Assembly (NCBI GenBank): GCA_027490575.1
Contig: JAIXXV010000032.1
Span: 13,211 to 77,210 of the forward strand
Reading direction: 5' to 3'
Length of the DNA: 64,000 nt
Origin: a bacterium
GTDB taxonomy: Bacteria > Patescibacteriota > Minisyncoccia > Phycocordibacterales > CAIZLB01
Part shown: in pieces, positions 1-64,000 of the stretch
Layout: every line of letters begins with the position of its first letter
Position numbering within the stretch: position 1 is the first letter of the stretch
Position numbers and translations under genes: made by a program
The notes under the pieces: generated by a model
Told to the model about the DNA's origin: nothing
The model's database searches: none
The model's input: only the letters and a program-made list of their open reading frames with translations

Positions 1-189
1 TGGCACCTTATCTCCATAAGTGAAATCTTCACCGCCGTTCATATCCGGGTGCTCTAGAGTCTGAAGCACAATATCTGCACCAAACTTATTTATCTTAAAA
101 GGTGAATTTTTAGATGGAGGATTGATAGCTATAGTCAAATCTCCATATTGAATCTTAAAACATTCGTGTCCAAAGTATGTAACAATCAT
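1..189 (-). CDS. MBL-fold (beta-lactamase-like) metal-dependent hydrolase, first 63 codons; gene continues past the window start
   Basis: Own minus-strand translation from ATG at 187-189: MIVTYFGHECFKIQYGDLTIAINPPSKNSPF... This MxxTxxGHxCFxI opening is typical of UPF0173/MBL hydrolases. It is absent from the ORF track because the window edge truncates it. Confidence 0.5.
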   Translation of the reverse strand, partial: MIVTYFGHECFKIQYGDLTIAINPPSKNSPFKINKFGADIVLQTLEHPDMNGGEDFTYGDKVP

Positions 190-273
190 ATGCCGACTAT
201 TTTACATTAGTTTTGAAAATGGTGCTAGTTGATGCGTATTTACGCATTCTAGATAAACATACTCAAACTGTAA

Positions 274-295
274 ATCAACTGTACATCAACTGTAC
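274..295 (+). repeat. 11-bp tandem direct repeat ATCAACTGTAC x2 upstream of the S1 gene
   Basis: Read directly: atcaactgtac atcaactgtac atc. An extended -10-like TGTATAAT follows at 311-318. Confidence 0.7.
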
Positions 296-413
296 ATCCC
301 GCCATTTTTATGTATAATACTGGGACAATCTTTTATTAACCGAAAGTACGTGTAATCCCTGCTGTGCCATTCAGTCAATCCATGCAGAAGCTCGTATTTT
401 CAAAAACTAACAA

Positions 414-1541
414 ATGACAAATACAAAAGATTTGGAAAATGTGTCAGTTTCTAAAGAAGAAATGGCTCAGGCTCCCGTAAACCCAACGTACATGGGTAAA
501 CTATTAGCAGATACAGCCAATCCACCTAGTGTTGGAGACCTTGTAGAGGGTCCGGTTATCGCCATCGACAAAAAAGGTGTATTCATAGACCTGAAGCCGT
601 ATGGTACTGGTATTATCTTCGGAAGAGAGTACATCAACGCCAGAGATATCATCAGAAAGGTAAATGTTGGTGACAATATTGCCGCTAAGGTTGTAGAAAT
701 CAGTAATACTGATGGATACGTAGAACTTTCACTTAAAGAAGCTAAACAAGCCCTTATTTGGAATGAGGCTGAAGACGCTATCAAGTCAAAAGTCACATTT
801 GATATACCTGTACTTGAAGCAAACAAAGGAGGTCTACTACTATCATGGCAAGGTATTCACGGATTCCTTCCAGCATCTCAACTTAAAGCTGATCACTACC
901 CACGTGTAGAAGATGGTGATAAAGACAGAATCCTAGAAGAACTAAAAAAGCTTGTAGGCCAAAAGCTTTCAGTTACTATCATTGGTGCATCTCCAAAAGA
1001 AGGTAAACTTATCTTCTCTGAGAAAAACCCTGAGACTAAGGAGAAAGAACAAGCAGCTGGTAAGTACTCTGTAGGTGATGAAGTTGAAGGTACTGTTACA
1101 GGTGCAGTTGATTTCGGAGTCTTTATCAAGATAGAAGAAGGTCTAGAAGGACTTGTTCACATATCTGAGATAGACTGGGCACTTGTTGAGGACCCTAGAC
1201 TTCTATACAAAGTCGGAGACAAAGTTAAAGTTAAGGTTATAGAAATCAAAGACGGCAAGATATCTCTATCTATCAAGGCTCTAAAGGAAAATCCTTGGAA
1301 AGAAGCTGAGAAGAAATACAAGAAAGACGATATCGTTAAAGGTGTTGTTATCAAATTCAACAAGCACGGTGCACTTGCTAGTATCGAAGAAGGTGTTGCA
1401 GGACTTGTACACGTTTCAGAATTCGGTAGTGATATCAAACTTAGAGAAAAACTAGAGCTAGGAAAGATTTACACATTCAAGATCAATCTATTTGATGCAA
1501 AAGATCAAAAGATGGCGCTTGGGTTTGTCGACAAAAAATAA
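414..1541 (+). CDS. rpsA: S1 RNA-binding domain protein (ribosomal protein S1-like, four S1 repeats)
   Basis: 375-aa ORF with repeated GxxVxGxVxxIxxxGxFVxL-type S1 motifs (GDLVEGPVIAIDKKGVFIDL, GDEVEGTVTGAVDFGVFIKI, DDIVKGVVIKFNKHGALASI). TAA stop. Confidence 0.8.
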   Translation: MTNTKDLENVSVSKEEMAQAPVNPTYMGKLLADTANPPSVGDLVEGPVIAIDKKGVFIDLKPYGTGIIFGREYINARDIIRKVNVGDNIAAKVVEISNTDGYVELSLKEAKQALIWNEAEDAIKSKVTFDIPVLEANKGGLLLSWQGIHGFLPASQLKADHYPRVEDGDKDRILEELKKLVGQKLSVTIIGASPKEGKLIFSEKNPETKEKEQAAGKYSVGDEVEGTVTGAVDFGVFIKIEEGLEGLVHISEIDWALVEDPRLLYKVGDKVKVKVIEIKDGKISLSIKALKENPWKEAEKKYKKDDIVKGVVIKFNKHGALASIEEGVAGLVHVSEFGSDIKLREKLELGKIYTFKINLFDAKDQKMALGFVDKK

Positions 1542-1568
1542 AAATCTTCGCAACTATTTTTAGAGAAC

Positions 1569-1600
1569 AAAACCTCGAAACAATCGGGGTTTTTGTTTTT
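1569..1600 (+). terminator. Rho-independent terminator after rpsA
   Basis: Stem aacctcg (1571-1577) / cggggtt (1585-1591) followed by tttttgttttt. Confidence 0.6.
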
Positions 1601-1664
1601 CCTAATACTAGTAAATGCTATTTGATGGCCATATTTAAGCCCTATCTTGAGCCACATTTTGTAT

Positions 1665-1692
1665 TTGACAAGCCATATAGTGCTGGTATAAT
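1665..1692 (+). promoter_or_regulatory. Near-consensus sigma70-type promoter (TTGACA, 16-nt spacer, TGgTATAAT)
   Basis: TTGACA at 1665-1670. TATAAT at 1687-1692 with TG at 1684-1685 (extended -10). Confidence 0.6.
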
Positions 1693-1793
1693 ACTATTCC
1701 AGTACAAGGCGCAAGTTTTGTACAACCTCAACAATTTAGAAGGTGTTCATGTGATCACCTTAGCACCCGAATTGAAAGGCGGGTTTGAACATT

Positions 1794-1991
1794 ATGGCAG
1801 CCATGTTTAACGACGGAAGACCTATTCAAAACGTCTTCCAAGTAAGTCAGAGAGCATTGCTTTCGGAGGAAAGCCTACTTCTTGAAGAAATGAGAGAAGC
1901 ATCACTTGCTGATTTCCATCCAGTTCACGCTGGATTCGCTGGTGCCCTCGCACTAATTCTGGAGGTAGGTGCCGACGACAACGAACTCTGA
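1794..1991 (+). CDS. Small orphan protein (65 aa), islet A
   Basis: ATG at 1794 preceded by GAAAGGCGGG. The ORF lies between the consensus promoter at 1665 and the hairpin terminator at 2011. TGA stop. No recognisable motif. Confidence 0.4.
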   Translation: MAAMFNDGRPIQNVFQVSQRALLSEESLLLEEMREASLADFHPVHAGFAGALALILEVGADDNEL

Positions 1992-2010
1992 GCCTCAAAA
2001 GCTCCCAATA

Positions 2011-2049
2011 GCCGACTCTCACCCTCGTGGTGGCAGTCGGCTTTTTTTA
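2011..2049. terminator. Hairpin terminator between islet A and the convergent pth
   Basis: gccgact (2011-2017) / agtcggc (2035-2041) followed by tttttttt. Confidence 0.7.
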
Positions 2050-2087
2050 TTTCCCAAAGATTGCTACTGGTCAGACTCACACTTAAA

Positions 2088-2699
2088 CTAACCCTGATTA
2101 AACTCACCCATTGCCTTTTCCCTACCTTCACTTATACACATGTAAATTGCTTCTGCGACTTTTTTTGATATTTTCTTTATCTCATCAAACTCAGCTGGCT
2201 TGAACTCACCTACTATAAAATCCATGATTTTATCTGAACCTGGCTTTTTGGGTTTACCAGAAGGAGTTGTTGGACATATGCCGACTTTTATTCTGGCAAA
2301 TGCTTCTGTCTTTATAGCTTTTTTTATTGACTCTATACCCCTGTGCCCACCTGATCCTCGATTGAAAAGTATTTTTATCTTTCCAATGGGCATATCTAGG
2401 TCGTCTTGCACGACTATCAGCTTTTCAGCTTTTTTTGCACTTGTCACCAAGGGTGCGACACTGGCACCAGACTTGTTCATATAGGTCTCAGGTAAAACGA
2501 GAGTGACTTTTTCTACACCTGTTTTTGCGTTTTCTGAATCAATCTCATCTTGAGAAATCATTGCCGAATACTTAGAACTTTTTACAAACTCAGGAAACTT
2601 ATACTTTTTTGCAAATTGTTCAACTCCAATACGACCAGCATTATGTCTGGTATTTTTGTACTCTTCACCTGGGTTTCCTAGTCCAACGACAATATACAT
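2088..2699 (-). CDS. pth: Peptidyl-tRNA hydrolase
   Basis: N-terminus MYIVVGLGNPGEEYKNTRHNAGR is the canonical Pth signature. 203 aa. Confidence 0.9.
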   Translation of the reverse strand: MYIVVGLGNPGEEYKNTRHNAGRIGVEQFAKKYKFPEFVKSSKYSAMISQDEIDSENAKTGVEKVTLVLPETYMNKSGASVAPLVTSAKKAEKLIVVQDDLDMPIGKIKILFNRGSGGHRGIESIKKAIKTEAFARIKVGICPTTPSGKPKKPGSDKIMDFIVGEFKPAEFDEIKKISKKVAEAIYMCISEGREKAMGEFNQG

Positions 2700-2751
2700 A
2701 TTATTTTATTTATATTTTGATTATAACATAAAAGTGTAGTATCATGCTGAT

Positions 2752-3303
2752 ATGAGTTTTTTATCAAGACAATTTAAAGAGTGGCGTTATACGATTTTGC
2801 TTTTCATTGTATTGATATCTATCCGACTATTTGTTGCAGAGCCATTTCTAGTTTATGGAAGTTCTATGGATCCCACGTTTACATCCGGTGATTATCTGGT
2901 GGTTGATGAGATAAGTTACAAGCTAGAAAATCCAAAGAGAGGTGAAGTCATAGTTTTCATACCACCATATGACAACACCAGACATTTTATAAAAAGGATT
3001 ATAGGGCTTCCAGGTGAGACAGTTATAGTTGATGGTTCAGTTATAAAGATTATAAATGACCAGAATCCAAAAGGATTTATCTTGGATGAGCCATATGTAA
3101 AGTTCCAGAGCAATAGAAAATCCACAGTAAAACTCAGCGAAAATGAGTATTATGTGGCTGGTGACAACAGAAATGTCAGCTACGACTCTAGAAGCTGGGG
3201 TGCCTTGCCATCTGAGAATATTACTGGTAGAGCATTATTGAGATTGTATCCTTTCCAAAGTATAGGTATACTCCCTGGAAATGAGCACATTACGGCTGAA
3301 TAA
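2752..3303 (+). CDS. lepB: Signal peptidase I
   Basis: N-terminal TM segment, catalytic-Ser box GSSMDPTF, KRIIGLPGE box and GDNRNVSYDSRSWG box. Confidence 0.9.
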   Translation: MSFLSRQFKEWRYTILLFIVLISIRLFVAEPFLVYGSSMDPTFTSGDYLVVDEISYKLENPKRGEVIVFIPPYDNTRHFIKRIIGLPGETVIVDGSVIKIINDQNPKGFILDEPYVKFQSNRKSTVKLSENEYYVAGDNRNVSYDSRSWGALPSENITGRALLRLYPFQSIGILPGNEHITAE

Positions 3304-3432
3304 GGGCCAAATCCTGCATAATAGCCTTACATAGGCCGCAGACAGCTCAATGCAGGGCCAAGGGTCCAGATTTAGACGCAATATCGGACACAGCATATAG
3401 CTGGATTTAGCATAAATAAATCAAACAAAAAA

Positions 3433-4713
3433 ATGGCTGAGAAGAAAACAAAAAGCAAAACTGACCAAAAAAACATTTTGACTGATAAAAACCCAATTTT
3501 CAAAGGACATGAACATGCAAGCCACACTGCAAAACACTATGGCTTTCACCCATTTGCAGGACTACAGGTAGAAAAACAAGACCTGGTAAAAGCTAAAAAC
3601 TTCAAAGATAGTAAGAAAACCGCCTTCAACGACAAGGACTCTCTTTTGAGTTTTGATAAGTTACTTGAAGAGAAGATTGCCATCATGAGAATGTATGTCG
3701 AGAAACAAATGGCTGACATTCATCAACCACCGATGATTTCATACAGTGGTCCTCTTACTGGAAACCCTCATGCATCTGATAAAACTAAACTCAAGACATT
3801 TAACCTTGATATAGTTGCCAATCCAAAAAGTATTGCCGATGCACTAGTTATCGAAACAGCTTTTGTTATTTTGAAAGAGCAGATTGATGCTGATTCTGAG
3901 TTAATGATTGAGATAAACTCTATTGGAGATAAAGAATCATTCCAAAAATTCACTAAAGACTTGATAGTATTTTCAAAAAAGAGAGCGCCGGATATGCCGA
4001 CTAGCATCAGGCAAGCATTTAAGAAAGACCCTTTTACTTTGTACTCATGTAAAGACGAAGAGTGTCTAGCTATACAAGAAGAGGCTCCAAAGCCCATGAG
4101 CTACCTTTCAGAAGAAAGTCGTGATCATTTTAGAGAAGTACTTGAGTATATTGAGTCATTGTCTATCCCCTACACCATCAATCATTCACTTATAGGCAGT
4201 AGACACTATTCTTCTGGGACAATATTTCAAATCGTGAAAGTTCCGAAAGCAGGCAAAGGTCCAAAAGATGGCAAGATAAAAAGAGAGGTATTGGCTATTG
4301 GCGAAAGATACAACAATGTATCAAAGAAAGCTTGGAACAAAAAAGAAGTTCCTGCTGTTGGTGTAACAATGCTAATAGATGAAAAAGCTATAAAGAATCT
4401 ACCACCAAAAAAGATTATCATTGAAGAGGCAAAGTTTTACTTTATACAGCTTGGTTATGATGCAAAGCTAAAGAGTCTTTCTATTATAGAAATGCTTCGT
4501 GTTGCAAATATCCCTGTTCATCAATCTCTATCTAGAGATAAGATAACGAGCCAGCTTGCTGCCGCGGAGAAACTAAACGTACCGTATATCATCTTGCTTG
4601 GCCAAAAGGAGGCTATAGAAAACAGTGTAACTATTAGACATGTCCAGACTAGAGTACAGGAAACAGTAAAACTCCATGAACTAGTGGATTATATAAAGAA
4701 ATTATTAAAATAA
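3433..4713 (+). CDS. Histidyl-tRNA synthetase-like class II aaRS homologue with degenerate catalytic motifs
   Basis: HisRS-type layout with a C-terminal anticodon-binding domain (VPYIILLGQKEAIENSVTIRH). HisRS boxes are recognisable but altered: GGRYD becomes GERYN, RGLDYY becomes GSRHYS, and the motif-2 arginines are not seen. Confidence 0.6.
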   Translation: MAEKKTKSKTDQKNILTDKNPIFKGHEHASHTAKHYGFHPFAGLQVEKQDLVKAKNFKDSKKTAFNDKDSLLSFDKLLEEKIAIMRMYVEKQMADIHQPPMISYSGPLTGNPHASDKTKLKTFNLDIVANPKSIADALVIETAFVILKEQIDADSELMIEINSIGDKESFQKFTKDLIVFSKKRAPDMPTSIRQAFKKDPFTLYSCKDEECLAIQEEAPKPMSYLSEESRDHFREVLEYIESLSIPYTINHSLIGSRHYSSGTIFQIVKVPKAGKGPKDGKIKREVLAIGERYNNVSKKAWNKKEVPAVGVTMLIDEKAIKNLPPKKIIIEEAKFYFIQLGYDAKLKSLSIIEMLRVANIPVHQSLSRDKITSQLAAAEKLNVPYIILLGQKEAIENSVTIRHVQTRVQETVKLHELVDYIKKLLK

Positions 4714-4833
4714 TATTAAGAAAGGCTCAAATATACCTAAATATATCTTTACGGCGCATTAGGATTGCTAGAATTGGTAATAATTCTATATGATTTGCAA
4801 GAATTAGCCATTCATGATATATTTTGAAACCAT

Positions 4834-5076
4834 ATGATAAACGTTAATATCCAGAAGAACCCAACAGAAAGTGCTGCTTCTATTTTGAGAAGATTTACTA
4901 AGAAAGTACAAGAGTCAGGTGTACTTAACAGAGTTAGATCTATCAAATACGCAGAGAGAAACCTTTCATACTACAAAAAGAAAAAAGGTGCTCTTGAAAA
5001 GCTTAAAAGACAACTTGAAAGAGAGAACTTGATCAAGCTTGGAAAACTCACAGTTGTTACAAGAAAAGGTAGATAG
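4834..5076 (+). CDS. rpsU: Ribosomal protein S21
   Basis: 80 aa, basic, S21-like ILRRFTKKVQESGVL..YYKKKKG pattern. Confidence 0.85.
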   Translation: MINVNIQKNPTESAASILRRFTKKVQESGVLNRVRSIKYAERNLSYYKKKKGALEKLKRQLERENLIKLGKLTVVTRKGR

Positions 5077-5164
5077 TTGGTCACTAGATAACTAAGTTCA
5101 CTTATCTAGTATAAGTGTCTTCAAGCCTTAGTGCTGTCTAAAAGTCATAGTCAAAGTTACAATT

Positions 5165-5569
5165 ATGAATACTTTATACACACAAGACACATTCGAAATA
5201 TCTACAACCGTAAAAAAGGCGCCTAAGATTGATGGCGCTCTTTTTTATAAGTTAAAAAACCATGTTTTAGGTAAGAACTATGACCTGAGTTTTGTTTTTA
5301 TCGGACAAAAGCGTATGAGACACCTGAATAACACTCATAGACGAAAAGATTATGCGACTGATATTTTGAGTTTTACTATTGATAATGAGAACGGAGAAAT
5401 ATTTATTTATCCAAAAAAAGCAGAACAAAAATCAAAAGATTTTGATAAAACTTTTAAAGAATATTTACCTTTTTTATTTATCCACGGGTTAATGCATTTG
5501 AAAGGATTCGAACATGGTAGTATTATGGATAGTGAAGAAGCTCGAGTTAGAAGCTTGTTCAAAGTTTAA
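5165..5569 (+). CDS. ybeY: rRNA maturation endoribonuclease YbeY
   Basis: Zinc-binding motif HGLMHLKGFEH (HGxLHLxGxxH). Confidence 0.85.
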   Translation: MNTLYTQDTFEISTTVKKAPKIDGALFYKLKNHVLGKNYDLSFVFIGQKRMRHLNNTHRRKDYATDILSFTIDNENGEIFIYPKKAEQKSKDFDKTFKEYLPFLFIHGLMHLKGFEHGSIMDSEEARVRSLFKV

Positions 5570-5593
5570 ATAATCTTTTCAAGAAATATACAA

Positions 5594-6781
5594 ATGGCAT
5601 TAGGTCGAAATACAGCTGTCGGCATTGACGTAGGAACTCATCAAGTAAAAGTGATCGTCGGTGAATCTGACCCTAAAAATGAAAAATCTATGCCTCGAAT
5701 CATTGGCTCTGGTATCGCAGAATCAAAAGGTATTCGTCATGGATTTGTAACAAACGTTGATGATATTGCAAAGAGTATCAGGACAGCGGTATCTATGGCC
5801 GAGAAATCATGTGGTTCCCCTATCAAAAAAGCCTATATATCAGTAGGTGGTGTAGGACTAGGTGCCATCATATCTTTTGGAAGTGTAGCAACCACCAAAG
5901 CAGACTCAGAGATCACAGAGCTAGATATCAAACGTGCCATAGAGGAGAGCGAAAAGGAGCTACCAAACACATACATACAAAACAGAAAGATTATACATAC
6001 AGTACCGCTCGAGTTTAGAGTAGACGGAAAAAGGATACTGGGCAGACCTGTTGGCCTAAAGGGCGTCAAACTAGAAGTGAAAGTTTTATATATCACATGT
6101 CTATCGCACCACCTCAACGACTTACTATCTGCATTTGACGAAGCAGACATAGAAGTTCTAGACGTCACAGCTTCACCTATAGCAGCAAGTCTTGTCACCC
6201 TAAGTAAAACTCAAAAGATTGCAGGTTGTATACTAGCTAACATTGGCGCTGAGACTACATCTATCATAGTATTTGAAAACAACACACCAGTTTCTATGGA
6301 GGTATTTCAGATAGGTTCAAATGATATAACCAACGACTTGGCATTAGGTCTCAAGATATCAATAGAAGAAGCCGAGGATATAAAGCGAGGTACAGGACGC
6401 ATTGGAGAATTTTCAAAAAGAAAGATTGAGGAAATCATCGTCGCTCGTCTATCAGACATATTTGACCTAATAGAAGATCACCTAAAACGTATAGATAGAA
6501 ACGGCCTACTTCCAGCAGGTATCATCATGACAGGTGGAGGATCAAATATCCACAGTATCGAAGAGTTAGCAAAAGTAACACTTAGACTACCTTCAAAACA
6601 ATCAAGGCTGCGCTTCGAAGGAAACATAAAAAACATGCAAAATGACACTGAATGGGCGGTTTGCTATGGTTTAGCCCTTTTGAACCTTACAGACACTCCA
6701 GGAGACGATTTTAAGCCTTTAAACGAGTTTAAAAAGGTCAGTAGATTCATGATTAGATTCTTTAAGAAGTTTCTACCTTAG
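5594..6781 (+). CDS. ftsA: Cell division protein FtsA (actin-like ATPase)
   Basis: 395 aa. Starts AVGIDVGTHQVKVIV, has the later GGGS phosphate loop (IIMTGGGSNI), and lies immediately upstream of ftsZ. Confidence 0.85.
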   Translation: MALGRNTAVGIDVGTHQVKVIVGESDPKNEKSMPRIIGSGIAESKGIRHGFVTNVDDIAKSIRTAVSMAEKSCGSPIKKAYISVGGVGLGAIISFGSVATTKADSEITELDIKRAIEESEKELPNTYIQNRKIIHTVPLEFRVDGKRILGRPVGLKGVKLEVKVLYITCLSHHLNDLLSAFDEADIEVLDVTASPIAASLVTLSKTQKIAGCILANIGAETTSIIVFENNTPVSMEVFQIGSNDITNDLALGLKISIEEAEDIKRGTGRIGEFSKRKIEEIIVARLSDIFDLIEDHLKRIDRNGLLPAGIIMTGGGSNIHSIEELAKVTLRLPSKQSRLRFEGNIKNMQNDTEWAVCYGLALLNLTDTPGDDFKPLNEFKKVSRFMIRFFKKFLP

Positions 6782-6824
6782 TTACATAGGGCTACTTGTT
6801 GCACCTTGGCATATTTAGACGTCC

Positions 6825-6980
6825 TTTACATGTCTTTTAAAATACTTATATTTTAGGCAATACTTTGCCATTATTGTCGCCTTTTACATTTAAAATGGTA
6901 GTGGTATTATTGTCTCATATTAACCAGTGCGGTTGATTTGTCTGTTTGACTTTTACATGCTAGAAAAAACTTTATAAATA
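6825..6980 (+). promoter_or_regulatory. Three tandem TTTACA/-10-like promoter candidates in the 278-bp ftsA-ftsZ spacer
   Basis: TTTACA occurs at 6825, 6883 and 6952. The first two are followed 16 nt later by TATATT and TATTAT; the third has a weaker TATAAA/TAAATA 15-17 nt downstream. The CTTTTACAT context is repeated. Confidence 0.4.
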
Positions 6981-7058
6981 ATTCATTATTTATAAGTATC
7001 ATTGTGTATGACAAGTTTAAGACATTGTCCGTAATTATTTCAGAATTTTATAAATACT

Positions 7059-8315
7059 ATGCCTCAAGTAAAACCAGAAATAGAAACATTCGCTAGAATC
7101 AAAGTCATCGGTATCGGTGGCTCAGGAAAAAACGCAACTAATCACATGATTAATGCGAAAGTTAAAAGTGTAGACTTCTTAGCTATCAATACTGATGCTC
7201 AAGATCTACACCACTCACTTGCAAAGAAAAAAATTCACATTGGAAAAAATCTAACACGAGGACTAGGTGCTGGTATGAATCCTGAAGTAGGTAAAAGAGC
7301 TGCTGAAGAAACAAAAGAAGAGATTCAAGAGGCTTTGAAAAACTCTGACATGGTGTTTGTTGCTGGAGGTCTAGGTGGTGGTACTTGTACTGGTGCTTCC
7401 CCTATCGTAGCAAAGATTGCTAGAGAGATGGGTGCTTTGACTATCGGTGTAGTTACAAAACCTTTCATGTTCGAAGGTCAATCTCGTATGAGACTTGCAG
7501 ACCAAGGCCTAGAAGAACTAAGTAAAGCCGTTGACGCTCTAGTAGTTATCCCTAACGACAAGCTTCTAGCCGCAGTTGGCAAAGACACTACTGCAAAGCA
7601 AGCTTTCAGTATGTGCGATGAGGTTCTTAGACAAGCAGTAGAGGGTATTTCAGACCTTATCACTATGCCTGGTACAGTCGGAAACATTGACTTTGCTGAC
7701 ATCAGAGCGGTCCTAGAGGACGCTGGATCAGCACTTATGGGTATTGGTAGTGCTAGTGGTGAAAAGAGAGCTGAGGAGGCCGCTAAAGCCGCTATCAGTT
7801 CCCCACTTATCGATATTTCTATCCATGGTGCCAAAGGAGTACTATTCTCTATCGCATCTGGAGACGACCTCACTATGTGGGAGATCCAGGAAGCTGCCAA
7901 GATCATTACTGACTCAGTTGATCCAAATGCCAAGATTATCTTCGGTACTGTAAAAGACGAAAAGCTCAAGAAAAATGAAATAAAGATCACTGTTATCGCC
8001 GCCAACTTCCCTGATTCATCAGCTTCTAGGAGATCATTTTCTATGAATCCAACTCAAGTAGTAGAGAGAGAAGAGATTGTTGAACCAAAAAGAGGTATAT
8101 TCAACTCATTTGGAGGAGGTTCATCTTCACAACCAGTACAGCAACAACCTCAGCCAGAACAAGCACCTGCTCCAGCTCCAGTGCACACACCTACTCAAGC
8201 AAGCCCTATAGTGGAGACAAAGCGCACTGAGGCTCCTACACCTATACAGACAGTACAAGATGATGACGACGAATGGGGTGCTGTGCCAGCGTTCCTAAGG
8301 AGAAGTAAGAAGTAG
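7059..8315 (+). CDS. ftsZ: Cell division GTPase FtsZ
   Basis: GIGGSGKNA and GGLGGGTCTGASP tubulin signature. P/Q-rich linker and C-terminal peptide DDDEWGAVPAFLRR. Confidence 0.95.
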   Translation: MPQVKPEIETFARIKVIGIGGSGKNATNHMINAKVKSVDFLAINTDAQDLHHSLAKKKIHIGKNLTRGLGAGMNPEVGKRAAEETKEEIQEALKNSDMVFVAGGLGGGTCTGASPIVAKIAREMGALTIGVVTKPFMFEGQSRMRLADQGLEELSKAVDALVVIPNDKLLAAVGKDTTAKQAFSMCDEVLRQAVEGISDLITMPGTVGNIDFADIRAVLEDAGSALMGIGSASGEKRAEEAAKAAISSPLIDISIHGAKGVLFSIASGDDLTMWEIQEAAKIITDSVDPNAKIIFGTVKDEKLKKNEIKITVIAANFPDSSASRRSFSMNPTQVVEREEIVEPKRGIFNSFGGGSSSQPVQQQPQPEQAPAPAPVHTPTQASPIVETKRTEAPTPIQTVQDDDDEWGAVPAFLRRSKK

Positions 8316-8322
8316 TATTAAT

Positions 8323-8408
8323 AATAACCTTTTTCAAGAGAACAGAGATTTTCTGCTGAAAATCTCTTCTGTTCGTTACAACTACCAAGTCTCTTGAAAA
8401 AGGTTATT
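8323..8408. terminator. Nested inverted repeat (19-bp perfect outer arms) downstream of ftsZ
   Basis: aataacctttttcaagaga (8323-8341) pairs with tctcttgaaaaaggttatt (8390-8408). An inner hairpin agagattttc/gaaaatctct is also present. Confidence 0.5.
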
Positions 8409-8573
8409 ATTTTATATACAAAAGGAGACAACCGACACTTGCAACTCGCAAGCCTATCTAAAACACTTGTTTATCATTTAATGACAAGAACATTTGAAAC
8501 AACAATATTTACTGAATAAAAAAGAAGCTGGTGGGTTTGATTACCCTACCAGCTTTTTGATTTTGATTTTTGG

Positions 8574-8954
8574 TCAAGTGAAAGAACTTGCTGAGGAGCG
8601 GGATCTTTTGATAAAAACCAGCCTGCTAACAACTTGACCCAAGTACATAGCAGAAAAGGCCAGCATCATCCCTACAAATGAAGATATTGTTCGACTAAAA
8701 GCTATAACAACATCAGAATACGTGTATCCTAACTTGTGATACAAATCAAAAATACCAAGGTCTTTTGTCACCCTCCCGCCTGTCTCCTGCATTATATACA
8801 TGTAGATATACGGGTATCCGATATAGCTTTGGAAAATCCTGTATCCATTGTACCAAAGGCACAAAAATACAAGACAAATAATCACCTTGGCCAAATTGAT
8901 TGTGGTTGCTGTGACAAGTGGTTTATCCTCCATCAGGAATCGATGCTTGCTCAT
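8574..8954 (-). CDS. Hypothetical multi-pass membrane protein (126 aa)
   Basis: The ORF has 3 hydrophobic segments and a TGA stop. Hairpin agctggt/accagct at about 8527-8557 lies downstream. No family motif recognised. Confidence 0.4.
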   Translation of the reverse strand: MSKHRFLMEDKPLVTATTINLAKVIICLVFLCLWYNGYRIFQSYIGYPYIYMYIMQETGGRVTKDLGIFDLYHKLGYTYSDVVIAFSRTISSFVGMMLAFSAMYLGQVVSRLVFIKRSRSSASSFT

Positions 8955-9162
8955 ATTATATTAATTTTGGTTTTAATTTTGGTTTTTGAATTAGCGTTGT
9001 TTTTTATATTATTGTTTTTATTATTTTACTTGTGCTTGTTTATAGTTGTCTTTGTATGAAAATGTGCATTTAAATATGCATAGGAACAAAGAACAAAACT
9101 GCAATGAGAGTACATCTGTTATGGTACAAAATCAAGTGACGTGGTGACGAAAAAATTATATA

Positions 9163-10143
9163 ATGTGCTTTATGAATTCTTCAGAAAATATTTATGATCT
9201 TATCATTATTGGTGGTGGTCCTGCAGGCGTTGCAGCAGGTGTTTATGCATCTCGTAAAAAGCTTCGCACGCTCTTTTTGACAACAGACTTTTTAGGACAG
9301 AGCTCTGTTTCAGAAGGCATTGAAAACTGGATTGGTACTATCAAGATTAGTGGCACAGATCTATCAAAAGACCTTGAGGCTCATTTGCGTGCCTATGCTG
9401 GCGATATTGTGGATATAAAGACAGGTATATGGGTTAAGGATATCAAAAATCTCTCAGAACCTTCGCCTGCATCTACCCTATTTGAAGTAACAACAAAAGA
9501 CTATTCAGAAAAAGAAAGCTCGTACAAAGGCAAGACGGTACTTATAACCACTGGTAGTACACGTCGAAAACTTCCAGCTAAAAATGCTGATGTATTTGAG
9601 CATAAAGGTCTTACTTATTGTGCAACTTGTGATGGGCCTATCTTCTCTGGACAAGATGTTGCAGTCATCGGTGGAGGTAACGCTGCTTTTGAAAGTGCGG
9701 CTCAACTCGCTGCTTACTGTAAATCAGTGACTATAGTTAACCGTACTGACAAGTTTAGAGCTGACCCTGTTACAGTTGAGAAAGTTTGTGCTATGCCAAA
9801 CATGAAGGTTGTGACAGGTGTAGTTGTCGAAGAAATACTTGGAGATAAGTTTGTCAGTGGTTTTACATACAAAAAAGACGGATCAGATGTACTCGAGACA
9901 CTAGCGGTTACCGGTATCTTTGTGGAGATAGGACTAATACCAAACACTAGTTTCGCAAAGGAGGTAGTAGAGATAGACGCATATGGAAAGATAGCCGTTG
10001 ACCCTCGAACACAACAGACCAAAACAGCTGGCATATGGGCAGCTGGTGACTGTACAGATGGACTTTACCACCAAAACAACATTGCAGCAGGTGATGCAGT
10101 GAAGGCTTTGGAAGATATATATGTGAATTTGTTTACGAGGTAA
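9163..10143 (+). CDS. trxB: Thioredoxin-disulfide reductase
   Basis: FAD motif IIIGGGPAGVAAG, redox centre CATCDG, NAD(P)H motif VIGGGNAA. The start could instead be the ATG at 9172. Confidence 0.85.
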   Translation: MCFMNSSENIYDLIIIGGGPAGVAAGVYASRKKLRTLFLTTDFLGQSSVSEGIENWIGTIKISGTDLSKDLEAHLRAYAGDIVDIKTGIWVKDIKNLSEPSPASTLFEVTTKDYSEKESSYKGKTVLITTGSTRRKLPAKNADVFEHKGLTYCATCDGPIFSGQDVAVIGGGNAAFESAAQLAAYCKSVTIVNRTDKFRADPVTVEKVCAMPNMKVVTGVVVEEILGDKFVSGFTYKKDGSDVLETLAVTGIFVEIGLIPNTSFAKEVVEIDAYGKIAVDPRTQQTKTAGIWAAGDCTDGLYHQNNIAAGDAVKALEDIYVNLFTR

Positions 10144-10220
10144 TTTCAGCACTTCAGAAACTTTAAAAAACAATCTTTATTTTATTTGACACCCCTTTGT
10201 CAAAATGGTTTTATATATCA

Positions 10221-10361
10221 CAGAAACGACTGTCGGGTCGCTAGCGATATGGTATAAAAAGTGGTCTGGCTTTCAGTCAGCTCTCTTAGGGTAGCAATTT
10301 CCCTACCTATCAGGATCATTCAAAAACATAGGGGCCGACAACCCTTAGGAGGATAATAATC
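10221..10361 (+). promoter_or_regulatory. Structured 5' leader of 2-TM gene B1 with conserved boxes
   Basis: Boxes: CAGAAACGACTG (10221-10232), TGTCGG (10231-10236), palindrome TCGCTAGCGA (10238-10247), CATTCAAAAACATA (from 10317), GGGGCCGACA (10331-10340), SD AGGAGG (10347-10352). TGTCGG can pair with CCGACA (10335-10340), enclosing 98 nt. Confidence 0.45.
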
Positions 10362-11222
10362 ATGCAAAGCGAATTAGAAAAACAAGTAGAAGGAGCAGAA
10401 GATGGTGCAGAAAAAGACGAAATCGACTCGAGCATCTCGAGTGAGGTAGTTACCACGACAACAACAGCGCAAGGTGTCAAGCTTACCGAGCGAGAGCTCA
10501 GGATGCTGTTTGTCAGGACAAATCTGATTGACGACCTTGTCATGAGTATCGCAGGGAAAGTCCCTAAGAATGAAAAGGATGCCGGCCGGATCAAGAAACT
10601 CATTATTGCGACTCCTGCACAAATCTTGATCTTTGTTATCATTATGATACTGGCAATATTCACAATTTCGTCAGCGAAACATCTTGATCAACTATTCACA
10701 GGGACTGTGTCCAGTGCACTACTCAGTGTATCAGCAATCATGCTAGTTTTTTCCATCATCTTCACGTTGATTTCTGCGATTCGATGGTGGTATGACTACA
10801 AAAAAGAGCAGATTGACGGTTTGAAGAAGGTTGAACTCTTCATCGAGCACTTCCTCGATTCAATCATCCCAATAGAACGAGTCGATCAGGATAAAGTAAT
10901 CCATGAACTAGATGAGTTCGTCTTGGAAAGACTAACAAAAGTCTATCTTCATCTGCAAGCATATGTGGAATATTGCTCTATAAATCACATGATTTCTGTG
11001 TACGGTGTTCCGGAAAATTACGCTGAGTACGAAGAAGAGTGTGAAGTCATGTTTGATATTGCAATTAAAATTGGATGGAGCGTTGGAAATATTAGCCATT
11101 CAAGAGGTCGAATTGCAGGTGCTATCAAACGTCGAATCGATGAACTTGGAGGAGACGGTCTCTGGTCTAATACCTACTACCAGAGATGTGTTCATGGGCA
11201 CACTTGGATATTCCCAACATAA
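10362..11222 (+). CDS. Orphan 2-TM membrane protein B1 (acidic N-terminus, two central TM helices, helical C-domain)
   Basis: 286-aa ORF with a strong SD. TM helices ILIFVIIMILAIFTI and LLSVSAIMLVFSIIFTLI. C-terminal box YEEECEVMFDIAIKIGWSVGNIS is shared with B2. Confidence 0.6.
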   Translation: MQSELEKQVEGAEDGAEKDEIDSSISSEVVTTTTTAQGVKLTERELRMLFVRTNLIDDLVMSIAGKVPKNEKDAGRIKKLIIATPAQILIFVIIMILAIFTISSAKHLDQLFTGTVSSALLSVSAIMLVFSIIFTLISAIRWWYDYKKEQIDGLKKVELFIEHFLDSIIPIERVDQDKVIHELDEFVLERLTKVYLHLQAYVEYCSINHMISVYGVPENYAEYEEECEVMFDIAIKIGWSVGNISHSRGRIAGAIKRRIDELGGDGLWSNTYYQRCVHGHTWIFPT

Positions 11223-11260
11223 GTACATGGTATAACCCGGTTTGTTTGATGATCCAGTAT

Positions 11261-11290
11261 GCGCTCCGCCTGAAAATGGCGGAGCGTTTT
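11261..11290 (+). terminator. Rho-independent terminator of B1
   Basis: gcgctccgcc (11261-11270) / ggcggagcg (11278-11286) followed by tttt. Confidence 0.75.
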
Positions 11291-11347
11291 AATTATTTAC
11301 CTATTTACTTATAGTACAAAAATGCTTTAATCTACCTAGATTTTGGT

Positions 11348-11481
11348 TGTCGGACCATATCTCCAAACACGTAGCATGGAGTAACGGCCGAAAACCGTTG
11401 TTTCCTGGACCCGAAAAGTCCCGTTAATTTGGCACATTCAAAATACAAATGAGGGGCCGACACTTCTCGCACTCAAATACA
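11348..11481 (+). promoter_or_regulatory. Structured 5' leader of 2-TM gene B2, homologous to the B1 leader
   Basis: TGTCGG (11348-11353), two hairpins with identical CCGAAAA loops (11383-11399 and 11407-11421), CATTCAAAATACAAA (from 11435), GGGGCCGACA (11453-11462). The spacing from TGTCGG to CATTCA is 82 nt, against 81 nt in B1. Confidence 0.45.
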
Positions 11482-12249
11482 ATGAAACTCAGTGAAATCA
11501 ACTACCGCTTTACAGTCGAACCTGTATTGAGACTAATCCAATCCATGATGAAAAATGGCAATTACATCACTCCACAGAGCTCAAGCAGAACTCTGTCGAT
11601 GATGTTTTGGCTAAATTCGTCCATACGAAACGAGCTGATGCAATGGACTTTCAAAATTGGTCCATCGTGGCCAGAAGATCCAAATCCTCTAAAATCAATT
11701 ACAGGCGCAATGATTGCATTCATCATTGCATTAGCAGCAGGAGTGGCGCAGTACTTATTTCCAAATTTAGTACCATTTTTGATCATTTTCTTGCCCTCAG
11801 CAGTACTGTGTATTTACTGGACCACACTGTCTTTAGCCGCTGTGGTAGTCAGAATCAAAAAAGCATGCTTTCTTACTGACTTTATCAACATAGTTGGTAC
11901 AATACCGCTAATAAGGAGGCAGCATCTCATAAACCCTGGACATCGTGAAAGTAGCTATGATTACCTTGTCGTGGTGATGCTTTTGCAACAACTCATGAGT
12001 GTTTCCAAAAAGGTCAAAGGTAATACTGAAGACCCGAAGCTAAAAGATGAAGAGAAAAGGCTATATGACTCAGCCTTCAAACTTGGTGTACTAGGAGATG
12101 ACATCTCGGCCGTATACACGTTGGTATATCGGTTGATTGAGGAAAAGGAGCAAGGTAAACCTATAGGATCGGGTCAAAATAGCGGCGGAGATGGAGACGG
12201 CTTTCCAGAACCTGACCCAGACGCACTCCCGACAAGCGTCCTTGGTTAA
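11482..12249 (+). CDS. Orphan 2-TM membrane protein B2, tandem paralogue of B1
   Basis: The track ORF starts at 11449. ATG 11482 is preferred because it lies 29 nt after the GGGGCCGACA box (31 nt in B1). It has two TM helices, and its box DEEKRLYDSAFKLGVLGDDIS aligns with the B1 box. Confidence 0.55.
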   Translation: MKLSEINYRFTVEPVLRLIQSMMKNGNYITPQSSSRTLSMMFWLNSSIRNELMQWTFKIGPSWPEDPNPLKSITGAMIAFIIALAAGVAQYLFPNLVPFLIIFLPSAVLCIYWTTLSLAAVVVRIKKACFLTDFINIVGTIPLIRRQHLINPGHRESSYDYLVVVMLLQQLMSVSKKVKGNTEDPKLKDEEKRLYDSAFKLGVLGDDISAVYTLVYRLIEEKEQGKPIGSGQNSGGDGDGFPEPDPDALPTSVLG

Positions 12250-12307
12250 AGAGACAACGGAAGAGCGCCTGAGAAATCTGAGTAATAGAACGAGATTCTA
12301 GGACTGT

Positions 12308-12346
12308 GACCACTGTACCTGATAGCAAAGGTATGGTGGTTTTTTA
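12308..12346 (+). terminator. Rho-independent terminator of B2
   Basis: gaccactgtacct / aggtatggtggt (2 mismatches) followed by tttttatttg. Confidence 0.65.
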
Positions 12347-12381
12347 TTTGTAAATTATTAGCACCACCCACCTTTTGCACC

Positions 12382-12465
12382 CAATTCTTAATCCTTAATT
12401 CTTAATTTGCCGGTTCTGTTAATTCTGCGGGCAATTGTCAATTGCTAATTACTAATTACTAATTG
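12382..12465 (+). repeat. 7-nt periodic spacer, TAATTNN/CAATTNN class (12 heptads)
   Basis: caattct taatcct taattct taatttg ccggttc tgttaat tctgcgg gcaattg tcaattg ctaatta ctaatta ctaattg. The array overlaps the antiporter stop codon. Confidence 0.7.
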
Positions 12466-13832
12466 CTCACCTCCAACTTCCTCGCAACCCATTTAGTCAA
12501 AGGCGGTTGTATCACCAGAGTCATAATTATCACCCACATACCTATTGAGATAAGCATTTCAGGGTTACCAATATCGTATTTTGTCAAAAGACCACTGTAT
12601 GCAACTTGCACAAGAAGTACTGCTGGGATAACGCCAGTCTCTCGGACCCATGACATGAAGAGAAGCTCGCGAGTGTTAAGATCAATCTTCTTTGAAAAGA
12701 AACCGAGTGATAGAAATACTGAGGCAGGACGCACGATGAACATAAAGACAAGTCCGGCGAGTATTCCAAACCAAGCGTATTGTAGTAGCATTTGCACATT
12801 GACCAATGCTCCTAGGAGTATAAAGATACTTGGCTTTGCAATCCCCTCCACCAGCTGATTGAAAAATGTTTCTGTCTTGTGCACTTTTTCGTTCAATACA
12901 ACTAGAAGCCCTGCGATGAATGATGCTAAGTAACCACTTCCGCCAAACAGTACCGCAAATGCATATGCCATAATAGGGATAGCGATGAAGAAACCGATGT
13001 CGGCGTGGCACTCCGCACGCATTACCCTTTGTCTAACAAAAAATCGGATTGCAAAGAATCCGATAATACCAACTATTGACCCTACTACTAGCTCTTTTGA
13101 TAGGAAAATCATTGATTCCATAGAGACTAGTGCGCTAATACCTTGTGACATGTGCGTAAAAGCCCCTGCTCTTTCTACATACGTGATAAATGCCAATGTG
13201 ACCAAAGTACCAACCACGTCCGTCAATGCACTTTCTGAAACCAAGATGTCTTTGATACGGTCTTTCTTGAGCTTAAGCTCTTTGAACACAGGGATGATGG
13301 CTGCTGGATCAGTCGATGCAAGTATTGCCCCCAAAAGTAGTGCTAGCGACACGGACATTGTCATACCTGTCACTGTGCCGAGGACCGATAGACCTTGTGC
13401 CATAAAGAGAGTAGATGCCACAAGTCCGATGAAAGATAGTAGTACGGTAGGTAAAACTATTTTTCTAAATGATGAAAACGATATCTCCAAGCCTCCACCA
13501 AAAAGTATATATACCGCTGATATAGTAACTATCATGTTTAGAGCTGCGCTGTTTTCTATAAGTGGTTCCAACAAGTTGTGCATACTTAAACCTATAAACA
13601 AGGCAACTAGAAACGATGGAAATATTGTCCCCCTAGAGAGCGAGTGACAGATGGTACCCAGAAGAAACATTCCTCCTATCAAAAACAGTGGGGTTATACC
13701 CCCTACATGATCCACAGGAATCATTTCCGAATACTGTACAAACAATGCATTGAATATTGCAAAAACCGTAACACTGGTCAAAAGTATAAATGATGATGAA
13801 TGTCTCTTAAGCTTGCTTAGTTTGGCTATCAT
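12459..13832 (-). CDS. Monovalent cation:proton antiporter (CPA1/NhaP-type Na+/H+ exchanger)
   Basis: 457 aa with about 11-12 TM segments. The ASTDPAAIIPVF motif is typical of the Na+/H+ exchanger family. Confidence 0.8.
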   Translation of the reverse strand: MIAKLSKLKRHSSSFILLTSVTVFAIFNALFVQYSEMIPVDHVGGITPLFLIGGMFLLGTICHSLSRGTIFPSFLVALFIGLSMHNLLEPLIENSAALNMIVTISAVYILFGGGLEISFSSFRKIVLPTVLLSFIGLVASTLFMAQGLSVLGTVTGMTMSVSLALLLGAILASTDPAAIIPVFKELKLKKDRIKDILVSESALTDVVGTLVTLAFITYVERAGAFTHMSQGISALVSMESMIFLSKELVVGSIVGIIGFFAIRFFVRQRVMRAECHADIGFFIAIPIMAYAFAVLFGGSGYLASFIAGLLVVLNEKVHKTETFFNQLVEGIAKPSIFILLGALVNVQMLLQYAWFGILAGLVFMFIVRPASVFLSLGFFSKKIDLNTRELLFMSWVRETGVIPAVLLVQVAYSGLLTKYDIGNPEMLISIGMWVIIMTLVIQPPLTKWVARKLEVSN

Positions 13833-14024
13833 ATTGGTGATTAATTTTTAATATATCTTTTCTAAAAAATCAAAAAACCACATGGCGCGCGGCTTTTGTA
13901 TCTGAGGAGAAAATGATCGATGAGCTGATTTGAGATCAGACCACCAACTTTCTCAAACTGAGTTCTAAACCTTTTAGTTACATCAGTACTCAAGTCGTGG
14001 AGGCTATAATTATATTGATTCTTG

Positions 14025-14157
14025 TGGGCGGTAGAGGATTCGGTCCTTACAGGACCAGTACAGGTTTCCTATTTTCTCAAAGCTCGACAAATCTCGCTTT
14101 TCAAAAATATAGGATAACCTTTTCGAATCCTCCAGAAGCGATGCTTCTGCCGCCTAT
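14025..14157 (-). other. tRNA-fragment mosaic folding into a ~130-nt rod; carries a copy of the tRNA-Val 3' end
   Basis: 14023-14042 is identical to 14179-14198, the last 18 nt of tRNA-Val plus 2 flanking nt. ggcggtagaggattcg (14027-14042) pairs with cgaatcctcc...gccgcc (14124-14154). Inner helices are aggttatcctat/ataggaaacct and the hairpin cagaagc/gcttctg. Confidence 0.35.
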
Positions 14158-14180
14158 AACCGTACTTCGTACGATCACTG

Positions 14181-14253
14181 TGGGCGGTAGAGGATTCGAA
14201 CCTCTGACATCAACAACGTCAATGTTGCGCTCTACCAACTGAGCTAACCGCCC
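14181..14253 (-). tRNA. tRNA-Val (anticodon GAC)
   Basis: The reverse complement folds as a cloverleaf: GGGCGGT TA GCTC AGTTGGTA GAGC G CAACA TTGACGT TGTTG ATGTC AGAGG TTCGAAT CCTCT ACCGCCC A. 73 nt, CCA not encoded. Confidence 0.9.
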
Positions 14254-14361
14254 ATGCCCTGTTTTTGTCTAGTTTTACAGCTTTATATCTTACCTTTCAG
14301 TAAATATATCGACTAGTAATTTTTAACAAAACGCATTTTTTAGTGTAGCAAATACACGTAA

Positions 14362-15195
14362 TTATTTCAACATAAATTGACACATTATTGCCATATGATC
14401 TGAAACATTACCTACAACCTTTGCTTTGTCTAGGTAAAACCTATTTCCTGAGAACATACAGTCTACCACTAGCATTAACCCGCCTGCTCTATGCAAGGTT
14501 TTATCAATTGTGGTTTTACAATCTTTTGGAACATTGTCGTTAAGGATACTGGACAAGCTATCGTACAGACACTTCCCTCTTGGTGAATTCAGGTCACCGC
14601 AAAGTATCGTGTTTTCTAAATCTTTTTTTGATAAAAAGTTTATAAGATTTTCATAATGACGCATTTGTTCACCTGTAACCCCCCCTTTACCAGACCAAGT
14701 AAAGTGAATATTTGCTATTGAAAAAGACGTTTCCCTTTCCTTCCCATTTACTACAAAATTTGCCAAAGTTAAATTTCTTCGATAAGTTTCCGAGTGTTTA
14801 TTTTTGTCATGGTAAACAATCTCTTTATCTGGAAAATCTCCATAGGAAAAAATCTCACTTGAGCCTATTTTGTGTTTTGAAAGTATCAATGTCCCTGATT
14901 TTGAGAAATCATACTTTTCTAAAGCACCTTTTTCTTCATTTACTACTATTTCATAATGATTCATCAGCTTACTATAAAGAAAATCACCTGTAGGCGTCAT
15001 GGTCTTTTCCTTGTAAGGTAAAATGGTTGCCGGCGAAAATAAATGGTGATGCATATTCAAGGAATGAGAGAGGTAATCTATATCTTTCTCAAAGACCTCC
15101 TGTAGACAAGCAACGTCTGGGTTTTGCTCTTTTATGAAAGGTATAAATTTGTCAAAATGCTTATCCAGTTCAATGTTTAATGTTATAACTTTCAT
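14362..15195 (-). CDS. Endonuclease/exonuclease/phosphatase (EEP) family protein
   Basis: N-terminus MKVITLNIE...VACLQEV and a C-terminal SDH motif (NVSDHMAI) are typical of the EEP fold. 277 aa. Confidence 0.7.
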   Translation of the reverse strand: MKVITLNIELDKHFDKFIPFIKEQNPDVACLQEVFEKDIDYLSHSLNMHHHLFSPATILPYKEKTMTPTGDFLYSKLMNHYEIVVNEEKGALEKYDFSKSGTLILSKHKIGSSEIFSYGDFPDKEIVYHDKNKHSETYRRNLTLANFVVNGKERETSFSIANIHFTWSGKGGVTGEQMRHYENLINFLSKKDLENTILCGDLNSPRGKCLYDSLSSILNDNVPKDCKTTIDKTLHRAGGLMLVVDCMFSGNRFYLDKAKVVGNVSDHMAIMCQFMLK

Positions 15196-15322
15196 AGATT
15201 TATGATTACTAATATATCATAAGTCAGAAAATCACCTTACCTTTATATATTTTGCTTTTTTTAACAAAAATGTTATATTGTTGACCACGCAATGGCTGTA
15301 TAGTACAGCTTGAGCAAACCAT

Positions 15323-15371
15323 GGCCCTATCGTCTAACCTGTTTAGAATATAGCGGACACGGCCTTTTCAA
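15323..15371 (+). pseudogene. Duplicated 5' half of tRNA-Glu with a 16-nt replacement in the D-loop
   Basis: ggccctatcgtctaac (15323-15338) and ggacacggccttttcaa (15355-15371) are identical to tRNA-Glu positions 1-16 and 22-38. ctgtttagaatatagc replaces ggtta. There is no T-arm or 3' acceptor. It is followed by the self-complementary ccttttca a tgaaaagg. Confidence 0.7.
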
Positions 15372-15403
15372 TGAAAAGGTAGGTTTGGTAAAAAACAATA
15401 TAT

Positions 15404-15475
15404 GGCCCTATCGTCTAACGGTTAGGACACGGCCTTTTCAAGGCTGTAATCGGAGTTCGATTCTCCGTAGGGTCA
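15404..15475 (+). tRNA. tRNA-Glu (anticodon TTC)
   Basis: Cloverleaf: GGCCCTA TC GTCT AACGGTTA GGAC A CGGCC TTTTCAA GGCTG TAAT CGGAG TTCGATT CTCCG TAGGGTC A (G2-U71 wobble). 72 nt. Confidence 0.9.
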
Positions 15476-15584
15476 CAGATTTTAACGAACAAAGTGAGTA
15501 TAAAATCGTGATGCAGGGGTACTTCATATTTTCGAGCTTGCAATGAAAATATGTTAGTACCAGCTGCGCACAGATTTTAACGAA
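15474..15584 (+). repeat. 16-bp direct repeats CACAGATTTTAACGAA flanking a 79-bp hairpin-containing insert at the tRNA-Glu 3' end
   Basis: DR1 at 15474-15489 overlaps the last 2 nt of the tRNA. DR2 is at 15569-15584. The insert contains the perfect inverted repeat catattttc...gaaaatatg. Confidence 0.6.
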
Positions 15585-15684
15585 ACAGTTCTCAAGCATA
15601 TAAATCTTTTTTTGCTTACATAGCTATCACAATCATAAGTAAAAAGGGGTTGAAAATCAGATTATTTGATATACTTACTTCTAT

Positions 15685-16128
15685 ATGGAAACCAAAAAAG
15701 TAGGAGCTGGTTTTGGAATAATGATACTCCGAGACAATAAAGTATTACTCGGACAAAGACACATTGACCCCGAGAAAGCTGACAGTGAATTAAACGGCGA
15801 AGGCACGTGGACTATGCCCGGAGGAAAACTAGAGTTTGGAGAAAGCTTCGAGGAAGGAGCAGTGAGAGAAGTTCAAGAAGAGACGGGTATAGATTTAGAC
15901 ATAAAGGATGTAAAGGTTATTAGTCTTTCCAATGATATGGTTCCGACTGCTCATTTTGTAACTATCGGTCTTTTGTGTTTAAACTGCCCACAAGATCCGA
16001 AAGTAATGGAACCTGACGAAATAACCCAGTGGAACTGGTTTGACTTAGAAAATCTTCCTGAACCACTTTTCGAGCCAAGTAGAAAGATTATTCAAAATTA
16101 TTTGAGCGGTGTGTTTTATAATGGTTAA
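15685..16128 (+). CDS. Nudix hydrolase (MutT-like)
   Basis: Intact Nudix box GGKLEFGESFEEGAVREVQEETGI. Confidence 0.8.
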   Translation: METKKVGAGFGIMILRDNKVLLGQRHIDPEKADSELNGEGTWTMPGGKLEFGESFEEGAVREVQEETGIDLDIKDVKVISLSNDMVPTAHFVTIGLLCLNCPQDPKVMEPDEITQWNWFDLENLPEPLFEPSRKIIQNYLSGVFYNG

Positions 16129-16218
16129 TGTTGACTACATCTTTTTATAATTGTAACATCTTCGGCAGAACCCAGAGTTCCAAATACAAACCTCAAAACA
16201 TGAAAGGAAACGACATAG

Positions 16219-16860
16219 ATGAACATTTCAGAAGAGATTTCAATTAGGGTCAACAGAAACTTGACAGATCGCCTTGGCGGCCTGGAAAGCCAACTGGTTG
16301 AAACAATGAGTAAGGAGAGGGTAAAAATGGCCAAAAGGCAAATGCTTTCAAAGTACACAGCTGCCATTGCAGTCAATTTCACCGATTGGATAGGAAAAAC
16401 CTACCCGTGGACAAGAAGCCTTGAAGCTCAGTTGGCGCTCATGGATCTTCTTAACCAAGAGCAGACTAATGATCGAATCGGGGCGCTGCACAGGCTTGCT
16501 AAACAATGCCAAGCAATGCCACAGGAAGAGCATTTTGCCGTCGTTGAAGAAAAAGTTTCTGCTGTTCGCCACCTACTCACGAACATCAAGACAGTAGGTA
16601 TTAGTGGTTTAGCCGTAATAGCAATACTTGAAAATGCATCTGAGGTTTTTATGCCCACACTTGAAAGTTGGGCTATATCACTTGGTTGCATCGACTTTGA
16701 GTATTTTGAAGTGAAGGAAAAGCCAAACGGCAAACATGCTAGTTCCCTGCTAAATGGTCTAGAAATCGAATTGTCTCGGAATTATCGCAACTTGGACCAA
16801 CTTCTCAGTACTGCAGAAGCTCACAGTCTCAAGCTATTATCCAGCATCTTCAGTATCTAG
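16219..16860 (+). CDS. Orphan helical protein (213 aa), islet C
   Basis: The ORF has AAAGGAA 9 nt before the ATG and its own terminator. The sequence is helix-rich. A heme-oxygenase-like helical fold is only a weak guess. Confidence 0.45.
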   Translation: MNISEEISIRVNRNLTDRLGGLESQLVETMSKERVKMAKRQMLSKYTAAIAVNFTDWIGKTYPWTRSLEAQLALMDLLNQEQTNDRIGALHRLAKQCQAMPQEEHFAVVEEKVSAVRHLLTNIKTVGISGLAVIAILENASEVFMPTLESWAISLGCIDFEYFEVKEKPNGKHASSLLNGLEIELSRNYRNLDQLLSTAEAHSLKLLSSIFSI

Positions 16861-16892
16861 ATTGTGGCCAAAGTCCTGTTTATCGTACCCCT

Positions 16893-16925
16893 ACCCTGCC
16901 ACTTCACGGTGCGCAGGGCTTTTAT
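16893..16925 (+). terminator. Terminator of islet C
   Basis: ccctgc (16894-16899) / gcaggg (16913-16918) followed by cttttat. Confidence 0.6.
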
Positions 16926-16943
16926 ATAAAGAAGCAACATGCA

Positions 16944-17237
16944 TTAGGCCTTGGACATATACTCAGTATTAAATATTTCTAGCATTTCAGACTCAGTAAA
17001 ATCTTCTTGTTTGTAACAATCATCGTGGTTCTCATTTGCGAAAGCCAGAGTATATTTTCCATCATCTTGTTTTTTCACACCATACAAACTTATAGCACCG
17101 TACTCTATTGAGTGAATGATTTGAGACATAGTACCAATCAACTCTTCCTTATCCTCCTGATACTCATGATCATGAAAATGATACATAAGCAGCGCTTTGT
17201 CGATTGGTGGGTTTTCACCTTGGTGTGGATTTTCCAT
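16944..17237 (-). CDS. Hypothetical acidic protein (97 aa)
   Basis: ORF only. No motif recognised. Confidence 0.4.
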   Translation of the reverse strand: MENPHQGENPPIDKALLMYHFHDHEYQEDKEELIGTMSQIIHSIEYGAISLYGVKKQDDGKYTLAFANENHDDCYKQEDFTESEMLEIFNTEYMSKA

Positions 17238-17296
17238 TTGTTTTGATTATAACATTATCTGACAACTACTACACGTTAACATATATCTGCTACTTG

Positions 17297-18016
17297 CTAA
17301 CACCCTCCCCACAACCCAACTCCCGCACTCTTTGCAACTCCCTCAGCCGTCCTAAACACATTTTGCATCTTTGTATCTGGCTTATATGCCTTAGCACGAG
17401 CGTAACCACCCTCAACTAGTTTTAGGTTTACAAAACCGACATCAACGTACTCACCTGTCACATTATCTTTTTCGACTACATAAACATAACGAAGCAGTCT
17501 TCCAAAACGGTCCTTGTCGCTGACATCTTTTTCTAACCTAACTACTTTTCCAAAAACCAACTCTTCGTTTTTCAACTTCGCATTCAGACCATAGCACTGT
17601 ACCTCCTCAGTCGGATGCGCCGTCTCAGGTGCATCGATACCGATATATCGAACCTTCCACTCACCTTCTCTGTTTCGTACCTCTACAGTGTCACCATCGA
17701 CAATCCTAGTCACTAGATATTGCCCTGCTTGAAGTTGATTTAAAGTATTTTGAACAAATGATTCGTCCAAGACGCGCACATTTGGAGTATCTACTTCTGT
17801 GCCTTTATTATTCTCCGCTTCAGAATCATTAAGCTGTGTTGATTGATTTAGAGATTTATTTCCAATATTAAAATTTTCAGAAAGTATGTTGTTCGCAAGG
17901 ATGTCATAACCAAAAAACACCAAAAGTAAGGCGACTATCAAATACAGTATTTTTTTGGTGTTTTTAGAGCTCATTATGTTTAGTGAAGGTATTATATTAT
18001 AATCAGACCAGAACAT
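17297..18016 (-). CDS. Secreted or membrane-anchored thermonuclease (staphylococcal nuclease family)
   Basis: VDGDTVEV...VRYIGIDAPE...DRFGRLLRYVYV...EGYA matches the SNase core. It has an N-terminal TM/signal segment. The start may be the internal MSSKNTKK (17974). Confidence 0.8.
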   Translation of the reverse strand: MFWSDYNIIPSLNIMSSKNTKKILYLIVALLLVFFGYDILANNILSENFNIGNKSLNQSTQLNDSEAENNKGTEVDTPNVRVLDESFVQNTLNQLQAGQYLVTRIVDGDTVEVRNREGEWKVRYIGIDAPETAHPTEEVQCYGLNAKLKNEELVFGKVVRLEKDVSDKDRFGRLLRYVYVVEKDNVTGEYVDVGFVNLKLVEGGYARAKAYKPDTKMQNVFRTAEGVAKSAGVGLWGGC

Positions 18017-18086
18017 GAAACTCGGTCAGGTAAAAAACAGTTAAAAAAACCGACATATTAGTACAAATCATTAACTACACAAAATC

Positions 18087-18443
18087 ATGCCACTACCTAT
18101 GCCAAATGCTGTTCCTGAACCAGGATACTACTATCACTACAAACATGACGCAGAGGGTTCTGTAGACAACTACGCCTACTATGTTGTTGGAGTCGGATTC
18201 CACACTGAGGATGATCCACGTGAAGGAGAGGCTCATTTCTTGATTTACCAACCTCTTTATCCTGCCGCTGTCTATACAGCATCTACAGAACTTGGACTAC
18301 CTTGCTTTGACGCTCGGCCACTGAGTATGTGGATGGAATCTGTTGAGTACAAAGGTCAAACATTGCCAAGATTTAGCAAAATCACTGACCCAGCAGTGCT
18401 GTCACAGTTGGAAGCAAAGCGTGCGGAGATGTATGGTGTTTAG
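18087..18443 (+). CDS. DUF1653-like small protein
   Basis: Pattern GYYYHYKHD...YYVVGVGFHTE...FLIYQPLY...RPLSMW...LPRF resembles the DUF1653 consensus. Confidence 0.55.
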   Translation: MPLPMPNAVPEPGYYYHYKHDAEGSVDNYAYYVVGVGFHTEDDPREGEAHFLIYQPLYPAAVYTASTELGLPCFDARPLSMWMESVEYKGQTLPRFSKITDPAVLSQLEAKRAEMYGV

Positions 18444-18487
18444 TTGTATTGAATGATTAAGAAGCTCTATTATTAAATATTGAAACG

Positions 18488-18976
18488 ATGACACCAGAAA
18501 TAAAAAGCAGGAAAGATTACCTCAAAAAGCTCAACTATTTAAACAAGGAAAAAATCTGCGGATTTTGTAATATTAAAAAAGAATTTATCATTAAAGAGTT
18601 CAAAAATTGGATATGGGTATTTAGTGAGTTTCCGTACTGGAAGTACAATACGATTATCATCTCAAAAAAGCATAAGACCAATTTTTCAGAACTAACATCT
18701 AGAGAAGTATCTGAATTAAAAGATATTTTTGTATTTGCTGAAAATAGTTACAAAAAAGCAGATATAGTAAAAGACGATTCTACTTGGGGAATGGATATAT
18801 TGTGGAGACAAAGAGCAAAGACCAATGGTTACGAGACAAGGTCACATATTCATATACATTTATGCCCACAACCCGAAGGCAGGTTTAATCCTATTCTAGA
18901 CAACAAATCACATAAAATAAAGCCAGAACTACTAATTAGCGCTGCAAAAACATTGAGAACAAAGCAGATAAAGTAG
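18488..18976 (+). CDS. HIT (histidine triad) family nucleotide hydrolase/transferase-like protein
   Basis: C-terminal histidine triad SHIHIHLCP (HxHxHxx) and N-terminal CGFC. Confidence 0.55.
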   Translation: MTPEIKSRKDYLKKLNYLNKEKICGFCNIKKEFIIKEFKNWIWVFSEFPYWKYNTIIISKKHKTNFSELTSREVSELKDIFVFAENSYKKADIVKDDSTWGMDILWRQRAKTNGYETRSHIHIHLCPQPEGRFNPILDNKSHKIKPELLISAAKTLRTKQIK

Positions 18977-18978
18977 AC

Positions 18979-19509
18979 CTAAACCAAACTCCCCCACCTC
19001 TCCACATGACACGTATACCCACCTGGATTCTTCTGTAGGTAGTCTTGGTGATAATCCTCAGCTGACCAAAACTTTTTAAATGGTTCTAGTGTAGTGACGA
19101 CTGGATCTTTCCAAAGACCACTTTCATTTACAATCTTTATCATTTTTTCAGCATCTTGTTTTTCTTCTTCATCTTGATAGAAAATTGCGGATCTGTATGA
19201 AGAACCGATATCATTTCCCTGACGATTGACCGTAGTTGGATTATGAATTCTGAAGAAATAATCAAGTATTTTTAAATAACTCGTAACTGCTGGGTCGTAT
19301 GTTATTTCCATTGCCTCAGCGTGCGATTCTGCAGAATCGTGTCGCGCAATGTCCATTGAAGCGCGACCGTGACGCTCGTATGTAGGATTATCATTTTGTC
19401 CACCACTATAACCTACCTCAGAATCAATCACACCTTCTTGCTTTCTAAATAGCTCTTCCATTCCCCAGAAACATCCACCTGCAATATATGCTTTTTTATA
19501 GTTGTTCAT
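18979..19509 (-). CDS. msrA: Peptide-methionine (S)-S-oxide reductase
   Basis: Active-site GGCFWG near the N-terminus. 176 aa. Confidence 0.9.
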
Positions 19510-19543
19510 AATTACTAATTGTTAACTACCAATTGATAATTGC
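19509..19543 (+). repeat. msrA-msrB intergenic spacer made of exactly five TAATTNN-class heptads
   Basis: taattac taattgt taactac caattga taattgc. The array abuts the msrA start (cat 19507-19509) and the msrB stop (cta 19543-19545). Confidence 0.7.
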
Positions 19544-19947
19544 TATTCCTCCTTTTTAAAATCCAAAGAAATACTATTGATACAGTACCTATCACACACT
19601 CCGCCACTTGCTTTCACGGGACCATCTGGAAAAACATGACCTAGGTGTGCTCCGCATTTTTTACACAAAACCTCAGTCCTTCTCATACCATGCGTATCAT
19701 CTGGCACCAAAGTCACAGCTTCTACATCAGCAGGGTCTGTAAATGATGGCCATCCCGAACCACTGTCAAACTTTGTATTCGAAGAAAAAAGCTCAGTACC
19801 GCATACGGCACAGTGATACATACCGTTACCTTTCTCATTTACATGTTTCCCTACAAAAGGCGCCTCGGTTCCTTTTTCAAATGCGACTTTGTATAGTTCC
19901 GGATTTTTTTCTTTTAATTCCTCATGATTAGTGTTGGTGTTATTCAT
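19543..19947 (-). CDS. msrB: Peptide-methionine (R)-S-oxide reductase
   Basis: Two CxxC zinc motifs ([20 protein letters not shown]) and the SelR core. Confidence 0.9.
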
Positions 19948-20050
19948 GTACTAATTATACTCCTATTGATCGAAATTGTTATTAAGTAATAAATATGGCA
20001 TTATGTTTTATCTAAATAAATTGGCTTTTGCCGTAGCCTGTAAGCACCAA

Positions 20051-21379
20051 ATGACTAAAAACAAGGATAAATTGAGAATATTATCAATAGAAACCAGCTG
20101 TGACGAGACAGCAGTTTCAATAATAGACGCTGAAGGAGGTGTTGATACACCTGTTTTCAAAGTTCTTGGAAATGCACTCTACTCACAAATAGACTTACAT
20201 GCCGAATACGGTGGTGTATTCCCGATGCTTGCCAAAAGAGAGCATGGTAAAAATCTGGTTCCACTACTTGATCAAGCAGTTGATATTGCTTTAAAATCAG
20301 CTGACATAACTGACAGTACTGCACAATCCACAGAATCACAAAACTCATTCACAAACCTCACCGAGCAAACTACTCTCATCACAAGCATCCTAGAGAAAGA
20401 GCAAGGTCTATCAGAGACTCTACTAAAATACCTTGAAGAAAATATAAATAAATTATCAAGTTTAAATATAGATTATATTGCGGTAACAAAAGGACCAGGG
20501 CTTGAACCCGCTCTTTGGGTAGGTATTAGTTTTGCAAAAGCACTTTCTATAGCTGTGCAAAAACCATTGATACCTATAAATCACATGGAAGGTCATATTG
20601 TTTCTGTTTTGACTGACGATACTCTGAACGGAGCCCCTAGCGACTCGGTAGAGCACAGAGTAAACTTCCCCGCTCTCGCATTACTAATCTCTGGTGGCCA
20701 CACCGAGCTAGTAGAATGCAAAAACTGGAATGAATACAAGATAATCGGACACACTGTGGATGATGCTATAGGTGAAGCCTTCGACAAAGTAGCTAGACTC
20801 ATCGGTATACCATATCCCGGTGGACCAGTCATATCAAAGCTTGCAAAGGAAAGTCGAGATCAAGACACAACTGCTGAATACGAAAGAACTCATGGAAACA
20901 GACCATGGTCACTCCCTCGACCAATGATACATAGTAAGGATTTAAACTTTTCGTTTTCAGGTATCAAGACCGCTGTTCTATACGCTGTTAGGGAAAAAAC
21001 AGCACAATCAAAGGGTGCAGAACTATCGGACACTGACAAAAAAACATTAGCAGAAGAATTTGAAAATGCTGTAACTGAAGTTATTATCAAAAAAACTGAA
21101 AGGGCCATTGAACAAACTCACTCCGAAACACTCATAGTGGGTGGCGGTGTTATTGCAAATACATACATACGAAATGAACTGAAAAAAATGATTTCAGAAA
21201 AGTTCTCACATGTATCACTTTTGATACCGACCCTTGATATGACAACAGATAACTCAGTCATGATTGGAGTTGCTGGGTATTTGAAAGCTATTTCTAAACC
21301 TGAAAACATCATCCTGCCTGGTGATATAGAAAAACTCACTGCACTTGGTGCCAAAGGTAGTCTTGGACTAGAAGAATAA
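20051..21379 (+). CDS. tsaD: tRNA N6-adenosine threonylcarbamoyltransferase TsaD (Kae1/Gcp) with lineage-specific insertions
   Basis: ILSIETSCDETAVSIID, GPGLEPALWVG, HMEGH. The ATG at 20051 is preferred over the TTG at 19976. An insertion of about 60 aa lies after NLVPLLDQAV. Confidence 0.85.
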   Translation: MTKNKDKLRILSIETSCDETAVSIIDAEGGVDTPVFKVLGNALYSQIDLHAEYGGVFPMLAKREHGKNLVPLLDQAVDIALKSADITDSTAQSTESQNSFTNLTEQTTLITSILEKEQGLSETLLKYLEENINKLSSLNIDYIAVTKGPGLEPALWVGISFAKALSIAVQKPLIPINHMEGHIVSVLTDDTLNGAPSDSVEHRVNFPALALLISGGHTELVECKNWNEYKIIGHTVDDAIGEAFDKVARLIGIPYPGGPVISKLAKESRDQDTTAEYERTHGNRPWSLPRPMIHSKDLNFSFSGIKTAVLYAVREKTAQSKGAELSDTDKKTLAEEFENAVTEVIIKKTERAIEQTHSETLIVGGGVIANTYIRNELKKMISEKFSHVSLLIPTLDMTTDNSVMIGVAGYLKAISKPENIILPGDIEKLTALGAKGSLGLEE

Positions 21380-21429
21380 TCCGACTTGCGTTCAATCACA
21401 CCGTGAGTTTTCAGGTGGGATTTTCTAAT

Positions 21430-21771
21430 CTACATCACAAACTCAATACTCAAAGTACAAGTATCTCCTTGTTGCAAACCTTCAGCTCTCCGTATTTTCG
21501 CATTTATAGGTAAAATGTATTCTGTGACACCTTTAGTATTTAAAGTCTTAGTCGGAAATACTGATGATGACCATGTCGACTTTCCCACCAAAACATTTAC
21601 CTTTACAGTACCAAAATCTCTACCAACTTTCTTTATCTCTTTTCTACGATTGTTAATGATCTCCGAATACCCGCTCGGCAAAGTCACAAAATGCCAACTC
21701 GCCGATTCACTCGGATATATCCATATTTGAGCTGTGAATGGTTTTAACTTCACTTTCACATATTTTGCCAC
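21430..21771 (-). CDS. DUF1905-like small beta-barrel protein
   Basis: WHFVTLP...GTVKVNVLVGKSTWSSSVFP...YILPINAKIRR...GDTCTLSIE resembles the DUF1905 pattern. Confidence 0.5.
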   Translation of the reverse strand: MAKYVKVKLKPFTAQIWIYPSESASWHFVTLPSGYSEIINNRRKEIKKVGRDFGTVKVNVLVGKSTWSSSVFPTKTLNTKGVTEYILPINAKIRRAEGLQQGDTCTLSIEFVM

Positions 21772-22009
21772 ATATTCTATTAATTATGTAATAAATCTAT
21801 CTATTTACAAATATATGTATTAATGATATAATATAGGCACTTTTGGTTTAGTTAAAAGCTTCCCTTTTGTCTAAAGGTGAGCTCATAAGCCCAAGGTATT
21901 GTTCATTGAAAAGTATAAGGTGGCGCATTAGTCATCTTTACCAAAAAACAAAAAAGAAAGGATTAGAAAAGTGAAATCATTAAGGCAACTAAGTGTTGAG
22001 GTGAAAAAA

Positions 22010-23038
22010 ATGGGCCGTGAACTCAGAGTGGTCACCCACGACGGCATGAGCCATCCAGATGAAGCATTTGTACTCGCCATGATCAAGTGGCTCTGTATCA
22101 ATGTTTTGAATGTCAAATACAAATTCAAACGCACACGGGATCCAGGCCTCATAAATGCTGCGGACATTGCAATCGATGTCGGCAACGTTTATGACCCTGA
22201 GCATTTCCGGTACGATCATCACGGTCCAGAAGGTGCTGGAAGGCGTCCTGAAAAGGCAGGTCACCAAGGAATCAGCTACTCTTCTTTCGGGATCTTTTGG
22301 AAAGATCATGGTCTAGAATTCGTATCAGGTGTCGTAAAAAAGCTTACTGATTACGAAATTCCAACATGGATACTTGAAAAAGCCGTTGGAGAAGTCGACA
22401 GAAATCTGGTTGAAGGGACATGCGCCTTAGATACCGGAGAAGCGAAGGTCAGGTCAAACAACATCAGAGTACCTTCGTTGCATTCAGCTTTTTCAGTAAT
22501 AAACCCGACGTGGATTGAGGCTTCCGGAAAAGATGCACGTGACAACGCGCTCTGGAACTCTCTTCCTATGATGGGTGACATACTGATTGGCTACATCATG
22601 AGGTCGGTCGAACATCACTACTCCGAAAGCTACGTGATGCAAGGAATCAATTCATGTCGTGACGGGATCTTGGTACTCAAAACACCGACCCAGGCATGGA
22701 GAAGACTTGTCAACAAATCAAGACGAGGGAATGAAATCCTTACTGTGGTTCAGCCACAGATGGATGACGCTCAAACTTGGTGTGTTCATGCGGTAGAGGA
22801 TGGAGAAGGTACTCTGAGGATTCGCTTTCCTGAAGAGTGGGGTGGTCTGGAGCAAGATAGCTTGCGTAGTGTCACTGGTAACGAAAAAGTAACCTTTGTA
22901 CACACAGCGGGTTTTATCGCTGCAGCTGAAGACAAACAAAGCGCGATTATGTTAGCAAAGCTGGGTATCGCCAAGTATCAAAAAGAAGACGAATACGAAG
23001 GGGCAGGTTTGGATTCAGAAACTGCTACCGTAAACTAA
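22010..23038 (+). CDS. MYG1/UPF0160 family metal-dependent hydrolase/exonuclease
   Basis: N-terminal THDGMSHPDEAFVLAMIK (HxGxFHxDE-type motif) and DHHG. GAGGTG lies 6 nt before ATG 22010. Confidence 0.65.
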   Translation: MGRELRVVTHDGMSHPDEAFVLAMIKWLCINVLNVKYKFKRTRDPGLINAADIAIDVGNVYDPEHFRYDHHGPEGAGRRPEKAGHQGISYSSFGIFWKDHGLEFVSGVVKKLTDYEIPTWILEKAVGEVDRNLVEGTCALDTGEAKVRSNNIRVPSLHSAFSVINPTWIEASGKDARDNALWNSLPMMGDILIGYIMRSVEHHYSESYVMQGINSCRDGILVLKTPTQAWRRLVNKSRRGNEILTVVQPQMDDAQTWCVHAVEDGEGTLRIRFPEEWGGLEQDSLRSVTGNEKVTFVHTAGFIAAAEDKQSAIMLAKLGIAKYQKEDEYEGAGLDSETATVN

Positions 23039-23069
23039 CAATCTCACTGACATAAGTCAGTCGAGGTCG

Positions 23070-23106
23070 TAGGGCTCCCCCAGTGGGAGCCCTATATTTT
23101 TTTATA
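23070..23106 (+). terminator. Terminator of the MYG1-like gene
   Basis: tagggctccc / gggagcccta followed by tatttttttt. Confidence 0.75.
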
Positions 23107-23138
23107 TAAAACTTGCTTAAATAGATAGATGCATAAAT

Positions 23139-23172
23139 AAAAACCCACCGGCGAAACAAGTCGCTCGGTGGG
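23139..23172 (-). terminator. Terminator of the convergent gene 23252-23878
   Basis: On the minus strand: cccaccga...ccggtggg followed by ttttt (plus-strand a-run at 23139-23143). Confidence 0.7.
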
Positions 23173-23251
23173 CACACTAACTTGTTGATACACTTGTGGA
23201 CAGACAAATGCATGCAAGCAGGTAGCAAAGCTAACGAGACTGGCCAACTCT

Positions 23252-23878
23252 TCAAGGTACAGGATTCGCAAGTACAGTTAAGAGCCAAATTAGACCCACA
23301 ACACTAGCGAGGACAGAACCTACTGTAAGTACGAGTACCCATCTGAACCTTGAAGATTTGCTTTCCTTCATCTCCAATATCAAGGATTTTCTTTTCACCA
23401 GTCTTTCAGCAAGAAGCTTGCAAAAAGTATCCATCAGCTTTGTTCCACTGCCTGCCAATCTCAACTCTTCAGATGTTGGCTTAGGTACCTTGATTGAATC
23501 ATTGAAAAATGTCCAATCTTTTGAGAAGAGATGAGAATGAGAGTAAAGCCTGATCAAACTCGACAACCTCGGCACATCCCCCCAAGTAAGATTGTTCCAA
23601 AAAGAAGCAATGTGACTTGAATGCATGCTTCCTGGACCGAAAGGATCGGTGACCATATCAACAATCTTCTCGTAGACATAGTCAAAACTCGAATTCATCG
23701 TGCGAGGGATTTCCTGATCTGGATTGAATGGTCTTTTCTTACCCCTACGACCCAGTACTCTTCTTATCGCATTGTTACGACGACGTAACTTTTCCCTTCG
23801 TCTCGCTTCCTCTTTCTTTGCCAGTTTTCTTTGTTCCGACACCGCCTTTTCACTGTGCTTAATTCCACTAAGATTCAT
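23252..23878 (-). CDS. Orphan tail-anchored protein with an Arg/Lys-rich N-terminus
   Basis: 208 aa. AAGGAGG lies 6 nt before the ATG. N-terminus KLAKKEEARRREKLRRRNNAIRR. A single C-terminal TM (WVLVLTVGSVLASVVGLIWLL). TGA stop. Confidence 0.5.
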   Translation of the reverse strand: MNLSGIKHSEKAVSEQRKLAKKEEARRREKLRRRNNAIRRVLGRRGKKRPFNPDQEIPRTMNSSFDYVYEKIVDMVTDPFGPGSMHSSHIASFWNNLTWGDVPRLSSLIRLYSHSHLFSKDWTFFNDSIKVPKPTSEELRLAGSGTKLMDTFCKLLAERLVKRKSLILEMKESKSSRFRWVLVLTVGSVLASVVGLIWLLTVLANPVP

Positions 23879-24082
23879 AAACAGCCTCCTTTTTTATTGG
23901 TTTAGTTTTGACTTGAGAATGAGCTATACCGACGGACATGTGTAGCCGAGGTAACTGTATTTTCCTGACTACATATTACATAATATCTAGACATTATCAA
24001 TGTGTCCGCTATCTACTAACGGCACCCCTACTCCTACTATCTGCAAACTGACAACCCCTTAAAAATCTGATAATATCTACCT

Positions 24083-26560
24083 ATGACCAATAATACAAAT
24101 AGTGGTGGTCCTGGTTTTGAACATAACCAAGAGCCTGCCACTCAAAACAATCCTAAAAACAATATCCGAGACACAGACAAGCCTATTTACAAAGAGCCTA
24201 ATATCCCTGCGCCACTACTCTCACCTTACAACCCTGCATTATCAGAACCTGTTGCCATATCTATCAACGAGAAAAGTGGACTTGCTAATCCTGATAAATG
24301 CATAGAGCTTGGACTGACATCAACAGACGCACCGCACTACTCCATAGTACTTCCCCCACCAAATGTTACAGGCACACTTCACTTAGGACATGGTCTGATG
24401 GCGACTCTACAAGATATCAGTATTCGTTTTGAGCGTATGCGTGGCAAGCAGGCACTTTGGATACCAGGTACCGACCACGCTGCCATTGCTACTCAATCAA
24501 AAGTAGAAAAAGATATTTCAAAGAAAGAAGGTAAAAGCCGTTATGACCTTGGTCGCGATGAGATGCTTAAGCGCATAGACGCATTTGCAACTGAAAGTCA
24601 TGACACTATAGTCACTCAGATAAAGAGAATGGGTGCATCTTTGGATTGGTCACGAGAAGCATTTACACTCGATGAAGCTCGTAACAAAGCAGTGAGAACA
24701 GTTTTCAAAAAAATGTACGACGATGGTTTGATATATCAAGGATCGCGCATAGTAAACTGGGACCCAAAAGGACAGACTACGATTTCTGATGATGAGATTG
24801 TGCATGAAGAGAGGAAAGCAAAGCTATACACATTTAAATACAGCAAAGATTTCCCTATCTCTATCTCAACGACTAGACCTGAGACAAAGGTTGGAGATAC
24901 AGCAGTAGCAGTACACCCAGAAGATGAAAGATATGCAGAGTATGTTGGTAAAACATATGACCTAGATTTTTGTGGGTCAAAGATTTCTGTAAAGATTATT
25001 GCTGATCATGCAGTTGAAAAAGACTTCGGTACAGGTGCTCTCGGAGTAACACCTGCCCACAGTATGGTTGACTGGGAAATGTCTCGTAGACATGACTTGC
25101 CAGTTGTACAGGTCATAGATGAAAAGGCTCGAATGATTGTTTCTCAAGACTCCCCTCTCTATGACAAAGAAAAAAATATCGGTATGAAGACTACTGATGC
25201 ACGCGAAAAGGTCGTCGAGTGGTTACGTGAGCAAGGTCTTCTAGAAAAAGAAGAAGATATTATACAAAGAATCGGTACAGCAGAGAGAACAGGTGGTATC
25301 ATCGAGCCTCTTCCGAAGAAACAATGGTGGGTAGCTGTTACAAAACCATTTACAATCAAACACTCAAATATCAGTGGTGTACAAAGCGGTCAACAAACAA
25401 CTCTAAAAGAGATAATGCAAAAAGCTGTTTCAGAAGGACAGATTGCTATTATGCCCGAGCATTACAATAAGACTTATTTCCACTGGATAGATAACCTCAA
25501 CGACTGGTGTATTTCTAGACAGATTTGGTATGGGCATAGGATACCTGTTTGGTACAAGATGGGTTCAAGCGACCAAAGTTCAGGTGCGATTTCTAGCTCA
25601 GCAAAAAGCGAAGTGTACTGCGATGTTCTATCACCTACCGAAGCTGGTCTACCTGATGCTGACATGTATGTACAAGATGAAGACACCCTAGACACTTGGT
25701 TCTCATCTGGTCTTTGGACTTTCTCGACGCTTGGATGGCCAGACAACATTGACGCTAAAACTGGAGAAACAATGGCTGGCTCTGACCTTTCTCGTTTTCA
25801 CCCTACAAACCTGCTTATCACTGGACCTGACATACTTTTCTTCTGGGTTGCACGAATGATCTTGATGACAGGATACGCACTTGGTGAAATACCATTTTCA
25901 AAAGTATACCTAAACGGTATCGTTCGAGATATCAAGGGTCAAAAGATGAGTAAGTCACTTGGAAACGGTGGAGACCCGGTAGAGATATCTGAAAAGTACG
26001 GCGCGGATGCACTTCGTATGTTCTACGCTATGAGTACAGCGCCAGGAACTGATTCTAGGCTAGATGAAAACAAGATAAAGGGCTTTAAGCATTTTGCAAA
26101 TAAGATTTGGAATATCGTAAGGTTCGTGCTGACTGCAACAGAAAACCATACATATGATAAAAGCTTCAGTGGATGGACAGAAAAAGACTCAGTACTGCGC
26201 GCAGAGAGAGATGATATTTTCAAAGCTGTAACCAGAGAGATAGAAGAGAGCAAATACCACCTAGCATCTGAAAAAGTTTATCAATATACATGGAGTACCC
26301 TTGCTGATGTAATACTTGAGGATAGCAAGTTCGTATTCGCAGGTAATGACGAGGAGGCAAAATTATCTCGAGCAAAGTTTCTACTTGAGACAATCAGACT
26401 TATCACGATAGTCGCGCACCCTTTCATGCCACATGTCACTGAAGAAGTTTGGTCATTGTTAACCACAGGTAAAAGTCTAATAGAGCGAGTACAAAACGAT
26501 ACTTCACATGCTACAATAAATCCAAGCGATCTATTGATGGCACAAAAATGGCCTTTTTAA
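24083..26560 (+). CDS. valS: Valine--tRNA ligase
   Basis: Class I HIGH variant PPPNVTGTLHLGH and KMSKS. 825 aa. Confidence 0.95.
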   Translation: MTNNTNSGGPGFEHNQEPATQNNPKNNIRDTDKPIYKEPNIPAPLLSPYNPALSEPVAISINEKSGLANPDKCIELGLTSTDAPHYSIVLPPPNVTGTLHLGHGLMATLQDISIRFERMRGKQALWIPGTDHAAIATQSKVEKDISKKEGKSRYDLGRDEMLKRIDAFATESHDTIVTQIKRMGASLDWSREAFTLDEARNKAVRTVFKKMYDDGLIYQGSRIVNWDPKGQTTISDDEIVHEERKAKLYTFKYSKDFPISISTTRPETKVGDTAVAVHPEDERYAEYVGKTYDLDFCGSKISVKIIADHAVEKDFGTGALGVTPAHSMVDWEMSRRHDLPVVQVIDEKARMIVSQDSPLYDKEKNIGMKTTDAREKVVEWLREQGLLEKEEDIIQRIGTAERTGGIIEPLPKKQWWVAVTKPFTIKHSNISGVQSGQQTTLKEIMQKAVSEGQIAIMPEHYNKTYFHWIDNLNDWCISRQIWYGHRIPVWYKMGSSDQSSGAISSSAKSEVYCDVLSPTEAGLPDADMYVQDEDTLDTWFSSGLWTFSTLGWPDNIDAKTGETMAGSDLSRFHPTNLLITGPDILFFWVARMILMTGYALGEIPFSKVYLNGIVRDIKGQKMSKSLGNGGDPVEISEKYGADALRMFYAMSTAPGTDSRLDENKIKGFKHFANKIWNIVRFVLTATENHTYDKSFSGWTEKDSVLRAERDDIFKAVTREIEESKYHLASEKVYQYTWSTLADVILEDSKFVFAGNDEEAKLSRAKFLLETIRLITIVAHPFMPHVTEEVWSLLTTGKSLIERVQNDTSHATINPSDLLMAQKWPF

Positions 26561-27333
26561 GCACACTAAATAATCTAGCATCGACACCGGTTGAGAGTCT
26601 GATAAGTACTCCTAGTATTTTTAGCCTGGAAGTTTTCGGTATTGCACTTATAGGAGGACTCCTACCCGCACTGGTATGGCTTTGGTTCTGGATGCATGAA
26701 AGTCATGACCACCATGAGCCAAAAAGCGTGCTTTGGAGTGTATTCATACTTGGCATGGCCAGTGTTTTTTTAGTACTACCAATACAAGCACTTTTGTCTA
26801 GGTATATGGACTTACCAATGGTGCCCGATAACTCATTCAGCATTATACTTTGGGCTGGTATTGAAGAAATTATAAAATACTCAGTTGCATTTGCTGCAGC
26901 ACTTAGATTTAAACCTGATGTATTTGATGAGCCTATAGACGCATTTGTCTATTTGATGACGGCGGCACTTGGCTTTGCTGCTATGGAAAATATACTTTTC
27001 TTGATTGGGCCACTACTACAAGGCGAGACAATCCTGACTATCATGACAGGTAATATGCGCTTTATGGGTGCCAACTTATTGCATGTTGCTTCATCAGGTG
27101 CACTGTCTATATTTATAGCCTATGGATATTACAAATCAAAAACTGCTCAACTTGGATACTTGATATCAGGACTTGCTGCGGCTACTCTATTGCATGCATT
27201 GTTTAATTTTCTTATAATACTATTAACAGAAATACAAAAGGAAATGATCTTTGTTGCATTCTCATACGTTTGGGTCACTCTGATCATTCTGATTCTGGCA
27301 CTTGAAAAGGTGAAAAAGATAAAACAATTTTAG
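26548..27333 (+). CDS. PrsW-family intramembrane metalloprotease
   Basis: Multi-TM protein with the GIEEIIKY (EExxK) and FAAMEN...H motifs. Overlaps the valS end by 13 nt. Confidence 0.65.
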   Translation: MAFLSTLNNLASTPVESLISTPSIFSLEVFGIALIGGLLPALVWLWFWMHESHDHHEPKSVLWSVFILGMASVFLVLPIQALLSRYMDLPMVPDNSFSIILWAGIEEIIKYSVAFAAALRFKPDVFDEPIDAFVYLMTAALGFAAMENILFLIGPLLQGETILTIMTGNMRFMGANLLHVASSGALSIFIAYGYYKSKTAQLGYLISGLAAATLLHALFNFLIILLTEIQKEMIFVAFSYVWVTLIILILALEKVKKIKQF

Positions 27334-27334
27334 T

Positions 27335-27390
27335 CAGTTAGCAGGTATCAGATGACAGATATCAGTTGTCAGATAGCAGGTATCAGTTAG
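27335..27390 (+). repeat. 7-nt periodic spacer, CAGNTNN class (8 heptads)
   Basis: cagttag caggtat cagatga cagatat cagttgt cagatag caggtat cagttag. Starts directly after the prsW stop. Confidence 0.75.
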
Positions 27391-27447
27391 GGGCAAAAAA
27401 AGGCGGGCAAATTAATAATTAGTAACTTCAAGCATTAAGCAAAAACC

Positions 27448-27933
27448 ATGAAAAAAAGATCATTTTTTGAAAGACTGACAGGTAGTGTAAATCTCGATGA
27501 TGACGATTTCATCTTGGACGAAGATGCAGAGGCTAGCGAACCAAAAGAGATCCGTCGAACAATACAACCAGGCGCGTCTTCATGGATGGATGAGCAGGCT
27601 GGTGAAGGTGAGCTTTCTGTAGATGTGTACCAAACTCCTGATGAAATAATTGTAAAAGCCCTTATACCTGGTGTTAGAAAAGATGATGTTGATATATCTA
27701 TATCTCGAGACTCTATAACTATTCGCGGTAGCAGAAAAGAAGAAAAAACTATCTCAGACGATAACTACATTGTTCAAGAGCTATATTGGGGAGCATTTTC
27801 AAGAACTGTTAGACTTCCCCATGAAGTAGACATCGAGCACTCAGATGCTACTGAAAGCCAAGGGGTGCTTACGATAAAACTTCCTCGAGTAGACAAGGAC
27901 AGACAAGCGAAGCTTAGGGTGAAGTCTGTTTAG
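27448..27933 (+). CDS. Hsp20/alpha-crystallin small heat-shock protein
   Basis: Alpha-crystallin domain pattern (LSVDVYQTPDEIIVKALIPGV...FSRTVRLPHEVD...GVLTIKLPR). Confidence 0.85.
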   Translation: MKKRSFFERLTGSVNLDDDDFILDEDAEASEPKEIRRTIQPGASSWMDEQAGEGELSVDVYQTPDEIIVKALIPGVRKDDVDISISRDSITIRGSRKEEKTISDDNYIVQELYWGAFSRTVRLPHEVDIEHSDATESQGVLTIKLPRVDKDRQAKLRVKSV

Positions 27934-27981
27934 GTTTAGGGTTGATGTTGAGCTCTTTGGATAAGTTAAATATATACACAA

Positions 27982-28010
27982 GAAAAAAGACCCTAAACGG
28001 GTCTTTTTTA
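27982..28010. terminator. Bidirectional terminator between hsp20 and rpsP
   Basis: aaaaaa agaccc taaac gggtct ttttt. Confidence 0.75.
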
Positions 28011-28029
28011 CATCTCTTTATATCTTTGA

Positions 28030-28332
28030 CTATGCAGCTACCGCTTCTTCTTTCTTTGCAACAGTCTTCTTTGGAAGTACGTTTTTCTTTTTAGCATCTA
28101 GAACCTTGCTAGTAACTAGTAGGTTGTGAGCAGTATCAGAAACTTGGGCTCCTTTTGAAATCCAATGCTTAATCCTATCAGCTTTTATAATAGTACCATC
28201 CTTTCTAAAGTTGTGAGAACCTAGGATCTCAAGAAACTTACCGCTTTTTGTAGAGTTTTGAGATTCAGTCAAAACAAGTCTAAAAGACGGCTCGTTTTTC
28301 TTCCCTACTCTTTGTAGTCGTATTTTTAACAT
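28030..28332 (-). CDS. rpsP: Ribosomal protein S16
   Basis: MLKIRLQRVGKKNEPSFRLVL is the canonical S16 N-terminus. The ATG at 28332 is preferred over the track start at 28353. Confidence 0.9.
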   Translation of the reverse strand: MLKIRLQRVGKKNEPSFRLVLTESQNSTKSGKFLEILGSHNFRKDGTIIKADRIKHWISKGAQVSDTAHNLLVTSKVLDAKKKNVLPKKTVAKKEEAVAA

Positions 28333-28448
28333 AAGTGGCTTAGATAGTATCAAAAAAGCCCCTAAGCGTCAATGACCATTATGAAATTGGCCTGTTTTCT
28401 GGTAGCATATACACAATAAACGCCCGATAAACATAAAATCAATACAAT

Positions 28449-30569
28449 ATGAACAATAAAAGAATAGGTACAATATCCCTAAACTCCAAGGGAAAAGGCT
28501 TCGTCGAGATAGAGGGTCAGGAGCTAGATATACCGGTAGAGCCTAGGGACATATCTACAGCGCTTCCAAGCGACACAGTTGAGATAGAGCTATACAGCGG
28601 TTTTAGAGGCGCTGAATACGGCAAAGTACTTCGGGTGATAGAGCGCAAGAAAACCCAGTACGTAGGGACGATCATAAAGGGTGAAAATACGTCTTGGTAC
28701 AACCAGGACCCTGAAAGCTATGCCGACCTAAAAGATGTTTTGGTTTTGGCACCAGATGACAAGAGGGCTAATATAATCATTAAGATAGATCAAGATGGTT
28801 TCGAAGACGAATCTCATGACAAAGACATCGCGCTTACGGGTGCTGGCGCAGTCATAAACAATGTCACCAAGCACGAGATACGTGAGAGCTTTAAAGCTAT
28901 AGCAAAAATAGACCTTGAGACATGGTCAGATAGAGATGGTCGAGTTCCTCATGGATACATCACTAGGGTTATTGGAGAAAAAGGCGAAAACAATGCCGAA
29001 ATGGAGTCTATAGTACTAGAAAGAGGTTTTGATACGACTTTCTCATCAGAGGTTATCAGAGAGGCCGAGGAAGCTGCCAAGGACTATAGTTCTCTATCCC
29101 CTTCTGCAGAAGAGCTGTCTTCGAGAAGAGACATGCGAGGAGTATTCACATGTACTATCGACCCATTTGATGCAAAAGACTTCGACGATGCTCTTTCCAT
29201 AAGAGTTCTTTCTGACTCAGAGAAAAAGGCTTGGTCTGACGAGACGAAGAGTTATAGTGGTACGGACTTACCTGAGGCTCATTTTGAAATAGGTATACAC
29301 ATCGCTGACGTTGCACACTATGTACGTCCCGGGACTGCACTTGATATGGAAGCAAGACGTAGAGCTTTTTCTGTGTACTTAGTAGATAGAACTATCCCTA
29401 TGCTTCCATCAGTACTTTCAAATGGTATGTGTAGTCTAAACCCGCATGAGGATAGATTCGCATTTTCTACTATTTTCCTGATGACAAAAGACGGGCGTAT
29501 TTTGGACAAATGGTTTGGGCGGACAATCATTTACTCAGATAGACGTTTTTCATACGAAGAGGCCCAAGATGTTTTAAATGGCAAACTAGAAAGTGAATAT
29601 GCACAGCAGATAAAAGATTTTGACCATATTGCAAAGATAATGCAAAAGCAAAGAAAAGATAAAGGTTCTATCGACTTTGAGACAACTGAGATAAAGTTCA
29701 AACTAGACGAGCAAGGTCGCCCTATAGCTGTATACAAAAAAGAAAGACTTGATGCTCACAGACTTGTAGAAGAATACATGCTCTTGGCCAACAGAGAAGT
29801 TGCCGAGTATATCTCAAAGAAAAATAAAGAAATAAAAACTGAAAAAGCTGGAGTATACCGTGTCCACAATTCACCAGACTTTGAAAGACTTACTGACCTT
29901 GGTATCTTTGTGAGAGCACTAGGATTTGAATTTCATCCAACCAAAAACATTACCCCTAAGGACGTACAGAAGCTTCTCAGTGACGTTGAAGGTTCGCCTG
30001 CCGAAGCCGTCATCAAAGTAGCAACTCTACGCTCTATGGCAAAGGCCACTTATGCTACTTCCAACACTGGTCACTTTGGACTAGCTTTTGATTTCTACAC
30101 CCAGTTCACTTCACCTATCAGACGTTACCCTGACTTGATGGTTCACCGTATTCTTGCCCTGCTACTAGAAGGTAAAGTTGTACCGCACCAGATGGCTATA
30201 ACACTTGAAAAGATATGTCTCGACTCATCAAAACGTGAAGTAGAGGCCGCCGATGCAGAACGCGCATCTGTAAAGTACAAACAAGTAGAGTTTATGATGA
30301 ATAAGATTGGTCAGACTTTCGAAGCAACAGTTTCTGGTATCTCTGATTGGGGTATGTATGTTGAGGAGCCTGAGTCAAAAGCAGAAGGTCTCATAAGACT
30401 TAAGGACCTAAAACCTGACGACTTCTACAGCGTAGATCAAAAGAACTACAAGATCATTGGTCAAAATACTAAAAAGGAATTCAATATTGGTGACAAGATA
30501 ACTGTAAAATTAGTTAGTGCTGACTTGGATGCGAAGATGTTGGATTTTCAGGTTGTGACTCAAAGCTAA
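28449..30569 (+). CDS. rnr: Ribonuclease R (RNB-family 3'-5' exoribonuclease)
   Basis: RNB motifs DPFDAKDFDDALS and IHIADVAHYV, plus a C-terminal S1 domain. 706 aa. Confidence 0.9.
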   Translation: MNNKRIGTISLNSKGKGFVEIEGQELDIPVEPRDISTALPSDTVEIELYSGFRGAEYGKVLRVIERKKTQYVGTIIKGENTSWYNQDPESYADLKDVLVLAPDDKRANIIIKIDQDGFEDESHDKDIALTGAGAVINNVTKHEIRESFKAIAKIDLETWSDRDGRVPHGYITRVIGEKGENNAEMESIVLERGFDTTFSSEVIREAEEAAKDYSSLSPSAEELSSRRDMRGVFTCTIDPFDAKDFDDALSIRVLSDSEKKAWSDETKSYSGTDLPEAHFEIGIHIADVAHYVRPGTALDMEARRRAFSVYLVDRTIPMLPSVLSNGMCSLNPHEDRFAFSTIFLMTKDGRILDKWFGRTIIYSDRRFSYEEAQDVLNGKLESEYAQQIKDFDHIAKIMQKQRKDKGSIDFETTEIKFKLDEQGRPIAVYKKERLDAHRLVEEYMLLANREVAEYISKKNKEIKTEKAGVYRVHNSPDFERLTDLGIFVRALGFEFHPTKNITPKDVQKLLSDVEGSPAEAVIKVATLRSMAKATYATSNTGHFGLAFDFYTQFTSPIRRYPDLMVHRILALLLEGKVVPHQMAITLEKICLDSSKREVEAADAERASVKYKQVEFMMNKIGQTFEATVSGISDWGMYVEEPESKAEGLIRLKDLKPDDFYSVDQKNYKIIGQNTKKEFNIGDKITVKLVSADLDAKMLDFQVVTQS

Positions 30570-30641
30570 TATTTTCCAAGAAGAGATACTAGCTTGACGA
30601 TTTTATGCCGTTGAGTATTATGTAGGTGTAAAGCTAGTATA

Positions 30642-30740
30642 TTTTGATTGGGGCGAAGAGCAGAAAATCGGCTCGGCTGCCAGCGACTCATTCATGAGTT
30701 ATGCGATGGAGGAATTGCCGACCTCCCACCTCAATCAATC
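30642..30740 (+). other. G+C-rich ~100-nt segment with nested helices; candidate small RNA or 3'-UTR structure (strand uncertain)
   Basis: ggggcgaagagcag...tcggc...ccagcg actca ttca tgagt tat gcgatgg...gccga cctccc. Nested pairs are TCGGC/GCCGA, CCAGCG/GCGATGG and ACTCA/TGAGT. A promoter-like TTGACG-N16-TATTAT lies at about 30594-30625. No T-run follows on either strand. Confidence 0.2.
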
Positions 30741-31015
30741 TGTATTAGCTTTTTGAATTTCCTACGTGTATATTTTATATCGACAATCATTGCAGTTACA
30801 GCGCTGTTTATTCCATTTACTTCGATTACCACACCTACGTACCTGTCATTCACTCTAGACACCAGTATAAACCTTCTTTTGGCTAGGTCTTTTAAACTTT
30901 TTTTATCACTTATATATATTTCACTACAATTGTTTAATGTGTTTTGAATATTGTTAATTAAATATTCATGTACAACATGTTTACACATAATATGATTCAG
31001 TGTTCTACCAGACAT
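30731..31015 (-). CDS. Hypothetical small protein (94 aa)
   Basis: ORF only. AT-rich, TGA stop. Its 3' end overlaps the structured segment 30642-30740. Confidence 0.35.
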   Translation of the reverse strand: MSGRTLNHIMCKHVVHEYLINNIQNTLNNCSEIYISDKKSLKDLAKRRFILVSRVNDRYVGVVIEVNGINSAVTAMIVDIKYTRRKFKKLIQID

Positions 31016-31252
31016 GTATAAACTATGCCTTTTAATTTTAAACTTTAATTACACTGGTTGACAACTCAAACTCACTATCATTTTCTTTACACATCAAAAA
31101 ATACTACCGCCATGTGTATTAAGAAAACTTGAAGGAAATATAAATAAAAAAGCAGATACTAGAGGATCCAACAGACTGGAGCCTATTGTTTCTTAGTATC
31201 CGCCTTGGGCGAGGGTTGTTAGTGTTGGGATGACTGCTCCACCTATGTGGAT

Positions 31253-31666
31253 TTAGATCCGTTGCAGAACTGACTTGGATGTTACTTTACCAGCTAATCC
31301 GAGAGAGAACCAGCGGTCAATTTTCAACGCCGCCTCGTGAGTGTCGCATTTTTCCATCACGGCAACGAAATCAAGTTGGTTACCACGGCACCTACATGCA
31401 TGGTTGTGACAGACCCAGCGATTCCTGGAGAGAGTCACTTTAAATACGTTTCCGCTATCGCCTGGGTGAATAGGACAAGGACCAACCAGACTACTGCCAT
31501 TGCGAGTTGGCTGCATTTTTGATTTGAAGCCGTAGTATCCCAACAACCTCTCTAGGGATACAGCGGCCTTAACCGCTTTAAGATCAATAGATATTCTCTT
31601 CATATACAGAACGAACAATTTGAGTTTATTGGGTATCTGCACTTTACAGACACTTCCACTACTCAT
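31253..31666 (-). CDS. Stand-alone CHC2 (DnaG/primase-type) zinc-finger protein
   Basis: GPCPIHPGDSGNVFKV...WVCHNHACRCRGNQLDFV fits the CHC2 zinc finger (C-x2-H...C-x4-C). The start ATG overlaps the upstream Nudix TGA (ATGA). Confidence 0.6.
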   Translation of the reverse strand: MSSGSVCKVQIPNKLKLFVLYMKRISIDLKAVKAAVSLERLLGYYGFKSKMQPTRNGSSLVGPCPIHPGDSGNVFKVTLSRNRWVCHNHACRCRGNQLDFVAVMEKCDTHEAALKIDRWFSLGLAGKVTSKSVLQRI

Positions 31667-32151
31667 ATTACCAGACCGTTGGCTTTATGTAAATTTGACA
31701 CCGGAGAAATGGATTGAAGGATTAACTCTTTATGTGATGGAATTAATCCGTCAGGAAGGTTGTTTAAGTTGAAAAATTCCGCTTCGATTATTTCCTTAGG
31801 ATCAAGCAATTGTGTTCCACCGGTGAGCCGTGCAACGAATGTAATCTCCAGACGCAATTTAAAGCCACTTTTAATTCGTAGTAATCGCTCCACATGAACC
31901 TCGTACCCAGTTTCTTCCTTTAACTCTCGTTGGACAGTCTGTTCTATTGTTTCGCCGGAAATTGCATACCCACTCGGTAACCCCCAAGAACCGGATTTCC
32001 AAAAACGGTGCCTTAAAAGTAAAATCCGACCATCATTATCAAACACCACTGCCGATGTACCTAAAATAAATTTTGAATGGAAAATCCAAAGTATTCTCCA
32101 CTGAAGATATCCTCCCATTTTTCTCCAAAAAGTTGCTAGTGTTGAATACAT
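31663..32151 (-). CDS. Nudix hydrolase with a hydrophobic N-terminal segment
   Basis: Nudix box GLPSGYAISGETIEQTVQRELKEETGY. TGA stop overlapping the next start. Confidence 0.75.
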   Translation of the reverse strand: MYSTLATFWRKMGGYLQWRILWIFHSKFILGTSAVVFDNDGRILLLRHRFWKSGSWGLPSGYAISGETIEQTVQRELKEETGYEVHVERLLRIKSGFKLRLEITFVARLTGGTQLLDPKEIIEAEFFNLNNLPDGLIPSHKELILQSISPVSNLHKANGLVI

Positions 32152-32160
32152 GGTGGTAAT

Positions 32161-34515
32161 TTATTTAGCAACCGCCACCGCCTCATCAAAAGCTATAGAC
32201 AACAACTTAGAGTATCCCTCACCTCCCATCGTCACTCCGTATATAACACCAGCACGTGACATTGTCTCTCTATTGTGAGTTATAAGTATAAGCTGTGAAT
32301 GTTTAGACAAAGCCTCAATCATATCTCCATACTTTCTAGAGTTAGCCTCGTCGAGCGCTGCGTCTGTTTCATCTAGTATTACAAATGGTGGTGGATTTAC
32401 CTGTGACATTGCAAAGAGTAGTGCAATAGATGTTAGCGCTCGTTCACCTCCTGAGAGCATTGTAAGTCCCTTTATGCGTTTATGTGGCAAAGAAACATTG
32501 ATCTCAATACCTTCTTCGGCCGGTTCGTCACCATCTAGCTCTTCAGCAAGAGCAACTGACAAGTCACCACTGTCATCCTCCAGGTCACCCTTCTTTTTCT
32601 TTCGCTTTATTTCTTTTATGAGTTTAAGCTCGGCTGTACCACCTCCAAACATTAGTCCAAAAAACTTTCCAAACTCTTTATTGATTTTAGAAATACCATC
32701 CTTGAAAAGTTCACTGAGTTTTTGATTTAACTCATCTATCAGAAGTTTCAATGATTCTGAAGAAGTTATCAAATCTTGTAGCTCTTTCGCCAAGAAAATA
32801 TCCCTTTCCTCCGCATCTTTGTATTCTCGAACTATATCGTCGCCTCCACCGCCACCCATTTCCTCAAGTCTGATCTTTGATTTTTCCACAGCACGTCTTC
32901 TATCCACTTGGGCATGTCTATCTTCGACAACAGAGAAGTCAACTTCGGCGTTTTCATAATCCACAGCGTCTCTACCAACAAGCATGTGCGCCTCTTGTAT
33001 TTCACTTTTAAATTCTTCCTCCTCAACTCGAAGTCTTTCTTCTTTGGCCTTTACGGTCTCTATATGAGAATGTAACTCATTTTGCTTGGACATTATCACA
33101 AGTACAGCCTTTTCACTTTCAACATTCTTATCACGTTCTTTGTCTATATCCACTTTTATCTGTGTATATCTTTCTGATTGCTTTAATTCTTCTTCAGAAA
33201 ATGTTCTGAGTTTTTCCTCAAGAGTTTTCATTTCCTCGGATATGCGCTTTATCTCAGCTTCCTCTGTCTCAGTGCTGTTTTGCGGCTTCTCAACGTGATC
33301 TGATTCTTTGTGATAATTTACAAAACTACTAATACGCTCATGAATATCTTGGATAGATTGTTTTACGTAAGCCAATCTTTGTTCTGGAGATGCATTTGCA
33401 TGATCACCAATGCCGTCTATGGCTTCCAGAGCAACAGTTGCTTTGACGTCTATATCTTTTTGAATGAGCTCCACATCTTTCAAGTAGACTTGCTTAGTAC
33501 TTTGCACATCAATGTGGTTTTCTGACTCCTTTATCTTTTTATCTATAACTCTTTTTAGATATGAAATCTCACCTTCTAGTCGCCCTATCTCCCTGGTGCA
33601 AGAGTCTTTCTTGGCTCTAGTATCTCGCATCTCTTGCTCAAGTGACAAGAGTCCAGACATACTACTGCTTTGCCCTAGGTTGGCCTTTGCTTCATCCAGT
33701 ATAGACTTGTGGTGAACTAGCTCTTGGTGCAACTTTTCTAGCTCTTCTTGCGGAGCTTTCTTTTCATTTGACAGTCTAGCTTTCTCCATTTTTATATAAT
33801 GATTTTCACGAGCAAAATACTCTTTGTACATACCAACCAACTCTTGGCGCAAAACCACAGCCTTTTCAATCTTCTCCACCTGCTTCTTCAAAAATTTTAT
33901 ATGTGGTGCGATCTCACGCCTAAGTGACTCAATCTCTTTGATGTGATTACCCGTTTTCTCTAGCTTCTTTTCACTTTCTTGTTTTTTGTATTGATACACC
34001 TTTAGACCTAGTGCATCCTCTATCATCTCTCGCCTATCTTTTGGTTGAGCTGACAAAAGTCTATCAGCTTCACCTTGCGAAATGATATGGTGACCAGACG
34101 AGCCTATATTGGCATAAGCCAAAAGCTCCACGACATCTTTTAGTCGCACAAGCGTGCCGTTTATAAAATACTCATTAACACCATCTCTATGGACCACACG
34201 CTCTATAGAAATCTCATCGAAGTCCATGTTGAACATCCGGTTCGTATTATCGAAAACAACTTTCACTGACGCCCTGTTTGCACGCGCACTGTCCTTACCT
34301 CCGTTGAAGATAAGATCCTCGCCTTTTTTCCCTCTCATAGACTTGAGTGATTGCTCACCAAGCACAAAACGAAAAGACTCCGCCACATTTGACTTACCCG
34401 AGCCGTTTGGACCAACAATAGATGTTATAGGAGAAGTGAAGGTCAAAGATCCCTTTTTTGAAAATGATTTGAATCCGTTTATTTCTAGGGATTTTAGACG
34501 TGAGACGAAGGACAT
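32161..34515 (-). CDS. smc: Shortened SMC-family chromosome segregation ATPase
   Basis: N-terminal head FKSF...GPNGSGKSNVAESFRFVLGEQS. C-terminal head LSGGERALTSIALLFA...VILDETDAALD. A coiled-coil-like middle. 784 aa from ATG 34515. Confidence 0.8.
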   Translation of the reverse strand: MSFVSRLKSLEINGFKSFSKKGSLTFTSPITSIVGPNGSGKSNVAESFRFVLGEQSLKSMRGKKGEDLIFNGGKDSARANRASVKVVFDNTNRMFNMDFDEISIERVVHRDGVNEYFINGTLVRLKDVVELLAYANIGSSGHHIISQGEADRLLSAQPKDRREMIEDALGLKVYQYKKQESEKKLEKTGNHIKEIESLRREIAPHIKFLKKQVEKIEKAVVLRQELVGMYKEYFARENHYIKMEKARLSNEKKAPQEELEKLHQELVHHKSILDEAKANLGQSSSMSGLLSLEQEMRDTRAKKDSCTREIGRLEGEISYLKRVIDKKIKESENHIDVQSTKQVYLKDVELIQKDIDVKATVALEAIDGIGDHANASPEQRLAYVKQSIQDIHERISSFVNYHKESDHVEKPQNSTETEEAEIKRISEEMKTLEEKLRTFSEEELKQSERYTQIKVDIDKERDKNVESEKAVLVIMSKQNELHSHIETVKAKEERLRVEEEEFKSEIQEAHMLVGRDAVDYENAEVDFSVVEDRHAQVDRRRAVEKSKIRLEEMGGGGGDDIVREYKDAEERDIFLAKELQDLITSSESLKLLIDELNQKLSELFKDGISKINKEFGKFFGLMFGGGTAELKLIKEIKRKKKKGDLEDDSGDLSVALAEELDGDEPAEEGIEINVSLPHKRIKGLTMLSGGERALTSIALLFAMSQVNPPPFVILDETDAALDEANSRKYGDMIEALSKHSQLILITHNRETMSRAGVIYGVTMGGEGYSKLLSIAFDEAVAVAK

Positions 34516-34522
34516 GGTTTTA

Positions 34523-34578
34523 CAGTTATCAGTTAGCAATTAACAGTTAAAGAATTAAGAAATCAATAGTTAATCCAA
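34523..34578 (+). repeat. 7-nt periodic spacer (CAGTTAN grading into AATTAAN), 8 heptads, directly upstream of smc
   Basis: cagttat cagttag caattaa cagttaa agaatta agaaatc aatagtt aatccaa. Confidence 0.65.
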
Positions 34579-34655
34579 TGTTGATTGTTGGCTATATTTT
34601 AGCATCTTTGAAGGAGGATACAAAGGAGGGTTTGCGCTAATTTAAAAGTTAATGA

Positions 34656-35348
34656 CTACACCTCCCATCCCTTCAACTGTATAGCCTTCTGCGCCGCATC
34701 TTGTTCAGCCTCTTGTTTAGATTTACCCTCACCTGTTGTCACTAAGTCATCTTTCAAGTAAACACCAACTGTAAAAACTTTGTTGTGGTCTGGACCGATT
34801 TCTTTGATGATTTTATAAGATGGTGTTATAGCTGTTTTTTCTTGAGCTAATTCTTGGAAAAAACTTTTTGAGTCTATGAACTTTCTCTCAGCAATCATAT
34901 CGTCTGTAAGATCAAATAGCTGGCTGGCAACGAAGTCACGAGCTTTGTCATAACCACTGTCTATATATATGGCACCAATGATAGCCTCGAAAGCATTTGC
35001 AAGTATAAACTGCCTAGCGCGTCCCGTATCTTTTGCCTCACCTTTTGAAAGCATCATGAAAGAGTTCACGCCAAGCTTTTCAGCTGCAGTTGCCAATGTA
35101 TTTGAGTTAACCAGAGCCGATCTGTACGCAGTCAAATCACCTTCTGGCTTATCAGGGTACTTGTTGTATAGATAATCAGTGATGACGAGTTCGAGTACAG
35201 CATCACCCAAAAACTCCAGACGCTCATTGTGCTCCAGCTTTGTGTTTTTATTTTCGTTTAGATATGAACGATGGATAAATGCTTGCCTAAGCAAGTCTTT
35301 ATTGTTGAATTCTATAGCTATACTTTTTTCGAATATATTGAAATCCAT
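34656..35348 (-). CDS. rnc: Ribonuclease III
   Basis: Signature NERLEFLGDAVLELV plus a C-terminal dsRBD. Confidence 0.9.
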   Translation of the reverse strand: MDFNIFEKSIAIEFNNKDLLRQAFIHRSYLNENKNTKLEHNERLEFLGDAVLELVITDYLYNKYPDKPEGDLTAYRSALVNSNTLATAAEKLGVNSFMMLSKGEAKDTGRARQFILANAFEAIIGAIYIDSGYDKARDFVASQLFDLTDDMIAERKFIDSKSFFQELAQEKTAITPSYKIIKEIGPDHNKVFTVGVYLKDDLVTTGEGKSKQEAEQDAAQKAIQLKGWEV

Positions 35349-35396
35349 TTTGTTAATTCGTATTTATATTTTTGTTTGTTTTTGTCTTTTGTCGGG

Positions 35397-35438
35397 CCAA
35401 CTGTTAACTGCTATCTGATATCTGTCATCTGACACCTG
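35397..35438 (-). repeat. 7-nt periodic spacer, CAGNTNN class (6 heptads, minus orientation) abutting the nusB stop
   Basis: Minus strand reads caggtgt cagatga cagatat cagatag cagttaa cagttgg. Confidence 0.75.
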
Positions 35439-36362
35439 TTAAGCTACCACGTTCTGTTTTTTAAGCAATATCTGTACCGCCTTCGTAACTATTGGCAAAA
35501 TGTCATTATAAAAATTGAGCGTTAGTAGATCTTTTGCATTAAACCACCTTGCATCTGTTAGTCCTCCACTGGTTCCAAGTGTAAGCGGTATAAAGTCGGA
35601 CTTTGCCAGGTAGTAACAAACTTGCTTTCGAATCTTGCCATCTTCTGGATGAGATGCAATGTACTCATTGTTAGCCAACTCTTCCTCTATCTCAATATCT
35701 ATACCCATCTCCTCCTTAATCTCACGCATGATGCCATCTTTCATATCTTCGTCACCTTCTAATTTACCTTTTGATAGAGTCCAGTGCCCAAAAACATCAT
35801 GAACTAGAGCGAACTGCATCTCACCATCGTGCATGGCATATACCACAGCACCTCCTAGTTTTTGTATTGGCATTTCTTCATAAGGAACTTCCTTTTTCTC
35901 CTTTTTTTGCTTTTTTGTAGAAACCTCCTCCTTTCCTGGCTCGCCCATCTCTTTGTAGACAGCACCGAGTACTCCGTTTACGAACTTGCCGGATGTTTCC
36001 CCTCCGAAAGACTTCGCCAGCTCAATAGCCTCGTTGATGGCCACTTTAGCTGGTACCTCCTTCCTATCGCCAAAAATTAGCTCAAAAAGGCCTATTCTGA
36101 GCACATTTCGATCAACTATCGCAATCTTGGGTATTGGCCACTCAGGAGCTGCTTTTTCAATGATTAGGTCTATTTCAGGGTTCTTTTTAACCACACCATC
36201 TACAATGTTTTTAATAAACGAAAAATCGCCCATACCAGGAGCGAATTCTTCAACATTTCTTTGAACAATTTCACCAACAACAGCAGAGTCTGAAATACCT
36301 CGAAAGTCTCTTTCGAAAAGTGATTGTAGTGCTATTGATCGTGAAAGGTGCCTATTTGCCAT
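35439..36362 (-). CDS. nusB: NusB antitermination factor fused to a C-terminal Nudix hydrolase domain
   Basis: N-terminal ~140 aa are NusB-like (RSIALQSLFERDF...AINEAIELAKSFG). A K/E-rich linker follows. The C-terminal domain has an intact Nudix box GKLEGDEDMKDGIMREIKEEMGI. Confidence 0.8.
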   Translation of the reverse strand: MANRHLSRSIALQSLFERDFRGISDSAVVGEIVQRNVEEFAPGMGDFSFIKNIVDGVVKKNPEIDLIIEKAAPEWPIPKIAIVDRNVLRIGLFELIFGDRKEVPAKVAINEAIELAKSFGGETSGKFVNGVLGAVYKEMGEPGKEEVSTKKQKKEKKEVPYEEMPIQKLGGAVVYAMHDGEMQFALVHDVFGHWTLSKGKLEGDEDMKDGIMREIKEEMGIDIEIEEELANNEYIASHPEDGKIRKQVCYYLAKSDFIPLTLGTSGGLTDARWFNAKDLLTLNFYNDILPIVTKAVQILLKKQNVVA

Positions 36363-36447
36363 ATCAAAGATATATTTTTGTAACCAACCGAATATACTTT
36401 TAGTATATATTAAGTCGTATTGTTTATCAACCGTCTATATCAACCGC

Positions 36448-36678
36448 TTACTTTGTCTTTGTAGTCTTTTTAGCTTTACTTGTGACTTCTGCTTTGTCAG
36501 CTTTAGCTTGAATACCTAGAATATCTTTCCCTTTGTAAAAACCACAATGAGAACATGCGAGGTGTTTCTTCTTCGGCTGACCACATTTTTCACATAGGAT
36601 AAAGCCTACTCCAGAAAGGGCGTGGTGACTTCTTCGGTTCCGAGTGTGACCTCGGGTATGTCGCATTTGATTTACCAT
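36448..36678 (-). CDS. rpmF: Ribosomal protein L32
   Basis: RHTRGHTRNRRSHHAL plus a CxxC...CxxC zinc ribbon (CEKCG...CSHCG). Confidence 0.85.
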   Translation of the reverse strand: MVNQMRHTRGHTRNRRSHHALSGVGFILCEKCGQPKKKHLACSHCGFYKGKDILGIQAKADKAEVTSKAKKTTKTK

Positions 36679-36784
36679 AGATGACTATTATACTGATTTT
36701 AAGAAGGTTTGCAACAGGGCCAATGCGCTTGGTATTACGCGCGCATTTCCACGAGTTTTTCAGCGTACTTAGGAGTATTTGCAT

Positions 36785-36817
36785 AAAAAAAGGCTCTCCG
36801 GTACTGGACCGGGAGCC
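36785..36817 (-). terminator. Terminator of the small basic-protein gene
   Basis: Minus strand: ggctcccgg tccagta ccggagagcc followed by ttttttt. Confidence 0.7.
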
Positions 36818-36898
36818 TAGGGGTTGATTAGGGCGAAATTCAATCATTATTTGTGAGACTTGGCTCAATGATTGGTTTCTATGTTCTTAGAAAAACTA

Positions 36899-37051
36899 TC
36901 AGCTTGCTCGGCCAGGCCTGCGACGAATGTGCCCGCCTGGGTTATCACGTTCGTCCAGGTAGTGAACCACCCTGTCGTGCTCGTTTCTTGGTGTACGCGG
37001 CCGCTTGTGGCCGTTTCTTGGATTCCGCTTTAACTGACGTCCTTGTGCCAT
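36899..37051 (-). CDS. Very basic 50-aa orphan protein (MAQGRQLKRNPRNGHKRPRTPRNEHDR...)
   Basis: ATG 37051 is preceded by AAGGAA at 5-6 nt. Visibly G+C-rich, TGA stop, own terminator. Rich in Arg/Pro/His/Asn. An RNA-gene alternative cannot be excluded. Confidence 0.4.
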   Translation of the reverse strand: MAQGRQLKRNPRNGHKRPRTPRNEHDRVVHYLDERDNPGGHIRRRPGRAS

Positions 37052-37114
37052 ACGATTTCCTTTTTTTTCGATTTTATGTGTGACCATTGTCGACTCCTGC
37101 TACCAAGCAGAAAT

Positions 37115-37888
37115 TTAGATGGATTTACGTATATTACGACAATAACTCTCTCTATGCAAGTCAGATAATCCATGTTGTGATATAAGGCGCCGGTGAGACT
37201 CCGTACCGTACCCTTTGTGCTTTTCAAAGCCATATTTTCCGTATTCTGGATTATTCGCACATTTGGCCATATTTAGATCCCTTTTCACCTTTGCATAGAT
37301 AGAAGCAAATGATATGACCATCTCTTTTTCATCACCTTTTGTAAATGTTTCCTGGTTTTCGAAATCCGCCGGAGCTTTCAGTCCACCGTCGAGTAAAATG
37401 CAATATTCAGATTCAGTTGATCCAGTATCTCTCATGTGTTTTTGAAGACCGTCACCGATGCAACTTTTTATACACATACTTATACCTTGGTTATCAATTT
37501 GCCTAGCTGTTTTTGATAGGTAAATGAAACTTGCAGAGGAGCCTAGCTCTGCGTCCTTAAAAAATCTTGACCAAGATTCCCTCAGCGCTGATGAAAGTTT
37601 TTTTGAATCTTTTTCATACACATATGAGAGTTTATGCTTTTTAAGATTCTCTTTGTTTTTCTTTAAAAATTCTTTATATGAATTTGAGACATTCTTCACA
37701 AAGGGCATGAAGCAGATACCTACACCTACTGGACCTGCCAGAGGCCCTCTTCCTACCTCATCTATACCTACGAGCCACTTTGGTTTATGACTTTTCAGTG
37801 TGTTTTTTGGTGTACTTTTTCTCGCCCGTATTTGCACAGGTTTTTGCGCAGGTCTTTTCACGATCATTTGTTTAGCCATTAGTGTCAT
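37115..37888 (-). CDS. rnhB: Ribonuclease HII with a basic N-terminal extension
   Basis: GIDEVGRGPLAGPV catalytic motif and HKGYGT. Confidence 0.85.
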   Translation of the reverse strand: MTLMAKQMIVKRPAQKPVQIRARKSTPKNTLKSHKPKWLVGIDEVGRGPLAGPVGVGICFMPFVKNVSNSYKEFLKKNKENLKKHKLSYVYEKDSKKLSSALRESWSRFFKDAELGSSASFIYLSKTARQIDNQGISMCIKSCIGDGLQKHMRDTGSTESEYCILLDGGLKAPADFENQETFTKGDEKEMVISFASIYAKVKRDLNMAKCANNPEYGKYGFEKHKGYGTESHRRLISQHGLSDLHRESYCRNIRKSI

Positions 37889-37962
37889 TATTTACCCATT
37901 ATACAACACACAAACCTTATCCACTTCTTTATGTTTCTTAATAAAAATTTTATAATAGCTTC

Positions 37963-40900
37963 ATGACTTCTAAGGACCCTATCGTTCCCGACAATGAAAC
38001 AGCAAAAAAGAGATTTGTGCACTTGCACACTCACACTCACTATAGTCTACTCCAAGCACTACCAAAGATCCCGGATTTGATAAAAAAAGCAAAAGAGTCA
38101 GGTATGGACGCATTGGCAATCACTGACAATGGAAACATGTATGCAACTATCGAGTTCGTAAAAGAAGTTGATGGGAAAGATATCAAACCAATCATCGGTG
38201 TAGACTTTTTCGTGGCAGTCAGAACAAGACATGACAAAGAGCCTCGCATAGACAATCGTAGTAAAAAACTTTTATTGTTGGCAAAAGATTCTGTTGGTTA
38301 TCAAAGTCTAAAGATGCTTGTGACTCGTTCAAACTTTGAAGGTTTCTATTATCGTCCACGTATTGATAAGGAACTTATAGAAGAGTACAAAGATGGTGTG
38401 ATTGCTATCATGCCGTCTTTCGGTGGTGAAGTCGCGTCTTTAGCTAGCACAGGTAACATAGATGAAGCCAAGAAAGTATTAGAATATTATAAAGAAGTAT
38501 ATGGTTCATCAAAAGACCCTAAAGAGAGTAACCTATTCATAGAAATCACAAAACATGATGATGTGGAAGATCATAAAGTGACTATGGAACGCATGATAGA
38601 GATTGCGAGAGACTGTGATGTACCTATAGTTGCTGCTCATAACATTTTCTATACAAATCCTGACGATAAAAAAGCACGTACGACCCTACTCTCAGTTCAG
38701 AAAAGCTTTTCAAGTGGCCCGGTTGAAGATGCTGAGGGAGATTTTTCATTTCAAAGTACAGATCAAATGCTTGAGCATTTCAAAGACTTACCTGAAGCTA
38801 TAGAAAACACTGGTATCATAGCTGACAGATGCAACCTTGAGATACCACTTGGAAACTGGGTTTTTCCAAAACTAGAAGTAAGTGATCATCATAAAAATTC
38901 TGAAAAACCATATGATGAGGAGTTGCGCGAAGTTGTATATAAAGGATTCGCCAGAAGAAAAGTAGAAAAAACTGAAGAAGTTATAAAGAGAGTTGAATAC
39001 GAATTGGAAGTTATACGAAATAAAGGTTATGCACCTTACTTCTTGGTGGTAGCCGACCTTCTAAGGTATGCAAAAGAAAATGGCATACTCTCAAATATTA
39101 GAGGATCTGTATCTGGTTCGATGGTGACTTACCTTTCTGGTATTACAAATATTGACCCTATTGAGTACGAAATACCATTTGAAAGATTCCTAAACCCCGA
39201 TCGTCCATCAGCTCCCGATATCGATATGGACTATGCCGATAACCGTAGAGATGAGATGGTGGAATACACAAGACAAAAATACGGTAGAGACAAAGTGGCA
39301 CAGATTGGAACTTTCGGTACGATGGCAGCCCGCGGATCAGTTAGAGATGTGACACGTGCACTTGGCTTTCCTATCTCACTTGGAGATCAAGTCGCCAAAC
39401 TTATACCTATGGGTAAGCAAGGTTTTCCTATGACTATAGAGTTAGCGCTTGCGACAGTTCCAGAGCTAGCTGACTTGTACAAAGAAAATGCTGATGTAAA
39501 GCAAGTGATAGACATGGCAAAAAAGATTGAAGGTTGTGCAAGACATATCTCTATCCACGCAGCAGGTGTAGTTATTTCCCCAACTGATATCACTGACTAT
39601 ACACCTTTGCAATACGACCCTAAAGGTGAGATGAAAATCATTACTCAATACGATATGTACTCTATCGAGGATGCAGGTCTTTTGAAGTTTGACTTCCTCG
39701 GCTTGAAAAACCTCTCTATCATCGCCGATGCCATAGAGATTGCCGAGGCTCGTAACAAAGATAAAAACTTGCACATTGATATAGACACGATACCTCTCGA
39801 TGATGTTAAGACTTTTGAAATGCTTCAGCGTGGTGAGACGGAAGACTTGTTCCAATTAAACGGCGATGGTATGACACGTTTCCTAAAAGAGCTAAAACCC
39901 AACTCTATCCACGACATCAATGCGATGGTGGCACTATATCGTCCCGGACCACTTCAGTTCATCCCAGACTATATCGAGAGAAAGCATGATCCGAAAAAGA
40001 TTCCTGACATGGACCCTGATGTTTATGAAATCTTGAAGAAAACTTTTGGTGTACTAGTGTATCAAGATGACCTTTTGATGATGGCGCACAAGCTAGCTGG
40101 ATATAGTTGGGGCGAAGTAGATAAGTTCCGTAAAGCTGTAGGAAAGAAGATTCCAGAGGAAATGGCAAAGCAGAGAGAGAAGTTTATCCAGGGCTGTATA
40201 GAACACAGTGGTTGGGACAAAAAGCGTGCAGAGGAAGTGTGGGTAAAGATAGAACCATTTGCATCATACGGTTTCAACAAAGCTCACTCTGTATCATACG
40301 GACGAGTTGCGTATATCACGGCATATCTAAAAGCCAACTATCCCGCTGAGTATATGAGTGCTGTACTTACTCATGAATCAGGTGACGTTGAAAAGATTGC
40401 AGTATCTGTACAGGATTGTAAAAGAATGAAGATAGAGGTATTGCCTCCAAATGTAAATGAGAGTTATGGAAACTTTGGTGTGGTCGAAGATAAGATAATA
40501 CGTTTTGGACTATACAGTGTGAAAAACTCTGGTGAAGGCATAGCGGATGCGATTATCGCTGAGCGTAAGAAAAATGGAAAATATAAAACTCTTGAAGATT
40601 TTCTAAAGAGAGTTAAGGACCGAAACCTCAACAAGAAGTCTATGGAATCTTTGATCAAGGCTGGTGCTTTTGATGAGTTTGGAGACAGAGGAATCCTACT
40701 TGCCAACCTCCCTGACCTTCTCGAATACAACAAGGAACTTGCAAAGATGCCAGAAAACCAAGATTCACTCTTTGGCGCATTTGGCATGGATGACTCCGAC
40801 GGCTTGAGTACAGATGCAAATCATCTAAAACTTCAAGATGCACAGCCCGCCGATCCTACAGAAAAACTTCTTTGGGAAAAAGAGCTTCTCGGTTTGTACA

Positions 40901-41517
40901 TCTCAGGTCACCCTCTCGACAAACATCGCGCAACTTTGGACCAGCGTGAGCACAACATCGCTCGAGTAAAGCGAATGATTATGGAAGACGCTGAAGCCTT
41001 TGAGGCAAAGCAACAACGCGATGCTGAAAAAGCAGCTTTCCGACTGGCTCAAATGATACAGTATCGAAAAGAGCGAGGTCTACCTATAGAAGACATGGAC
41101 ATTGATGCAAGTGATGATGGAAAGTTGGCAGCGAGCGCTGGTAACAACGGTGTTGCGGAGGCAAACGGATCGGCGGAAAAAGGTAATGAACCAAAACCAA
41201 CAAAACCTGCTAAAAAAATGACACGTGAAGAAATACGAAAACAACAAGAAGCATCTCGTCCGAAAGAAAGAGTCTTGGTTATTGCAGGTATCATTGAATC
41301 AGTAAAAGAAATCCCTACCAAAAAAGATCCTACTCAAAAAATGATGTTCCTAAACGTCGCCGACTTCACTGGTTCTATAGAAGTAGTGGTCTTTCCAAAA
41401 TCATATGAACTCCATAAAGCCATGTTAAAACCTGATGCATGTGTAGCCATAAAAGGCAGGACTTCTAGTAGAAATGGTACACCGAGTTTGATGTTGGAGA
41501 ATATTAAGGTTTTGTAA
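37963..41517 (+). CDS. dnaE: DNA polymerase III alpha subunit
   Basis: PHP domain FVHLHTHTHYSLL, followed by polymerase core and OB-fold regions. 1184 aa, unbroken. Confidence 0.95.
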   Translation: MTSKDPIVPDNETAKKRFVHLHTHTHYSLLQALPKIPDLIKKAKESGMDALAITDNGNMYATIEFVKEVDGKDIKPIIGVDFFVAVRTRHDKEPRIDNRSKKLLLLAKDSVGYQSLKMLVTRSNFEGFYYRPRIDKELIEEYKDGVIAIMPSFGGEVASLASTGNIDEAKKVLEYYKEVYGSSKDPKESNLFIEITKHDDVEDHKVTMERMIEIARDCDVPIVAAHNIFYTNPDDKKARTTLLSVQKSFSSGPVEDAEGDFSFQSTDQMLEHFKDLPEAIENTGIIADRCNLEIPLGNWVFPKLEVSDHHKNSEKPYDEELREVVYKGFARRKVEKTEEVIKRVEYELEVIRNKGYAPYFLVVADLLRYAKENGILSNIRGSVSGSMVTYLSGITNIDPIEYEIPFERFLNPDRPSAPDIDMDYADNRRDEMVEYTRQKYGRDKVAQIGTFGTMAARGSVRDVTRALGFPISLGDQVAKLIPMGKQGFPMTIELALATVPELADLYKENADVKQVIDMAKKIEGCARHISIHAAGVVISPTDITDYTPLQYDPKGEMKIITQYDMYSIEDAGLLKFDFLGLKNLSIIADAIEIAEARNKDKNLHIDIDTIPLDDVKTFEMLQRGETEDLFQLNGDGMTRFLKELKPNSIHDINAMVALYRPGPLQFIPDYIERKHDPKKIPDMDPDVYEILKKTFGVLVYQDDLLMMAHKLAGYSWGEVDKFRKAVGKKIPEEMAKQREKFIQGCIEHSGWDKKRAEEVWVKIEPFASYGFNKAHSVSYGRVAYITAYLKANYPAEYMSAVLTHESGDVEKIAVSVQDCKRMKIEVLPPNVNESYGNFGVVEDKIIRFGLYSVKNSGEGIADAIIAERKKNGKYKTLEDFLKRVKDRNLNKKSMESLIKAGAFDEFGDRGILLANLPDLLEYNKELAKMPENQDSLFGAFGMDDSDGLSTDANHLKLQDAQPADPTEKLLWEKELLGLYISGHPLDKHRATLDQREHNIARVKRMIMEDAEAFEAKQQRDAEKAAFRLAQMIQYRKERGLPIEDMDIDASDDGKLAASAGNNGVAEANGSAEKGNEPKPTKPAKKMTREEIRKQQEASRPKERVLVIAGIIESVKEIPTKKDPTQKMMFLNVADFTGSIEVVVFPKSYELHKAMLKPDACVAIKGRTSSRNGTPSLMLENIKVL

Positions 41518-41563
41518 TGAAAACACCCTCCCAAAACCCCAAAAATCTGCTATCATAGACACC

Positions 41564-43405
41564 ATGAATAAAGATAACCAAGAAGCGCAAAGCGCTCAAA
41601 ACATAGAACATATTCGCCATTCCCTAGCCCACCTATTGGCGACGGCGACCTTGGAAATCTTTCCTGACACTCTTTTGACTATAGGCCCTGCCGTGGACGA
41701 TGGATTCTACTATGATATGGATTTTCAAAAACCTCTTGTTGAGAGTGACCTAAAAAGTATAGAGGAAAAGATGGGGGATATTTTGAAACAATGGTCTAAA
41801 CTACCCGATGGAGAAAGAGGTTTCAGACACAAGGAGGTTTCAGTCGATGAGGCTCGAGCACTTTTTGCCAACAACCATTACAAGCTAGAGCTTATAGAAG
41901 ACATCGCCAAAAAAGGTGAAGCTATCACTTTATATACATGTGGTCACAGTATAGATACTTCTGCGCAACCAACGCATCCTAAAAATCACATTCCCGAATT
42001 TACAGACTTATGCCGTGGAGGACATGTTGAAGACTTGTCAGAGATTGATCCAAAATCATTTAAGCTAACTCGTATTGCAGGAGCATACTGGCGAGGTGAT
42101 GAAAAGAACAAGATGTTAACTAGAGTTTACGGTATTGCTTTTGGAAGTAAAGACGAACTTCAAGCGTATATAACTCAACAAGAAGAAGCTAAAAAGAGAG
42201 ATCATAGAAAACTCGGACGCGAACTAAAACTTTTCACTATATCTGATCTTGTAGGATCTGGCCTTCCCCTTTTCCAACCAAAAGGTACAGTGCTCAGAAA
42301 AGCACTTGAGGATTATCTATGGGAACTACATGAACCTAGAGGCTACAGCAGAGTATGGACACCTCACCTTGCAAAAGCTGACCTATATATGACATCAGGT
42401 CACGGTATGCACTATCTTGCGGATATGTTCTCAGTACATGGTGGTACTAGTAAAGAAGACTTCTATGTAAAACCTATGAACTGTCCTCACCACATGCAGT
42501 TGTTTGCTGACAATCAGTTTTCATACAGAGATATGCCTGTAAGATACTTCGAACCTGCTACAGTATATAGAGACGAAAAAACGGGACAACTAGGAGGTCT
42601 TACTCGTGTGCGTTCAATCACCCAAGACGATGGCCACCTTTTCTGCAGAGTATCTCAACTTCACGAAGAAGCGTCTAGTATAGTTGATATCATTAAAACT
42701 TTTTATGGGACTATGGGAATGCTCGATGGTTACAAAGTCCGTCTATCACTACGAGGCGACGACAAAGAAAACTATTTAGGGAGCGATGCGGTTTGGGAAA
42801 CAGCTGAAAACGCACTGACTGAAGTATGTAAAAGCAAAGACCTTCCTTATTTCGAAGGTAAAGGTGAGGCGGCTTTCTACGGACCAAAGCTAGACTTCAT
42901 GTTCAAAGATGCTATCGGCCGTGAGCACCAACTGGCAACTGTACAGTGTGATTTCAACTTACCTGAGAGGTTCGATTTGTCATTTGTTAACGAGAAAGGC
43001 GAAAAAGAAAGACCTGTCGTTATCCACCGAGCAATATCAGGTTCACTAGAGAGATTCTTAGGAGTAATGATAGAGCACTTTGCAGGAGCATTCCCACTTT
43101 GGATGTCACCCGTTCAAACAAAAGTCGTACCTATTGGCGAAAGACAATTTGAGTATGCACAAGAAGTTCAACAGCAACTGCGTGCGAAAGGTATCAGATC
43201 AGAAGTAGATCTGTCTGGAGACTCATTAGGTAAAAAAATCCGTAATGCAAAAACTGAAAAAATTCCATATGTACTCGTACTAGGAGACAAAGAGGTTGAA
43301 ACAAAAACTGTGACTATCGAAAGTAGAACTGGCAATGAAGGTGCTGTTTCTGTTGAAGACTTTTTGGTGAGATTGAAGAGTGAGATTGATGGCAGGGAGT
43401 TATAA
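41564..43405 (+). CDS. thrS: Threonine--tRNA ligase
   Basis: Class II core with RDHRKLG, the editing-domain HxxxH region and a C-terminal anticodon-binding domain. 613 aa. Confidence 0.95.
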   Translation: MNKDNQEAQSAQNIEHIRHSLAHLLATATLEIFPDTLLTIGPAVDDGFYYDMDFQKPLVESDLKSIEEKMGDILKQWSKLPDGERGFRHKEVSVDEARALFANNHYKLELIEDIAKKGEAITLYTCGHSIDTSAQPTHPKNHIPEFTDLCRGGHVEDLSEIDPKSFKLTRIAGAYWRGDEKNKMLTRVYGIAFGSKDELQAYITQQEEAKKRDHRKLGRELKLFTISDLVGSGLPLFQPKGTVLRKALEDYLWELHEPRGYSRVWTPHLAKADLYMTSGHGMHYLADMFSVHGGTSKEDFYVKPMNCPHHMQLFADNQFSYRDMPVRYFEPATVYRDEKTGQLGGLTRVRSITQDDGHLFCRVSQLHEEASSIVDIIKTFYGTMGMLDGYKVRLSLRGDDKENYLGSDAVWETAENALTEVCKSKDLPYFEGKGEAAFYGPKLDFMFKDAIGREHQLATVQCDFNLPERFDLSFVNEKGEKERPVVIHRAISGSLERFLGVMIEHFAGAFPLWMSPVQTKVVPIGERQFEYAQEVQQQLRAKGIRSEVDLSGDSLGKKIRNAKTEKIPYVLVLGDKEVETKTVTIESRTGNEGAVSVEDFLVRLKSEIDGREL

Positions 43406-43488
43406 TTAGGAACTAACAATTGAAAATTGTCGATTGACACAAAGTCTGTCCGTGATAAAATACAATCACAATGGACTACAAAATGTAG

Positions 43489-43926
43489 TCAGTCGAGGAA
43501 GCCATCTCTAGTAAATAGAGATGGCTTTCGATCTTTTAGGGCTGCTATTATAAGGTTCTTGATATTTTTAAAGTCTAGGTTTGAAATCCTACTTATATTA
43601 TTAACTTGCCTAAGAAATCTCTTTGAGCTCATCATCTTAATCTGTGATATCAGAACAGTATAAGGTTTATTATCAATGTGAATCCTGTAATCAAATATTC
43701 CGAGATTAGTTTTTGAGGACAAAGGTAAAACCCAAGCCATATTTTTGCTAAACTTCCTAAGGATTAATATCGGCCACTCAAAGTTTTGATTTTTTCCATC
43801 TTGTTCATGGCCAACATTCAAACCAATGGAAGACCACCAAATTTCTCTTTCTCTAAAAAAAATCAGGGAGTCATCTCTCTGATTAATTACTGACTTTAAA
43901 TCACCCCAATCTGAAAAATCCTTCAT
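43489..43926 (-). CDS. PemK/MazF-like toxin-fold protein, no adjacent antitoxin ORF
   Basis: REIWWSSIGLNVGHEQDGKNQNFEWPILIL resembles the MazF/PemK N-terminal beta core (GxIxW..fg.n.G.Eq.G..RP.lIl). TGA stop. The last ~13 codons run through hairpin 43499-43527. Confidence 0.55.
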   Translation of the reverse strand: MKDFSDWGDLKSVINQRDDSLIFFREREIWWSSIGLNVGHEQDGKNQNFEWPILILRKFSKNMAWVLPLSSKTNLGIFDYRIHIDNKPYTVLISQIKMMSSKRFLRQVNNISRISNLDFKNIKNLIIAALKDRKPSLFTRDGFLD

Positions 43927-43986
43927 GTATACAATTTAGCACTTAAACACTTAAGAAATATTAAATTTTTTATAAATTAAACATTG

Positions 43987-44727
43987 ATGTATAGTTACAG
44001 GACCAAAGCAATGACACCCTTAAACCTCGACATATCATGGAAAAACCCTCTCTCTGCCGAACTACAAAAGCCCTATTTCATAGATCTTATGAAAGTTGTA
44101 GATGACCTGTACGAACAAAACCCAGACAGTGTATTCCCCTCCCACCAAAACCTATTTAAGGCTTTTGAGGAGTGCTCATTTGATAATGTGAAAGTGGTAA
44201 TACTTGGCCAAGACCCATATCACCGCACTGACAGCAAAGGAGCGCCTCAGGCAACAGGTCTAGCATTTGCTGTGCCCTGCGACCAAAAGCTACCGCCATC
44301 TCTTAAGAATATCTTTAAGGAAATTTCATCTGACTTGTGCATAGACACTAGCGACAACACCAAAAACCAGACTAATGGTGACCTAACTCGCTGGGCAAAG
44401 CAAGGGGTGCTTTTGCTAAACTCCACACTGGCTGTCGAGCATGCGAAGCCTGGTTCACATTATGGATATGGTTGGGAAACATTTACAGACTCAGTCATAA
44501 AAGTACTTTCAGACCAAAGAGAAAACTTAGTCTTTATGCTTTGGGGAAATTATGCAAGGGAAAAGTCACAGCTTATAGACAAAACAAAGCACCTAGTCCT
44601 AGAGTCATCTCATCCATCTCCTTTCTCGGCACATAACAAGATAGATGGATTTATCGGATGCAAGCATTTCAGTAAAGCAAATGATTATCTGGTACAGCAC
44701 GGCAAGCGAATTATAGACTGGCGCTAG
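43987..44727 (+). CDS. ung: Uracil-DNA glycosylase (family 1)
   Basis: GQDPYH water-activating loop, GVLLLN, HPSPFSA. The start could be 43984 (TTG), 43987 or 44011. Confidence 0.9.
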   Translation: MYSYRTKAMTPLNLDISWKNPLSAELQKPYFIDLMKVVDDLYEQNPDSVFPSHQNLFKAFEECSFDNVKVVILGQDPYHRTDSKGAPQATGLAFAVPCDQKLPPSLKNIFKEISSDLCIDTSDNTKNQTNGDLTRWAKQGVLLLNSTLAVEHAKPGSHYGYGWETFTDSVIKVLSDQRENLVFMLWGNYAREKSQLIDKTKHLVLESSHPSPFSAHNKIDGFIGCKHFSKANDYLVQHGKRIIDWR

Positions 44728-44754
44728 AACAAAACACGAATCACTACACGCACA

Positions 44755-44788
44755 AAAAGACCGCACACAAGGCGCGGTCTTTTGTTTG
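44755..44788. terminator. Bidirectional terminator between ung and the surface-protein gene
   Basis: aaaa agaccgc acacaaggc gcggtct tttgttt. Confidence 0.7.
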
Positions 44789-44817
44789 AAAATTGTAGAT
44801 ATTTTCTCAGCAGATTA

Positions 44818-46161
44818 TTAACCGATAATCCCCTTTTTCAACATGTTTTGTCTTTTGAATTCAGCAATTCTATTGTCGATACTTGGTTTGTTGTATTTGT
44901 AGAATGCATAACCAGCGATCGAACTCCACAGTATCATTGCCAATGTTATAACTATCATCTTTGGACCAAAGTCTATACCTGTTGCAGGTACTTGGTTTAG
45001 GAATACTCCAGATACAGGTACACCAGTTACAGGTGTTTGATCTCTGATAACTGTTACGTTAGAAGCTACAGTGTTTGCAAAGATGGTTGTAGCACAAGTA
45101 GCGCTTACACTTTGACCATTTACAAATGCAGTAACACTCGCTGTCTTGTATCCAGGTATGTTGTAAGATCTAGTTAACTGAGCAGAATTTCCGAAAAGTC
45201 CATCAGTTCCTGACCAGTTGTATGAAGTTGCACCCCAGATATTTCCATTTACATACATAGTCCATGTAACGTTTTGGTTTATGAATGCAGTTGCAGGTGT
45301 AGCTACACAGTAAGCTCCGATAGGATTTACAGGTGGTACATAAGTGTCTTGTATAAGAACATTACATGATCTAGTGATTGATTGATTACCAGATGTGATA
45401 GTTACATAAGCTGTCTTGTATCCAAGTGATGCAAATCTTCCCGTAAATGATTGACCTGATGCACTTATACCATCACTTCCTGACCATACGTATGTGTAGT
45501 TTCCAGAACCTCCAGAAGCAGTTGCCATGAAAGTTAGGTTTTGATTAACAAATGCAGTTGAAGGACTAATGATACAGTTACCATTTAGAGTAGGTTCGGA
45601 AGGAGTGTTTGTATTTGAACCACCGCCACCTAGTACAACTAGACTGATGTTGTTGTTGTTTACAGGGTTAAATGTGTTTGAGTTGTTGTTTGTTGCACTA
45701 GCTGTACTGTTGTTTGTGTTAGTGTTTGTATTTCTGTTGGTATTTGTGTTTGTATTAGTATTTGAAGTATATACATACGAAAGCTGAGGGGCAGGTGTAA
45801 ATCCAAAACCTCCTCCACCACCTACATTGTTGTAGACATATCTTTGAGCTGGGGCCGCAACGAATCCTCCACCTACACGGTTTTGAACAGGTTGTACGTA
45901 TCTTTGCGTAGGGGCTGAAAATACAGGGTTTGAATATGTTGTATTCAATCTATATCCTGAAGAAGGACTTGAGTATACAGGGTTAGAGTAAGTTGTATTC
46001 AATCTATACCCAGAACCCGTTGTTCCAACACCTGACAAGCCAGAGCTTGTTTTAGATGCAAAAGTAACTCCTGGAAACAGCGTCACAGAAGAGACCAAAA
46101 TGGCTAGAAATATGAATTTCCCCGCTTTTTGTAGACTTTTTATATTTGTAATTGTTTTCAT
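44818..46161 (-). CDS. Cell-surface protein: signal peptide, low-complexity Asn/Thr/Gly region, two PKD-like Ig domains, conserved C-terminal anchor module
   Basis: The repeat C-x-P-x-A-F-x-NQ...GSGNYTYVWSGSDG...GYKTAYVT occurs twice. The C-terminus is PVSGVFLNQVPATG + TM + KYNK...AEFKRQNMLKKG. Confidence 0.7.
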   Translation of the reverse strand: MKTITNIKSLQKAGKFIFLAILVSSVTLFPGVTFASKTSSGLSGVGTTGSGYRLNTTYSNPVYSSPSSGYRLNTTYSNPVFSAPTQRYVQPVQNRVGGGFVAAPAQRYVYNNVGGGGGFGFTPAPQLSYVYTSNTNTNTNTNRNTNTNTNNSTASATNNNSNTFNPVNNNNISLVVLGGGGSNTNTPSEPTLNGNCIISPSTAFVNQNLTFMATASGGSGNYTYVWSGSDGISASGQSFTGRFASLGYKTAYVTITSGNQSITRSCNVLIQDTYVPPVNPIGAYCVATPATAFINQNVTWTMYVNGNIWGATSYNWSGTDGLFGNSAQLTRSYNIPGYKTASVTAFVNGQSVSATCATTIFANTVASNVTVIRDQTPVTGVPVSGVFLNQVPATGIDFGPKMIVITLAMILWSSIAGYAFYKYNKPSIDNRIAEFKRQNMLKKGIIG

Positions 46162-46200
46162 AATGTCAAAACTATATATTATATTTAAATAAAGTCAAGT

Positions 46201-46229
46201 AAAAAGGCCGACGTCCTGGGACGCCGACC
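46201..46229 (-). terminator. Terminator of lipoprotein gene 46251-46781
   Basis: Minus strand: ggtcggcgtcc cagg acgtcggcc (with G-U pairs) followed by ttttt. Confidence 0.65.
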
Positions 46230-46250
46230 TTGTTGCTCTTTTTGTTTTTT

Positions 46251-46781
46251 TCACCTTCGTGCATCGGGAGGTGGTTGGTAGAGCGAACCAACCGTCCTGC
46301 CTGCCTGTGGAATCATCTGCGGAGGTCCATTTTGACCCTGAAGGTCACCGGGTGCGTAGATCATGCCAGTGGCATGATCCATGAACCATGGTTTGGAATC
46401 GTCCAGTGTCACCTTACTTTCGCGAGGAGCTCCGTGGGTCCTTTGGAACTCACGGAGTTGCTCGTCGTTGAAGTGATGGACGGTGCCGTCGTCCATAGTG
46501 ACGGTGTGTGTACGCGTAGCATAGCCGAGCAGACGTCTACCGTCTGGCATAGCCTGGCCGACATGATTGTCGGCTGAGCCTTGGACCACTTGTCCATGGC
46601 CCCACTGGTGATTTGGAGGTTGACCTCCGTTTTCTACAGTTTGACCATTGAATGCCATGGGCGCTTGACCCATAACCACCCCAGGTTGTTGGACAACTTG
46701 GCGCCGCTGTGGAACAGCAATGCAAGAGACGAAGCTGATCATGGTGACCAGTGCCAATACTAACAATTTCACTTTTTTCAT
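46251..46781 (-). CDS. G+C-rich secreted/lipoprotein-like orphan (Gln/Gly/Pro/His-rich)
   Basis: MKKVKLLVLALVTMISFVSC signal with a Cys at the end of the h-region. ATG 46781 is preferred. TGA stop. Confidence 0.5.
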   Translation of the reverse strand: MKKVKLLVLALVTMISFVSCIAVPQRRQVVQQPGVVMGQAPMAFNGQTVENGGQPPNHQWGHGQVVQGSADNHVGQAMPDGRRLLGYATRTHTVTMDDGTVHHFNDEQLREFQRTHGAPRESKVTLDDSKPWFMDHATGMIYAPGDLQGQNGPPQMIPQAGRTVGSLYQPPPDARR

Positions 46782-46975
46782 GATAATGAACGATTTTAGG
46801 GTTTGCTGAATGTACACTTTCGGTGCTTTACCGTGTGTAGTTGACTAGTATAATAGTATATTATGTCATATTTGTCAATAGTAATAATTGACTTTTATTA
46901 AAAATAGTGATATTAATATAAGCAGACAGATTCATTCTGAAATACCCTCAACCCAAAAATCCAAGACAAAACGAG

Positions 46976-47728
46976 ATGTCAGAAAACATGAAAAGCGCGT
47001 TCCTTACATACATCATGCTAGGTTTTACCAGCTTGATGGCCCAATACAACATCATAGTAGACGCAAGTCTGCAGATGGCCACCCTCTTCCAGGATGGCAA
47101 AATAGTTCAAGGTTTTGCCGAAATACCCATTGCCACCGGCATGCTAGGGCACGAGACCCCGGAGGGTACATGGAGTGTGCTGTCAGCTAAAGCCAGCGAC
47201 CGATCCAACAAATTTGGAGTGAATATGCCTTACTGCTTCAGAACCAACGCGATTGGTGGTGGTATCTGCATGCATGAAGGGCCGGTTTATCCAGGAGCAG
47301 CATCACACGGGTGCATTCGTATTCGTCACGACTTCGCCAAAAATCTTTTTGATAAAGTTGGCGATAACTGGAAATCTATGAAGATTGTAGTGGTTGGGTC
47401 AATTAAGGATTACATCAAGACAAGACTTGGTGGACTGGTGAGCTTTGACAAAGACGGTAGACCTGTAAAGTTTATCAGGGATTCGTCAGGTAGGCTTCCA
47501 GATGAGTTCCTAAAAGCTCTACATGACGGAAGAGTTACGCTCTTCTGCGAGAATAAAAGTGGTACGATTTCATTTGACCAAAATCAATGGTTCATATCGC
47601 TTGAATTTTGGCAAGACAAGAGGTTAAAAGGAGTGACTCTATCAGAGCTACAATCAAGATTTGGCCAAAGGGTTAACCTCACTGAGAACCAAATCAAAGA
47701 ACTTCACAGGAGAGTTGAAAGGTATTAG
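46976..47728 (+). CDS. L,D-transpeptidase (YkuD domain) protein
   Basis: Catalytic motif GICMHEGPVYPGAASHGCIRIRHDF (SHGCIR). N-terminal hydrophobic segment. Confidence 0.75.
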   Translation: MSENMKSAFLTYIMLGFTSLMAQYNIIVDASLQMATLFQDGKIVQGFAEIPIATGMLGHETPEGTWSVLSAKASDRSNKFGVNMPYCFRTNAIGGGICMHEGPVYPGAASHGCIRIRHDFAKNLFDKVGDNWKSMKIVVVGSIKDYIKTRLGGLVSFDKDGRPVKFIRDSSGRLPDEFLKALHDGRVTLFCENKSGTISFDQNQWFISLEFWQDKRLKGVTLSELQSRFGQRVNLTENQIKELHRRVERY

Positions 47729-47748
47729 TTACCAAATCAACCCTCAGA

Positions 47749-47778
47749 GGCGCCGCCCAAAAGGTGGCGCTTTTTTTA
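47749..47778 (+). terminator. Terminator of the L,D-transpeptidase gene
   Basis: ggcgccgcc caaaa ggtggcgc followed by ttttttt. Confidence 0.7.
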
Positions 47779-47903
47779 ATGCACTGATTTTTATCTCGTA
47801 CGATTTATATAAAAAACCTATTGATAAATATAAAAAACCGCCCACTCCACGAATGGAGCAGACGGGCTTTGAGGGTATCTAAAGTCCTCACACCTAGAGA
47901 CAA

Positions 47904-48356
47904 CTACCAGAACCCTGGCTGGCACCCGCCACCAATACCACTACGGTCTGGATTCTGGTTGTAGATGTACTGCAGCTGGCCATAAGGATTCTGTGACCCG
48001 ATATGCGGTATAGGTCCACCACCGTGTAGATAGATAGGGTGACCAGATCTGGAGAATCCTCCGAATACCTGACCGCCTCCCCATCCACCAAAGCCTTGGT
48101 TGAAACCTTGGTTGATCCAAGGGTCAGCACAAGCACCGACAGGTGCAAGGCCTACACCGTCAAAGACAGGAAACCCGTCATCACAGATGACTGCACCTCC
48201 TCCGAAGCCATCGTCTAGAACGAGACAACTCGGCAAAGCCAAGCTACACACCAAAGCCATCAAGACAAGCTTGATTGCCTTTAGGAAGCGCACTGACCGC
48301 GAGACCAAGGGTAGCCGAGCTCCAGTGACAACACAACTGACTGATTTGTTTTTCAT
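47904..48356 (-). CDS. Gly-rich secreted/lipoprotein-like orphan (150 aa)
   Basis: ATG 48356 is preceded by GAAAGGCGGG. The signal segment ends LALPSC. Gly/Phe/Asn/Gln-rich mature part. Confidence 0.5.
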   Translation of the reverse strand: MKNKSVSCVVTGARLPLVSRSVRFLKAIKLVLMALVCSLALPSCLVLDDGFGGGAVICDDGFPVFDGVGLAPVGACADPWINQGFNQGFGGWGGGQVFGGFSRSGHPIYLHGGGPIPHIGSQNPYGQLQYIYNQNPDRSGIGGGCQPGFW

Positions 48357-48581
48357 ACTGACAACCCGCCTTTCAACCGGGTTCGAGCAAGGTTTTTTAG
48401 ACCCACTCTTTTGGTTTGGTTTTTGATTTCGATTTGATACCAATGTCTGACATTTTCACGCCAAATAAAGTTGGTATATTTCAAGCGAACACTGCCCCTA
48501 AAGAAGAATGCTCGTAACTAACCTGTAAAAATATTGCATTAGTTGAGACTAACTGTCAACCCCAACTTAGCCTGACACCGA

Positions 48582-48863
48582 TTATTTAAAACCGCCCATC
48601 ACAGCACCCTCCTCTTTCAATATCTCAATCTTCTTTTCCTTTCCCCTATTGTACCCGCCCGCCTTACCATCCGACCTGACAACTCTATGACACGGTACAG
48701 CAGTATTGTAGTTTTTGTTTAATATATTTCCCACAGCACGAAAAGCATTTGGACTTCCAGCACGAAGAGCCACCTCTTTATAAGTCAAAGTCTTGCCTTT
48801 TGGTATGGACCTGACAGCATCGTATACGCTTTCAGAAAAAGTTTTTATTGTTTGAGACTTCAT
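48582..48863 (-). CDS. ogt: Methylated-DNA--protein-cysteine methyltransferase (MGMT/Ogt DNA-binding domain protein)
   Basis: Active-site PCHRVV. 93 aa. Confidence 0.8.
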   Translation of the reverse strand: MKSQTIKTFSESVYDAVRSIPKGKTLTYKEVALRAGSPNAFRAVGNILNKNYNTAVPCHRVVRSDGKAGGYNRGKEKKIEILKEEGAVMGGFK

Positions 48864-48979
48864 CGTTATTATTTTTTATAAAATTATCTCATTGTTTCGC
48901 GAGGGTTTGGCACAGCCCGCCCTTTTTTCTCTCACATACAGTCATCCTTTTTTTCTTTCGCCTTTTTTCTTTCGCTCAT

Positions 48980-49726
48980 TTACCCCCTAGTCCCAACATA
49001 ATCCGCCTCCACCACATATCTATCATTCTTTGTTCCAAAACTATCACATGTCGATATGGTTAGCATATTTCTTGTTGTATCAAACTTTATCAAAGCTTCG
49101 TTTTTGTCTACCTTATTAACACTTTTTACTTTGTATACAAAAGTAGTACTACCTGATTGCAAAAGTATCTCGTCGCCAGCTCTCACTTTGTGGAGCTCAT
49201 TGAAAACCCTATATGCTTGGTTTTGCACAACTCTAAAACCAGTACTATGCCCGAAGATAAACATATTACCTTTTCCTATAGACCCTGATCCAGGATATCG
49301 CACAGCTCCCTTTTTAAGCTCATTATCAAGTACGGTAATACTAGTTGAGCTAGGATTTTTTACTATAGTGTTTATATCAAGTGAAGGTACTATCAATCTA
49401 TCTGGCACAATGATTTTTCCGTCACCAATACCTGGGCCACTTGTTCCACCAGAACTATTGGCGTCTGAAGATTGAGCAGATGGATTTGTTGAGTTTAGTA
49501 TTCCCAAGGCTGAATGACCCGGTCTATCACCCGCCAAAGGCTCCTGTCCTGAAGTAGGATTATTGAAAAGAGTGTCTACGATGCCGCCATCGGAGCTTTG
49601 TCTAAGTTCACTCGGCAATAAGCCTGTGACAGCCAATAACAAAGCCGATCCTAAAAATACCATGGCAAAAAAACCGATAAATCGGACCTCATTAGTTGAA
49701 AATATATTTTTGAACCATTTTTCCAT
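48980..49726 (-). CDS. Sortase-family transpeptidase
   Basis: N-terminal TM, conserved His (IFGHSTGF), catalytic Cys in LTISTCD and a downstream Arg. ATG 49726 is preferred over the track start at 49804. Confidence 0.8.
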   Translation of the reverse strand: MEKWFKNIFSTNEVRFIGFFAMVFLGSALLLAVTGLLPSELRQSSDGGIVDTLFNNPTSGQEPLAGDRPGHSALGILNSTNPSAQSSDANSSGGTSGPGIGDGKIIVPDRLIVPSLDINTIVKNPSSTSITVLDNELKKGAVRYPGSGSIGKGNMFIFGHSTGFRVVQNQAYRVFNELHKVRAGDEILLQSGSTTFVYKVKSVNKVDKNEALIKFDTTRNMLTISTCDSFGTKNDRYVVEADYVGTRG

Positions 49727-49873
49727 ATTATTTATATGTATTTTATATGAGCTATGTTTATACAAGTATTTTAAACAAGCGTTTATAAGAGTATTATAGC
49801 CCAACCTTTACCTGTATTATAGCCCGAATCCCAAAGATTGACAATATATCTATATATGATATAATTTATTTAT

Positions 49874-51127
49874 ATGAAAAACTTTATTAAAATCATTATC
49901 ATAGTAGCAATACTGGTTATACTGGTATTTCTAAGTGTTGGTATAGTGCGTATTGTACCTAGAGTAGTGTCTTCCCTAGCCTCAGCTACGGTGTCACTTG
50001 GCTCATTTTTTACTGGTGGTTCAGACAGCAATGCCACTTCAACTTCAAGTAGTGGTAACAGTACTAACAATAATGGTACTCAAACATCTACATCTACAAG
50101 TGGAAATGGTTTTGTAGTGATTAATGGAACATCAACAAATTCTAGCAATGAAGATGATAGATCATTGGTCAATATACTTAGACCAAACAATACTTCAGGG
50201 CAACCTACTCAAGGTTCAAACAATTCAAACACTTCGAATGTAAAGAACTCTGTAAACAATTCTGCAAACGCAGGTACAGGCAACGTCTCTTATGTTGCAA
50301 ATACATGTACTAACGGTCGTGTATCTGATCTTGCCGTGAGAGTGCTTTCTCGTGGTGTTATGAACAAGGCTACAGGTCAATACATAGAGACCAACTCATT
50401 TACATCAGCTGACACTGTCATCGTAAAGTTTATAGCTGAAAACAGAGGAAGCTGTCCTACGGGCACATGGAGTCTAAGAGTAGACATGCCATCACAAAAC
50501 ACAGCTGATAGAGTTAGAAATATAGTAAACGTAGCTAGTCTTCCTGCTGGTTCTACAGTAACAGGTGAAGTTAACTTCACTACACCTGTAGTTGGAAATT
50601 CAAATGTAACTCTAACAGTAACTGATAACTCAGGTAGAGATTCAAATCTTTCAAACAATACAGTACCGACTTCGATTACGACTATTGCTACTAACACAGG
50701 TACAAATCCTGGAACACCTATCACAGGTGATGGAAGACCTGACCTGGCAGTGCGAATACTTAGAATGGGTACACTTGGATTCAATAACCAATTCGTCCCT
50801 ATCGCAAATACTTCATCTAACTTCGGCGGTAACTTCAGAGTTGGTGAAAGAGTTGCAGTACAATTTGAAGTCATTAACCAAGGACAAACACCTACTGGTG
50901 CATGGACATGGAGAGCTGACTCTGTAGCATTTCAAAATGGAAGCTATACAAACAATCAGTATGAAAATTCAATCCCTGCAGGAGGCAGACTTGTATACAC
51001 TATTGGATTTGATAGTCAGACTATAGGTACAAACAATATCTCTGTCACAGCAGATCATTTGAACCAAGTAAATGAGTTCAATGAATCAAACAATATCGCT
51101 GGTGTTAGTTTCAATGTTGGATACTAA
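49874..51127 (+). CDS. Secreted protein with two CARDB-like domains
   Basis: N-terminal TM/signal and an S/T/N-rich linker. Two units begin with DLAVRxL and the second ends with NEFNESNN (CARDB-type). Confidence 0.6.
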   Translation: MKNFIKIIIIVAILVILVFLSVGIVRIVPRVVSSLASATVSLGSFFTGGSDSNATSTSSSGNSTNNNGTQTSTSTSGNGFVVINGTSTNSSNEDDRSLVNILRPNNTSGQPTQGSNNSNTSNVKNSVNNSANAGTGNVSYVANTCTNGRVSDLAVRVLSRGVMNKATGQYIETNSFTSADTVIVKFIAENRGSCPTGTWSLRVDMPSQNTADRVRNIVNVASLPAGSTVTGEVNFTTPVVGNSNVTLTVTDNSGRDSNLSNNTVPTSITTIATNTGTNPGTPITGDGRPDLAVRILRMGTLGFNNQFVPIANTSSNFGGNFRVGERVAVQFEVINQGQTPTGAWTWRADSVAFQNGSYTNNQYENSIPAGGRLVYTIGFDSQTIGTNNISVTADHLNQVNEFNESNNIAGVSFNVGY

Positions 51128-51194
51128 TTTACAGGTAAACATCTTCTCCATAAGTACGGCGCTATAAAAATCCAATATCTTACATAAAAAATAA

Positions 51195-51232
51195 GTAAAC
51201 CTCAGTAGAAATACTGGGGGTTTACTTTTTTG
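51195..51232 (+). terminator. Terminator of the CARDB-like gene
   Basis: gtaaacctcag tagaaata ctgggggtttac followed by tttttt. Confidence 0.7.
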
Positions 51233-51255
51233 TATCTGTATGACAACATTATGTT

Positions 51256-51416
51256 CAGAAAGCGACTGAAAAGTTGCAATCTCTGAGCATAGCCTTATGG
51301 GCCGTATCCTCAGGGGTATAGCTTAAATGGTCAAATGTTCTGTTAAAAGTTCAACAAATTCAACAAAAATCAAACCGAGCGAAAGCTCACGGCCTTTAGA
51401 AAGGGGCCTTTAGTAT
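51256..51416 (+). promoter_or_regulatory. 5' leader of 2-TM gene H sharing boxes with the B1/B2 leaders
   Basis: CAGAAAGCGACTG (51256-51268; compare B1 CAGAAACGACTG), ATTCAACAAAAATC (from 51358), hairpin ggccttt aga aaggggcc, GGGGCC at 51403-51408. Confidence 0.4.
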
Positions 51417-52052
51417 ATGAGCAATGACAATGTTACTGGTATTGATTGTACAAATTGTGCTAAGGCCAAGCTAGCCGCTTGGTTTATGCAACAGTGGATA
51501 AACGAACATGTAGGTCACTACATCTCGTGTGATCCAATGCAACTTGAAGGCAGGGTTTGGTGGCAACAACTGTCATCGAAGACAGCAATCATTTCGTTTA
51601 TAATTCTTGTGGCATTTTGTTTAGTGACCGCATTTATTGGACCCGAGGAGACTGAAAAGCTGCGCTTTTTGGTAACTTACGGATTGTTCGTATTGTGCTT
51701 GCTAGCAGTGTCATTCATCGGCAACCTTGCCTTCATGACCTCTCAAGAACACATTGCAATGACATTGGCTTGGATGAAACACTTCAAGCACCTGTCTAAG
51801 ACCAGGGCATACTTGTTCTTGGTCCAACAAATGAAAGTACCGAAAGCGAATAGGCAACCGGGTTTCTGCAGGGAAACTCAGAACAAGTTCGAAGAACGGT
51901 TGCGTGCTGAGTTAGCCGATCTTGCAGGCAGATCCAGAAAAGGTAAACCAGGTTCAGCTGGACCATGCCACAAAACAAGCAAAGAGTTCAGGCACAAGCG
52001 AGAGGCCGCTGAAGCATTCGGTATTGTGGCGCGCTCTACTGGTACACCCTGA
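51417..52052 (+). CDS. Orphan 2-TM membrane protein H (third member of the B1/B2 architecture)
   Basis: 211 aa. A Cys-containing N-domain, two central TM helices (IISFIILVAFCLVTAFI, LFVLCLLAVSFIGNLAF) and a basic helical C-domain. TGA stop. Confidence 0.5.
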   Translation: MSNDNVTGIDCTNCAKAKLAAWFMQQWINEHVGHYISCDPMQLEGRVWWQQLSSKTAIISFIILVAFCLVTAFIGPEETEKLRFLVTYGLFVLCLLAVSFIGNLAFMTSQEHIAMTLAWMKHFKHLSKTRAYLFLVQQMKVPKANRQPGFCRETQNKFEERLRAELADLAGRSRKGKPGSAGPCHKTSKEFRHKREAAEAFGIVARSTGTP

Positions 52053-52069
52053 GTAAGTAATGGTACGAC

Positions 52070-52101
52070 ATGCCGTGTGGAAAACCCACACGGCATTTTT
52101 A
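52070..52101 (+). terminator. Terminator of gene H
   Basis: atgccgtgtgg aaaa cccacacggcat followed by ttttt. Confidence 0.75.
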
Positions 52102-52179
52102 TGTATTTAAAACTTGTGTATAAATAGTATTTTTAGTGGTGCAACATTATTACACAACTATGCCAGTCTATGGATCAAA

Positions 52180-54363
52180 CTAGAAATCAATATTAGCCAT
52201 CTTGGCATTTGTTTGGATGAATGTTTTTCTTGAAGGAACGTCATTACCCATCAACACTTCGATGATTTTGTCAGCATCAACCGCATCTTCAACAGTAACC
52301 TGCTTCAATACTCTCTGTTTGATGTCCATAGTAGTTTCTCCAAGCTCTTCGGCATTCATTTCTCCAAGACCCTTGTAACGTTGGATATGAATCTTTGATG
52401 ATTTTACCTTTTCCTTATCACCTTTACCTTTTTTCTTTGCAGAAGTTTCTCCTTCCTCACCCTCTTCTTCTGATTCTTCTTCGTCACCTTCATTTTCACC
52501 AGACCCATCCTCCACTTCTTGGACCTCACTGATATCTACTCCCTCCTTTTTCAAGAAAGTATTTTTTTCATCATCGTTGTAGAAATAGTGAACCTCTTTA
52601 CCTTTCTTAACCTTGTACAAAGGTGGTTGAGCAATATATACAAAACCTCCGTCGATAAGTGGTCTGAAATATCTGTACATCAAAGTAAGGATAAGTGTAC
52701 GAATGTGTGCACCGTCAACGTCGGCATCGGTTGCTATGATGATCTTGTGGTATCGAAGTCTCGATATATCAAATGTGTCACCAATAGCAGTACCAAGTGC
52801 GATGACTAAGTTTCGGATCTGCTCTGAAGCAAGCATCTTGTCGAGTCTGGCTCTCTCGATGTTTAGGATCTTACCTCGCAAAGGCAAGACCGCTTGAGTA
52901 CGTCTGTCACGTCCCATCTTTGCTGTACCACCCGCTGAGTCTCCCTCCACTATGAAGAGCTCTGACTCCTCTGCTCGTTTACTTTGGCAGTCTGCGAGCT
53001 TACCAGGGAGTGTCATGCCTTCTAGTGCACCCTTTCTAAGAACTGAGTCCTTTGCAGCTTTAGCAGCCTTTCTAGCTCTTAGGGCAAGAAGTCCTTTGTT
53101 AATGATAGCCTTAGCATCGTCTGGATTCTCCTCCATGAACTCACTAAATGCTTCTGCGAATACAGACGCTGTAGCAGCTTGTGCCTCAGTCGATCCAAGC
53201 TTGGCTTTTGTCTGACCTTCGAATTGGATTTCAGGTAGTTTTACAGAAACAACAGCAACCAAGCCTTCCAGTACGTCTTCACCCGCTAGGTTATCTTCTG
53301 ACTCTTTTATCAGATTATTTTTCTTTGCGTACTGGTTGATAGTACGAGTAAGTGCTGTACGAAAACCTGCTATATGAGTACCCCCCTCTGAGTTGTATGT
53401 ATTGTTGGCGAATGCAACTATCTTTGTATTGATATCGTCTACATACTGAAGTGCTACCTCTACAAACACACTAGCGTTTCGAGCTTGATTGGCATCAGCA
53501 GAACCTTTCTCAAGTACGTACTCTTTGTCTGTATGGAAAATGTTTTTATGGACCGCCTTTTGAGTTCGGTTATAAAAAGCCACAAGCGATCGTAGTCCTC
53601 CTTCAAAGAAGAATGTCATAGACGGAACATCAAGACCTGCTTCTTTTACAAAATATGCATCGTCTTCTTTTGGATCCAAAATCTTTTCTATAGCTTTTGC
53701 ATCATATCCACGTGCATCAACGACGTTTATCTCAACACCTCTCACAAGGTACGCTTGCTGTCGCAGGTGGTTAACAATCTTACTCCAGTCAAAGTTTATA
53801 CCTTCTTTGAAAATCTCAACGTCTGGCTTAAACATCACAACTGTTCCATGTCTCTTTGATGTACCAATCTTCTTAGTAGGAGCTTTAGGCTTACCTATAT
53901 TGTACTCTTGCATGTGAAGACCTCCGTCTTGGTGAACTACAACTTTTGTATGCACTGACAAAGCATTTACAACCGATGCACCTACACCGTGAAGACCTCC
54001 AGAAACCTTGTATGCATTGTTATCGAACTTACCTCCGGCGTGAAGAACGGTCATGATTGTCTCCAGTGCAGAAACTTTTGTCTTTGGGTGAATACCTACG
54101 GGAATACCGTTACCATTGTCAGCAACACGAACATAACCATCCGGCAAAAGCGCTACCTCTATATGACTACATCTACCTGCCATAGCCTCATCTCTGGCAT
54201 TGTCAAAAATCTCCCAGATCAAGTGGTGAAGACCCTCAGGACCTGTTGTACCAATGTACATACCAGGACGCTTTCGTACGGGTTCTAGGCCCTCTAGGAC
54301 CGTGATCGACGATGCGTCATATACGTCCTCTTTCTTTGTTTTTTTGGTTTCTTCTTTTGCCAT
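52180..54363 (-). CDS. gyrB: DNA gyrase subunit B
   Basis: GHKL ATPase N-terminus (LEGLEPVRKRPGMYIG), Toprim EGDSAGG, PLRGKILNIE. An acidic insertion lies near the C-terminus. 727 aa. Confidence 0.95.
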   Translation of the reverse strand: MAKEETKKTKKEDVYDASSITVLEGLEPVRKRPGMYIGTTGPEGLHHLIWEIFDNARDEAMAGRCSHIEVALLPDGYVRVADNGNGIPVGIHPKTKVSALETIMTVLHAGGKFDNNAYKVSGGLHGVGASVVNALSVHTKVVVHQDGGLHMQEYNIGKPKAPTKKIGTSKRHGTVVMFKPDVEIFKEGINFDWSKIVNHLRQQAYLVRGVEINVVDARGYDAKAIEKILDPKEDDAYFVKEAGLDVPSMTFFFEGGLRSLVAFYNRTQKAVHKNIFHTDKEYVLEKGSADANQARNASVFVEVALQYVDDINTKIVAFANNTYNSEGGTHIAGFRTALTRTINQYAKKNNLIKESEDNLAGEDVLEGLVAVVSVKLPEIQFEGQTKAKLGSTEAQAATASVFAEAFSEFMEENPDDAKAIINKGLLALRARKAAKAAKDSVLRKGALEGMTLPGKLADCQSKRAEESELFIVEGDSAGGTAKMGRDRRTQAVLPLRGKILNIERARLDKMLASEQIRNLVIALGTAIGDTFDISRLRYHKIIIATDADVDGAHIRTLILTLMYRYFRPLIDGGFVYIAQPPLYKVKKGKEVHYFYNDDEKNTFLKKEGVDISEVQEVEDGSGENEGDEEESEEEGEEGETSAKKKGKGDKEKVKSSKIHIQRYKGLGEMNAEELGETTMDIKQRVLKQVTVEDAVDADKIIEVLMGNDVPSRKTFIQTNAKMANIDF

Positions 54364-54439
54364 TGATTTGAAAGTTTTCTTGAAAGTGTTGATAATTTAT
54401 ACCGTTATATTATAACAGATTGCGGACATTTGGTGGTTA

Positions 54440-54467
54440 TTGACATGATGGTGGTTTGTTGTACTAT
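54440..54467 (+). promoter_or_regulatory. Sigma70-type promoter of islet gene 54517
   Basis: TTGACA (54440-54445), 16-nt spacer, TACTAT (54462-54467). Confidence 0.5.
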
Positions 54468-54516
54468 GTCGTAGGTTCTCAATAATGTTCCTAAAAATCT
54501 AACCCGGGAGGTATTT

Positions 54517-55074
54517 ATGCCGATTAATACGAATTATAGAGTTTATGACAGTTTTTCTCAAGGTGACAGGAGGTTGTTCTCAATGATATTAAGGTTTTGT
54601 CTGGAAATACAAAACAATCTGATTGAAAAGTCTAAGTCTGGTAAGGAAATTCCTAGCTGGGAGTGTCACACAATGGCAAGATTGGTCCACCTAGCCTATC
54701 CTTCTACAATTGTTACCGATGGAAGAATGGTCGGCTTCAAAAGGATTGAAATGTTTTCAAAGCCTGGCGAACCTGAGGGTGAACTTGTACCGAGTATGTC
54801 AGCTGAATTCTCTGTACCAAGAACGACATTGAGAATGTTTACATGTGCTCACTCTTGGTTAAAAACACCGGATGGGAACATTATTGATGTCTATCCATGC
54901 GGTATCTATGCAATAGGACCTATAATGGTTACCGCCGACGATACTTACGGACATTTTGGTGCAAACCAGTACCAAGAGCTTGCTGAAGCAAAAGGCCAGT
55001 TCGATGAAGAGGGATCCCTTAGCACAGCAAAGAAATTGCTAGAAATTGCAGGGATTACTTATCCAGTCGTCTGA
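54517..55074 (+). CDS. Orphan protein with a possible transglutaminase/papain-like Cys-His-Asp arrangement
   Basis: GGGAGG lies 5 nt before the ATG. SWECHTMARLV (Cys), then CAHSWLKTPDGNIIDVYP (His, Asp) in the order and spacing of transglutaminase-like cysteine peptidases. TGA stop. Confidence 0.45.
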   Translation: MPINTNYRVYDSFSQGDRRLFSMILRFCLEIQNNLIEKSKSGKEIPSWECHTMARLVHLAYPSTIVTDGRMVGFKRIEMFSKPGEPEGELVPSMSAEFSVPRTTLRMFTCAHSWLKTPDGNIIDVYPCGIYAIGPIMVTADDTYGHFGANQYQELAEAKGQFDEEGSLSTAKKLLEIAGITYPVV

Positions 55075-55112
55075 TAGCATTCCTAAGTATACAGCCCCGA
55101 TGAGCAAATCGG

Positions 55113-55141
55113 CCGCACTCCACCCGGAGTGCGGTTTTTTA
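55113..55141 (+). terminator. Terminator of gene 54517-55074
   Basis: ccgcactcc accc ggagtgcgg followed by tttttt. Confidence 0.8.
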
Positions 55142-55329
55142 ATTCAGTATTTTTAAAATTGTTACTGGTATCGGGACTCAAGATGATGCAAAAGACCTTT
55201 GGTTCACAGGTCAATACAAAACATACCTCTTTTAGAAAATCATGCTAAAATAACAATTGCTAGATCTTTTCACTAAAACATTCTCAGTAGAATACAAAAT
55301 AAACATCGAAACAAAAGGAGGACTAAATA

Positions 55330-55992
55330 ATGAAATCAAAAAAGTACCCTTATTTGATCACACAGGCACAACAATGCATTGTATTCATGGCAATCCCGAA
55401 AAGCCGTGAAGGTGGCAGTCTAACTGAAATCGATCAAAATAGATTGCAGGCTGTTACCAGAAGGGTTGTTGCAGACATCCTAATTCGGACAGTTTTAGGG
55501 ACTGACAGCTACGCATTGCGCAAAAATCTGCTCATGAGGCAATCACGGATAGTCGATACCTGCGGCGGACCGGATATCAGCACCACCTGCGGCATCGTTT
55601 GCATGGAGGTTGCAAAATCAGAATCCCAAATATTTCAATTTGAACCTTGCGGTGAAGGTCTGAGTGATAACCCTGAACATTTTGCTGCACTTGAAGAGTT
55701 TATCAAAGGCTGCTTTTCAACCGGGTCGATTGCTGAAGGGTCACTAGCTATGTTTACATGGATCCCCGTCAAAATGCGAACAGAAGAGCGAGGTACACTG
55801 ACAGATGGTATCTACAGCTATCCAGTACACAGCTTTCTCAAGGAAGTCTTCCCTGACGCAAGCAAAGGCATGGATTTCATTAAGCTGATGAGGCTCTGTT
55901 ACGCTGATGACCCGCATGCGATAGTCGTCTACCCAGACACAGAGCGAGTAGCATTGATGACAGAGTTTACCACCGAAAGGCTTTCATACTGA
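55330..55992 (+). CDS. Orphan protein (220 aa), no recognisable motif
   Basis: AAGGAGG lies 8 nt before the ATG. Own terminator. TGA stop. Confidence 0.5.
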   Translation: MKSKKYPYLITQAQQCIVFMAIPKSREGGSLTEIDQNRLQAVTRRVVADILIRTVLGTDSYALRKNLLMRQSRIVDTCGGPDISTTCGIVCMEVAKSESQIFQFEPCGEGLSDNPEHFAALEEFIKGCFSTGSIAEGSLAMFTWIPVKMRTEERGTLTDGIYSYPVHSFLKEVFPDASKGMDFIKLMRLCYADDPHAIVVYPDTERVALMTEFTTERLSY

Positions 55993-56008
55993 TTTCAATC
56001 TACCCCTT

Positions 56009-56042
56009 GCCGGTCACCAATCACACGGTGACCGGCTTTTTA
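56009..56042 (+). terminator. Terminator of gene 55330-55992
   Basis: gccggtcacc aatcacac ggtgaccggc followed by ttttt. Confidence 0.8.
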
Positions 56043-56119
56043 TTTTATTTTTATTTTATCTAGAACATGTAGTCCTGCATATAGACGGGTGCATTCTGCG
56101 CACATTTATAAGAATAAGA

Positions 56120-56920
56120 CTAGGCCTTAGTCGCCTCAATACACATAAACAATGGGATCTCCTTTCTTGCCAAATCTTCTATCTTTGCCTTTGGGCCACT
56201 TTGACTCTTTTTATGTGATGACCATTCTTCAAGCTTTGTTATTGAAAAGCCGTTCTTTGTAAGCCATTTTACAAAAACCTGTAGAGGTCTGTGATATGAC
56301 ACTGTGTATTGTTTTAAGTCTTTCTTGTGAGAAGGCACGCTTGGATTCATATCTATCTTTATCATTCCTTCACTTAGATATCTGTATACTACCCTGCCTT
56401 GTTTGCCGATATTTGGATCATCGCCCACTCTTTTGCTTTCATTGAAATACCAATCAGAACTTTGGGGTATGCGAAACGATGGATGGTTTAGAACCAAAAC
56501 AAGTCTTCCACCTTTAGCTAATACACGTGAAGTTTCTTTAAAAACAATATCAAGCTCTTGGATATTTTGAGCAGCTAGTATGCAAATTGCCACATCCATT
56601 GAGCCTGTTGCGATCTTTGATAGATCATGAGCTGGAGAAACTAAAAATCTAGCGTTCTTGTGATTCATCTTTATGGACTGCTCTTTTGCCATAGATACCA
56701 ACTCAGATGATATATCTAACCCTACCAGACTTTTAACCTCAGGTGCGAATTGCATACTAAAAAAACCTTGTCCACAGGCAATATCTAACAATGACTGATT
56801 CTTGTTCAGAGAAAGTATCCTCTTTAGATTCGGAAGGATTACCTTGTTTTGATAAGAGTCCTCATCTTTTAAATACTGATCGTACCAATTCGCTACACCA
56901 CCCCATGAAGTTTTTGACAT
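56120..56920 (-). CDS. Class I SAM-dependent methyltransferase
   Basis: Motif I LLDIACGQGFFS and a later acidic-loop pattern. 266 aa. Confidence 0.75.
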   Translation of the reverse strand: MSKTSWGGVANWYDQYLKDEDSYQNKVILPNLKRILSLNKNQSLLDIACGQGFFSMQFAPEVKSLVGLDISSELVSMAKEQSIKMNHKNARFLVSPAHDLSKIATGSMDVAICILAAQNIQELDIVFKETSRVLAKGGRLVLVLNHPSFRIPQSSDWYFNESKRVGDDPNIGKQGRVVYRYLSEGMIKIDMNPSVPSHKKDLKQYTVSYHRPLQVFVKWLTKNGFSITKLEEWSSHKKSQSGPKAKIEDLARKEIPLFMCIEATKA

Positions 56921-56961
56921 TAATTCTTAATTGCTATCTGATAACTGTTATCTGCTACCTG
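56920..56961 (-). repeat. 7-nt periodic spacer, CAGNTNN class (6 heptads, minus orientation) running into the methyltransferase start codon
   Basis: Minus strand reads caggtag cagataa cagttat cagatag caattaa gaattaa followed by tg (ATG). Confidence 0.75.
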
Positions 56962-56972
56962 TAACCGTTTTG

Positions 56973-57422
56973 TTATTTTACTGCGTTGACTGCTTTGTTT
57001 GCTACTTTCTTGGCAACCTTAGTAGCCTTTTTTACTGTCTTCTTGGCAACTTTAGAACCTACAGAAAGTTCTTTTTTAATATTTTTCCAGTGACTCTTAA
57101 GCTCATTTGCAATAGACTGAACCTCAGTTGTATCAATGTTTTTAACATTTTGATAACGAGTCATAACGGCATCTACAGCTTTGTTGTACAAGTCTTCATT
57201 CACCTCCTTTAGAGATTCTACTTTTTGAAGAACCTCGCCCTTAGCTTTTAGGGCCCATCCTTTTACTTGTTTTATCTTCTTTTGAGCTGGTTTGTTGCCG
57301 TGTATAAAGTAAGCACCTGCAATAGCTGCAGCGGCAAGTCCCCCTAGTATTGCTAGACCGTGACCAGAACCATTATCTGAAGCTTTTGCTGTCTTGTTTG
57401 TTTTTGAATTATTTTTTGGCAT
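56973..57422 (-). CDS. YtxH-like membrane-anchored Lys-rich helical protein
   Basis: Gly/Ala-rich TM LAILGGLAAAAIAGAYFI followed by a K-rich helical region. Confidence 0.4.
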   Translation of the reverse strand: MPKNNSKTNKTAKASDNGSGHGLAILGGLAAAAIAGAYFIHGNKPAQKKIKQVKGWALKAKGEVLQKVESLKEVNEDLYNKAVDAVMTRYQNVKNIDTTEVQSIANELKSHWKNIKKELSVGSKVAKKTVKKATKVAKKVANKAVNAVK

Positions 57423-57499
57423 ATGTTTATTTGTTTATGAGTTTATTATATCACATATAAAAAGCATACACCGCAAACTCCCACTATCAGACCGACACA

Positions 57500-57799
57500 T
57501 TAATCCTCCTTCTTTTTCCGAGCCTTCTTGTAAACTGCTTGTCCGAAAAGAAATGCTGATATCCATTTACCAAGACCTGAAACCTTTTGACCTTCCTCCT
57601 TTATACGCGTCCTGAGGTTTTCGATATCGTCTGCCACTTTTTCACTTTCTAACTCTATTCTTTTTACAATACGACTCATTGATCTGGCAACTTTAGCTAC
57701 GTAAAACAAGACTATTGCTAAAATAATAGCCATTACCACAAATCCAATCGATGCAATGAAGAAAAATATGTCTGCTTGTATAATATTTGATGTATTCAT
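57500..57799 (-). CDS. DUF948-like single-TM stress-type protein
   Basis: N-terminal TM followed by a helical segment VARSMSRIVKRIELESEKVADDIENLRTRIKEEG. Confidence 0.45.
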   Translation of the reverse strand: MNTSNIIQADIFFFIASIGFVVMAIILAIVLFYVAKVARSMSRIVKRIELESEKVADDIENLRTRIKEEGQKVSGLGKWISAFLFGQAVYKKARKKKED

Positions 57800-57841
57800 T
57801 TTATAATTTTAAATGATGTTTATAGATACTAACTATCTGTA

Positions 57842-58609
57842 CTATAGGTTGAATATACGTCTGAAAAAAGATCCTTTACTCTCCGGATGAGCGCCGTGTA
57901 AGTTGGGTTCTGGATGACCTTTTTTTGTTATCATAAGTACAAATAAAACCACCATAGCCAAGTAAAGCGCAAGTATCAATGGATCAGCTACCACAAAAGA
58001 TGTAGGTAAGAAAAATACTAGAAATAGCCAACTAAGATTGCCTGGTAGCTCAAGGTTGTGTAGCCTCCTAGTAATCATTGACATCATCATAAGCGTAACT
58101 GGCGCAAGTATAAATGGGATGGTTGTGATAAAGAGCCCTTCTTGGTCTGACTCAATAGCCGTAGTGATTGCTTCCCAAAGATTTGGAGAAAGTACAGATA
58201 TAGCAACAGCTCCTATGACGAGCGATAGATAGCCGACACTAAAGAAAAACAGAAAACCTAATATGAAGTCCTTTCTGCGAAGTCTACCGGCAAAAAGACC
58301 TTCGTGCTTTGCCACATGAGCGATTTTGCTCTTAGATACGCCTTCGATATGCCTAGTATCAACACGCCCTGATTCACTTGGTACACTGGATGCACTAGGT
58401 GTACCAGGCATACTTAGCGGTGGCAAGAAATCATTTTGAGCAACTAGGTCTTGATGGATATTTTTGTGCTGTCTCCTAACCTCATTGAATCCGTCCGTAA
58501 TATCTGCTTCTGAAAAACCAGCTCTTAGAAGCATCTGCTTTATATGCTCAGGAGATGTTGAATGCTCTAACTTTAGTCTTATAAAAGAAACTATTCCTTG
58601 TTCAGTCAT
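57842..58609 (-). CDS. DUF805-family membrane protein
   Basis: GRLRRKDFILGFLFFF motif followed by 4 TM segments. Confidence 0.55.
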   Translation of the reverse strand: MTEQGIVSFIRLKLEHSTSPEHIKQMLLRAGFSEADITDGFNEVRRQHKNIHQDLVAQNDFLPPLSMPGTPSASSVPSESGRVDTRHIEGVSKSKIAHVAKHEGLFAGRLRRKDFILGFLFFFSVGYLSLVIGAVAISVLSPNLWEAITTAIESDQEGLFITTIPFILAPVTLMMMSMITRRLHNLELPGNLSWLFLVFFLPTSFVVADPLILALYLAMVVLFVLMITKKGHPEPNLHGAHPESKGSFFRRIFNL

Positions 58610-58645
58610 GTAAAAATTATATCACAGAAAAATTATTCAACTACA

Positions 58646-59173
58646 CTAAACAATACTTAGGATGTGATTAAAGTGCTTTTCTGAAACTGGTTGTATGGAA
58701 AGTCTGCTACCTTTTTGACAAACAATCATATCTTTCAACACAGGATCCATTTTTAAATGTTTTAAACTTATCGGCTTGTTAAACTTTTTGACGAACTTAA
58801 AATCAACCAGTACCCAAATTGGCACAAAATTATTTCCATCTTTTTCTGCTTGCTTTTTAAGCTTAAGTGACCTGGGATCAAAGTGCTCATCTTTTGCATC
58901 AAGAGCACTTGGGTCACCGTACGGTGAAGATGCAACCTTTGCCAAGCCATATATACCGGTGGGGTTATCTATATATTTTGAGTTTGAATGATAAAACAAA
59001 GCCAAATCACCAATCTTCATGCTATCCCTCATAAAGTTTCTTGCTTGAAAATTTCTAACACCTGTCCACGGAGAAACACTTTCTCTTTTTAGGTCGTCTA
59101 TTGAAAAGCAATCTGCCTCTGACTTTATCAGCCAAAATGATTTTGCAGGGGTTTTACTCATCTTTTCTACCAT
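58646..59173 (-). CDS. EVE (PUA-like) domain protein
   Basis: FWLIKSEADCFSIDDL...WTGVRNFQARNFMRDSMKIGDLALFYHSN matches the EVE/ASCH-like pattern. Confidence 0.7.
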   Translation of the reverse strand: MVEKMSKTPAKSFWLIKSEADCFSIDDLKRESVSPWTGVRNFQARNFMRDSMKIGDLALFYHSNSKYIDNPTGIYGLAKVASSPYGDPSALDAKDEHFDPRSLKLKKQAEKDGNNFVPIWVLVDFKFVKKFNKPISLKHLKMDPVLKDMIVCQKGSRLSIQPVSEKHFNHILSIV

Positions 59174-59188
59174 TCTTTATCGTCCTTA

Positions 59189-60058
59189 TTATTTAGTTAA
59201 TAGGGTAAATTCAGTAACTGAGATGTTTGATCCGCTTACCGCATAGCTTACCGCTGCATTATAAGTAGAACGTCCGTCCGTGTATGTAACCACAGCTCTG
59301 TTTGTACCATCGAATCTAATACTTGCTATTGTGAATGGAGAAGCAGATTTTACTGGAGACAAAGAATTAATGTTTTGCTTTATAAATGCATTAAACAACT
59401 CTCTTGCTGTAGGCGCTCTTGATGGTTGATTTGTAGTAGTGTCAACCGGTCTGTTCTGAATAGGATTAGCAGTTACAGCACTAGGGAAAGCTGATCTGTT
59501 ATTTTCATCAACAACAACTTCAGCTTCAGGTATAGTACTCATTGAATAAAAATAATATCCTACTCCAGCTAATGCAAGAATGACGAATATAGAAATAATA
59601 GTCCACCATACCTTGGCCATACTGTGAGGAGTGGTACTAACATGGGTATTAGTATGAGTAACTGGAGTGAATGCAGAAACTGAAGGCGTGGAATTTGAAA
59701 AAGTAGTACTTGTTACTGAAGGCTGTGGCTTGAGAGCCGAATAGCTAGATGCAGGTTTTGGTGAGTCTTGAACAGGTGTTTGAACTGGTGATTGAACAGA
59801 TGTAACTGGTATATGTTGAGGTGCAACACGAGAAGAAGATGTATTCATACCGATAAATGCAGGTGTTGTTTCTACAGTCGCTTTGTCATTGTGATCTGCC
59901 ACAGGCATAGCACCTGGTAAAACCACATCGCTCTTAGTAACTGGTTCGTGAGAAAACCCAGTAGATTGCCCTTGGTTCTGTATAGTATTAATTTGACCCA
60001 GACCAGTTGTATTACCAGCTAAATTTCCGTCTTGTTTAGGTATTAAATTATCATTCAT
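59189..60058 (-). CDS. Single-pass membrane protein with a disordered S/T/P/Q-rich N-terminal half
   Basis: ORF with a central TM (WWTIISIFVILALAGVGYYFY) and a small C-terminal domain. Confidence 0.45.
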   Translation of the reverse strand: MNDNLIPKQDGNLAGNTTGLGQINTIQNQGQSTGFSHEPVTKSDVVLPGAMPVADHNDKATVETTPAFIGMNTSSSRVAPQHIPVTSVQSPVQTPVQDSPKPASSYSALKPQPSVTSTTFSNSTPSVSAFTPVTHTNTHVSTTPHSMAKVWWTIISIFVILALAGVGYYFYSMSTIPEAEVVVDENNRSAFPSAVTANPIQNRPVDTTTNQPSRAPTARELFNAFIKQNINSLSPVKSASPFTIASIRFDGTNRAVVTYTDGRSTYNAAVSYAVSGSNISVTEFTLLTK

Positions 60059-60080
60059 GATACGACAATTGTAACATAAA

Positions 60081-60656
60081 CTATAATTTACGTATAACCG
60101 CTTTAACTACAGCAGCAATTTTGAGGTCATACTCAGGGTATATATTTTTAAATTTTTTATTTGCCGGTTCAAGGTATATCTGACCTTTTTTATCTCTCCT
60201 AAAATACTTCATCGTCCAACCTCCGTCGACTTCTGCGATTACAATATCTCCCACCTTTGCATTTTCAGTTCTCTCAACAAGAACAAGGTCACCTTCAGCT
60301 ATGTGAGCTTCTATCATTGATTCCCCTTTCACTTCGAGCATATACGTTGAGCCTTTTGTACCTTCCAAAAGGAGCTCGTCTATAGAAGTAGAATCAAGTA
60401 CATCTTCTTCTGCCACTGTTGGCATACCAGCTTCTACTAGTCCAAGTAAAGGAATCTCATTTGAAAGCTTTTGGGGTGTAAGCTTGCCCCTCGAGTCCTT
60501 GTTGAATACACCTTCCTCTACAAGTTTGTTAATGAGTTTATAGACAGCATTTTTGGACTTGAATCCAAGCATATCCATAATCTCATTATACCCAGGCACA
60601 CGCCTATTGGTCTTATAGAAATTAAGTATTTTTTGTTTGTAATCTTGGTAAGTCAT
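60081..60656 (-). CDS. lexA: LexA repressor (S24 peptidase)
   Basis: N-terminal winged HTH. Cleavage/catalytic region VKGESMIEAHIAEGDLVLVER...GDIVIA...TMKYF. Confidence 0.85.
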   Translation of the reverse strand: MTYQDYKQKILNFYKTNRRVPGYNEIMDMLGFKSKNAVYKLINKLVEEGVFNKDSRGKLTPQKLSNEIPLLGLVEAGMPTVAEEDVLDSTSIDELLLEGTKGSTYMLEVKGESMIEAHIAEGDLVLVERTENAKVGDIVIAEVDGGWTMKYFRRDKKGQIYLEPANKKFKNIYPEYDLKIAAVVKAVIRKL

Positions 60657-60662
60657 TTTTTG

Positions 60663-60753
60663 CAGTTATCAGGTGGTGGTTAGCAGATATCAGGTATCAG
60701 ATGACAGATATCAGGTATCAGGTATCAGGTATCAGATGACAGATATCAGGTAT
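60663..60753 (+). repeat. Longest 7-nt periodic array, CAGNTNN class (13 heptads) immediately upstream of lexA
   Basis: cagttat caggtgg tggttag cagatat caggtat cagatga cagatat caggtat caggtat caggtat cagatga cagatat caggtat. Confidence 0.8.
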
Positions 60754-60787
60754 CCATTAAATGCTAATGCTTAGATGCTGGAGTCTA

Positions 60788-60985
60788 TTAAAACATGAAT
60801 GAGGCGAGTGAGAATGTTCTAGCTAATGAAGCCTCACTTTCAAGTCTTCTCAATTGTAGCATGAGGTTCTTATGCTTTCGAGATTCCTTTTCATATGATT
60901 CTCCTTTTATGATTTTAAAATCTATTCTTTTGTTGATTGAGTTAAGCTCTCTTCTTATTGCAAACATAATTGTCATTTTTCTCAT
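60788..60985 (-). CDS. Hypothetical small basic protein (65 aa), first ORF behind the SOS-type promoter
   Basis: ORF only. No SD. Position between promoter 61038-61066 and lexA. Confidence 0.3.
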   Translation of the reverse strand: MRKMTIMFAIRRELNSINKRIDFKIIKGESYEKESRKHKNLMLQLRRLESEASLARTFSLASFMF

Positions 60986-61037
60986 GGTATTTATTTTGTT
61001 ATTTTTTAATGTTCTTTGTCTTTCCTTGTATGTTTAT

Positions 61038-61066
61038 ATAATAGGTGAACTATAGTTCACTGTCAA
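61038..61066 (-). promoter_or_regulatory. Consensus promoter with a LexA-box-like palindrome filling the spacer
   Basis: Minus strand: TTGACA gtGAACtataGTTCacc TATTAT. -35 is at 61066-61061 and -10 at 61043-61038. The palindrome GAACTATAGTTC (61047-61058) matches the Gram-positive SOS box core GAAC-N4-GTTC. Confidence 0.55.
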
Positions 61067-61102
61067 ACATTTAGTATAAAAATACTGTGGATAAGTCTTA
61101 AA

Positions 61103-61144
61103 CAGATAACAGTTGGTAATTATCAGGTGACAGTTAGCAGTTAG
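61103..61144 (+). repeat. 7-nt periodic spacer, CAGNTNN class (6 heptads) overlapping the helicase stop codon
   Basis: cagataa cagttgg taattat caggtga cagttag cagttag. Confidence 0.7.
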
Positions 61145-62610
61145 GTGCTTATCAAAAAATCAACAACTCTCTGGTCTACTTGTATATCTCTTCTCGTTAT
61201 AGGTTTGGTGAGCTGAATCCCCTCGAGACTTCTAACGCGACTTAGCGCCACATAAGCTTGTCCATGTGCAAAAGTCCCCTTTCCAAAATCTATGATTGCA
61301 TTATCGAACGTTTTACCTTGACTCTTGTGTATAGTAACTGCCCAAGCAAGTTTTACCGGTATTTGTATGTACTTTCCAACAACCTCAGAAGAAACTCTGT
61401 TTTGCTTTGAGTCAAATTCATATCTAACTGATTCCCAACTTTCACTTTCAACTTCCTCGGTCTTGCCATTACGAAGTTGTACATTGATGGAAGTTGAGTT
61501 TAGCTTTTTTACAATACCAAGATCTCCATTGACCCATCTGCCCATAGGATCATTTCTAAGCATCATGACTTGTGCGCCAACTTTCAGCACCAGAGCTTCA
61601 GGCGCTGGTGTAGTTTTTCTATCAAAAGCTCCTTGTACATGACCTTTGTATGTTTTAGCGGCACCATATATTTCAGTTAGCTTTTTGTTATTGATTACCT
61701 CAGCTGATGCATTGGTAGAAACTAGATATATGGCATCACTTGGCATTTTTTTCTTTTTATTTAAACTGCTTTTGCCTGCATTTTTTGAATGAGCGCCAGA
61801 CTTAGTTTTTCCACCAATCCCCTCACTACTATCATTGTCCATATCAATCACTAGCTCATAATCACCTCCGAATTGATAGTCAGACTCTGATTGAAATCCA
61901 CCTGAATCTGACACGGAGTCTTGATTGAAATTTTGTGAAAAATCTAGACAGCACACTGAATTGATTTTATAAAGATCATTTTCATCCATACGACCTGTAC
62001 GAATCCTATCAAGGATAGAGACGAACTCAGTATCACTTTGTCTATAAACTTCTGTAAGCTCAGCTATCTGGAAATTGCCCTTGGGATATGACTTTGAATC
62101 AAAAAAGTATGGGCTCTGATAATGATCTATGAAGACGTACTGTTCATGTGGAGCAACTACCGGAGGCAACTGAAACATGTCTCCAATAGCCACCATTTGT
62201 ACACCACCAAAAAACTCACCAGGCTTTGGACCGTTGAGTCTAAGGAATCTCTCAACACAATCAAAAAGATCTGCACGGACCATAGATATTTCATCTATTA
62301 CAAGTGTGTCTAGCTTTTTGTAAAGCTTAGATAAGGTCTCATCTGAGATAATGCTTATATCTCTATCTATCACACCTATCTTAAACTTAAAGAAGCTGTG
62401 TATGGTCTGACCTTTGATATTTAGTGCTGCTATGCCTGTGGGTGCAACTACGGCTATGTTTTTCTTGGTGGTATCTCGAAAATGTTGCAGCAAAGTAGAT
62501 TTACCAGTACCAGCTCTACCAGTAATGAATATGTTTTGGCTAGAATTTTCAAGCAAATCTAATATATCTTTTGACTCGTCAGATAATTTCATATCTGAAT
62601 AATACTCCAA
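61141..62610 (-). CDS. PIF1/RecD-like superfamily 1 DNA helicase
   Basis: Walker A ITGRAGTGKSTLL, Walker B VIDEISMV, and a C-terminal WAVTIHKSQGKTF motif. A low-complexity insertion lies in the middle. Confidence 0.8.
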   Translation of the reverse strand: MEYYSDMKLSDESKDILDLLENSSQNIFITGRAGTGKSTLLQHFRDTTKKNIAVVAPTGIAALNIKGQTIHSFFKFKIGVIDRDISIISDETLSKLYKKLDTLVIDEISMVRADLFDCVERFLRLNGPKPGEFFGGVQMVAIGDMFQLPPVVAPHEQYVFIDHYQSPYFFDSKSYPKGNFQIAELTEVYRQSDTEFVSILDRIRTGRMDENDLYKINSVCCLDFSQNFNQDSVSDSGGFQSESDYQFGGDYELVIDMDNDSSEGIGGKTKSGAHSKNAGKSSLNKKKKMPSDAIYLVSTNASAEVINNKKLTEIYGAAKTYKGHVQGAFDRKTTPAPEALVLKVGAQVMMLRNDPMGRWVNGDLGIVKKLNSTSINVQLRNGKTEEVESESWESVRYEFDSKQNRVSSEVVGKYIQIPVKLAWAVTIHKSQGKTFDNAIIDFGKGTFAHGQAYVALSRVRSLEGIQLTKPITRRDIQVDQRVVDFLIST

Positions 62611-62615
62611 TCAAT

Positions 62616-63764
62616 CTAACCCTGCATCTTCTTTTTTGTCTTTTGTTGTTGCATTAGTTTAAATGCAGTAGCTATGTCTGAAACAGAGGCTTGTGCATTG
62701 GCACTAGATGATACAGTTGACGCATCAGACGCATTTGAGAAAGACACGAGTCTCTGATTTCCAAATGAGTAATATTTATGGAATACAAGTGCACCCAGTA
62801 AACTACTTAGCATTAAGCCCGTAAGCAAGATTGCGCTTTTTACGCCAGGAGTTACTCCTGTTGCAGGAACTTGGTTTAGGAATACACCCGAGACCGGCTG
62901 TCCAGAAACACCAGAAGTGTACTGGTACGTAGGTTGAACATAAGTATAAGTAGTCGGTTGTGTATATACAGGTTGTGTATATGTTTGTTGGTAGTTGTAG
63001 TCGTAAGGATAATAGTATTGATTTGGATTTTGATATTGCCAATTCCAAGTTTGATTTTGCCAAGTATTGTTCCAACTACTATTATTCCAGCCATTATTCC
63101 ATGTATTGTTCCAATTATTATTCCAGTTGTTATTTGTTCCATAACCAACTTGTACAAATAAACTTGCACAAGAAGTATTATTAAATGATGAGCAAATTGT
63201 GTAAGACATTGTACCTAATTGATTACCTGTAACTGTTATCTGGCTACCACTTATATAAGCACTAGCAATACTTGAGTTATTGTTATTTGAAATAAAATAT
63301 CCTCCGCCAGTACCTGAGATATTTACAGATTGAGTTTGCCCCACATTCAGAGTAAGACTTGTCTGACTTAAGCTTATGGTTTGATTATTCCATGTTCCAC
63401 CTGTCACATTGACCTGAAGCGTTGCACAAGGAGCCATAGACGCTTGCGAACATATAGTTAGACTTGATGTTCCTTGAGATAGACCTTGAACTTGCACTAG
63501 TCCACTTGATGATCCTGCACTTACCACGGTACTGTTTGAGTTTGCTGATACGTAGTAGTTACCTGATCCACCTGACACATTTACAGTAACTGTTTGACCT
63601 GAGTTTATATTTATAAATGACTGACTAAGATATATTGGTCCGTAGTAAGGGGTTGACTGTGCACTAGCAAAACCACCTGGCACCAAAAAAGATAGTGCAG
63701 ATAGGCATACTGAAACTGCGAAAATGGTGCTTTTTATAGCTATTTTTTTAGATATATTTGTCAT
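62616..63764 (-). CDS. Cell-surface protein: signal peptide, two Ig-like repeats, Trp/Asn- and Tyr/Gln/Thr-rich tract, and the same C-terminal anchor module as 44818-46161
   Basis: Repeats ...GQTVTVNVSGGSGNYYVSANSN... and ...GQTQSVNISGTGGGYFISNNNN... WNNNWNNTWNNGWNN tract. C-terminus PVSGVFLNQVPATG + TM + HKYY...AFKLMQQQKTKKKMQG. Confidence 0.65.
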   Translation of the reverse strand: MTNISKKIAIKSTIFAVSVCLSALSFLVPGGFASAQSTPYYGPIYLSQSFININSGQTVTVNVSGGSGNYYVSANSNSTVVSAGSSSGLVQVQGLSQGTSSLTICSQASMAPCATLQVNVTGGTWNNQTISLSQTSLTLNVGQTQSVNISGTGGGYFISNNNNSSIASAYISGSQITVTGNQLGTMSYTICSSFNNTSCASLFVQVGYGTNNNWNNNWNNTWNNGWNNSSWNNTWQNQTWNWQYQNPNQYYYPYDYNYQQTYTQPVYTQPTTYTYVQPTYQYTSGVSGQPVSGVFLNQVPATGVTPGVKSAILLTGLMLSSLLGALVFHKYYSFGNQRLVSFSNASDASTVSSSANAQASVSDIATAFKLMQQQKTKKKMQG

Positions 63765-63891
63765 AATGAGCCTATAGTACGCTTATTATTTATAATTTCA
63801 AGTAAAAAACACCGTATTTAATCGGTGCTTTTTACTTAATTTAGACCCAATAAACCATTTACACGGAGATCTGTGGAGGAAATGATTGAGC

Positions 63892-64000
63892 TTATATCTC
63901 AAATACTACTTGCTCTTTTGGATATCTAACTTTTGCATACTTTGCTGATTCATCACTTTCGTCTCTATAACCTAAAGCAATAACTACTTTAGACTTTAGA
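63892..64000 (-). CDS. C-terminal 35 codons of a nitroreductase-family protein (gene enters from beyond the window end)
   Basis: Own translation: LKSKVVIALGYRDESDESAKYAKVRYPKEQVVFEI*. The xxALGYxxE...K.R.P.EEVV ending is typical of nitroreductases. Confidence 0.45.
   Translation of the reverse strand, partial: LKSKVVIALGYRDESDESAKYAKVRYPKEQVVFEI

Follow-up and report, generated by a model that had tools for sequence, protein, structure and literature searches.

Heptanucleotide repeat arrays with conserved locations and variable content in intergenic spacers of a Patescibacteria chromosome

Heptad arrays and their gene context

The stretch of DNA analyzed here in its entirety (64,000 nt, referred to as the window) is a segment of bacterial chromosome of ~40% GC whose genes include those for FtsA, FtsZ, S1, DnaE, GyrB, SMC, RNase III, a NusB-Nudix fusion, Hsp20, a LexA-like protein, and a Pif1 helicase. 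The nearest named homologues of its LexA and RNase III belong to the Candidatus Paceibacterota/Patescibacteria group. The genome is streamlined, with a median spacer of 96 nt in the window, and an SD-like motif is found in only 14 of 68 genes. In several genes, a TATAAT-like hexamer lies a few bases or less from the ATG.

Six intergenic spacers of the window carry arrays of 7-nt units beginning with CAG, the same six in which the earlier note had recognized them. Array A1 (positions 27335 to 27390, plus strand) comprises eight exact CAGDTRD units, its first base lying 1 nt past the PrsW stop codon and the Hsp20 ATG 57 nt beyond its end, with the CAG strand as the sense strand. In A2 (34523 to 34550, plus strand), which the earlier note had extended to 34578, the first four units (CAGTTAT CAGTTAG CAATTAA CAGTTAA) are indeed CAG-like, but the tail to ~34578 is decayed; on the sense (minus) strand this array reads TTAACTG..ATAACTG, with the SMC ATG 7 nt further. 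The six exact units of A3 (35397 to 35438, minus strand) lie directly 3' of the stop codon of the NusB-Nudix gene (35439 to 35441), with CAG again on the sense strand and the RNase III ATG 48 nt on. A4 (56920 to 56961, minus strand) has four exact units (56934 to 56961) plus two decayed ones (CAATTAA GAATTAA), the final unit entering the methyltransferase ATG at 56920. The longest, A5 (60663 to 60753, plus strand), occupies the spacer between a 65-aa ORF and lexA with 13 units, 10 of them exact (60684 to 60753) and three at the 5' side, one of which is decayed (TGGTTAG); it contains an internal duplication of 35 nt, i.e., five units (period 35, 97% matches). A6 (61103 to 61144, plus strand), upstream of the SOS promoter, has six units, of which three are exact (61124 to 61144) and one is decayed, and overlaps the stop codon of the Pif1 helicase gene (61141 to 61143, minus strand). 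A seventh, decayed array (12380 to 12470, minus strand) consists of CAATTAG/TAATTAG units followed by GAATTAA units; the Na+/H+ exchanger gene (12459 to 13832) terminates at the first TAG of this array. That arrays touch or overlap the codons of their neighbors, as had been proposed, holds for the NusB-Nudix and Pif1 helicase stops and for the methyltransferase ATG.

The heptads follow the rule CAG-D-T-R-D, which is tighter than the CAGNTNN formula initially given for them. C is found solely at position 1, and of the 18 unit types that the rule permits, the window contains 14. CAGTTAT accounts for 3 of the 43 units of the window and for 5 of 40 units in relatives (see below), the remainder differing at positions 4, 6, or 7. 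Decayed units (CAATTAA, GAATTAA, TGGTTAG) are located at the array edges.

Orientation relative to the flanking genes varies, again as described in the earlier note: across the seven arrays the sense strand is CAG in four and CTG in three. The former (A1, A3, A4, and the 12.4-kb array) start at or beside the upstream stop codon; among the latter (A2, A5, and A6), A2 and A5 finish 6 to 7 nt before the downstream ATG. Every spacer type is represented, with sites inside operons, sites separating convergent genes, and a site preceding a promoter, and the genes neighboring them share no common function.

The lexA region reads, on the minus strand, SOS promoter, 65-aa ORF, A5, and lexA, which makes A5 an intercistronic sequence of the SOS operon. 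The promoter (61038 to 61066, minus strand; TTGACA-17-TATTAT, 11/12 matches) has the LexA box GAACtataGTTC (GAAC-N4-GTTC) in its spacer and is conserved in the relatives L122, L123, L125, L130, and L133 to L137. The first cistron of the operon is the conserved 65-aa ORF (60788 to 60985, minus strand), whose product has no Pfam match and is encoded as an identical protein on 16 contigs; the gene for the LexA-like S24 peptidase (60081 to 60656, minus strand) lies immediately downstream of A5. The longest array had been placed between the SOS promoter and lexA. A5 is indeed downstream of that promoter, but the promoter is on the minus strand and the 65-aa ORF intervenes. A plus-strand ORF (60795 to 61055) was rejected as a target of the SOS promoter, being antisense to the conserved 65-aa ORF while the promoter is on the minus strand. 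In what is probably a minus-strand transcript, A5 would read AUACCUG AUAUCUG UCAUCUG ... AUAACUG CAAAAA AUG, its last unit 6 nt from the lexA AUG.

No promoter-like or terminator-like sites were detected in the A1, A2, and A3 spacers, and a promoter-like site is located upstream of nusB; on this basis, A1, A2, and A3 also appear to lie inside operons. No promoter or terminator consensus site coincides with the arrays, the sole strong promoter of the window (61038 to 61066) being outside A5 and A6. The arrays are likewise devoid of terminator-like hairpins, and a search of the window against Rfam 15 at the gathering threshold matched two tRNAs only, with no family at the arrays.

Nonrandomness, conservation, and turnover

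A scan of the whole window that required 13 or more of 16 matches to C1, A2, G3, and T5 over four units returned precisely the six arrays and no other site, whereas block shuffles produced 0.31 sites on average and never more than 3. All six are in noncoding DNA, which makes up 13.6% of the window, and the seventh array is also in a spacer. The 17-mer CAGATGACAGATATCAG, for which the earlier note had counted four occurrences, is present in four exact copies in the window versus none in 100 shuffles. A longer block, the 24-mer CAGGTRT-CAGATGA-CAGATAT-CAG, is found at three loci, with two copies at one of them, and CAGATGA is followed by CAGATAT in 4/4 cases. The check for period 7 in intergenic DNA that had been suggested gave a clear signal, the pooled lag-7 autocorrelation being 0.312 versus 0.278 ± 0.005 in shuffled sequence (z = 6.8) and the signal being echoed at lag 14. 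Without the six spacers the value is still raised (0.297) because of the decayed seventh array at 12380 to 12470.

Relatives carry heptad arrays in the same spacers, with differing unit numbers. At the lexA locus, compared across contigs that encode the identical 65-aa protein and have flanks 77 to 98% identical, the spacer between the small ORF and lexA consists wholly of NNANCTG heptads in the relatives: five in L134 and L137, six in L130, eight in L136, and nine in L133 and L135, versus 13 in the window. In L136, the five units closest to the lexA start have orthologues in the window; its distal part is different. The A6 site, with six units in the window, has two in L133 and L135 and about four decayed ones in L130.

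For the arrays A1 to A3, rnc nucleotide identities of 85.5%, 91.5%, and 98.7% gave the tree (window, (L334, (L336, L337))). The PrsW-Hsp20 spacer (A1) holds eight CAG-type units in the window, nine CAG-type units in another order in L336 and L337, and (GAATTAA)3-4 in L334. Upstream of smc (A2), there are four units in the window, five in L336, and four in L337, the last two being 98.7% identical in rnc. The nusB-rnc spacer (A3) contains six CAG-type units in the window and GAATTAA-type units in L334, and is just 9 nt long in L337; the last unit of the array, CAGTTGG in the window and GAATTGG in L334, is orthologous and lies beside the same cccgacaaaag flank. Both L334 arrays are therefore GAATTAA-type, and those of the window and of L336/L337 are CAG-type.

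The array state is kept at the PrsW-Hsp20, smc, and lexA spacers across ~15% nucleotide divergence. The start-proximal units upstream of lexA and smc are conserved, the sequence running from ATAACTG or CCAACTG through an A-rich stretch to the ATG in place of a Shine-Dalgarno (SD) sequence; start-proximal arrays end 2 to 7 nt before the ATG, and no SD is present. Conservation also extends to the core of the unit. In arrays located by synteny and not by motif (40 units), T5 is present in 40/40, C1 and A2 in 38/40 each, and G3 in 36/40 units, with an entropy of 1.45 to 1.71 bits at positions 4 and 7. The arrays of the relatives include 12 of the 18 allowed CAGDTRD types.

At a greater distance, relatives with ~75 to 82% LexA identity have no CAG-type arrays within ±10 kb of lexA (20-kb loci), and the arrays are on this evidence clade-specific. 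A motif-independent scan of the same distant relatives yielded one AT-rich period-7 stretch only, in L125.

Overall, the arrays are a long-lived state of particular spacers, yet hypervariable in unit number and content. The earlier note had named absence of the arrays from close relatives, with no length polymorphism, as what would speak against its finding; the finding is borne out by the shared sites and the differing unit numbers. The length polymorphism favors one of the explanations offered there, that of slippage-prone tracts altering promoter spacing, as far as the slippage-prone tracts are concerned. The second half of that proposal does not hold, as the arrays are not located between −35 and −10 elements and the lexA array is downstream of both the promoter and the small ORF.

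Relation to known heptanucleotide repeats

The earlier note could name no class for the arrays. They belong, however, with the heptanucleotide SSRs, the closest being the TAACTGA repeats (MacGregor 2015, Front Microbiol, PMC4679880). The known class applies because the reverse complement of tandem CAGTTAT is this same intergenic heptamer, and the arrays are a lineage-specific case of a known, TAACTGA-like class of bacterial heptanucleotide repeat. TAACTGA direct repeats occur in marine Beggiatoaceae, cyanobacteria, and some Bacteroidetes and are nearly all intergenic. In the Guaymas Maribeggiatoa they are mostly in forward orientation, a few nucleotides from SD-less start codons; the sets are at times interrupted by related heptamers, and in Microcystis they are mixed with other heptamers. 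Cyanothece strains differ by indels in 7-nt steps, and the repeats are phylogenetically patchy (all from PMC4679880).

The arrays of the window share with the TAACTGA repeats the head-to-tail 7-nt units, the intergenic location, and the strain differences in 7-nt increments, all of which are found here, as well as the interruption of sets by related heptamers, the patchy phylogeny, and the use of ATAACTG, found here as the unit closest to the start codons of lexA and smc. The forward orientation near an SD-less start is seen in A2, A5, and their orthologues, whereas A1, A3, A4, and the 12.4-kb array are opposite. Unlike the TAACTGA runs of one unit, the arrays here are mixtures of at least 14 unit types under the degenerate CAG-D-T-R-D rule; about half of them are reversed, starting at the upstream stop codon; and the host is a member of Paceibacterota (CPR), a phylum outside those reported. 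No report of such repeats in Patescibacteria was found in the literature searched. The heptad arrays are new for this group and are unusual in the mixing of units within arrays and in their clear turnover at fixed sites. The window hence adds a new phylum, Patescibacteria/CPR, with tiny genomes and little spare DNA, and it adds direct comparative evidence that the spacers occupied by arrays stay the same among close relatives even as unit number and unit content turn over.

Among the long SSRs of prokaryotes, heptanucleotides are reported to be the commonest (Mrazek et al. 2007, as summarized in PMC4679880), and the arrays described here conform to it in their period of 7, their excess in noncoding DNA, their variable unit number, and their genome-specific unit families. 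Within this class, which takes in the cyanobacterial heptamer repeats and the GGGNATC repeats of Xanthomonas and Nostoc (PMC4692102), they stand apart in their unusual internal heterogeneity and in that the units are not G-rich, for which reason G-quadruplex formation is not expected. Other heptads lie in promoters, such as the TGAAAGA units of Haemophilus influenzae hmw1A/hmw2A, where copy number is reported to alter transcription (PMC2651432). In Vibrio cholerae, TTTTGAT heptads occupy the promoter region of the ctxAB virulence genes and vary in number by strain, again with a reported effect of copy number on transcription. The 7-bp units upstream of genes and the strain-variable unit number are common to these loci and the arrays of the window. 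The hmw and ctxAB tracts are homogeneous, however, and located in the promoter regions of surface or virulence genes, whereas the arrays here are heterogeneous, beside housekeeping and stress genes, and outside promoters.

Short motifs reiterated at a fixed register also serve as sites for proteins. The omega repressor of plasmid pSM19035, an RHH protein, recognizes heptad operators of the form WATCACW and tolerates both unit orientations; HutP reads (UAG-N4)3 sites, and TRAP reads (G/U)AG repeats, the register being 7 nt for omega and HutP. The reiteration at fixed register is the point of likeness. The units of the window differ from WATCACW, do not overlap promoters, and are not accompanied by an RHH domain among the 30 window proteins scanned, in contrast to omega operators. 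The units also differ from the UAG or GAG read by HutP and TRAP, and the arrays here have no terminator-like hairpins and occur in both orientations.

CAGDTRD heptads are not confined to this lineage. A genome scan identified >120 loci with six or more such units, nearly all of them homogeneous runs, in cyanobacteria, Acidobacteriota, Planctomycetota, Bacteroidota, Verrucomicrobiota, proteobacteria, and others. We nevertheless rejected the idea of a heptad family specific to CAG throughout the bacteria, since permuted cores were comparable or commoner in a scan of viral contigs (stretches: CAG, 45; GCA, 66; CGA, 37; AGC, 24; ACG, 14; GAC, 10), implying that the CAG core is not special outside the lineage. 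Heptad SSRs are sequence-diverse, each lineage having its own unit family. A metagenome scan for the 24-mer recovered a single unrelated contig, L127 (50% GC), which has its own heptad arrays and carries CAGGTGT CAGATGA CAGATAT CAGATGA plus an inverted partner array in the same spacer.

Origin and possible roles of the arrays

We favor, with a probability of roughly 0.6, the interpretation that the arrays are slippage-driven heptanucleotide microsatellites filling intercistronic spacers. Slipped-strand mispairing would create the arrays and resize them in steps of one to several 7-nt units, with exchange between arrays possibly adding to the resizing. Growth would continue until a stop or start codon is met, and because spread would halt only there, the arrays would come to fill whole spacers. 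Since most of the arrays are inside operons, transcription of most of them is expected, and the transcripts would hold them as SD-less, stop-rich intercistronic or 5' leader sequence. A dedicated function would be unnecessary, any effects on lexA, hsp20, rnc, and smc being exerted via the variable length or sequence of the untranslated spacer. All three elements are inferences on our part: that slippage is the mechanism, that the arrays are transcribed, and that they have no dedicated function. Unit steps, the recent 35-nt duplication, edge decay, turnover at fixed sites, patchiness, both orientations, and occurrence in every spacer type would together make up the signature of slipped-strand mispairing.

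Some of the data do not fit easily with slippage of a strictly neutral kind. Neutral decay should strike all seven positions of the unit equally, and conservation of C1, A2, G3, and T5 therefore argues against the neutral version; this position-specific core hints at some constraint. Independent slippage at each locus does not predict sharing, and so the 24-mer common to three loci and the CAGATGA-to-CAGATAT succession in all four cases also stand against slippage. Judging from the sequence comparisons, the uniform GAATTAA type of both L334 arrays would fit poorly with a purely neutral version, and two further features would count against plain slippage: the persistence of arrays at the PrsW-Hsp20, smc, and lexA spacers in a streamlined genome, and the conserved start-proximal units replacing the SD upstream of lexA and smc. 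If the constraint is not real, then the arrays are ordinary hypermutable microsatellites, whose interest would lie chiefly in marking strains and in explaining breaks in assemblies.

Alternatively, the heptads could be reiterated sites for a nucleic acid-binding protein, one unit per monomer or dimer, that tunes the translation or transcription of the adjacent cistrons, with slippage merely supplying the variation. We regard this as a possibility to be taken seriously, albeit a minor one. Candidate readers would be, on the transcript, an OB-fold protein of the Csp/S1 type and, on duplex DNA, an RHH protein such as the pSM19035 omega repressor. A position-specific core in arrays located by synteny is the type of signal that a binding factor would leave, and the core is conserved position by position while the variable positions are saturated. 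Persistence of the array state at the same spacers in diverged relatives points in the same direction, as does the location of start-proximal arrays 2 to 7 nt from an ATG that lacks an SD, and the window itself has a gene (414 to 1541) for a homologue of ribosomal protein S1 that contains three S1 domains. For the TAACTGA repeats, binding by S1, Csp, or CsrA-like proteins has been proposed (MacGregor 2015, PMC4679880), and Bacillus subtilis CspB, in the account given in the same paper, binds one heptamer per protein. In Nostoc, heptamers are located upstream of recF and recO, and deleting them alters the regulation of a recO reporter (preprint, bioRxiv 10.1101/2022.06.06.494920).

On the other hand, the mixed orientation of the arrays, four CAG-sense versus three CTG-sense, speaks against a single strand-specific RNA site, and the lack of promoter-like sites overlapping the arrays speaks against a DNA operator. 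Also against a reader, GAATTAA takes the place of the CAG core at orthologous L334 sites, the neighboring genes have no function in common, and the arrays have no candidate binder linked to them, as none of the flanking uncharacterized proteins has a Pfam match. Nor are the arrays less structured than shuffled sequence. Compared with dinucleotide shuffles, their predicted folding is slightly more favorable (z from −0.2 to −4.3), with weak MFEs and a low ensemble frequency, and an unstructured RNA landing pad was rejected on these grounds; the arrays do not look designed to be single-stranded, nor are their predicted structures convincing. Should the constraint be real, a genome this small and simple, with arrays beside lexA and hsp20, would be a handy place to seek the factor.

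A bolder proposal, and to our mind a rather doubtful one, is that the heptads of this Paceibacterota clade form a genome-wide cis code, C-A-G-N-T-R-N, read in a 7-nt register by a putative S1/Csp-like protein on mRNA or an RHH-like protein on DNA. The code would replace SD-led initiation or set cistron ratios, the arrays would coevolve across loci, and unit number would act as an adjustable control of stress genes. Such coevolution would account for three observations: the conservation of the core, the sharing of the 24-mer among three loci, and the parallel GAATTAA switch at two L334 loci. Were it true, changes in unit number would provide a minimal-genome symbiont with a heritable, fast-adjustable control over stress genes such as lexA and hsp20.

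Inter-locus spread in place of in situ growth, either as copies of a ~42-nt dispersed REP- or MITE-like element or through homogenization by ectopic gene conversion, is improbable. It would account for the 24-mer found at three loci and twice at one of them, and for the in-register alignment of the six arrays, which reveals a common unit order (CAGGTAT CAGATGA CAGATAT CAGNTAG CAGTTAA CAGTTAN). The CAGATGA unit (TCATCTG on the opposite strand), present in A1, A3, and A5 of the window yet in no array of the relatives, also fits a spread between loci. Against this, aligning the six arrays disclosed no flank homology beyond the heptads, no terminal inverted repeats, and no target duplications, and there is no transposase or RAYT-like gene among the annotated genes. 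A mobile-element origin was rejected because the flanks of the arrays are not homologous. The orthologous arrays with different content in the same spacers fit in-place turnover.

It is very improbable that the arrays are frame-independent stop barriers selected under unusual termination (TGA recoding or read-through), as the earlier note had suggested. The idea has a real basis in composition, with positions 5 to 7 (T-R-D) including TAA, TAG, and TGA and a stop density of 7 to 18 per 100 nt versus 5.9, but none in an unusual code. Among the 68 predicted genes, TAA ends 29, TAG 26, and TGA 13, and ORFs are full length under table 11, with lengths matching those in relatives (e.g., SMC, 792 aa versus 784 to 796 aa); the genetic code is hence standard, and TGA recoding or unusual termination was rejected. 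The stops in all three frames claimed for the arrays are present in the sense frames of four of six, compared with 16% of control 42-nt spacer windows, but in the other two, one frame has no stop. Roughly half of the units are moreover stop-free (CAGGTAT, CAGATAT, CAGTTGT, and others), and an array that separates convergent genes or precedes a promoter would have nothing to stop.

That the arrays are an assembly artifact, as the ending of the short-read contigs L001, L131, and L132 inside A5 might suggest, has a negligible probability, since the arrays are identical in independent assemblies of this strain and breaks in A5 are expected from its internal 35-nt duplication. The A1, A2, and A3 regions are 100% identical in contigs of runs SRR30952591 and SRR30952575 and in the NCBI MAG GCA_027484805.1, and A1 is the same base for base in the independent assemblies L138 and L139. 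The orthologous arrays of the relatives are present in assemblies from four sources, i.e., JGI, ENA, NCBI, and Logan.

A conserved small ORF beside lexA

The 65-aa ORF placed between the SOS promoter and lexA (positions 60788 to 60985, minus strand) encodes a protein that recurs in identical form on 16 contigs from many samples, against a nucleotide identity of only 77 to 86% for the lexA gene beside it. Orthologues of 62 to 65 aa are present in more distant relatives. The product has a hydrophobic C terminus, gave no match in Pfam, and may be an SOS-induced small protein. An 86-aa ORF lies antisense to this conserved gene on the plus strand (60795 to 61055) and is probably spurious, since its exact sequence is absent from protein records.

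The stop codon of the 65-aa ORF is separated from A5, the 13-unit heptad array next to lexA, by 34 nt (60754 to 60787) that themselves show a rough 7-nt period (ATGCTAA TGCTTAG ATGCTGG). The equivalent segment is missing in L130 and L133 to L137, contigs of close relatives with the lexA locus, where the heptads begin at the stop codon.

Heptad arrays in an unrelated contig and other tandem repeats

Heptad arrays were also found in L127 (JGI Ga0056115_1002364), a metagenome contig of an unrelated organism with 50% GC and genes for MttB, an ABC transporter, an octopine-DH-like protein, and ornithine cyclodeaminase. Two arrays in inverted orientation, approximately 70 nt apart, share one spacer (L127 positions 7948 to 8106), and a further array is located at 1701 to 1735; the block CAGGTGT CAGATGA CAGATAT is common to one L127 array and the window.

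The window contains tandem repeats of other periods. Three copies of the 11-nt unit AACTGTACATC (266 to 298, 95% matches) lie approximately 115 nt upstream of the gene for an S1-domain protein (414 to 1541). Repeats of 6 or 12 nt, i.e., TGTTTG in 9 copies and CTATTATTCCAG in 4.7 copies, occupy 45711 to 45764 and 63079 to 63134, within large ORFs (44818 to 46161 and 62616 to 63764) that had no match in Pfam. Because their period is a multiple of three, these repeats would encode peptide repeats.

Start signals and terminators

Only 14 of the 68 predicted genes in the window have an SD-like motif, and several genes have a TATAAT-like hexamer no more than approximately 5 to 10 nt from the ATG (e.g., 16944 to 17237, 37115 to 37888, 49874 to 51127, and 57842 to 58609). 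These sequence features suggest that leaderless or very short-leader mRNAs are frequent. A hairpin with a perfect 11-bp stem and flanking A and T runs (27983 to 28009), located where the Hsp20 and S16 genes converge, looks like a bidirectional intrinsic terminator, which indicates that the organism does use hairpin terminators; none was associated with the heptad arrays.

Protein features and gene order

A NusB domain and a NUDIX hydrolase domain are joined in a single 307-aa protein (35439 to 36362, minus strand), a fusion kept in relatives at 307 to 317 aa. The SMC-like protein (32161 to 34515, minus strand) is, at approximately 785 to 792 aa, short compared to the usual bacterial SMC, and its size is likewise kept among relatives (784 to 796 aa). 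Gene order around rnc is not constant among close relatives: in L334, L336, and L337, the RNase R, S16, Hsp20, and PrsW block comes after smc and is inverted compared to the window, and the latter two contigs carry extra genes between rnc and smc.
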